From assembly GCA_038872135.1 (NCBI GenBank), contig JAVZGN010000011.1, positions 1 through 33,927 of the forward strand: DNA of 33,927 nucleotides, written 5' to 3'. This stretch comes from Candidatus Hadarchaeales archaeon. GTDB taxonomy: Archaea > Hadarchaeota > Hadarchaeia > Hadarchaeales > Hadarchaeaceae. Below, piece by piece: positions 1 to 33,927 of this stretch (position 1 is its first letter; each line of letters begins with the position of its first letter). The notes beneath the pieces were generated by a model. That model had not been told where the DNA came from. It saw only the letters and a program-made list of their open reading frames with translations, and searched no databases. The position numbers and the translations under genes were made by a program.

Positions 1-1
1 G

Positions 2-826
2 TTCAAAAAAATAATAGACGAAGCAAAATATTTCGCTCCAGTTCTATGGTTGCATGTTTTTGGAGAACCACTGATGAATCCAGAAATTTTTAGAATGATA
101 AAATATTGTAAGGAGAGGGGCATTAGAAATGTAGGGCTTTCCACAAATATAACGTTACTTGATCGGGAGAAATCAGCCAAGTTGCTTGATTCAGGGTTAG
201 ATATTATTGTGCTTTCGCTAGATGGCGCCACAAGAGAAACATATGCAGCAATAAGACGGGGCGGTGATTTTGAGAAAGCGGAAAATAATGTTAAAACGTT
301 CCTTGAAATGAAAGAGAAAAAAGGTAGCAAGATTCATGTGATTCTTTCAATCATCAGAATGAAAGAAACCCAAAAGGAAATTGCCGCATTCAAAAAAAGG
401 TGGAACTCCCCCATGATCGACGAAATATGGGTTAAAGAATTCATCACGTGGGGCGGGCAACTAGATTTGAGCGATATCGCGCCTCAAAATCGAAACTCGC
501 AATCAATGAAACAAAGATATCCATGTCGAAAATTCTGGGAAAGCGTAGTTATTTCATCGAATGGCAAAGTTCTTCCATGTTGTTATGATTACGACGAAAA
601 GCTTATTCTTGGAGATATCACAAAACAAACCCTCTCAGAGATTTGGAATGGTGAAATACTTCAGGAAATAAGAAAAGCTCAATGCAACGGAAATTTCGAC
701 AATCCACTCTGTAAGAATTGCCAGGAATGGAGCGGATTTCCAAAAGATGATAAGTTTATCATAAGTGTGGTAAAAAGAGGATTTTTACGTGTGTTGCATC
801 TTCAGGCTCCAAGTGAAAGAATTTAA
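2..826 (+). CDS. Radical SAM protein with C-terminal SPASM domain (5' truncated by window edge)
   Basis: Frame open from base 2 (FKKIIDEAKY...). Motifs FGEPL, STN and LSLDG; SPASM-like C..W...G.V.PCC.D...LG...EIWN...CxxC. The CxxxCxxC motif would lie upstream of the window. Confidence 0.88.
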   Translation, partial: FKKIIDEAKYFAPVLWLHVFGEPLMNPEIFRMIKYCKERGIRNVGLSTNITLLDREKSAKLLDSGLDIIVLSLDGATRETYAAIRRGGDFEKAENNVKTFLEMKEKKGSKIHVILSIIRMKETQKEIAAFKKRWNSPMIDEIWVKEFITWGGQLDLSDIAPQNRNSQSMKQRYPCRKFWESVVISSNGKVLPCCYDYDEKLILGDITKQTLSEIWNGEILQEIRKAQCNGNFDNPLCKNCQEWSGFPKDDKFIISVVKRGFLRVLHLQAPSERI

Positions 827-872
827 CAATTGTAATGGCTTAAAGAACCTTCATGGAATAAAATATGGTAAA

Positions 873-1745
873 GTGACAAAAACCCGTCTTGAATGTCCGG
901 CATGTGAATTATGTGGCGAGAAAAAGGGTGAAAAAGTCGTAGATCTTGGAACATTCACTATTCAGAGGTGTAAAAGCTGCGGTTTAGGATATACCAGCCC
1001 CAGAATACCGGAGAAAGAGATGCTGAAATATTATGTGAGCGAGCAACGAAAAATTCACAGAACTCCTAAAGCGGAAGGAATCACAAGCTTTCTCCGCACC
1101 GCATGGTACACATACCTTTCAGCAATCAAAGATCCGTGCATGCTTGAGAAGGTGCCCCCTGGAAAAGTTCTAGATGTGGGCTGTGGGTGGGGTGAAATCT
1201 TAGAAAAATTGAGAAAACGGGGTTGGGAAACTTATGGCATAGAAATAAATCGAGATGCAGCAAAGCATGCGCAGGGATTTGGTCGAATTTATACATGTGA
1301 GTTGACTGAAGCAAAGTTTCCGAAAGATTTTTTCGATGCAGTTATCCTCCGGCATGTGTTAGAGCATGTTTATCATCCACTTGAAATTCTTGCAGAGATA
1401 CATAGAATTTTGAAGACGGGAGGTATTCTGGTTATAGAAGTGCCAGAGATAGACTCTGTTGAAGCGAGAATCTTTAAATCTTTCTTCCCAATCTGGAATC
1501 CACCAAGACATTTATATCATTTTTCGCGTAGTACCCTAGAAGCATTTTTGAAAAAAAGTGGCTTCATGATTGTAGAAATTTCTCATTCGCCGTCTCCAAT
1601 CGGCTTCCTGAGCAGTCTTGATAAAATCTTTGGAACAGGTCAATCTTTTCAACATCCATTTTTTACGATTCTCTTCTTTCCATTCACATTGATGTTAAGC
1701 AAAATTGCGCCCACCTGTGAGCTGAGGGTCGTGGCCAAGAAGTAG
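873..1745 (+). CDS. Class I SAM-dependent methyltransferase with N-terminal Zn-ribbon
   Basis: CELC...CKSC, VLDVGCGWG (motif I), FDAVILRHVLEH, LKTGGILVIEVP, PRHLYHF. GTG 873 chosen as start over the longer ORF (789). Confidence 0.85.
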   Translation: MTKTRLECPACELCGEKKGEKVVDLGTFTIQRCKSCGLGYTSPRIPEKEMLKYYVSEQRKIHRTPKAEGITSFLRTAWYTYLSAIKDPCMLEKVPPGKVLDVGCGWGEILEKLRKRGWETYGIEINRDAAKHAQGFGRIYTCELTEAKFPKDFFDAVILRHVLEHVYHPLEILAEIHRILKTGGILVIEVPEIDSVEARIFKSFFPIWNPPRHLYHFSRSTLEAFLKKSGFMIVEISHSPSPIGFLSSLDKIFGTGQSFQHPFFTILFFPFTLMLSKIAPTCELRVVAKK

Positions 1746-1762
1746 CCTGCTAGATAAAAGCG

Positions 1763-3145
1763 CTAACGGCTTCTGATTCCAATGAAGCGTAAAATAAATG
1801 TGGCTACTCTCTCTCCAACTTTTCCATCCATCTTAAAGCAGTGCTCTCTCACAGCTCTTTTGCGCTTTTCTCTGTCTAACTCTGGGTGCTTCAAATACAT
1901 GTTTATGAATTTAATCAGCTCCTCTTCATTTTTCGCGACCCTCACTCCACCAGTCTTGACTAAGGCAGAGTAATGAGTTGTTTTAAAAAATCTTGTGTGC
2001 GATTCAAAATATTTTCTCTTTGATTTATCGAAACAAATGTTTACAACAGGTTTGTCAAACATCAGCGCATCCAGCGAGACAGTTGAGGCCACATTAACCA
2101 CAACATCACTACACGCGAGAAGATTTCCATAGTGAATCATGTCTTCTTCACTTGGGAACCAGACATCTTTTACATCCGTGGCAAAGGCTCCAGGAGGCTC
2201 AAAGGAGATTATGTCCCCATATTGTTTCAGTTTTTCGTGTCGACGCATATCGTCTGCCGGGTGTAATCTTACATGAAGATGAGCTGGGCATGAAATTTTT
2301 CCCTCTTTGATAGCTCGGCATATTGTTTCAATCATTTCGGTTTCATGAGGCGCAGCACCCGCTGATGCAGTGGTGTAGAGAATCAATTTTTTCGTGGGTG
2401 GGGCGCCTATTTTTTTCTTAAATTTTCTCTTCGATAGAAATCTTGATCTATATCGCACAAAATAATCCGAGTGTGGAATTCCCGCTATAAAAATTTGATC
2501 TGGCTTATATCCGTAATAATTCATCAGCTGCTTTTTGTGGAACTCGCTCCATACTATAACTCTTTCTGGTGTCGGTAATCTGCCTTTTGCCAGATGATCC
2601 CAATTTGCCGTCATAAAAATTATGGGCACATTTCTCTTTTTCGATATTTTAGTGAATCCCCCCATGTAAAGGTTCAAAAATTCTGCGATGAAGAATGCTG
2701 AGGGCTTGTATTTTTTGAAAAGTTCCTCCAGCGAGGCATATTTTCTAGTAAAGAGAAGAGCATCTAGACGTTCCAAGGCGTTGATGAGATTTTTATTTTT
2801 CCCCAAAATCCCTTTCACTATTTTGAAGATTATATATCGTGGATAGCTTCGGTCTTTCAGCATGAGTTCTCCAACTTTAGCGCTTTCAATCTCGTTCAGG
2901 TTGAAAAAAATTATCTCTTGGATTTTCCTGATGGCTCGTTCGAAGATGTTCATTTTCCATTCAAAAAAATTTTCAAAAATAACATTTTTTCCACCAAATT
3001 CTGAAATGAATCTCTTGTTCCGATAAAGTGGTGTGAAGATGACAATTCTCAGCCCCTTTGTTGATTTTAAAATCCTGAAGATGTCTGTCCTCATTATGCT
3101 TCTTATATCGTAGCTACCGCCGACTGTCATGAAGAGTGTTTTCAT
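1763..3145 (-). CDS. TagF/CDP-glycerol glycerophosphotransferase-like GT-B protein (candidate nonulosonate transferase)
   Basis: NWDHL, VIVWSE, GIPHSD, VRLHP, SDVVVNVASTVSLDALMFDKPVV. Start ATG 3145 preceded by GGTGA RBS. Confidence 0.7.
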   Translation of the reverse strand: MKTLFMTVGGSYDIRSIMRTDIFRILKSTKGLRIVIFTPLYRNKRFISEFGGKNVIFENFFEWKMNIFERAIRKIQEIIFFNLNEIESAKVGELMLKDRSYPRYIIFKIVKGILGKNKNLINALERLDALLFTRKYASLEELFKKYKPSAFFIAEFLNLYMGGFTKISKKRNVPIIFMTANWDHLAKGRLPTPERVIVWSEFHKKQLMNYYGYKPDQIFIAGIPHSDYFVRYRSRFLSKRKFKKKIGAPPTKKLILYTTASAGAAPHETEMIETICRAIKEGKISCPAHLHVRLHPADDMRRHEKLKQYGDIISFEPPGAFATDVKDVWFPSEEDMIHYGNLLACSDVVVNVASTVSLDALMFDKPVVNICFDKSKRKYFESHTRFFKTTHYSALVKTGGVRVAKNEEELIKFINMYLKHPELDREKRKRAVREHCFKMDGKVGERVATFILRFIGIRSR

Positions 3146-3644
3146 CTCATCACCACATTCATTATTTTCATAAATTGTTAAAATCAACCTTCCGGTAGAT
3201 CCCCCATGAATCTGAGCCTTTTTCATCAACATTTACCTCTTCAGGTTTCCTATAAAATCTCTCGTGGCTAAAAATACCAGCTCAGAGAAACGGAGGCGCA
3301 CGATACGGATCAGTTTTAATCAATGATAAACAGATCTCCATTCATAGAGTGGGGGCGATGACGTAGATCGACTATTTTGCGGGCCTGCCGTAGCCTTGGG
3401 GGCGCCGGAGGGGTCCACGCTTTTGAAATATGGTTCTCTCATTTAATTGTTAGAATGGCTCAAAAAAGCGTTTGCCCCCGTATTTGTGTTAATGAGAAAT
3501 AAAATTCCATTGACGGGTTAAGGAAGTATCCAATGCGTTGAAAAATACTCGTTCACGTGCTTTCAAAAGTATTCGGGTAAGTAGTTGCAAAAGGCAGATA
3601 ATCCTTCAAAATCTCGACTACCAAGCGCATGTTAAAGGAATAAT

Positions 3645-4697
3645 TTACCAATTTAATGCTTCTACTGGAATAACAGTGTCTTCCGGTATGTCCTGTTTTG
3701 CTACTTTTCCAACTAGTTTCTCAATATATTTGGGTGGAAGTCCAGTGCCAGGACACTTTACGGTGAGATCCTCGCGCTTGATTATTTCTCCAGCTCGAAT
3801 ATATCTGGTGCTCACCACGCTTTTTGCCATTTTTTTTCTAACGGGTACTTCAATATCTAGAATTTTCTTTTCTCCATTGCCCAAGGCTTCTTCCAACTTT
3901 CTGATATTTTTGACCAACTCTAAAAATCCTTTTGGTTCAAGCGACGCTGCATGGTCTGGTCCTCGAGCTGTACGATCAAGAGTAAAGTGTCGCTCGATCA
4001 TGCATGCACCCATCATCCTTGCCCCTAGAGAAATCACATATCCTGACTTTTCATGACCAGAGTAGCCCACCGGCACCCCGTATCTTTCTTTTAGTTTGGG
4101 TATTGCTCGAAGATTTGCAAGGTAGTTGTCAAAAGGATACGCAGAAATACAATGGAGCAAAATAAAATCATTTCCATTTCTTCTAATCACTTCTACGGCT
4201 TCATCAAGTTCTTCCCAAGTGGACATCCCTGTTGAAAGGATTACTGGCTTGCCTTTCTTGCACACATAGTCAATGAAAGGAAGATTCGTCACATCAAACG
4301 ATGCTATCTTGAAGCAGGGGATTCCCAGCTCATCTAAAAAATCGGCGCTCTTGAAATCAAATGGAGTAGCGTAGAAGTCTATCCCCAATTTTCTTGCAAA
4401 GTTGAATAGGCGCTTAAATTCTTCGTCTGAGAGTTCAAGTTTTTTTCGATGCTCCCCATATGTCGGTCCGAACGAATCATAGGTTAAATATGGCATTTCT
4501 CTCATTTCTTTTGTCATTAAGCTTTCGACATCCCTTTTCTGAAATTTTACAGCATCGGCACCACACTCTATCGCTGTTTCAATGAGTTTTTTGGCCAGCT
4601 CTAATTCTCCATTATGATTGTTTCCTATCTCCGCCACAATATAGCAGGGGTGATCGTCTCCAACCCATTTGCTTCCTATTTTAACTTCCTTTATCAT
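3645..4697 (-). CDS. neuB: N-acetylneuraminate (nonulosonate) synthase family, with C-terminal SAF domain
   Basis: AEIGNNHNG, KFQKR, KIASFD, STGMS, LLHCISAYP, GYSGHE, ERHFTLD, DHAASLEP; SAF tail KSVV...KCPGTGLPP. Confidence 0.93.
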   Translation of the reverse strand: MIKEVKIGSKWVGDDHPCYIVAEIGNNHNGELELAKKLIETAIECGADAVKFQKRDVESLMTKEMREMPYLTYDSFGPTYGEHRKKLELSDEEFKRLFNFARKLGIDFYATPFDFKSADFLDELGIPCFKIASFDVTNLPFIDYVCKKGKPVILSTGMSTWEELDEAVEVIRRNGNDFILLHCISAYPFDNYLANLRAIPKLKERYGVPVGYSGHEKSGYVISLGARMMGACMIERHFTLDRTARGPDHAASLEPKGFLELVKNIRKLEEALGNGEKKILDIEVPVRKKMAKSVVSTRYIRAGEIIKREDLTVKCPGTGLPPKYIEKLVGKVAKQDIPEDTVIPVEALNW

Positions 4698-4761
4698 CAA
4701 AAGCATTCTCTTCCTGTTCTTAAAAAATATAAACGCCACCAACGATAGGTTTTTAGAAACG

Positions 4762-5580
4762 ATGAATGAGGAACTAATAAAGTTATTCTCACTAGAAGGA
4801 AAAGTTGCAATTGTGACGGGTGGAATGGGTCTTCTAGGAAGAGAATTTGCAAAAACATTGTTGGGTGCCGGCGCAAAAGTTGCGATATTTGATATTCAAA
4901 CAAAGGAATACCCAAAAGAGTATGAAAATGTGTTTAAAAGCAGAAATTTGGCCATTTATAAAGTTGACGTTACAGACAAAAAATCTATCCAGCGAGCAGT
5001 GGATGCGGTTGTCAAAAGATGGGGACCACCCTATGTTCTCGTTAACGCCGCCGCGATAGATGTGCCGCCAAAATACACCAGAGAAAATATAGGGGACTTT
5101 GAAACGTATCCTGAAGAACTTGTTGAAAAAATAATGGACGTGAACGTGAAAGGAACTCTTCTCTGTTCTCAGATTGTTGGGGCAGCCATGGCAAAAGGAG
5201 GAAGGGGAGGCAGCATTATAAACATTTCTTCCATTTATGGTGAGGTTTCCCCCGATCAGAGGATATATGTTAAGAAGGGGCGAAGAGCTTTCATTAAGCC
5301 AGTTTCGTACTGCATAAGCAAGGGGGCCATCTACAGTCTTACAAGATATCTCGCCACATATTGGGCACCTAAAAAAATTAGGGTTAACTGCGTGACTTTT
5401 GGAGGGGTTTTCAATTATCAGGACAAAGATTTTGTTGAGAAGTACTCGGCGAGGGTCCCGCTTGGAAGAATGGCGAGGCGCGACGAGTACAATGGAGCGA
5501 TACTCTTTCTCTCCTCAGACGCTTCTTCATACATGACTGGCGCAAACCTTGTGATAGATGGGGGGTACACCGCTTGGTAA
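4762..5580 (+). CDS. SDR family oxidoreductase (PtmA-like subgroup seen in nonulosonate clusters)
   Basis: TGGMGLLG, NAA, NISSIYG, YCISK (YxxxK), IRVN, PLGRMA, DGGYTAW. Start ATG 4762. Confidence 0.9.
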   Translation: MNEELIKLFSLEGKVAIVTGGMGLLGREFAKTLLGAGAKVAIFDIQTKEYPKEYENVFKSRNLAIYKVDVTDKKSIQRAVDAVVKRWGPPYVLVNAAAIDVPPKYTRENIGDFETYPEELVEKIMDVNVKGTLLCSQIVGAAMAKGGRGGSIINISSIYGEVSPDQRIYVKKGRRAFIKPVSYCISKGAIYSLTRYLATYWAPKKIRVNCVTFGGVFNYQDKDFVEKYSARVPLGRMARRDEYNGAILFLSSDASSYMTGANLVIDGGYTAW

Positions 5581-5633
5581 CCGGCAGGTGCCACAAAATA
5601 TTTGGGTATGCATAAATGGCTGGGAGGGGAAGA

Positions 5634-7520
5634 ATGGAAAAGATATTTTTTGAAAAAGAGGATTTTGATAAAATTAAGAAAGCCCCGGGCATCACGCTGG
5701 AGGAAAAGCTCGCTTTAATCGCCGACATGGTTCGGCTGAATGCTCTGAACACAGTTGTGTGTGCGAGGTCTGGTCATCTCGGTGCATCGTTCAGCGCAGT
5801 TGAAATCCTAGTCACTCTCTACCACCATTTGATGAAGATCGACCCAGAAAATCCCAAGAAAAGCCCCCGGGACATTTTTGTGCTTTCAAAAGGGCATGCC
5901 GCTGCAGCCCTTTACTCAACTCTCGCTTCATGTGGATTTTTTCCCACAGAAAAGCTTGCGAGATTCAGGAGACTAGGGGGGCTAGAGGGGCACGCCGAAA
6001 TCTCTGCTTCAGGCGTTGAGACGAACACAGGATCGCTTGGGATGGGAATATCGAAAGCTAAGGGCTTCAGCTGGGCGGACAGGAAGAGTTCAGTTTTTGT
6101 TTTGCTTGGGGATGGAGAATTGCAGGAAGGTCAAAACTGGGAGGCTATTCAGTCTGCGGTATTTTGGAAGCTCGACAATCTCTACCTCCTAATAGACTGC
6201 AACAAAGTTCAGACGGACATGCCCGTCGAAGAGGTGCTGGACATCTCGCCCCTGCCATCAAAGCTAAGAGCTTTTGGGCTCACGGTGGCCACGGTGAATG
6301 GTCACAGAATTAAAGATATTTTGCGAGCATTTTCCAAACTCAAAAAGGTAAAGGGACGACCGAAGGCAATCGTATTTAACACCATTAAAGGAAAGGGGGT
6401 CTCTTTCATGGAGCATCCCAGAGCTATCAAGAAGGATGGCATCTACAGGTGGCATGATGGTGTTCCCTTTGATCGAGAGTATTTGCAGGCTTGGGAAGAA
6501 ATTGTCGAGAGAATAAAAAGGAGGCTAGCAAAGTATAGAGTTGATATTTCTCTTCCAGTGTTCGATGCGGCTCTCGGTGAAAAAAGGCCGCGCCCATCTG
6601 GAAAATCGCTAGTGGAGGCTTTTTCCGAAATTCTTGTTGAGCTCGGAAGGGAGAGGGAAGACATTGTTGTCCTTGATGCAGATTTGGCCGAGTCGTGTGG
6701 CTTGAGGAAATTCCAGGCGGCTTTCCCTGAGAGGTTTATTGAGGTTGGTATCGCTGAGCAAGATATGGTTTCCACGGCCGGAGGGCTGGCACTGGCCGGG
6801 AAGCTCCCCATCGTGAACACATATGCGGCCTTCCTAACTTCGAGGGCAAATGAACAGATATTTAACAATTGCTCAGAGGGCTCGAAAATAATCTATGTAG
6901 GGCACCTCGCCGGGCTGCTTCCAGCGAAACCCGGCAAATCTCATCAGGGGCTTAGAGATATTTCTGTCCTCAAGAGCATTCCCAATCTTCTGTTGTGTGC
7001 GCCCTCCTTCAGCCCAGAACTGAAAAGTATTTTGGAGTTTCTCGTCCATGAAGCGGCCGGTCCAAGCTATGTGAGGTTAGAGCATGCGCTGCCGAGGTTT
7101 GAAATCCCCGAGCCAGCCACATATAAAATAAGCGTGGGGCGTGGTACGGTGCTGGCGGAGGGGAAAGATGTAGTATTTATCGCTTATGGGCCGACCATGG
7201 TGGGGGAAGCGCTTGGGGCAAGAGAAATTCTTAAAAAAGATGGAATAGAAGCAAAGGTTATCGCTCTTCCGTGGCTAAGCAGGATAGATGAGAAATGGCT
7301 ACGCACTACTGTTGAAGACATACCTCTGACTGTGTGCATTGAAAATCATTTTGTAAAGGGCGGGCTTGGTGAAGAGGTGATCCAGATATTGGGCAACGAG
7401 GTCAAGATAATCGGGGTTGATGGATTTGGTACTTCTGGAGAAGTGGATGAGATCCTTAACTATTTTGGGTTAGATTCATCCAGCATCGCGAAGAGGGTAA
7501 GGGCATGGCTGGGGAAATGA
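5634..7520 (+). CDS. Transketolase, single chain (N- and C-terminal halves fused)
   Basis: SGHLG, LSKGHA, LEGH, TGSLGMG, ThDP motif GDGELQEGQNWEA...N, TIKGKG, GIAEQDM, SHQ. Confidence 0.9.
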   Translation: MEKIFFEKEDFDKIKKAPGITLEEKLALIADMVRLNALNTVVCARSGHLGASFSAVEILVTLYHHLMKIDPENPKKSPRDIFVLSKGHAAAALYSTLASCGFFPTEKLARFRRLGGLEGHAEISASGVETNTGSLGMGISKAKGFSWADRKSSVFVLLGDGELQEGQNWEAIQSAVFWKLDNLYLLIDCNKVQTDMPVEEVLDISPLPSKLRAFGLTVATVNGHRIKDILRAFSKLKKVKGRPKAIVFNTIKGKGVSFMEHPRAIKKDGIYRWHDGVPFDREYLQAWEEIVERIKRRLAKYRVDISLPVFDAALGEKRPRPSGKSLVEAFSEILVELGREREDIVVLDADLAESCGLRKFQAAFPERFIEVGIAEQDMVSTAGGLALAGKLPIVNTYAAFLTSRANEQIFNNCSEGSKIIYVGHLAGLLPAKPGKSHQGLRDISVLKSIPNLLLCAPSFSPELKSILEFLVHEAAGPSYVRLEHALPRFEIPEPATYKISVGRGTVLAEGKDVVFIAYGPTMVGEALGAREILKKDGIEAKVIALPWLSRIDEKWLRTTVEDIPLTVCIENHFVKGGLGEEVIQILGNEVKIIGVDGFGTSGEVDEILNYFGLDSSSIAKRVRAWLGK

Positions 7521-8245
7521 AAATTCTTGGGCTTATTTTGGCAAGGGGTGGTTCCGTCAGGGTTCCCCATAAAAACATAAAGCCATTAGGCGGAAAGCCA
7601 CTTATATATTACATCATCCAGAGTGCAAAGAAATCAAGGTACATCAATAGAATAATCGTTTCTACCGATGATGAAAAGATAGCAGAGATAGCAAGAAAAT
7701 ATGGAGCCGAGGTTCCATTTTATAGACCCAAGGAAATTGCGAGAGAAGATTCTCCTGAATTTAAAGCAATCGAGCACGCATTGAACTGGCTCCGGGACAA
7801 TGAGAAGTATGTTCCAGATCTCGTGGTAAAGCTTTTCCCAACATCTCCATTTCTTAAGCCAGAAACGATAGATAAGGCGATAGAACTGATGCTTGCGAAC
7901 CCTGGCGTGGATTCCCTCAGATCGGTTCGGCTTTGTTCAGAACATCCCTACAAGATGTGGGTTATAGAAAATAATAGGCTGAAATCTTTTGTGCCGCTCA
8001 GCAAAAAACCGCGGGATGCGCACTCTCTACCGTACCAGGTGTTACCAAAAGTCTATATCCAAAATGCCGCCATTGATGTGATAAAGCCTTCCAATATCTG
8101 GAGAAAAAAGTCTGTCATCGGGACAAAGATTTTGCCATTGGTGATGGACGAGTTTGAATCTGTGGATGTAAACACCCCTCTAGATTTTGTTGTGGCAGAG
8201 GTCCTGCTAAAGGAAATGCGAAAGAGGCGCGTACATCAAGTTTAG
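7517..8245 (+). CDS. neuA: Acylneuraminate cytidylyltransferase (CMP-nonulosonate synthetase)
   Basis: ARGGSVRVPHKNIK, VSTDD, GAEVPFYRP, PTSPF, SVDVNTPLDF. ATGA overlap with the transketolase stop. Confidence 0.92.
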   Translation: MKILGLILARGGSVRVPHKNIKPLGGKPLIYYIIQSAKKSRYINRIIVSTDDEKIAEIARKYGAEVPFYRPKEIAREDSPEFKAIEHALNWLRDNEKYVPDLVVKLFPTSPFLKPETIDKAIELMLANPGVDSLRSVRLCSEHPYKMWVIENNRLKSFVPLSKKPRDAHSLPYQVLPKVYIQNAAIDVIKPSNIWRKKSVIGTKILPLVMDEFESVDVNTPLDFVVAEVLLKEMRKRRVHQV

Positions 8246-8591
8246 ATTTCATCGGAAATTCTGATTGTTTGTAGATATTGTTCAGTGCAGGTGAACAAAT
8301 TTTCGCCAAATTCTGATGTCCTGGCCGGGCATCGATGGCATTTGGTTATGGCGGCTTACAAATCGATTAAGCACAACTTATTTCTTATCGGTCGGCAAAA
8401 GTCATTACATTTCTGATACATAAAATAGATATCGTCCGAAAAATGAAAATCCTGTTAACTGGCCGGGCGTGGCGGAGTCGCAAGGAGCCGTTATTAAAGG
8501 ATTGCTTAGGGCCCTATCCTGCCTTTTCAGCACAATTCCATCTTGTCTGGCATTTTTTCATATAGTTGGTTTAAAGTTTTTAACCTAGAAG

Positions 8592-9212
8592 GTGAAGTTT
8601 TGCGAGAGTGTGGTAGAGTCCGTCGAAAAATATCTGCAAAAAATAGGAGAAATAGCAAAGGAGATCTCCCGAAAAGAAATAGAAAAGGCAGTTTCGATAC
8701 TCCACGATGCATGGAAAAATGGCAGGCGGGTGTTTGTTGCAGGCAACGGGGGCTCAGCCGCTACAGCTGTTCATTTTGCAGCGGATCTCTCTAAATTCGC
8801 TTCAGTCCATCCGAAGAAGAGGTTCAAAGCGATTTCTTTGAATGAGAACATACCTCTCTTCAGTGCAATAGTCAATGATCTTGGATGGGAAAATGTGTAT
8901 GTTGAGCAGCTACAAAATCTAATGGAAGAGGGAGATATCTTTGTGGCCATAAGCGTCCACGGTGGAGCAGGAGCGGAAAAAGCCGGTCCTTGGTCGCAGA
9001 ACCTGCTAAAAGCAGCAAAGTTCGTGAAGGAAAAAAATGGAAAGGTCATAGGTTTGGCAGGATTTGATGGAGGGCCACTGAAAAAAATCGCAGATGCGTG
9101 TATAGTTGTTCCATCAGATTCCACGCCGCAGATAGAGGGATTTCACTCGGTTATCGCCCATCTCATTGCTGCTAGGCTTAGGGAGCTTTTGGCGCAAGAG
9201 GCATCGCTGTGA
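8592..9212 (+). CDS. gmhA: SIS-domain sugar-phosphate isomerase, phosphoheptose isomerase (GmhA)-like
   Basis: GNGGSAATAVHFAADL, SAIVNDLG, GFDGG, IEGFH; atypical SVHGG in place of STSGNS. Confidence 0.78.
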   Translation: MKFCESVVESVEKYLQKIGEIAKEISRKEIEKAVSILHDAWKNGRRVFVAGNGGSAATAVHFAADLSKFASVHPKKRFKAISLNENIPLFSAIVNDLGWENVYVEQLQNLMEEGDIFVAISVHGGAGAEKAGPWSQNLLKAAKFVKEKNGKVIGLAGFDGGPLKKIADACIVVPSDSTPQIEGFHSVIAHLIAARLRELLAQEASL

Positions 9213-9814
9213 AGGCGGTCTTCTTAGACAGGGATGGGGTAATAAACGAAATAGTGTATTTCCCAGAGCTCGGTATCTTGGATTCTCCACTCAACCCAAG
9301 GCAGTTTAAACTCCTCCCAAAAGTTGGGGAAGCGATAAAAAAGTTGAACAGGCTAGGGCTGAAGGTGGTGGTTGTTTCAAACCAGCCTGTGGTCGCTAAG
9401 GGAAAAACAACCATGGAGGTTTTTGAAAGGATAAGGGCGAAGATGAAAAGGGAGCTTGAGAAAAAAGGGGCGAGGATAGATGCAGAATACTACTGCTTTC
9501 ACCATCCCCAGGCAAAATATGCGAGATATCGAGTGAGGTGCAAATGTAGAAAGCCGAAGCCGGGACTGCTTCTGCAGGCATCGAAGGATTTAGGCGTAAC
9601 TCTTAAGGGAAGCTACATGATTGGCGATAGCCCGAGCGATATCTTGGCCGGGAAGGCTGTGGGATGCAAGACATTTCTGGTAGGTTATTTAAAGCCGGAG
9701 CTGTTAAAATTAATCTATGAGAAAGGTGCGAGGCCCGATTTCATTGTGAGGGATCTCATGGAGGCCGTCAAAATAATCGAGAGGGAGGTAAAAGCTCATG
9801 GAAATATTTCTTGA
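9209..9814 (+). CDS. gmhB: HAD-IIIA phosphatase, heptose-1,7-bisphosphate phosphatase (GmhB)-like
   Basis: FLDRDGVIN, SNQ, CFHHP...CKCRKPKPG, MIGD...D. GTGA overlap with the upstream gene. Confidence 0.87.
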   Translation: MKAVFLDRDGVINEIVYFPELGILDSPLNPRQFKLLPKVGEAIKKLNRLGLKVVVVSNQPVVAKGKTTMEVFERIRAKMKRELEKKGARIDAEYYCFHHPQAKYARYRVRCKCRKPKPGLLLQASKDLGVTLKGSYMIGDSPSDILAGKAVGCKTFLVGYLKPELLKLIYEKGARPDFIVRDLMEAVKIIEREVKAHGNIS

Positions 9815-10475
9815 TACAGCAAATATCGATGAGATAAAGGAGATTGTTCAGTGGGGAATAATCTCCGGCGTGACAACAAACCAGAAGATATTTTTGGCTG
9901 AGAAAGGCGTTAGCTTCAGAACTCGGGCGCTCGAGATCCTTTCGCTGGTCAAGGGGCACCTCAGCCTAGAGCTGACAAAAACTAACAGCACGGTGGAAGA
10001 GCTTGTGGAGGAAGCTAGGGAATACTGGAGCTGGGATCCGGAGAGCGTTGTCATAAAGGTTCCGATGTTCCCCGATGGGCGTGGATTGAAAATTGTTCAG
10101 AAGCTTAAGGAGGCGGGCATGAGGACAAACATGACGGTGCTCGTGAACACCAACCAGGTGCTACTTGCAGCGAAGGCGGGGGCAGATTTTGCAAGCATCT
10201 TCTTCAACCGGGCGAAAGATGCTGGGATAGATCCAGTCAAGGTCATCCGTGAATCAAAGCAGATAATCGAGGAAGGAGGGTTCAAGACCAGGATTATTGT
10301 GGGGAGCATAAGAAAGCCGGAGGATGTCGCAGAGGCCGCAGTGGCCGGCGCCCACATAATAACAATCCCATACAAGATTTTGAAGCAGATGGTGTATCAT
10401 CCAAAAACTGAGGAAACCATAGCAGAGTTTGACAGATGCTGGGCGGAGTTCAGGCAGGCTGAGAGAAAAGCATAA
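9798..10475 (+). CDS. tal: Transaldolase (short TalC/FSA-like subfamily)
   Basis: FLDTAN, GVTTN, Schiff-base Lys in VVIKVP, TNMT, SIR, TIP. Glu (SLEL) and Phe (SIFFNR) at the discriminating positions favour transaldolase over FSA. Confidence 0.85.
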   Translation: MEIFLDTANIDEIKEIVQWGIISGVTTNQKIFLAEKGVSFRTRALEILSLVKGHLSLELTKTNSTVEELVEEAREYWSWDPESVVIKVPMFPDGRGLKIVQKLKEAGMRTNMTVLVNTNQVLLAAKAGADFASIFFNRAKDAGIDPVKVIRESKQIIEEGGFKTRIIVGSIRKPEDVAEAAVAGAHIITIPYKILKQMVYHPKTEETIAEFDRCWAEFRQAERKA

Positions 10476-11166
10476 TTTTTCCCAAAGAAACAAGCCTGCG
10501 GAATTCTCTGAGGCCGCTGGGATTCCCAATTTCGTAGAATCTCTGGGTTGTTTCATAAGCTAGAAGTTGTTTCCTTTTTATCAATTCCTGGAAGAGAAAT
10601 TCTAGGTCAAGCTTTTTCGCTGGAGGAACAAATTCGAGTGCTTTTTTTCGTAGGACGGAAACCCCAAAATCAATATACACCATCTCTTTGACTCTTTTCT
10701 TTTTGCTGTAGTACTTGACTAGATTACCCTCCACAACCGTGTTACTTTTGCCATATCTATCAAAGTTTTTGTAGACAACCATCAGCCCAAGCTTTCTAAA
10801 CTTTCTAAAGTAATTCATGACATTCTTGTAGTCCAAGATGAGATAGGCATCACCATATGTGAGAAAGAAAATATCTTCGAGGAGAGGCTCTGCGTTTTTT
10901 AAAGCTCCCGCCGTTCCCAAGAGGTCCTTTTCCTCGCTGTATTTGATATTTACTCCAAATTTTCTTCCATCGCCGAAGTATTGCTTGATTTTTTCACCAA
11001 GATATCCGACGCAGAGAACAATATCTGAGATTCCGTTGTTCTTGAGAAGATTTATCTGGTATTCAAGAAAAGGCCTGCCGCGAATATTTACCATTGCTTT
11101 AGGAATTCTTTCTGTTATCGGCCGCAGCCTCTCTCCAAGACCCCCAGCCAGTATCACAGCCTGCAT
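10450..11166 (-). CDS. Sugar-phosphate nucleotidyltransferase (HddC/GDP-mannose pyrophosphorylase-like)
   Basis: AVILAGGLGERLRP...PK, LGTAGAL, YGD, EIGNP. Start ATG 11166 after a GGGTG RBS. Confidence 0.88.
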   Translation of the reverse strand: MQAVILAGGLGERLRPITERIPKAMVNIRGRPFLEYQINLLKNNGISDIVLCVGYLGEKIKQYFGDGRKFGVNIKYSEEKDLLGTAGALKNAEPLLEDIFFLTYGDAYLILDYKNVMNYFRKFRKLGLMVVYKNFDRYGKSNTVVEGNLVKYYSKKKRVKEMVYIDFGVSVLRKKALEFVPPAKKLDLEFLFQELIKRKQLLAYETTQRFYEIGNPSGLREFRRLVSLGKIMLFSQPA

Positions 11167-11268
11167 CACCCTAATTTCCAAGTGGATAAATATATCCTCA
11201 ATCTTTCTGATCAATTTGTCATGCGTTTCAGCAATTCCCTTATATTTATCGGCACCGAAATGAGCTAG

Positions 11269-12195
11269 ATGACAAAAATCTTGGTTACAGGTGGAGCAGG
11301 TTTCATAGGCTCAAACATCGTCAGGGGAGCACTGGAGAAGGGATGGGAAGTCAGAGTTCTCGACAATCTCTTCCTTGGAAGTTCTGAAAATCTCAAGGAC
11401 ATAATGTCCGACATCGAGTTTTTTAGGGGAGATGTCAGGGACGAGAGGGTTGTAAAAAAGGCTGTAAAAGGCATTGACTACATCTTCCACCAGGCAGCGG
11501 TTTCCTCTTCCCAGATGTTTGTCCCAGATCCAGCTCTAGGAATTTCCGTGAATGTAGTTGGATTTGCAAATCTTCTGAGGTGTGCGCATGAGGAAGGCGT
11601 CAAAAGGGTTGTTCACGCTTCCACCTCCACCATCTATGGTTCTCTTCCAACCCCCTTCAGGGAGGACATGCACATCCCGAGGTGCGGCAATTTCTACTCA
11701 ATGACAAAGTTTGCCGCCGAACACCTGGCCAAGACATACACCGCCGAAAAGGGGCTGGAAACAGTTGGGCTAAGATATTTCAGCGTCTATGGGCCCGGCG
11801 AGAGGCCAAAGGGGAAGTATGCAAATTTGATAACTCAGTTTGTGTGGGCAATGAAGAAAGGAGAAAGGCCGGTGATCTATGGGGATGGCACCCAGACCAG
11901 AGATTTCATTCACGTGAGTGATGTTGTGAGGGCAAATCTGCTTGCAGCGCAGAGAAGAGGGGTTGCCGGCGAGGTCTTCAATGTTGGAACCGGAAGGCCA
12001 ATCTCAGTGAACGATGCCACAAAGCTTTTGAACGAATATCTTGGAACAGATATAAAGCCGATTTACAAACCCAATCCAATCGTGGGTTATGTTTATAAAC
12101 ACCAAGCTGACACAACAAAAGCAAAGAGAATGCTGGGGTTTGAGGCCAAAATTCCTTTTGAGAAAGGCCTGAAAATGCTCATAGAGTGTTATTGA
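11269..12195 (+). CDS. NAD-dependent epimerase/dehydratase (extended SDR)
   Basis: TGGAGFIGS, HQAA, YSMTK, LRYFSVYGP, GDGTQTRDF, FNVGTG. Confidence 0.92.
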   Translation: MTKILVTGGAGFIGSNIVRGALEKGWEVRVLDNLFLGSSENLKDIMSDIEFFRGDVRDERVVKKAVKGIDYIFHQAAVSSSQMFVPDPALGISVNVVGFANLLRCAHEEGVKRVVHASTSTIYGSLPTPFREDMHIPRCGNFYSMTKFAAEHLAKTYTAEKGLETVGLRYFSVYGPGERPKGKYANLITQFVWAMKKGERPVIYGDGTQTRDFIHVSDVVRANLLAAQRRGVAGEVFNVGTGRPISVNDATKLLNEYLGTDIKPIYKPNPIVGYVYKHQADTTKAKRMLGFEAKIPFEKGLKMLIECY

Positions 12196-12638
12196 TGAAT
12201 GTTCAAAGGCCTGTGCTAGCTTTGGTTCTCCTTTTGTTGCTCGCCGGCCTTTGCATCTACAGCTGGGTAGACTATGAGAATCATCTCCCCTACCCAACGA
12301 GAAAAATGATAGAGGAAAACTACCAAGAGTTTATTGGGAAAGAGGTTTTCATTTTCGGAGAGATCAGAGAAATCTCTGGCAGCGAAGCGACGGTTGTAGC
12401 TGGCGGCTCACCATTTACTGCCGCCCCGATTTCAGGAAAGGTGGGTGATCTCGTGGAAATAGTCGGAGTTCTCGGAGAAAACTACAGTCTCTTGGTGCGG
12501 AGCAGTCTGGTTTATGATAGGCAGAGCTACCAGATGGAATTTGTGCGGTCGGCAGCCGGCGCAGTCCTCTTGGTCTGGATGTTTTTCAGCAGCTGGAAGT
12601 TTACATGGAGAAAATTCAGATTTGAGGAGGTGAAGTGA
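12195..12638 (+). CDS. Hypothetical membrane protein (two TM helices flanking a small beta, possibly OB-like, domain)
   Basis: N- and C-terminal hydrophobic helices; start and stop overlap with both neighbours. Confidence 0.7.
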   Translation: MNVQRPVLALVLLLLLAGLCIYSWVDYENHLPYPTRKMIEENYQEFIGKEVFIFGEIREISGSEATVVAGGSPFTAAPISGKVGDLVEIVGVLGENYSLLVRSSLVYDRQSYQMEFVRSAAGAVLLVWMFFSSWKFTWRKFRFEEVK

Positions 12639-13099
12639 TGCCAGACTGGATAGCCCATCTCCTTGTGGCGTGGAGCGCTGGAAGACTGTTGGAGGTGAGA
12701 AAATCAATTTCGAAATCAGAAATCGTGGTGCTGATGTTTGGCGCAGTTCTCCCGGACATCGTTGCAATAAACTACCTTCTGAGCTGGATGGGGGTAGATC
12801 CCGGGGGGTTGCTCCTTCCATTTCACACGATAGCCGGCGCCCTGGTGGTGAGTGCCCTCGTCTCTCTACTGTTTATGAAGAGCCTGAGGAAATTTTATCT
12901 GCTCGCGGCCGGCGTGATGAGCCACTTTGCCCTCGATTCCCTCCTCCTCCACGCTGGCGGGGGGATGGTGCTTCTTTTCCCCTTCAGCTGGATGTCCGGG
13001 TTTCAGTTCGGGGTGGTTTCCCCGGACAGTTGGATTCCGGCTCTCTGCAGCATTTTCATAGCCGCCGTGATCTTCTTTTCGACTAGAAAGTTGAGATGA
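12635..13099 (+). CDS. Membrane-bound metal-dependent hydrolase (YdjM-like)
   Basis: PDWIAH, GAVLPD, FHT, SHFALD motif set with several TM helices; GAGGTGA RBS. Confidence 0.8.
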   Translation: MMPDWIAHLLVAWSAGRLLEVRKSISKSEIVVLMFGAVLPDIVAINYLLSWMGVDPGGLLLPFHTIAGALVVSALVSLLFMKSLRKFYLLAAGVMSHFALDSLLLHAGGGMVLLFPFSWMSGFQFGVVSPDSWIPALCSIFIAAVIFFSTRKLR

Positions 13100-13101
13100 T
13101 T

Positions 13102-14295
13102 TTATTTCTTCTCGACTATGAGGACGTTGCGCCTAATTTCTTTCACTATCAGTTCATCTCCCCTTTTGGCCCCTTTTTCACATCTAGCCCTCCAGAATTC
13201 GTCCCCAAGCTTCACCATCCCCGTTGGCTTGAGATCGGTTACTGCGATGACTTCCTTCCCCAGAATTTCCTTCCTTCTCTTCCTGGGAGTGCTGGTCCTC
13301 TTGGCGTGAGCAATCAAAAGGGAAATTGTACAGACAGTTGCAACAATAACCGCGCCGCTCACCAAATCAAAGAAAGCCACCCACGGCTCCTTTCCCAGAA
13401 GGGCCATCCCGGCAACTACTCCTCCGACACCTCCCACTCCAAGAAGAATCGGGCCGGAGGCGGCCACGGCATAGCCAACAGCCAGAAGCCCAAGACAGAG
13501 AACAGCGAGGCCAGCGTGGTCGATGTTCAGCCAGATCAGCCCGGCTCCGGCAGCAGCGAGGAAAATTATCCCGGCCACTCCAGGGAGCCTAAGGCCAGGG
13601 AGAGATATCTCGGCCAGCAGGCCCAAAAATCCCGCCAGGAAAAAGAAGAGGGAGATCTGGGGGTTGCTCAGGAAGTCCAGTGCCACTTCTATGGGTCCAG
13701 GTTTGAGTTCCTCCGGTGCCCCATAAAAGTCGAGCATCCCTCGAAGCTCCTCTTGGGTGGAAGCAAGCCCGTCTATCAGATTATCTACCATCGCTTCCTC
13801 CGCTGTAAGAGATTTTCCCGCTGAAACTATTTCTCCAGCTATTCTCTGCGTCCTTCCCCTAACCCCAGCAATGTTTTCCGCCCATTCGGTGAGATTCATT
13901 GAAAGTGCTGGGTCAGCTAAAACTGGTGCTGCCGGCCCTATTGCTGTTCCTGCGCCAGCCACAGCCATCCGGGAGGCCAGCAAAAGGAAGTATCCAGAGA
14001 AACTGGCTCTAGCGCCAGATGGAGCAACCCAAGCAACGGTGAGGCAAACATTTTCAAGCATTTTTTCAACAACCCTCCTTGTGGGATTGAGAAGGCCTTC
14101 ACCACCGTTCAGCTTGATTATGAGAATCGCGTTCTCCCGCCCGGCTCTTTCCATCACCCTCACTAGAAAATCCGCTGTCCCAGCGTTTACTCCTCCCACC
14201 TCAACAACATATGCTTTTGAACTTCCGCCGCCCAAGAGCGTGGCCGGGAAGAGAAGCAGGATTGCAATTGAAATCGCAGCGCAGATTTTCCTCAA
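13102..14295 (-). CDS. nfeD: Long NfeD family protein (ClpP-like domain, TM region, C-terminal OB domain); catalytic residues apparently lost
   Basis: Signal peptide, VAPSGARA, GTAIG.A.PV, LTAEEA, NP.I...G..GL.AE...PG, C-terminal DLKPTGMVKLGDEFWRA. Confidence 0.85.
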   Translation of the reverse strand: MRKICAAISIAILLLFPATLLGGGSSKAYVVEVGGVNAGTADFLVRVMERAGRENAILIIKLNGGEGLLNPTRRVVEKMLENVCLTVAWVAPSGARASFSGYFLLLASRMAVAGAGTAIGPAAPVLADPALSMNLTEWAENIAGVRGRTQRIAGEIVSAGKSLTAEEAMVDNLIDGLASTQEELRGMLDFYGAPEELKPGPIEVALDFLSNPQISLFFFLAGFLGLLAEISLPGLRLPGVAGIIFLAAAGAGLIWLNIDHAGLAVLCLGLLAVGYAVAASGPILLGVGGVGGVVAGMALLGKEPWVAFFDLVSGAVIVATVCTISLLIAHAKRTSTPRKRRKEILGKEVIAVTDLKPTGMVKLGDEFWRARCEKGAKRGDELIVKEIRRNVLIVEKK

Positions 14296-14333
14296 GGTTC
14301 ACCAACAATTCTCTCCCGGCGATAAAAAATAGG

Positions 14334-14425
14334 TGGGCCCGGAGGGAGTTGAACCCTCGATCTCTACCTTGTAAGGGTAGCGTTTGTTAGGCCTGGAAGC
14401 CTCTTAACCGCTAGACTACGGGCCC
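14334..14425 (-). tRNA. tRNA-Val(TAC) with 19-nt non-canonical intron at 23/24 (intron 14384-14402)
   Basis: Acceptor GGGCCCG/CGGGCCC-A, anticodon arm CTACC-CTTACAA-GGTAG, T arm GAGGG-TTCAACT-CCCTC. D stem GTCT/AGAC is restored only after removing a BHB-flanked insert. Confidence 0.93.
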
Positions 14426-14456
14426 ATCAAAAATTCCCCTTCAAAGGGTAAAAATG

Positions 14457-15611
14457 CTAAATCCTCCCCACCACCATCAGGATTTCTAGGATAACTATCA
14501 GGAAGATGAGGATAATGCTGAGAATCTCCATTGATGTCGACCTCTGGATGTCTATCCTCTTGACCACAAGCCCATAGAGGTCCTCCAGCCTCTCAAGCTT
14601 TTTGTCCACCATGCTCAGCCACTCTGAAATCCTGAAGCGCTCGCCGGCGAGACGATAGAGCTTCCCAAGATACCACTCCCCCGTGAGCTTCTGGATGTTT
14701 CTGGCATCTTCGAGGAGATCGGTTATCTCAATCCTGAACTCCGCCAGCTCCCTCATGGTTCTCATGAGCTGCCCATATTTCCTTCCCCAGACGAGCCTTC
14801 CCCCTTTTCCAATAAGCGCCCGCGTTGTCAGGTAGGCCTCGGTTGCCTTGATGTCCAGCAGTCGGTCGTATGTCCGGAGCTCCAAGAGTTGAATGAGGGC
14901 CAGCTCAAGGATGCGGAGGAAGTCGTCCATGTAATCCACTGCCCCGCTTATGAGAGAAGAATACCAGTCAACGATGATGATGTCGTCGTCTGTGTAGCTG
15001 AGGTAGGCTTTCAGGGCATCTTCTGCCTCCTTCTCGCTCAGCTCCCGCCAGTTTCTCTCCCCTCTGAGAAGACCGGCTGTCTGCTTCCTGAACTTTGTGA
15101 GGAAATCCTGGGCGTCAAGCCGCGGGTCCGACTCCGTGATGACAACAGTTGTGTAAATCTGGGGCTGCTCCATCATCGGATAGGGGTGGGCGATTGCTTC
15201 AGAAATTTCCTTTTTGAGATCCATCATGAACTTCAGCGGGATTTCGTCAAAATCTACATCCTTCCCCTCAAACTTCACTTTCCCCTCGTTCAGTCCCGTG
15301 AGCTTTATCAACCCATCGAATGTGAGCTTCCTGAACTCTACAGAAACGCAAATTTCGATCACCCCCAGAGGGAATATCTTCCCCTCCACGATAGCCCGAT
15401 GTTTGTCTACCCTCACGGCTCCAAGATCTATCTCTAGGGGAACCAGCCCAACCTCCTCATATTTTGGGGCGAGGATGCGGTCGCCCCTCTTCTTCGGGCG
15501 CTCAATCAGAGTGAATTTTTCCTTTTGGATCTTTTCCATCTCTATGTCTCCGCCTATGTCATACAGGTACTGGAAGATGATGCGGCCACTCAGGATTGGT
15601 GATTCCGACAT
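14457..15611 (-). CDS. Conserved hypothetical protein, RMD1/DUF155-like, with C-terminal TM helix
   Basis: 384-aa ORF; helical C-half (QLLELRTYD...WYLGKLY...W...VDKKL) ending in a single hydrophobic helix. Family call is tentative. Confidence 0.65.
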   Translation of the reverse strand: MSESPILSGRIIFQYLYDIGGDIEMEKIQKEKFTLIERPKKRGDRILAPKYEEVGLVPLEIDLGAVRVDKHRAIVEGKIFPLGVIEICVSVEFRKLTFDGLIKLTGLNEGKVKFEGKDVDFDEIPLKFMMDLKKEISEAIAHPYPMMEQPQIYTTVVITESDPRLDAQDFLTKFRKQTAGLLRGERNWRELSEKEAEDALKAYLSYTDDDIIIVDWYSSLISGAVDYMDDFLRILELALIQLLELRTYDRLLDIKATEAYLTTRALIGKGGRLVWGRKYGQLMRTMRELAEFRIEITDLLEDARNIQKLTGEWYLGKLYRLAGERFRISEWLSMVDKKLERLEDLYGLVVKRIDIQRSTSMEILSIILIFLIVILEILMVVGRI

Positions 15612-15696
15612 TCCACCAAAAGAGCTTGGGCGGCGGAGTTTAAGGTTCTAGCGATGGTGCTCAAGCCTGTTTCCGACACCAACAGCCGAAACAATA

Positions 15697-15727
15697 ACAA
15701 AAAAAGGAAGGGGAGAAAAATCAACCC
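15697..15727 (-). terminator. Putative intrinsic terminator after the 414-aa/66-aa operon
   Basis: Minus strand reads GGGG-ttgatttttct-CCCC followed by a T7 tract, just after the stop codon. Confidence 0.45.
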
Positions 15728-15928
15728 CTACCAGCCAAGCTCAGATATTCCATTGTCAAACTCAGAGCCAGTGTCGCCGAGGAACTGCTCGAGATCACCC
15801 AGCTCGGTGTCCAGCGGGTCCATCTCAGAGGTCTGGACCCCGACCTGCAGACCCTTGAAAGCGGCAAAGCCGGCAATGACAACCAGAGCTATCACTATCA
15901 CAGCAACCACAGCTCTTTTCCTGTTCAT
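15728..15928 (-). CDS. Small membrane-anchored protein with acidic C-terminus
   Basis: Basic N-terminus, one hydrophobic helix, D/E-rich tail; ATGA overlap with the upstream gene and GGAGG RBS. Confidence 0.72.
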   Translation of the reverse strand: MNRKRAVVAVIVIALVVIAGFAAFKGLQVGVQTSEMDPLDTELGDLEQFLGDTGSEFDNGISELGW

Positions 15929-17169
15929 CGTCCTCCCTCCTGAACCTCACCAGTTCCAAGGGTCACTTCCGTCGCTGTCCCCCAATCTCCCGCGAAGTAC
16001 TTGTTTTCGCCGAAAGTCCTGTAGGTCCCGCTCCCACTCACAGTAACGCTGCCGGAGCCGTGAGCGGCGATTATCACTTCGTCGGCGGTGGTTCCCGGCG
16101 TTGAGATGTAGACGGTGATGTCGTGGCCGGTCACCTTTCCATAGCCCTTTCCAACATACTCCTTTTCGCCATTCTCAAGTAGAGTGTATGTATAGTCTAC
16201 GAATCCGATGATGTTCGCATTTTGTGAAATTCTTACGACTACATTGTCGACGAGGGCCCAGATTTTGACAACGCCTCCCTGCAGAGAGATCGCTGCCGTG
16301 CCGCTTCCTTTTCCGACGAAGCTTCCGCAGCCCGAAAGATTAACAGTTCTGTTTGCCGCTCTGATTTCCCTCACTATGTCTCTGAGATTCCTCAGGGCGT
16401 TCCTCAGATATTCAGAACCATACCTAACATGCTTGCTCACTACCCAAAAGATATCCAAGAAGGTGATGTTGTCAGTAATCTCGGCAACCTTTTGCTTGGC
16501 GTTCTCTATCCTCGAAGAGGCTTCCTGGATGTGGTCGCTGAAATCTTGAAGCCAACTCTCCAGCTTTGCCGTGTCAACTCCGCTTTCCTTCAGCTCCGCG
16601 ATTCTCGCCTCAATTCTCGCCGCCAGCGCCTCGCACCTCCTCAGGATCGCTTCTGCTGCGGCAACCATCACCTGGGCTGTTATCTGTTTGACCCTCACCC
16701 TTATCCTGAGCCAGTAGTTTCTCATGGCGTCAACAGCGCTTTTTACCCCTCCAACAACGGCGTTTTGGATCTGGACCTTGTAGTTGTTCAGTTCTGCAAT
16801 GTAGTTATCCAGCTCGTTAACGAGTGCAGTTTTTTCCTCCTCTGTTAGCCCCCTGGATGCCCGAATTCTCGCCTTGAGCATCTCCAGATGTTTTATCATC
16901 ATCTCACATGCCTTTTCTGCAGAGTTCTTCGCCTTCTCCACAAAGTCGCTGAGAGATATCTGTCCATGCCTCCACCGGTATCTGGCCAGCAAGAACTCTT
17001 CCCTCGCTGAGAGCCACTCGTTGATCGCTTGAAGGAACGCCTGCCTAGCAGCGATGTACGCTTCCCGCAGGCTCTCCCAGCTTTGAGCCGTGGTCTGGGC
17101 ACCAACCGCTGGCACCGCAACTGTCAGCATCATCGCCACCAGCGCCACTGCCCCAATCTTTTTCTTCAT
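15925..17169 (-). CDS. Secreted protein with long alpha-helical/coiled-coil region and Gly-rich beta C-terminal domain
   Basis: Signal peptide MKKKIGAVALVAMMLTVAVPAVGA; GGAGG RBS; heptad-rich to about residue 275, then G/S/T/V-rich beta strands. Confidence 0.8.
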   Translation of the reverse strand: MKKKIGAVALVAMMLTVAVPAVGAQTTAQSWESLREAYIAARQAFLQAINEWLSAREEFLLARYRWRHGQISLSDFVEKAKNSAEKACEMMIKHLEMLKARIRASRGLTEEEKTALVNELDNYIAELNNYKVQIQNAVVGGVKSAVDAMRNYWLRIRVRVKQITAQVMVAAAEAILRRCEALAARIEARIAELKESGVDTAKLESWLQDFSDHIQEASSRIENAKQKVAEITDNITFLDIFWVVSKHVRYGSEYLRNALRNLRDIVREIRAANRTVNLSGCGSFVGKGSGTAAISLQGGVVKIWALVDNVVVRISQNANIIGFVDYTYTLLENGEKEYVGKGYGKVTGHDITVYISTPGTTADEVIIAAHGSGSVTVSGSGTYRTFGENKYFAGDWGTATEVTLGTGEVQEGGR

Positions 17170-17295
17170 TTTTTATCCCTCCTGGAGTTCGGGTGAAGCT
17201 CCCCGGACGGCCCCTATCACCGCCCGGCTCATCGATTTCACTTCAACCTCTCTTCAGATATCTTCTAAAGCACTCTTTCTTCAGCCACGCGAAAG

Positions 17296-17331
17296 AAGCT
17301 TTTAAAACCCTCCAAATGGTTTATAAAGCTT
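17296..17331. promoter_or_regulatory. 14-bp imperfect inverted repeat overlapping TATA-like boxes in a divergent promoter
   Basis: AAGCTTTTAAAACC-N8-GGTTTATAAAGCTT (12/14 paired); also the palindrome ATAAAGCTTTAT at 17323-17334. Confidence 0.55.
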
Positions 17332-17389
17332 TATCCGAGACGGGAATCCTTTAGAAAAGATTTTTATTCGCAAACCGCCAGTTTCGCTT

Positions 17390-18100
17390 GTGCATGGAAG
17401 AATTCTTCTCTCAGCAATGATGGTCCTCATTTTTGTCAGCTCCGCTCCAACCGTCGCTCAGGAGAATACCGCGAGGATATACGGAAAAGTCTATTACTGG
17501 TTCACGCTTGAGCCGATGCCGGGTGCAATCGTGACGATTTCCACAACCCCGGAGCAGAGGATGGTGGCGGAAAATGGAGAATATTCGTTTGAAGTCCCGC
17601 TAGGAGTTTATGAGATAAAAGCAGAATATTTCGTGCGGGGGACGCTCATCTATGAGGATGCAGACAACATCGAAGTTCTCGCCCCAGGGGATTATCGCAT
17701 AGATTTCCTGCTTTTCCCCGTGATGGAAAATCTGGAAATGCCCGAGAACATCGATTCGGAGATCGAGGTTGAGAGGGGCGAAATCTGGGCGCCTCTGGCG
17801 GCTGCGGGCATAGCTGTTGTCTTAATTTTTGCGGTCTATCTTGGCGTTAAAAAGCTGCGTAAGCCGCCGAAATCATCGCCTCCGCCGGTTAAGGTGGTGG
17901 GGTTACCAGAGGACCTCAAAGAAATCGTGAATCTCCTGAGGGAAAGTGGGGGAAGGATGAATCAAACCGAGCTCAGGAAGAAGCTCCCATACTCGGAGGC
18001 CAAGGTGAGCCTGATGCTATCAGATCTAGAAGACCGCAGGATCATAAGAAAGGTCAAGAAGGGGCGAGCGAACATCATCATCCTCACGGAGCTGGGATGA
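17390..18100 (+). CDS. Membrane-anchored winged-HTH protein (signal peptide, extracellular beta-sandwich, TM, cytoplasmic wHTH; COG2512-like)
   Basis: Signal peptide; carboxypeptidase-regulatory-like domain (IYGKVY...PMPGAIVTI...NGEYSFEVPLGVYEIKA); one TM; wHTH GGRMNQTELRKKLPYSEAKVSLMLSDLE...KKGRANII. Confidence 0.82.
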   Translation: MHGRILLSAMMVLIFVSSAPTVAQENTARIYGKVYYWFTLEPMPGAIVTISTTPEQRMVAENGEYSFEVPLGVYEIKAEYFVRGTLIYEDADNIEVLAPGDYRIDFLLFPVMENLEMPENIDSEIEVERGEIWAPLAAAGIAVVLIFAVYLGVKKLRKPPKSSPPPVKVVGLPEDLKEIVNLLRESGGRMNQTELRKKLPYSEAKVSLMLSDLEDRRIIRKVKKGRANIIILTELG

Positions 18101-18124
18101 AATTTTGGGATGGCCGGCCAAATG

Positions 18125-19423
18125 CTATGGTTTTCTCCTGAGATAATCTTCAACCATCTTTATCGCGCAGAACTTTGAACACATACTGCAGAGCCTTGGG
18201 TCCATGACCGGGGGCATCCTCTTCCTGATTTCCCTCGCTCTCTCCGGGTCTATCGCCAGCTGGAACTGTTTTGCCCAGTCGAACCTCTTTCTCGCCATTG
18301 CCATTTCATCGTCTCTTTTCTTCCCAACCCCCTTCACGATGTCTGCGGCGTGAGCGGCAATCCTTGCCGCAATCACACCCTCCCTGACATCCTCTACAGT
18401 TGGGAGGGAGAGATGCTCTGAGGGAGTTACATAGCAGAGGAAGTCTGCTCCCGCCCACCCAGCGATAGCCCCACCTATCGCAGCAACTATGTGGTCGTAG
18501 CCTGGGGCGATATCTGTGACTAGTGGGCCCAAGACATAGAAGGGGGCGCCACCGCAGATGATCTTCTCCAGCTTCACATTAGCCTCTATTTGATCCATTG
18601 GAAGGTGTCCAGGCCCCTCGACTATCACCTGCACATCTTTTTCCCAGGCTCTTTTCGTCAGTTCTCCAATCGTGATTAACTCCTGGATCTGGGCAGCATC
18701 GGAGGCATCGGCTAGACACCCCGGGCGCATCCCGTCGCCGAGGCTCAGGGTCAGGTCAAATTCCTGGGCCACTTCAAGGAGATAGTCAAACTCGGCGTAG
18801 AGAGGATTTTCCCGCTCATTGTGGAGGATCCAGGCCGCCAGAAAGGAGCCGCCCCTGCTCACGATATCTAATAGCCTGCCGGTTTTCTGGAGAGACTCGA
18901 CAGCTTTTCTCGTCACACCACAGTGGACGGTTACAAAGTCTACCCCATCTTTCGCATGTTTTTTTATGGCGTTGAAAATGTCATCCGAGCTCATGGTTAT
19001 CACATCTCTTCCATGCTTTACAGCATCGGCAGCAGCTTGATAGATGGGGACGGTCCCAATTGGGACATCAACAGCTTTCAAAATTTTTTTCCTGATATCG
19101 TCAAGATTGCCGCCGATGCTGAGATCCATGACGGTGTCCGCCCCAAACTTCACAGCAGTTTTGGCCTTTTTTATCTCCTCCGCAGGCTGGATGTAATCAG
19201 GGGATGTCCCAACATTTGCATTCACTTTTGTCCTGAGGCCTTCCCCTATCCCCTTCAGAGAGATTTCCTTTCTTCTCACATTTTTTGGAATCACCACCTT
19301 CCCCGTCGCGACATTTTTTCTGATCGCCTCAGGTTTCACACCCTCTTCTTTAGCTACCGCTATCATCTCCTCGGTTATCTTTCCTCTCCTAGCTTCTCTC
19401 ATGAGCATCTTCTCAGAAAACAA
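18125..19423 (-). CDS. thiC: Phosphomethylpyrimidine synthase (ThiC family radical SAM)
   Basis: KVNANVGTS, ADTVMDLS, GTVPIYQ, SRGGS, SLGDGMRPG, EGPGH, CYVTPSEHL, C-terminal CSMCSKFC. A BzaF-type paralog is not excluded. Start may be ATG 19408. Confidence 0.9.
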   Translation of the reverse strand: MFSEKMLMREARRGKITEEMIAVAKEEGVKPEAIRKNVATGKVVIPKNVRRKEISLKGIGEGLRTKVNANVGTSPDYIQPAEEIKKAKTAVKFGADTVMDLSIGGNLDDIRKKILKAVDVPIGTVPIYQAAADAVKHGRDVITMSSDDIFNAIKKHAKDGVDFVTVHCGVTRKAVESLQKTGRLLDIVSRGGSFLAAWILHNERENPLYAEFDYLLEVAQEFDLTLSLGDGMRPGCLADASDAAQIQELITIGELTKRAWEKDVQVIVEGPGHLPMDQIEANVKLEKIICGGAPFYVLGPLVTDIAPGYDHIVAAIGGAIAGWAGADFLCYVTPSEHLSLPTVEDVREGVIAARIAAHAADIVKGVGKKRDDEMAMARKRFDWAKQFQLAIDPERAREIRKRMPPVMDPRLCSMCSKFCAIKMVEDYLRRKP

Positions 19424-19517
19424 TTAGTTGAAGGTCAAAAATAGTTGGTGGGGCGCCATTATTTGGCCGGCGTCACTCCAGCTCCGGTATTCAAGAGGGC
19501 GGACAATTTTGAAACTC

Positions 19518-19889
19518 CTAAAGAGACCAATGTTTGTGGTTTTCGGCCATGACCTCTTTCACTCCCGCACGGAGAGCGGAGGCCGCGTGAATAGCATCGT
19601 GACCAAGACCGGTTTTGGGAGCCAAACGGGCTGCATCGGTCAGAATCCCTTCATCGATCGGGATGAGCTTGAGGGAAAATGTGAAAAAAGCCCTGATGGC
19701 ACCGGCAACTATGCGCGGGTCGATTTCAGCAAGGGAGCCTAAGATCTCAACAGGAACCAAAAAGCTGCAGTAGGCCTCAATCTCCCCATCCCTGATGTCG
19801 TCGGTTATCTGCTTGCACGCCTTTCCATATGTTGGATGTTTCAGGGCCATATAATCGAAAATGTTTGCATCAATGTAACCTCGTCTCAC
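19518..19889 (-). CDS. vapC: PIN-domain VapC toxin, probably C-terminally frameshifted
   Basis: YIDANIF, VEI, DAIHAASA; a PIN-like tail (FKIVRPLEY) continues in another frame past the stop. Confidence 0.75.
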   Translation of the reverse strand: MRRGYIDANIFDYMALKHPTYGKACKQITDDIRDGEIEAYCSFLVPVEILGSLAEIDPRIVAGAIRAFFTFSLKLIPIDEGILTDAARLAPKTGLGHDAIHAASALRAGVKEVMAENHKHWSL

Positions 19890-20119
19890 CGCTTCACCCT
19901 TTTTCTTGTTTCATCGATCGGGCGAACAACATCGACATCCACCGGTTTTTCTGAAAAGCTCCAAAGAAACTCTGAGGGATCAGCGACACGCTGGGGGCAG
20001 GAGGATTATGCGTCCTCGATTCTCTTTCACCACGAGCCTGTCCCCTATCTTATCCCTAGGGCTGACCCTACACCTCGTGGGATAGGCACCTGATATTTTC
20101 GCGTTACTTTTACCTCCAT
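19886..20119 (-). pseudogene. AbrB/MazE-type antitoxin pseudogene (two compensating frameshifts)
   Basis: MEVKVTRKYQVPIP...ALGI / IGDRLVVKENRGRIILLP / QRVADPSEFLWS...RVKR in three segments; GTGA overlap with the vapC start. Confidence 0.8.
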
Positions 20120-20130
20120 CAGTAGAACGC

Positions 20131-20140
20131 AGTACGTACT
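20131..20140. promoter_or_regulatory. Perfect palindrome AGTACGTACT, candidate TA autoregulatory operator
   Basis: 10-bp palindrome 11 nt upstream of the antitoxin start codon. Confidence 0.4.
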
Positions 20141-20196
20141 ACAATAGAATGTTGGCGCGGCTCGGATTTTCCAGCTACTTTCAAGAAATGGGGCAT

Positions 20197-20215
20197 GCCC
20201 GCTGGGATTCGAACC
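20197..20215. repeat. att-like 19-bp direct repeat of the tRNA-Ile 3' region
   Basis: GCCCGCTGGGATTCGAACC is identical at 20197-20215 and 20739-20757. Confidence 0.8.
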
Positions 20216-20270
20216 TCGAGTTTTTAGAACACTTTTTAAGTTCTCGAAGCAATTAACATTGGCATTGAAT

Positions 20271-20489
20271 ATGATAAAGAAATTTAATGTTGTCGTGGAA
20301 AGAGACGAGGACGGGTATTATGTGGCGTCGGTGCCAGAGCTGCCGGGGTGCCATACTCAGGCGAAAACTTTGGATGAGTTAAGAACACGCATAGAAGAGG
20401 CGATCAAGTTATATATGGAAGTTGAAAAGGACGCTGCCGATGTTGTGACTGAATTTATCGGAGTGCAAGTAGTCGAGGTATCCGTTTAA
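20271..20489 (+). CDS. hicB: HicB family antitoxin (short, no DNA-binding domain)
   Basis: VERDEDGYYVASVPELPGCHTQAKTLDEL...EAIKLY. Confidence 0.92.
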   Translation: MIKKFNVVVERDEDGYYVASVPELPGCHTQAKTLDELRTRIEEAIKLYMEVEKDAADVVTEFIGVQVVEVSV

Positions 20490-20719
20490 TGAAGCTAAAA
20501 CCGATTGCTCCGGAAAAGCTCATCAAGGTGCTAGAAAAGACAGGATTCGCTATAGTGCGGCAAAGGGGAAGCCACGTATTTTTAAGACATTCCGATGGAA
20601 GAGCGACAATCGTGCCAATTCATAAAGGAGAAGAAATCGGGCGGGGCCTGCTAAGAAAGATAATGAAGGATGCCAAACTCTCGAGAGAGGAATTTCTGAA
20701 ACTACTTGAAGAACTTTAA
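20489..20719 (+). CDS. hicA: HicA family mRNA interferase toxin
   Basis: LEKTGF...RQRGSHVFLRH.DGR..IVPIH...IGRGLLRKI; catalytic His present. Confidence 0.92.
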   Translation: MKLKPIAPEKLIKVLEKTGFAIVRQRGSHVFLRHSDGRATIVPIHKGEEIGRGLLRKIMKDAKLSREEFLKLLEEL

Positions 20720-20732
20720 ACGCTGAGTGTAA

Positions 20733-20810
<78 letters not shown>

Positions 20811-20854
20811 TTCACTTCCATTTGCAGGTTTTTGGTTAAATAATCTCTGGAAGC

Positions 20855-21577
20855 TCACTTACTAAGTTTCTTTCCGCAGAAAGGACAGAATTCCGCTCCA
20901 GAAACTCCAATCTCAGAACCACAGAATGGACAGTATTTGGCTCCAGAAAGCTTCTTTCCTCCGCCTTCCACAGCTTTAGTTATCCTCTTCAGGTATGGGG
21001 CCTCCGCATATTCTTCCTGATATTTGAAGACGAGATCTTTTATCGCGAATGGCTCTTTCACCCCGTAGATGCATGTTGATGGTGTTGCCACCGGGACAGT
21101 TGTTCCTCCAACAGGTCCACCAACGATGATAGGACCACTTCTCATGCTTCCACCGACCCCCGTCTGCCACCCTCTCATCCCCAGACCCAAGCCCGATTTT
21201 GTTATCGGAATGACGTTTCCAAAACCAAACAATCTTCCGATTATCCCCTGATCAACGACAACATCGGAGAGATCATCATACTGGATTTGCCTTGAAGATA
21301 TTGTGATGAACCTCTTATAAATCACTATCCTCTTGTTTGTGAGAAAATAGGTGAAAGCTCTTGAATAGAAGATGAGCGCCACGATTAAAACAACCGCGAG
21401 GAGGATGAGGAATGCCCCGACCGGTGGGAAAAAGGTTGAAACGGCGATGCCAAAGACGAAGAAAATCCCGGCTAAGATGAAGTACGCTAGGAAAGCTAGC
21501 CTTTCCGGCTTGAGGGTTTTAAGCAGTTTTTCGTCGGGGAGAAGGGAGAATGGAGGCGATACAGTTTCTTCCGGCAT
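20855..21577 (-). CDS. Membrane protein with bacterial-type PH domain and C-terminal zinc ribbon
   Basis: Two TM helices, YFLTNKRI...I.Y..L.DV.VDQG..GRLFGFGNV (bPH-like), C-terminal CPFCG...CPFCG. Confidence 0.8.
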   Translation of the reverse strand: MPEETVSPPFSLLPDEKLLKTLKPERLAFLAYFILAGIFFVFGIAVSTFFPPVGAFLILLAVVLIVALIFYSRAFTYFLTNKRIVIYKRFITISSRQIQYDDLSDVVVDQGIIGRLFGFGNVIPITKSGLGLGMRGWQTGVGGSMRSGPIIVGGPVGGTTVPVATPSTCIYGVKEPFAIKDLVFKYQEEYAEAPYLKRITKAVEGGGKKLSGAKYCPFCGSEIGVSGAEFCPFCGKKLSK

Positions 21578-21769
21578 CAAGATAATGACTCCCCCATTCA
21601 TTTAAGTTTTGTCTCGAGTTCATCGAACCGCCGAGAAATTCTAAGATAGGTTGCCTGGTTGGCGAAATTGCTAGTTATCGTTAGCAGAATCGCCGCATTT
21701 GAACTATTGTGGCGTGCTGGGCTATTTTCACTTTATAAATAACCCTCACTCAAATCTTTGGCGGGGAAA

Positions 21770-22045
21770 ATGGATGTTCATCTTTCTAACATCATCAGGT
21801 CTATGAGGAGGGAGGGTCATTCAACCTCAGAAATCTACGATGTTCTGACGGGGGCGGGGCTTCCATGGCAGGAGGTTCAGCTTCTCATCGAGAGGGTGGA
21901 GCTTGAACTCCGGGAGATGAAGTTTGAAAGCCGCCCAGACCAGCTCAGGCGTTTGCTGGATGAGGCCTTCAGAGATCTTGAAAATAAAATCAACGCAAGG
22001 CTTGAAGCAATCGAGAAAAAGTTGGGTGAAAGGAAACGAAGATGA
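21770..22045 (+). CDS. Small hypothetical helical/coiled-coil protein
   Basis: Plausible ORF with a TTTATAAA box about 30 nt upstream; convergent with the pilin-like operon. Confidence 0.6.
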   Translation: MDVHLSNIIRSMRREGHSTSEIYDVLTGAGLPWQEVQLLIERVELELREMKFESRPDQLRRLLDEAFRDLENKINARLEAIEKKLGERKRR

Positions 22046-23902
22046 TCACACAATTTCAAAATATCTTGGGCTCATTATCACCACGGTTGTTCTGAACTCC
22101 TTTTCACCGAGAACCCATCGGTAGCTCAGAGGGGCATGGGAATGGCCGAGAATTGATGGCTGGAGGAGCGCTTGATTTTGGAAGTCAAAAATTCTCTCCA
22201 CCCCTCCCTCCATCTTTATCCTGACCTCCCACTGTCCCCACCAGAGAACTAGGTTGATGACCGGTAGGTAAATGGGAGTGGCAGATTTCGCCCCCAGCAT
22301 CCCCGCAAGGTCTTGCCTGGAGAACTTCACATCTCCTAGGTTAAGCTGGTGGAAAACTGAAAGCTCAGGCTCGTCCTTTATCGGCGGCGGTGGAGAGACC
22401 AGATAGATGTTTTCTCTGCTCAGACCCAGGTCATTCCATGAGGTTTTGAGAAACTCTCGGAAACTCTGGTCAAAAGGCTTGTAGCTTTCACCGGCCAGTT
22501 TCGCGATTTCTCTGAGTTCTCTACCGCCCCCTCCCAGAGCCATGAGGAGATTTGGAATAGTTTTTCCGCCCCCTTCGCTCACATAGATGGGGAGCCTTTT
22601 CCTCACCTCCCGCGGAGGATTGTCTTCATAGCTCTTCACCTCAACCCACTTAACGGGACCCTCATCTTTCAGCACAGCCAAAATTTTTTCTCTCGCTGAA
22701 GCCAGCCCCGACCCGGACATGTTTTCAGAAAGCAACACTTCTCCAATTGTTTTTGAGATAGCGTTGATGGCCCACTCAACCTGCTCTTTCATCGATGGCA
22801 GATCTTGATGGATGTTTCTCCGAAAGATTCCGGAGAGGAGCGCGTTCATGATCGGGTCTTTTGCTGAAAGAGACGCAGCATCCTCAAGGAAAAGATTGAG
22901 CTCCTTCTCGACTACATTCATCCTCGAGCAGGCCGCCCGGAGATTTTGAGAGGCCAGCCCCACTGTCGCCAAAAAATTCTCTCTGGAGTTGTCCCGCAGG
23001 TGCCCCTCCGCCAGCGCTAGCCCCTCGACGGTCTCCACCAAAAGCCTTTCAGCCTCTTTCAGCTTTTCTCCAGCCTTTTCCAACCTTTCCGCTAGAGCCT
23101 TCAGCCCCCCAGCCCAGTCCTGCTGTATTGATCTGCCAGAGAAAATGAGATTCTTAGCCTTCTCCCCGATTTCTGCCGCAGCACCGAGGTAGTCAAAGGA
23201 ACCAAATGTGTTGTACTCGTGAGCGGCCCAAGCCACCCTGAACAACTCTTTGCTCACCTCTTCATTCTGCTCAACAATTCCTGTGGTAATTGCTTCACCC
23301 CACCCCCTTCCATATTCTAAGGCCATCCAGACAAGGCTGACTTCATCAAGCCTCTCCAGAAATGTTCTCATCTTCTCTTGGAGGAGAAAATATCTTGCGT
23401 CTAGAAATGACTCGATTGCCCGGACGGGGATCTTCATCTTGAGGTTTCCATCCGGCGAGCTGTAGGATATCACCGCTTCTGGAAACTCCACCCTTACCTT
23501 TACATGTCTATTCTCTACCTCAGAGATCTCCACCCACGATTTATCCGGCTGAAAATCTAGGCCAATCCCGGCAACCCTCACAGATGCCTCGAGAGTTCTA
23601 ACCCCTGTGGAAAAATTCTTGGAGAGAAGATTCTTCACAGCCTCCAGTCGCTGTTCCTCAAAGAAATCACTTGCCCTTTTCCCAACTTCAACAAAAGCTT
23701 CGGCAGCAGCCCACCTCAAAATGGAGCTCATGCACCTCTTCACTTCCTCAATCCTTGAAAGGACTTCTGAGACAGTACAGCTTTCCAGAAATCGCATGTT
23801 TTTCCAATGCCTGACTGAGGTGCAGGTCCAGAGAATGCCAAGGACTAGGGCAGCCAAAATGGCGCCAACGAGAACGAAAGACGCAAAGCCTTTTTCATTC
23901 AC
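22046..23902 (-). CDS. Large pilin-like/adhesin protein with class III signal peptide
   Basis: True start GTG 23902: MNEKG|FASFVLVGAILAALVLGIL; GGAGGTG RBS; GTGA overlap with the upstream gene. Confidence 0.72.
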   Translation of the reverse strand: MNEKGFASFVLVGAILAALVLGILWTCTSVRHWKNMRFLESCTVSEVLSRIEEVKRCMSSILRWAAAEAFVEVGKRASDFFEEQRLEAVKNLLSKNFSTGVRTLEASVRVAGIGLDFQPDKSWVEISEVENRHVKVRVEFPEAVISYSSPDGNLKMKIPVRAIESFLDARYFLLQEKMRTFLERLDEVSLVWMALEYGRGWGEAITTGIVEQNEEVSKELFRVAWAAHEYNTFGSFDYLGAAAEIGEKAKNLIFSGRSIQQDWAGGLKALAERLEKAGEKLKEAERLLVETVEGLALAEGHLRDNSRENFLATVGLASQNLRAACSRMNVVEKELNLFLEDAASLSAKDPIMNALLSGIFRRNIHQDLPSMKEQVEWAINAISKTIGEVLLSENMSGSGLASAREKILAVLKDEGPVKWVEVKSYEDNPPREVRKRLPIYVSEGGGKTIPNLLMALGGGGRELREIAKLAGESYKPFDQSFREFLKTSWNDLGLSRENIYLVSPPPPIKDEPELSVFHQLNLGDVKFSRQDLAGMLGAKSATPIYLPVINLVLWWGQWEVRIKMEGGVERIFDFQNQALLQPSILGHSHAPLSYRWVLGEKEFRTTVVIMSPRYFEIV

Positions 23903-24435
23903 TTCGACCACACCTCCAGCTTCATCCTCACCGGAAGCCACAGGATCTCTCCGCCTTCCTTCGGAAATGGCGCCAGAAGGGTTGTTTCTTTGACCCAGAG
24001 AATGGCCCTAGAATTAGAGAGATTTTCTACCACGACTTCTTTGCTCTCAGTTCCAGCATAGAATCTGTAGGCAAACCGCCGCCCCAGGGTGTTGTCAAAA
24101 AACTCTCGGAGGTGTTTTTCCAGCTCTCTGTCAAAATCCCCTTTGAAACTCAGCGAAAACCCTTCAGCTATAAGATCCGCTAATGTGGTAAACTTGAGCT
24201 TTCTGGTTGGAAGAGTGGGCAGCAGAAGCCCACCCACTTCCGGCGAATATTGGAAATCCCTTGCTCTCGAGCCCAGCAGACTGGCGGTAATCCCCCTAGA
24301 ATAGGCCGCAGCATAGCTCCCCTGGTCGATCATCTTGGCTGTTGGGGCGAAAGAAACCAGCAGAACCATGAGTACAGAAACCACGGTTGCCAGCAGGAGA
24401 AGGTCGAAGATAGAGCTTATGCCACCCTCTTCCAC
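23899..24435 (-). CDS. Pilin-like protein (class III signal-like)
   Basis: MEEGG|ISSIFDLLLLATVVSVLMVLL; C-terminal beta strand VRMKLEVW; GGAGG RBS. Confidence 0.7.
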   Translation of the reverse strand: MEEGGISSIFDLLLLATVVSVLMVLLVSFAPTAKMIDQGSYAAAYSRGITASLLGSRARDFQYSPEVGGLLLPTLPTRKLKFTTLADLIAEGFSLSFKGDFDRELEKHLREFFDNTLGRRFAYRFYAGTESKEVVVENLSNSRAILWVKETTLLAPFPKEGGEILWLPVRMKLEVWSK

Positions 24436-24438
24436 TTT

Positions 24439-24843
24439 TCACGACCTCCAGACCGCCACCGAAAAAGTACAGGGGGCGGTTGAAAAATTGTCCAATCTAA
24501 ATGATCCCGGAAGCTCCACTTCAATCGCCCCAATTGGCTTTGCGCAGGTCTGCCATTCATAAATGGGCCTTCCCGCTAGGTCCACCACTTTCAGAGAGAA
24601 ACTCACGCCACTCTTCGCGGCCCCAGTGGCTTTTGCCACCAGCCAGAGTGACATCTCCTCCTTGGTTTTTTCCGCCATCTCTTCTCCAACCTCTCCGGCA
24701 ATCTCAAGGGCAATCTTGAAGTCCTCTGAAACGGCCTGGGAAATTTTGTAGGAATCATATGCCTTAGCCACGCCAATAGCAAACACCAAGAAAACCGCCA
24801 CCGCCAGGGCAAACGAGAATACATTCGTCCCGGTCAGGAACAT
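24439..24843 (-). CDS. Pilin-like / N-terminally anchored protein
   Basis: N-terminal hydrophobic helix, C-terminal FSVAVW; abuts the upstream stop. Cleavage motif is less clear. Confidence 0.62.
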   Translation of the reverse strand: MFLTGTNVFSFALAVAVFLVFAIGVAKAYDSYKISQAVSEDFKIALEIAGEVGEEMAEKTKEEMSLWLVAKATGAAKSGVSFSLKVVDLAGRPIYEWQTCAKPIGAIEVELPGSFRLDNFSTAPCTFSVAVWRS

Positions 24844-25326
24844 TTACACCAGCTCCAGCTTCATCTCCCTTTCAGGGGATGGAAAGAAAATTGAGAGAAG
24901 GGCTTGAAGGAGACCCCCGCGAGCAGATGCGCATTTGATGATTCTAAAACCCTTTGGATTCTCGGCAACCATTGAGAAATCCCCTCCATTCACTTTCTCT
25001 CCGAGCAGGGTTTCCCCGATAACTTTTCCCCTCCCAGCCACCGCGATCGAGATTTTTTGCTGCCCGCTCCAGCTCCCCTCGACGGAAACTCTGAAGTTCT
25101 GTGAAATTTCTGGAAGCGACCTGAAGAGCTCGGCATCTCCAGGAATCCTCTCACAATCCCTGAGCCCACCAACTATCGCACCTGCCACCGCTTCTAATTC
25201 TTCCAGAGATGACTGGCGCCGGAAGGCCGAAGAAAAGGAAATAACCAAAGAGATGAAGATGATTGAAGCGAGAAGGACCGCAGTCTTCACGACTAGGAAT
25301 TCACTCACGCCCCCTCCCTCGTTCAT
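24844..25326 (-). CDS. Pilin-like protein (class III signal-like)
   Basis: True start ATG 25326: MNEGG|GVSEFLVVKTAVLLASIIFISLV; ATGA overlap and GGAGGTG RBS. Confidence 0.7.
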   Translation of the reverse strand: MNEGGGVSEFLVVKTAVLLASIIFISLVISFSSAFRRQSSLEELEAVAGAIVGGLRDCERIPGDAELFRSLPEISQNFRVSVEGSWSGQQKISIAVAGRGKVIGETLLGEKVNGGDFSMVAENPKGFRIIKCASARGGLLQALLSIFFPSPEREMKLELV

Positions 25327-25730
25327 TTTTCCACACCTCCGACCTTGAATTTCAGCTGCCCATCGAAGTCTCTCCACAGCCAAATCTGGTGGATGCCTTC
25401 ACGGAGGGTAGTTGGTGCTGAAACTGGTATCGGGAGAAATTCTGCTTGGAGAATCGAGCCAGAAAGTCTCACCTGGGCAAATGTTCCCCATACATCTATC
25501 TCCGCCTCTCCATTCACTTCAATCGACCTCACGCCGCCCTCTCCCCCAAAGCTGAGGAGCTTCACCGCCTCAATGAAGTTGTTGAAATCTTCCACCGCTC
25601 GCCTGGCCTTTTCTACCCTCTCCACTCTCGCCAGAGATGCCGTTCCAACCGCCACCGCAGCTGTCGCGAGGATTGTCCCAAGGAGAAGAGAGACCGGCAG
25701 TGACCAGGCGCCAGCCTCCTCTTCCCTCAT
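25323..25730 (-). CDS. Pilin-like protein (class III signal-like)
   Basis: True start ATG 25730: MREEEAG|AWSLPVSLLLGTILATAAVAVG; GGEGGVRSI motif. Confidence 0.7.
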   Translation of the reverse strand: MREEEAGAWSLPVSLLLGTILATAAVAVGTASLARVERVEKARRAVEDFNNFIEAVKLLSFGGEGGVRSIEVNGEAEIDVWGTFAQVRLSGSILQAEFLPIPVSAPTTLREGIHQIWLWRDFDGQLKFKVGGVEK

Positions 25731-25732
25731 CC

Positions 25733-26098
25733 TCAGCCCACCGCCACCTCTCCTTCCCAAGGGATGTAGCCCTGATGGGTGACCCTCACTGTTGCAATCA
25801 CTCCCTTCGGAACGGTGAAGGTGTACTGGTTTGTTGTGCTTGAAAGCGTCTTTGCCTGCGAGCCCCCAGGATAGGAGACCTGAATAGTTGCTCCATAGAG
25901 TGGATCTCCGGTTCCGCCATCGAAGACCTTCACCGTCAGCTTGCCGTTGGATGCCGAGCACTGGACATTCATGTCCCTGACAACGCTTCTTTCAGCCGTC
26001 CCAACAAACTGAACCAGAACACCCATGCAGAGCATCCCCACGACCAGAGAGAGGACAAGCTTTATCGGGACATCCATCAGCTGCCCTTTTTCATCCAT
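25733..26098 (-). CDS. Type IV pilin-like protein with small beta-sandwich (carboxypeptidase-regulatory-like) domain
   Basis: MDEKG|QLMDVPIKLVLSLVVGMLCMGVL; TVKVFD..TGDPL.GATI; CTTATAAG box at 26131-26138. Confidence 0.75.
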   Translation of the reverse strand: MDEKGQLMDVPIKLVLSLVVGMLCMGVLVQFVGTAERSVVRDMNVQCSASNGKLTVKVFDGGTGDPLYGATIQVSYPGGSQAKTLSSTTNQYTFTVPKGVIATVRVTHQGYIPWEGEVAVG

Positions 26099-26188
26099 TT
26101 CTTTCCCGCCAAAGTTTTGCGAGGAGCTTGCTTATAAGGGGAGAAAAATCTGGTTCTTCCCCGAAGTTTTGTTGATTTGAGGTTTTTA

Positions 26189-26396
26189 CTACCAAGCCAA
26201 AAATTTTGGGCAGGCCTTCGTAGCAGCTCCTGTTAGTCCCACTCGGAGCAACGAGGATTTTCCAGTTCTCCTTATCCCCCTGATCACTATCATCCGCGTT
26301 TCAGCGCTTTTTAATTCCTGAACAAGCAACTCAAGCTCAGGTTCGAAATTGAAAAAAATCTTTCCGCGATTCTTTAACCCCAAGTTTGAAGTACAT
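26189..26396 (-). pseudogene. N-terminal relic of an archaeal AAA-type ATPase
   Basis: MYFKLGVKESRKDFF / NFEPELE...IRGIRRTGKSSLL (Walker A). Frameshift in a T7 run; truncated shortly after the P-loop. Confidence 0.75.
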
Positions 26397-26438
26397 TACT
26401 AACTTCCCCTGTTAGTAACTAACACCCCCTGTTATTAA
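26396..26438. promoter_or_regulatory. Tandem palindromic operator-like motif (20-bp period)
   Basis: TTACTAAC-ttcccct-GTTAGTAA followed by TAACTAAC-accccct-GTTATTAA, abutting the ATPase relic start. Confidence 0.55.
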
Positions 26439-26555
26439 AACATGCTGGCCTGCTGTAAAGCGGTAGTGAACCGTCCACCCCACACAGCACCGACACGAGC
26501 CGGCAACAAAGTCGCATAAAATCGGCGTTAAACTGCTCAGACATGAATAAAAAGA

Positions 26556-26631
26556 TGGAGCCGCCGGTGGGGATTGAACCCACGACCTATCGCTTACGAG
26601 GCGATCGCTCTACCGGCTGAGCTACGGCGGC
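26556..26631 (-). tRNA. tRNA-Thr(CGT), intronless, CCA encoded
   Basis: GCCGCCGTAGCTCAGCCGGTAGAGCG-ATCGC-CTCGTAA-GCGAT-AGGTC-GTGGG-TTCAATC-CCCAC-CGGCGGC-TCCA. Confidence 0.96.
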
Positions 26632-26705
26632 CCAGCATTATTTCTGTGGCAAGAGTAAAAAATGGTTCTGGAAGCTCTTAAATCTCCGAGGAGAAGATTT
26701 GATTG

Positions 26706-26927
26706 ATGGCGGAAAACTTCGAAGAAACCCTGACTTCCCTCCAGAGGAAAATTGACTTCATTCTGGAGAAACTCACCGACCTCGAACGCCGGATCTCGAA
26801 GCTCGAGGGAAAACCCATTGTAAGGGATCTCCAGCCTCAGCCGGTGGCCCAGGTCCAGCAAACGCAGCCCAGGAGCTATCTCATGAGGACAATAGCCTCA
26901 GTGAAAAAGAAATATGAAGGTAAGTAG
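26706..26927 (+). CDS. Small coiled-coil hypothetical protein
   Basis: Heptad pattern LQRKIDFILEKLTDLERRISKLEG; CTTAAA box and GAGGAG upstream. Confidence 0.6.
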   Translation: MAENFEETLTSLQRKIDFILEKLTDLERRISKLEGKPIVRDLQPQPVAQVQQTQPRSYLMRTIASVKKKYEGK

Positions 26928-26936
26928 GGTTTTGAG

Positions 26937-27494
26937 ATGCGCGACGAATACCTCGAATACTCCATATGGCTCCTCATCATTGGAAGCTGGGTCGCAGGGA
27001 TGGTATATGGGAAGTGGGGCGGCGGTGCCGGCAGCATCTTCTCCGAGGTGGGGCAAGCAGTTGGAATCCCCCCGCCGGTTCAGCTGGCCTGGTGGCAGCC
27101 CCTTCTCTACTTCCCACTCACAGTTCTCGCGGCATTCATCCTCTCCCAGCTCTTCTTCGGCGGTGGAGCGGTTCTCTTCATCTTTTCCAGAGGTGTGAGC
27201 GATAGCCTCCTCCTGAAAAACCTGGAAAACCTGCTGGCCAGCTGGGACATCCTTTCACTTCAGGCAGCCACCGTCTGGGCAATATTCTTCATCATCTTAG
27301 TGCTGGCCGTCAACCTCCCTCTCTGTCTCTGGGCTTCCCATCTCGGCGCAAAAAGATCTTTCAGGATGCTTCAAAGGTTGCGGGGGAATCCACTGAGACC
27401 TGAGAGCGGCATCCTCACCGGGATTCTTCTCCTGATGGCCGTCTCTCTCGTCGCAGGCTTGATTGGGACTTTTGCCCTCTCCTATGCGCTCTAA
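26937..27494 (+). CDS. Hypothetical polytopic membrane protein
   Basis: 185 aa with 4-5 hydrophobic segments, co-oriented with its neighbours. Confidence 0.72.
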   Translation: MRDEYLEYSIWLLIIGSWVAGMVYGKWGGGAGSIFSEVGQAVGIPPPVQLAWWQPLLYFPLTVLAAFILSQLFFGGGAVLFIFSRGVSDSLLLKNLENLLASWDILSLQAATVWAIFFIILVLAVNLPLCLWASHLGAKRSFRMLQRLRGNPLRPESGILTGILLLMAVSLVAGLIGTFALSYAL

Positions 27495-27540
27495 ATTTGC
27501 CGTGAAAAAGTTTTAAAATTTCCCCGGTCAAGGGAAAGGG

Positions 27541-28677
27541 ATGCAAATAAAAGTCGGGATATTGGGAGCAACGGGCGAGGTGGGCCAGAGGTTTGTGCTG
27601 AACCTTCAGAGACATCCATGGTTCAAAATAGCCGCACTTTATGCCTCGGAGAAATCTGCCGGAAAAACCTACAGGGAAGCTCTTAGTTATGGAAAGGAAG
27701 ATTCCCGATGGTTCTGCAGGGAAAAGCCGTTAGAGGAAGTCCTGGAAATGGAAGTAAAGAGCATGGAGAAAATAGATGCTGGAGAATGCTCGCTCTTTTT
27801 CTCAGCCCTCCCATCCGAGGTCGCGCTGGAAGTCGAGGGGAGGGTGGCGAGGGAGAAGCCGGTTGTGAGCACAGCTTCGGCCTACCGCTACTTTGATGAC
27901 AGCTTCACATATCTCCCAGGAGTGAACGAGGACCACGTGCAGATGATCGAGGTCCAGCGGAGGAACAGGGGGTGGAGAGGCTTCGTCGTCCCCCAGCCGA
28001 ACTGCACCACCATCGGGCTGGCACTTTCGCTGAAGCCCATTTACGAGAAGTTTGGGCTGAGAAGCGTTGTGATGGCCTCCATGCAGTCTGTCTCGGGGGC
28101 GGGCTATGCGGCCGTGGCAGAGTGGGCTAAGCAGAGAAAGGCGCAGGGCAGTGAGCTTCCTTATCCACTGGAAAATTACTCCCTGAAGATGTTCGAAGGA
28201 AATGTCATCCCATACATAAAGGATGAGGAGATGAAGGTCAAGAGAGAAACTGTTAAACTTCTTGGAAAGATGGTTGGAGAAAGAATAGAACCTGCGAGGT
28301 TTCTGATCACCTGCAAATGCAACAGGGTCCCCGTTCTCTACGGGCACACGGAATCGGTTTTCATCCAGACAGAAAAGAAATGTACGCTGGTTGAACTCAA
28401 AGAAGCATGGAGGAACTACATGGGGCTACCCCAGAAACTGGGTTTGCCGACAGCTCCAAAGCATCCGATAGTCGTGATGGAGGAGGTCGACAGGCCGCAG
28501 CCGAGGTTTGATTCCAACATTGAAAATGGGATGGTGGCTGTCATCGGGGGTGTTGAGGAGACCCCATTTGAAAACGGCTTCCAGTACACGGTTCTTTCGC
28601 ACAATATCGAGCTGGGAGCTGCGAGGGGGGCGGTCTTAGCAGCAGAATATCTATACAAGGCCGGTCTCATCTCTTGA
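27541..28677 (+). CDS. asd: Aspartate-semialdehyde dehydrogenase (archaeal type)
   Basis: GILGATGEVGQRF, FSALPS, catalytic PNCTT, QSVSGAG, NVIPYI, CNRVPV..GHT, DRPQPR, SHN...GAA. Confidence 0.92.
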   Translation: MQIKVGILGATGEVGQRFVLNLQRHPWFKIAALYASEKSAGKTYREALSYGKEDSRWFCREKPLEEVLEMEVKSMEKIDAGECSLFFSALPSEVALEVEGRVAREKPVVSTASAYRYFDDSFTYLPGVNEDHVQMIEVQRRNRGWRGFVVPQPNCTTIGLALSLKPIYEKFGLRSVVMASMQSVSGAGYAAVAEWAKQRKAQGSELPYPLENYSLKMFEGNVIPYIKDEEMKVKRETVKLLGKMVGERIEPARFLITCKCNRVPVLYGHTESVFIQTEKKCTLVELKEAWRNYMGLPQKLGLPTAPKHPIVVMEEVDRPQPRFDSNIENGMVAVIGGVEETPFENGFQYTVLSHNIELGAARGAVLAAEYLYKAGLIS

Positions 28678-29245
28678 ACTTTCTGATGACCTTCAGAGAT
28701 TGCGCGAGCTCCTTCACAAGTTTTCTTTCGCTCAGCTTTCCGTGAGCTGCTAAAACAGCGGCAACGATCAGGGCAACGAGATAAACGAGGGTGGGATCCG
28801 GGAGAAATCCCACGATGCCTGAAAGGGCAATACTCCAGAAGATGCTTGAAACAACTGCTCCAGCTGTCACTGCCGGGAAAATGGCCGAGGTTTTCACGTT
28901 CAAAACTGAGGCGAGAAGAGCTGCCCAAGAAACGCCGAAGAGGAGGGTGAAAAAGAAGACTGCAACACCGAGACCAACACCCCTCATCCTCTCCTCAAAC
29001 TCTCTGAACTTCTTCTCCACTGTGACCAGCAGCTTTTTCTCCCACCCGCGGCCGACTATCCTCACAAACCTCAGCGCCTCATACCTCAGAACTCTGAATA
29101 TCAGGAACCAGATGGGAACAAGGAGGAGGTGAAAGAGAGTCACGGTGAGGGTTGTTTCCAGCGGAGACATTCCATTTGCCAAAGCATAGGAGGCTCCGGC
29201 CACTGGGCCTAGGATAAATGTTATCGCAAACAGGATGTGCAGCAT
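28667..29245 (-). CDS. Membrane protein, small multidrug-export-like
   Basis: Start ATG 29245 (the longer ORF runs through the tRNA); about 5 TM helices. Family call is tentative. Confidence 0.65.
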   Translation of the reverse strand: MLHILFAITFILGPVAGASYALANGMSPLETTLTVTLFHLLLVPIWFLIFRVLRYEALRFVRIVGRGWEKKLLVTVEKKFREFEERMRGVGLGVAVFFFTLLFGVSWAALLASVLNVKTSAIFPAVTAGAVVSSIFWSIALSGIVGFLPDPTLVYLVALIVAAVLAAHGKLSERKLVKELAQSLKVIRKFKR

Positions 29246-29280
29246 CAAGAAAAGAGCCCATTCAAGGAAAAAAACTTTTG

Positions 29281-29398
29281 TGGTAGCGGGGGGAGGACTT
29301 GAACCTCCGACCTCCGGGTTATGAGCCCGGCGGGCACTCCACGCTGCCCTACCCTTATAGGCCAAAAGGCTCGCTACGGAAGGGTAGCTCTCCCCGCT
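29281..29398 (-). tRNA. Initiator tRNA-Met(CAT) interrupted in the acceptor stem (4/5); best BHB intron 29355-29371, duplicated 5' end at 29392-29398
   Basis: A1:U72 pair, three G-C pairs in the anticodon stem (CCGGG-CTCATAA-CCCGG), CCCCGCT-ACCA 3' end. The 5' AGCG is separated from GGGTAGGGCAG by an insert. Confidence 0.9.
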
Positions 29399-29453
29399 AC
29401 CAACCTTTACCTCGGGGGGAGAAAATATAGGTTTTGTGTTACATATTTTTGGG

Positions 29454-29867
29454 ATGAAAATGGTGTTGAAAATAAGGAAAATGGAGCTGGATGAAATCTT
29501 TAGGCATTCTGAAGCCTGCTATCCTTTTGAAGCCTGTGGAATTCTGATAGGGAGGAAAACCGGAAAGGAAAAAGTTGTTGAAAAGGTGATTTTAGCAAAA
29601 AATGTCCTTAGCTCCCCAGTGGAATATGAGGTGGATGCCGAGAGCCTGTTTAAAGCCTTTGAGCTCGCTGAGAGAAATGGACTGGAAGTTCTGGGGTTTT
29701 TCCACAGCCATCCCCATCATGAGCCCTTCTGGTCGAGCATCGATGAGGAAAGAAGCAAGTACTGGGTAGACCATTCCTTTCTGATAGTCTCCCCGGCGCT
29801 GAGAAGATTTAAAAGCTATGAAAAGAGGGAGTCTGGAACGGTTGAGGAAGAACTCAGATTAATGTAG
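29454..29867 (+). CDS. JAMM/MPN+ (Mov34) metalloprotease, desampylase/Mec-like
   Basis: YPFEACGILIG and FHSHP......S..D JAMM motif. Confidence 0.9.
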   Translation: MKMVLKIRKMELDEIFRHSEACYPFEACGILIGRKTGKEKVVEKVILAKNVLSSPVEYEVDAESLFKAFELAERNGLEVLGFFHSHPHHEPFWSSIDEERSKYWVDHSFLIVSPALRRFKSYEKRESGTVEEELRLM

Positions 29868-30162
29868 GGCCCGAGTTCTGATCAAAAGTTTGAAAACTTG
29901 CTAATGGAACCAGTAGTTTCAAAAATTTTCCATTAGTTGGTTTTAGAGAGATGTTTGCAAGATTAATTCAGAACAAATGTATCTTCAGATCATCTCGGGC
30001 AGAGTTTCATTTGTTGTTAACGTATCGTAAACTTTATCGTTAATCGAGCTGTTTACGAAAAAATGACCAAATCTCACCCTCAAGAAAGGTTGTGGCATCG
30101 ACTCAAATGCTTTTTTCGAAGGTTTAAATCCAGAGGGTTTAAGATATAGTGAGGTGATTTGA

Positions 30163-30321
30163 ATGACAATTGTCTTGTGCTGTGGAAAGAAGGGCTGCGC
30201 AAAAATTGAGTTCAAAGAGGACTGTGTGGAAATCTCAGGAGAGGGAACCGCAAGAATTTCCAGAGATGAATGGAACCTGCTGGTGGATAAAATCGCAGCC
30301 GGAGAGCTCGGGAAGATTTAG
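30163..30321 (+). CDS. 52-aa Cys-rich microprotein (absent from the ORF track)
   Basis: GAGGTGA RBS at 30151; MTIVLCCGKKGCAKIEFKEDCVEISGEGTARISRDEWNLLVDKIAAGELGKI; TTTAAA box at 30123. Confidence 0.72.
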   Translation: MTIVLCCGKKGCAKIEFKEDCVEISGEGTARISRDEWNLLVDKIAAGELGKI

Positions 30322-31526
30322 GCGAAGGCACCGGCAATCTCTCTAAGAACCGAGGCAAGCTTCTCTACCTCTTTCCGGGTGTTATAAAGGTAGAAGGAGG
30401 CCCTCACGCTTCCTTCTGGTCTTTTCAGAAACTCTTTGTGCAGCGGCATCGCGCAGTGATGGCCCGATCTCACCATTATCTTCGCAGAGTTGTCCAAGAT
30501 TGAGGCGACGTCGTGGGGCTGCATTCCCTTTATATTGAAGGCAATTATCCCACATTTTTTCTGCGGGGTTTCAGGCCCATAGATTTCAACCGCAGGGATT
30601 TCGCTAATTTCTTTCAGGGTCAATGCCGTCAATTCTCTCTCATGTCCTGCTATCTCTTCCATCCCAATGTTTTTCAAATAGTCAACCGCCGTCCCAAGAC
30701 CAATGGCTTCGGCAATTGGAGGGGTCCCGGCTTCAAACCCCGCCGGGGAGGGAGAGAGCGAATAACTCTCAACCCCAACATCTTCAATAGTTCCACCCCC
30801 GATAATTGGCGGCTCGAGTTTTGCCAGCAATTCCCTCCTCCCATAGAGAACCCCTATTCCAGTTGGACCAAGCATCTTGTGCCCCGAAAATGCAAGATAG
30901 TCGCAGTCTAGGTCGTTAACATTCACTGGAAGGTGAGGGACCGATTGAGCGCCATCAACAACGATTTCAGCCCCCCTCTCATGGGCGATCTCTGCAATCT
31001 CTTTCACCGGGGCAATTGTTCCGAGAACATTGGAAACGTGGGCAACTGCCACCAGCCGGGTTTTCTCATCTATCGCTCTTTCGAAACTCTCCACGTCCAA
31101 ACATCCATCTCGATTGGGAGGAATGATTTCGATTTCAACACCAAATCTTTTCGCAACCCTCTGCCAGATGATAAAGTTGGAGTGGTGCTCCAGCAGGGTC
31201 GTGACTATCTTCTGTCCCTTTTCCCACTTCATCCCACTCGCCACGATGTTCAAGGCTTCGGTTGCATTTTTCGTGAAGATTATTTCAGCAGGTTCTGCGG
31301 CGTTCAAAAACTTTCTGATTTTCTCCCTAGCTTCTTCAACCTCAGCGGTTGCCTTCACCGAAAGCCTGTGAACTCCCCGCTCAACATTGCCCCTGTATTC
31401 CCTGTAAAATTCCAGCATCTTCTGAAGGACTGGCTCGGGAGTTAAACTGCTGGCTGCGTTGTCCATGTAGATTATTCCAGAAGAAAGGATGGGAAAATCT
31501 CGCCGTATCTTTTCAACTTCTATCAT
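30318..31526 (-). CDS. sufS: Cysteine desulfurase, SufS/class II
   Basis: YMDNAASS, EHHSN, HVSNVLG, DGAQ, SGHKMLGPTG, FEAGTP, catalytic RSGHHCA, RASFYLYN. Confidence 0.93.
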   Translation of the reverse strand: MIEVEKIRRDFPILSSGIIYMDNAASSLTPEPVLQKMLEFYREYRGNVERGVHRLSVKATAEVEEAREKIRKFLNAAEPAEIIFTKNATEALNIVASGMKWEKGQKIVTTLLEHHSNFIIWQRVAKRFGVEIEIIPPNRDGCLDVESFERAIDEKTRLVAVAHVSNVLGTIAPVKEIAEIAHERGAEIVVDGAQSVPHLPVNVNDLDCDYLAFSGHKMLGPTGIGVLYGRRELLAKLEPPIIGGGTIEDVGVESYSLSPSPAGFEAGTPPIAEAIGLGTAVDYLKNIGMEEIAGHERELTALTLKEISEIPAVEIYGPETPQKKCGIIAFNIKGMQPHDVASILDNSAKIMVRSGHHCAMPLHKEFLKRPEGSVRASFYLYNTRKEVEKLASVLREIAGAFA

Positions 31527-31565
31527 CTTCTCACAATCCAGTCTGCACAGGAGGATTAGAAATTT

Positions 31566-32237
31566 TCATTCCCATCCTCCAGAATCTGCAAGGATTTTCA
31601 TCCCCACCGCTGCGTCCCTTTTGTCTCTCGCTTCTATGATGAACTGGAGGGCGAAGAACCTCCCCCTCTCAACCATCTCCCTCCCTTCAGCCGCTTCATC
31701 TTTTGCTATTTGAAGGAGATCAAGGGAGTGAAGAAGAATTTCTGCTCCCTCCAGCCCATCCACTTTTATTTTTTCCTCCCCCTCTGTGCACTTCCCGCAC
31801 TTTCCATTTGCGCAGAAAATTGCGGCTCTTCCGCAGACTGGGCAGAGAGCCGCGGGCCAAACTAGCCGCCCCACGCCAGAGGCAGTTTTCATCAGATCTT
31901 CTTTGCTCAGCCCCCGCTGAATCTTCAGCTTTCCGTTCCTGAAAATGCTGATTTCTCTCCCCTTCAGAGTGAATTTCGCCACTCCAAGATTCTCGCTGCA
32001 CCTGAGATAGGAAAATCTCCTCCTGTGAACTTCGAGAAGCCTGCAGAGGACCTTCTGGTCAAAAAACCTCTCAGCATCCGGCGCCAGCTCAACATCAGCC
32101 ATCAGCCGGCCCCGCTCGGACGCGCATGGCTGGATGTAAAGAATCGTCTCCCTCTTCACCTTCGCGAGCTCAGGGATTTCCAGTCCTCTCGCCACGATGC
32201 ATTCAGGAAGATAGCGCAGCACCATCGCTTCTTTCAC
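31566..32237 (-). CDS. Cys-rich hypothetical protein, putative Fe-S/metal-binding
   Basis: QPCA; CPVC-x6-C-x4-CGKC cluster; GTGA overlap with iscU. Confidence 0.7.
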   Translation of the reverse strand: MKEAMVLRYLPECIVARGLEIPELAKVKRETILYIQPCASERGRLMADVELAPDAERFFDQKVLCRLLEVHRRRFSYLRCSENLGVAKFTLKGREISIFRNGKLKIQRGLSKEDLMKTASGVGRLVWPAALCPVCGRAAIFCANGKCGKCTEGEEKIKVDGLEGAEILLHSLDLLQIAKDEAAEGREMVERGRFFALQFIIEARDKRDAAVGMKILADSGGWE

Positions 32238-32647
32238 TTCGCCCCGCTCCCGCCAGCTTTCCTGTACTCTTGGATAGCTTTTTTCAGCGTCCTGTATGCT
32301 AGGGTGGCGCAGTGCATTTTCAGCGTTGGAAGGCCCCCCAAGCTCTCGACAATCTCCTTTATGGTGATTTTCTCTGCCTCATCAACAGTCTTTCCCTTGA
32401 TGAGCTCTGTTGTTGCAGATCCGGTGGCAATGTTTGCCGCGCATCCAAAGGAGAGATATTTGGCGTCCACTATTCTGTTGTTTTCTATTTTCAGAAACAT
32501 CTTGAACATGTCTCCACACTGGGGATCCCCTTCTGTCACGGTGATTGTTGGGTTTTCCATCTCCCCCATGTTTTTCGGGTTCCTGAAGAGCTCCAGCACT
32601 TTCTCAGTATATTTTAGGAGGCTTCTTTCAGTGTATTCGGCGGGCAT
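32234..32647 (-). CDS. iscU: Fe-S cluster scaffold IscU/NifU-N
   Basis: FRNPKNMG, GDPQCGD, FGCAA, LGGLP..KMHCA; all three Cys ligands present. Confidence 0.93.
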   Translation of the reverse strand: MPAEYTERSLLKYTEKVLELFRNPKNMGEMENPTITVTEGDPQCGDMFKMFLKIENNRIVDAKYLSFGCAANIATGSATTELIKGKTVDEAEKITIKEIVESLGGLPTLKMHCATLAYRTLKKAIQEYRKAGGSGAK

Positions 32648-32651
32648 CTCT

Positions 32652-33818
32652 TCACATCTCCTCAGGTTTTATTGGGCTTATCCTCCTTAAACCCTCTATC
32701 ACCCCCGGAAGAACTCCAAGGGTGTACTCGATCTCTTCCATCTTCGTCATCCAGGTGAATGTGAATCTTATGGAGCCGTGGGCAACCTCCGGCTTGATCC
32801 CTATGGCCGTGAGAACATGGCTTGGCTCCAGCTTCCTTGTCGCGCAGGCTGAGCCTGTGGCCACAGCTATCCCATGAAGATCTAGCCTCAGAAGAATCGA
32901 CTCCCCCTCAATCCCCTTGAAAGAATAATTGACATTTGAGGGGCTTCTCTTCTCCCCCCTCGGCCCGTGTAGGACCACGTGGGGGATGCTCTCCTCTATT
33001 CCACTCATGAGCCTCTCCCTGAGCTTCACCATGTACGCTCTGTGCTCCTCCAGTTTTTCCGATGCAATTTCAGCTGCTTTTGCAAATCCAACAATCCCCG
33101 CGACATTCTCCGTCCCAGGCCGGAGAGGTGAAAGAGAGACGTAACCGCTGCCCAGCGGCTCTATCTCAGTCCCTTTCCTCAGGTAGAGAGCACCGACGCC
33201 TTTTGGTCCATGGATCTTGTGGGCGCTGAGGCTCAGGAGGTCCGCCCCGATCTCCTCAACATCTATTTTGACCCTCCCATAACCCGCCGCGGCATTCACA
33301 TGAAGGTAAACATCTCTTCCTTCAAGAATCTCCTTTATTTCTTCCATCGGTTGGATGGTGCCAATTTCATCGTTGACATTTCCTATGCTGACGAGAATTG
33401 TTTTGTCTGTGAGGCGCCGCTTGAGTTCTTCAAGGTTCACAAAGCCCTCGCGGTCAACCGAGAGGTAGTCTACTTTGAAACCTTCCTTTTCCAGGCGCTC
33501 GCAGATTCTCAGCACCCCAGGGTTTTCGATTTTAGTTGTTATAATGTGGTTTCCGCGTTTTCTGTTTGCATACGCAACTCCCCTAAGAGCAAGATCGTTG
33601 GACTCGGTCGCTCCAGAGGTGAAGATTATTTCCTCCTTTCCCGCACTTATTGTCCTCGCTATTTTCTCCCGTGATTTTTCAATGGCGTCCGCAGCTTCCT
33701 GGCCAAGGGAGTAGAGGAAGAGGGGGTGCCCAAACTTCTCTGTGAGATAGGGGAGCATGGCTTCAAGAACTTCTTTTGAAACCGGTGTGGTGCTCCCGCA
33801 ATCGAGATATGCTTTCAT
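32652..33818 (-). CDS. iscS: IscS/NifS-like class I cysteine desulfurase homolog with altered PLP pocket
   Basis: FTSGATES, SAHKIHGPKGVG, RPGTENV, GSAC...PSHVL, GSIRF. Several PLP-contact residues are substituted. Confidence 0.85.
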   Translation of the reverse strand: MKAYLDCGSTTPVSKEVLEAMLPYLTEKFGHPLFLYSLGQEAADAIEKSREKIARTISAGKEEIIFTSGATESNDLALRGVAYANRKRGNHIITTKIENPGVLRICERLEKEGFKVDYLSVDREGFVNLEELKRRLTDKTILVSIGNVNDEIGTIQPMEEIKEILEGRDVYLHVNAAAGYGRVKIDVEEIGADLLSLSAHKIHGPKGVGALYLRKGTEIEPLGSGYVSLSPLRPGTENVAGIVGFAKAAEIASEKLEEHRAYMVKLRERLMSGIEESIPHVVLHGPRGEKRSPSNVNYSFKGIEGESILLRLDLHGIAVATGSACATRKLEPSHVLTAIGIKPEVAHGSIRFTFTWMTKMEEIEYTLGVLPGVIEGLRRISPIKPEEM

Positions 33819-33927
33819 CAGTCATCCCTCAACGTTGGAGAATAAAGATGTTGTTGATTAGAGACAGGGAAGTTTATGGATGAGTTTTCTCATGGCCATT
33901 GTATCGGGGGCGAGATATTCTACTCCG

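Follow-up and report, generated by a model that had tools for sequence, protein, structure and literature searches.

The window analysed here, a 33,927-nt stretch of DNA from a Candidatus Hadarchaeales archaeon (contig C11 of the assembly), encodes a tRNA locus between 29281 and 29430 whose minus-strand sequence matches the original prediction letter for letter; all parts described below lie on that strand. Read in the direction of the gene, the locus opens with a TATA-like box (29423-29430), a promoter element as predicted from sequence and spacing, and continues with TGGT (29399-29402), which complements A73-C74-C75-A76 and probably marks the transcription start region. Directly downstream stands a first copy of AGCGGGG (29392-29398), which we read from complementarity, folds and conservation as a putative leader-encoded surrogate for the 5′ acceptor strand. 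A 14-nt leader spacer follows (AGAGCUACCCUUCC, 29378-29391), whose last 7 nt (CCCUUCC) make up the 5′ strand of the BHB outer helix, and the dinucleotide GT (29376-29377) separates it from exon 1, AGCG (29372-29375), which supplies tRNA positions 1-4. After a 17-nt intron (29355-29371), exon 2 (29281-29354) begins with GGGUAGGGC and, as delimited by ARAGORN and Rfam, covers tRNA positions 5-76 with the CCA encoded. The last 11 nt of this exon (29281-29291), the 3′ acceptor strand CCCCGCU plus ACCA, are predicted by folding and complementarity to change partners, pairing with the first copy in precursor RNA and with the real 5′ strand once the tRNA is mature. A run of T (29268-29274) beyond the gene is a likely terminator.

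ARAGORN and Rfam both detect the 3′ part of the gene alone and miss exon 1, the Rfam match spanning 29289-29354 (model positions 5-66, 44.2 bits). When 29355-29371 is removed in silico, ARAGORN returns tRNA-Met(cat) and the minimum-free-energy fold is a full cloverleaf in which AGCGGGG pairs with CCCCGCU, in exact agreement with the claimed split between positions 4 and 5. Archaeal initiator tRNAs are distinguished by a CAU anticodon, three G:C pairs at 29-31:39-41 and an A1:U72 pair. All three features are found here: the anticodon arm reads CCGGG-CUCAUAA-CCCGG, giving anticodon CAU and the pairs G29-G31:C39-C41, and A1 faces U72. A1:U72 is likewise mentioned in PMC8450103.

We took as a BHB motif two 3-nt bulges on opposite strands with a 4-bp helix between them, cleavage falling after the second base of each bulge. 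In the window gene, the 5′ strand of the central helix GUAG/CUAU (29374-29377) combines leader positions -2 and -1 with A1 and G2 and is fully paired with the intron bases at 29357-29360. The 5′ bulge CG^A consists of C3, G4 and the base that opens the intron; besides the inner hairpin GCC-UUUU-GGC (3 bp) and the CUAU strand, the intron also supplies the AA of the 3′ bulge AA^G. The outer helix CCCUUCC/GGUAGGG draws on leader positions -3 to -9 and is paired at six of its seven positions. The locus combines two 3-nt bulges and a 4-bp helix with flanking helices, a canonical tRNA restored by excision, and a genome that encodes EndA and a ligase, as expected of an archaeal BHB tRNA intron. Analysis of the sequence confirmed the locus, at the level of prediction, as an initiator tRNA-Met gene with a 17-nt BHB intron between positions 4 and 5.

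The assembly that contains the window comprises 1.08 Mb in 34 contigs at 50% G+C and is 91% complete. For one protein encoded in the window, the closest named relatives come from Hadarchaeota/Hadesarchaea assemblies, at 61-62% identity. ARAGORN reports 46 tRNA genes, and the sole other gene with a CAU anticodon is an elongator with a canonical intron. The question of whether this is the only initiator gene had been raised from the outset, and no second initiator-type gene was found in the 91%-complete assembly. The expected processing machinery is encoded, with one EndA gene (PF01974 match, 115.5 bits; contig C14), RtcB (595.7 bits) and the RNase P RNA (162 bits). Over 29200-29309 and 29342-29520, contigs from what is probably the source run agree with the window throughout, and contigs from runs of other studies cross the first copy, the intron and the tRNA body: that of run X2 spans 29312-29412 with 5 differences, and for runs X3 and X10 the contigs extend over 29327-29394, differing at 4 positions and by two 1-nt gaps. 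No single contig bridges 29309-29342, where the conserved tRNA core collapses. The DNA of this archaeon occurs in hot-spring sequencing runs; the only RNA runs that a search turned up, from seawater and bird samples, matched at most 7% of the sampled words (two words). A short BLAST search of the genome for a second copy of the leader and intron returned nothing beyond the query itself and, at the 3′ end, its 11-nt complement.

A locus search of 61 relatives gave matches in 49, and initiator genes could be classified in 42 genomes; left out were L013 (cut by a contig end), L027 (unparsed) and L126-L131 (no initiator 3′ end), L131 being a second anticodon-arm match in G042. The 4/5-intron design of the window is present in 8 of the 42 (G000, G040, G035, G029, G013, G025, G005 and G014), which belong to five genera in two families. 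The predicted BHB is retained throughout this group. Every one of the eight genes pairs GUAG/CUA(U/C) completely in the central helix, with CG^A as the 5′ bulge and either AA^G or AC^G as the 3′ bulge. Inner helices of 2-4 bp differ in sequence (GCC/GGC, ACC/GGU, GCGC/GCGC and others), and the outer helix is paired at 4-7 of its 7 positions, weakly so in genus g11. Of 105 cells in the BHB alignment, 95.2% are standard pairs, a share that drops to 29-49% once the partners are slid. Compensatory changes affect both members of two pairs, so that the ortholog covariation sought from the outset is present in modest form, its score being reached by 35 of 500 shuffles. A pattern scan of metagenome contigs added five instances of the 4/5 intron, some of them probably from the same species as the eight genomes, and the BHB and the upstream copy are present in all five. 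The suggestion that the locus is an intermediate of intron gain does not fit an architecture conserved in five genera of two families, and the idea that the arrangement gates translation initiation found no support in the analysis.

The first copy of AGCGGGG, located in front of this intron, is the only such upstream copy among the 46 tRNA genes that ARAGORN finds in the genome. Its distance from the TATA box is 24 nt, compared with 23-25 nt between TATA box and +1 in the three other tRNA genes of the window, as the original prediction had observed. Comparison of gene pairs within a genus shows the promoter in exactly the same place before the first copy as before +1 in genes that lack one. 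Because the TATA distance equals that of ordinary tRNA 5′ ends, the first copy is most likely transcribed. Together with the TGGT before it, the first copy complements the 3′ end CCCCGCUACCA (29281-29291) at 11 of 11 positions, and TGG(T) stands directly before +1 in many tRNA genes of this genome.

The copy is conserved in 22 of the 42 classified initiator genes. GGUAGCG is retained in all 22, bar one compensated change, while the spacer varies from 7 to 16 nt; in 14 of the 22, those outside the group with the 4/5 intron, the copy and a spacer of 7-11 nt precede an uninterrupted AGCGGGG. Complementarity between the first copy and the 3′ end extends over 9-11 of 11 positions in all 21 parsed genes. 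In two genes, L120 and L122, the leader reads TGAT and the 3′ end AUCA, against TGGT and ACCA elsewhere, so that pairing is preserved by a change on each side. The first copy varies at positions 5-7 (AGCGAGG, AGCGGGA, AGCGGGU) and the second copy is always perfect, for which reason we take the second to be the mature strand. Judged by these comparisons, the first copy is not an exon but a conserved putative leader element whose sequence complements ACCA and the 3′ acceptor strand before it.

Folding of the precursor supports the proposed ability of the upstream copy to pair with the 3′ acceptor strand, to which the TGAT/AUCA change also points. In the unconstrained fold (-63.6 kcal/mol, z = -4.06) the first copy is paired with the 3′ end, and the same holds for the minimum-free-energy fold constrained to contain the BHB. 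Both folds describe a tRNA-like RNA in which the D arm is replaced by an arm that holds the intron. The unconstrained minimum adopts an alternative register, CUACCCUU/AAGGGUAG, that is 3.9 kcal/mol better than the BHB fold. The spacer element GCUACC is complementary to GGUAGC of the first copy.

Several other architectures and elements were considered for the locus. A split or trans-spliced tRNA was rejected, all parts lying within 122 nt behind one TATA box, as was a circularly permuted tRNA, the upstream piece repeating the 5′ strand and not the 3′ half. No leader-trailer BHB is present, the trailer being a run of T, and no K-turn or C/D-box motif was seen by eye in the loop of the leader hairpin. 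A TGGT/ACCA helix through which EndA could generate the mature 5′ end suits some genes but was dropped, as L120, L122 and L025 do not fit it.

The distribution of the copy among initiator genes follows that of introns whose BHB recruits the 5′ acceptor strand. The 22 copy-bearing genes comprise 8 with the 4/5 intron, 13 with an intron at 10/11, whose central helix uses G5-G7, and 1 (L017) with neither; in 21 of 22, the BHB of the intron uses the 5′ acceptor strand. None of the 20 initiator genes without the copy has a 4/5 or 10/11 intron. Scanning the genome for T arms revealed a comparable gene on contig C3, a tRNA-Asn(GUU) gene missed by ARAGORN, to which the Rfam match starts at model position 9. 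Its leader carries TGGT and a copy GCCGGGA, separated by one spacer base from the real strand GCCGGGGU, and a 21-nt intron follows at position 8/9 with a central helix in which C3-G6 pairs with CCCG. We examined 30 tRNA-Asn loci of the order, 10 of which were unparsed by the pattern; the spare copy is present in 13 of 13 intron-bearing genes versus 0 of 7 intron-less genes. The copy matches the real strand exactly in 12 of these 13 genes, and its 4-nt flanks come in 9 different versions. Among 47 tRNA genes scanned in the genome of the window (G000), a spare copy occurs in only two, the initiator and this tRNA-Asn gene, which are also the two with acceptor-strand introns.

Of the properties by which we define the proposed class of surrogate strands, complementarity, conservation and a tie to acceptor-strand introns are found in this element, with its transcription predicted from TATA spacing. 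The association was drawn from related genomes, and genes of both states share a genus in only four cases for the initiator and two for tRNA-Asn. It could also arise from physical linkage, with copy and intron lying within 60 nt of each other and perhaps being lost together when a gene is replaced by cDNA of the mature tRNA.

A further defining property, that the copy makes the BHB more accessible, was modelled as P(BHB), the share of the partition function in structures with the central helix, the bulges and two flanking pairs. For the tRNA-Asn 8/9 intron, removal of the copy lowered P(BHB) by 10^3 to 10^7 in all 13 genes, at both 37 and 65 °C, and shuffled copies reached the natural value in 0-2 of 12 shuffles. 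For the initiator 10/11 intron, removal lowered P(BHB) by about 20-fold to 10^5-fold in 13 of 13 genes; here shuffled leaders were a weak control, 0-11 of 12 reaching the natural value. For the 4/5 intron at 37 °C, the copy changed P(BHB) by a factor of 0.4 to 27, with higher values in its presence in six of eight genes, and between 1 and 16 of 20 shuffled leaders reached the natural value. The shuffled-leader controls discriminate weakly because G-rich shuffles still pair with CCCC of the 3′ strand. P(BHB) of the window gene itself is about 0.001. Separately, we note that the acceptor stem of this gene is already broken before splicing. Taken together, the models strongly support a predicted surrogate-strand role of the copy for tRNA-Asn and the 10/11 intron, and support such a role weakly and inconsistently for the 4/5 intron of the window.

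From sequence and folding we infer where transcription starts, in what order the steps follow, that the first copy acts as a surrogate and that the strands then exchange. Transcription would begin about 24 nt past the TATA box, at the GGU before the first AGCGGGG, which would place the first copy inside a leader some 26 nt long. Within the precursor RNA, the first copy, together with GGU, would serve as a surrogate partner for the 3′ acceptor strand and its ACCA, and the real split 5′ strand, the intron and leader positions -1 to -9 would thereby be free to form the BHB arm. EndA would then cut at CG^A and AA^G, and RtcB would join AGCG to GGGUAGGGC. The restored real strand would displace the spare copy, possibly aided by pairing of the spacer GCUACC with it, and RNase P would finally remove the whole leader. 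Splicing would have to precede 5′ trimming, as the original prediction reasoned from the use of leader bases, because an RNase P cut at -1/+1 would break the central helix of the BHB.

We consider it probable, with modest confidence, that the spare leader strand holds the 3′ end of the tRNA in this manner while the real, split strand folds into the BHB, and that splicing comes before 5′ trimming. Our confidence drops below that level for a full three-state switch on an undescribed cis helper, in which the spare strand would hold the 3′ end, GCUACC would capture the spare strand after splicing, and the real strand would then take over the 3′ end for RNase P to cut; this we put forward tentatively, as a model that is somewhat doubtful.

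The intron may alternatively be real and the first copy functionless, a scar of tandem duplication or of the integration and deletion of a mobile element that is lost with the leader through RNase P. We regard this explanation as unlikely, yet it is the most serious of the competing accounts. A published model of tRNA gene disruption leaves a 5′ fragment upstream of an intron-bearing gene (PMC3293823), and joint gain and joint loss by linkage would yield the same association of copy and intron. L017 keeps its copy without an acceptor-strand intron, and the folding results for the 4/5 intron, with six of eight genes favouring the copy and up to 16 of 20 shuffles matching it, leave room for a scar as well. 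A functionless remnant is harder to reconcile with the conservation of the copy across 2-4 families amid variable flanks and spacer, with the covariation of TGAT and AUCA, and with the large in-silico effects of the copy on the BHB of the tRNA-Asn and 10/11 introns.

A second account assigns the first copy mainly to timing or quality control: as long as the tRNA is unspliced, the 3′ acceptor strand and CCA would be tied up in a helix with the copy and so kept from RNase P, 3′ processing or aminoacylation. In its favour, the 11-bp helix includes ACCA, an early cut at -1/+1 would destroy the BHB, and pairing between leader and RCCA is described as inhibiting bacterial RNase P (PMC9433436). Many ordinary tRNA genes here also have TGG(T) before +1, however, so that leader TGG(T)-ACCA pairing alone is not special, and the restriction of the copy to genes with acceptor-strand introns is left unexplained. 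As the principal explanation we find it improbable; it overlaps with the surrogate-strand model and does not exclude it.

Less probable still is that the first copy is the true 5′ exon, such that a 40-nt intron is excised from the first AGCG, or that both donors are used, an option the original prediction had entertained. The first copy does occupy the normal site of a tRNA 5′ end relative to the promoter, GUAGCG is kept in all first copies, and the product would be unchanged. Against this, a BHB built on the first copy is in silico 10^5 to 10^14 times less probable than that built on the second in 8 of 8 genes, and has neither an inner nor an outer helix. The degeneration of the copy at positions 5-7 is likewise at odds with service as a donor, and 14 relatives have the copy with no 3′ splice site after it. 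In copy-bearing relatives without the 4/5 intron, inspection by hand found no canonical BHB that uses the first copy as donor or that excises the 18-23-nt repeat unit; for L017, all junction rotations were tried and none gave such a motif. Use of the first copy as donor in tRNA-Asn would place A or G at position 8 in 11 of 13 genes, U8 being kept only in L134 and L153.

That the locus is a pseudogene or an assembly artefact, the latter a concern voiced with the original prediction, and that a working initiator gene lies in the unassembled 9%, is barely credible: the assembly is 91% complete and two genomes of the same genus do have intact intron-less initiator genes, but the same architecture recurs in 7 other genomes, 5 metagenome contigs and the contigs of 3 other runs, its exons are perfectly conserved, and its BHB is conserved with compensatory changes.

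The intron itself belongs to a known kind. Non-canonical archaeal tRNA introns, including introns at 3/4, are described in PMC4090602, PMC4033280 and PMC8450103, and 3/4 is given as the extreme intron position in Thermoproteales (Sugahara 2008, as cited in PMC4090602). For Hadesarchaea, tRNA gene disruption and an alpha4 EndA with an extra loop have already been noted (PMC5829648). The original prediction therefore overstated the rarity of the arrangement, an intron at 3/4 being in print in PMC4090602 and the tRNA-Asn gene of the same genome using the same device. The 3/4 introns of Thermoproteales are, like the intron of the window, short, defined by a BHB and able to reside in the acceptor stem; both kinds depend on EndA and a ligase, and their lineages have many interrupted tRNA genes. 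The present intron differs in its location at 4/5 of the initiator, in a central and an outer helix that use the leader, and in the conserved spare strand that accompanies it.

Partial parallels exist in other systems. The split tRNAs of Nanoarchaeum equitans also have a BHB at the boundary of leader and exon and need sequence outside the mature tRNA (PMC4033280, PMC4090602), but the window has a single transcript with an ordinary cis intron, and neither half genes nor a complementary leader and trailer. In the bacterial RNase P anti-determinant, a leader likewise extends the acceptor helix through the discriminator base and CCA (PMC9433436); in the archaeal case the leader would replace the whole 5′ acceptor strand over 11 bp, and an effect on archaeal RNase P would be hypothetical. 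The permuted initiator tRNA of Thermofilum pendens shares with the window gene its truncation by gene finders, a promoter far upstream and extra sequence derived from the tRNA (PMC3218864). In that gene the real 3′ half lies upstream and the RNA becomes circular, whereas here the upstream piece duplicates the 5′ strand and would be discarded. The mobile-element model for Caldiarchaeum places a 5′ tRNA fragment upstream of an intron-bearing copy and offers a possible origin by duplication (PMC3293823). That fragment lies at least 1.8 kb away with the element between, in contrast to a copy 16 nt away that is conserved, complements the 3′ end and has no element. In Methanopyrus, trimming of the ends precedes splicing (PMC3695527), and the splicing-first order proposed here would be an exception, since it is the reverse. 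No description of a leader copy of the acceptor strand was found in the literature searched, the primary papers on 3/4 introns and their supplements falling outside its coverage. As far as that search extended, the spare strand is a variation on a known system and apparently undescribed.

Genes of this design have a practical consequence for annotation, as standard finders truncate them: exon 1 of the initiator is missed by ARAGORN and Rfam, the tRNA-Asn gene is missed wholly by ARAGORN, and the spare copy can mislead annotation into a wrong 5′ end. If the surrogate-strand model is true, the spare strand would explain how the acceptor stem, the most stable and conserved helix of the tRNA, tolerates an intron, and would add a cis-acting RNA folding aid to archaeal tRNA processing. 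On the more tentative three-state model, such an aid would allow introns to settle in or beside the acceptor stem, and splicing would be enforced before 5′ trimming on the tRNA that starts every protein.

A leader copy, that is, a second 5′ acceptor strand in the leader that is complementary to the 3′ acceptor strand, also accompanies the tRNA-Asn(GUU) gene of the genome assembly that holds the window. This minus-strand gene, which ARAGORN did not call, occupies about 68-227 of locus L133 (contig C3:33150-33480 of assembly G000). Its leader copy GCCGGGA (L133 217-223, minus strand) is separated by one spacer base from the real 5′ strand GCCGGGGU (208-215, minus strand), and a 21-nt BHB intron at 8/9 follows (187-207, minus strand), with acceptor bases C3-G6 used in the central helix of its BHB. 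Among tRNA-Asn loci of relatives, leader copy and 8/9 intron occurred together in 13/13 and were both absent in 7/7, a count covering the 20 parsed loci out of 30.

The tRNA-Asn gene additionally has a long anticodon-loop intron, in which putative C, D′ and D box-like motifs were found (L133 about 95-150, minus strand). This intron region is conserved, with matches in 60/65 genomes of the order, and the sole C/D-box match that Rfam returned for it was faint (sR41, E = 0.96). Introns of haloarchaeal tRNA-Trp are known to bear a methylation guide, and by analogy the tRNA-Asn intron may carry one as well.

Upstream regions across the whole of G000 revealed TGG(T) immediately 5′ of +1 in many tRNA genes, about 24 nt past the TATA box. 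Since this motif complements N73-CCA, it would let very short leaders add 3-4 bp to the acceptor helix. Alternatively, TGG(T) may simply reflect a start-site preference.

Within the window, another interrupted tRNA gene, with a 19-nt insert, was located by ARAGORN and Rfam at 14332-14425 on the minus strand; the ARAGORN call is Val(tac), with an intron placed at 32, and the Rfam match spans the whole model.

Comparison with intact genes indicated five apparent interruptions in the initiator tRNA genes of L018, L020 and L022 (genus g11) and of L113, situated at 4/5, at two sites around the anticodon loop, in the variable region and in the T loop. These putative five would exceed the maxima given in PMC4033280 and PMC8450103, which are up to three introns per archaeal tRNA gene. 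In a relative's genome, G042, the initiator anticodon-arm pattern also matched at a second locus (L131, contig C14:6396-7208), which may be a second initiator copy, heavily interrupted or partial; a scan found no initiator 3′ end nearby.

In two genomes of the window's own genus (L005 and L007), the initiator gene is intact, possessing neither intron nor leader copy, and is 99% identical to the window's gene across the exon 2 region (tRNA positions 5-76), with a difference at position 9. Two species of genus g12 have entirely different intron sets in the initiator gene downstream of a homologous promoter. Together, the intact genes and the differing g12 intron sets argue that intron turnover in the initiator tRNA gene is fast.
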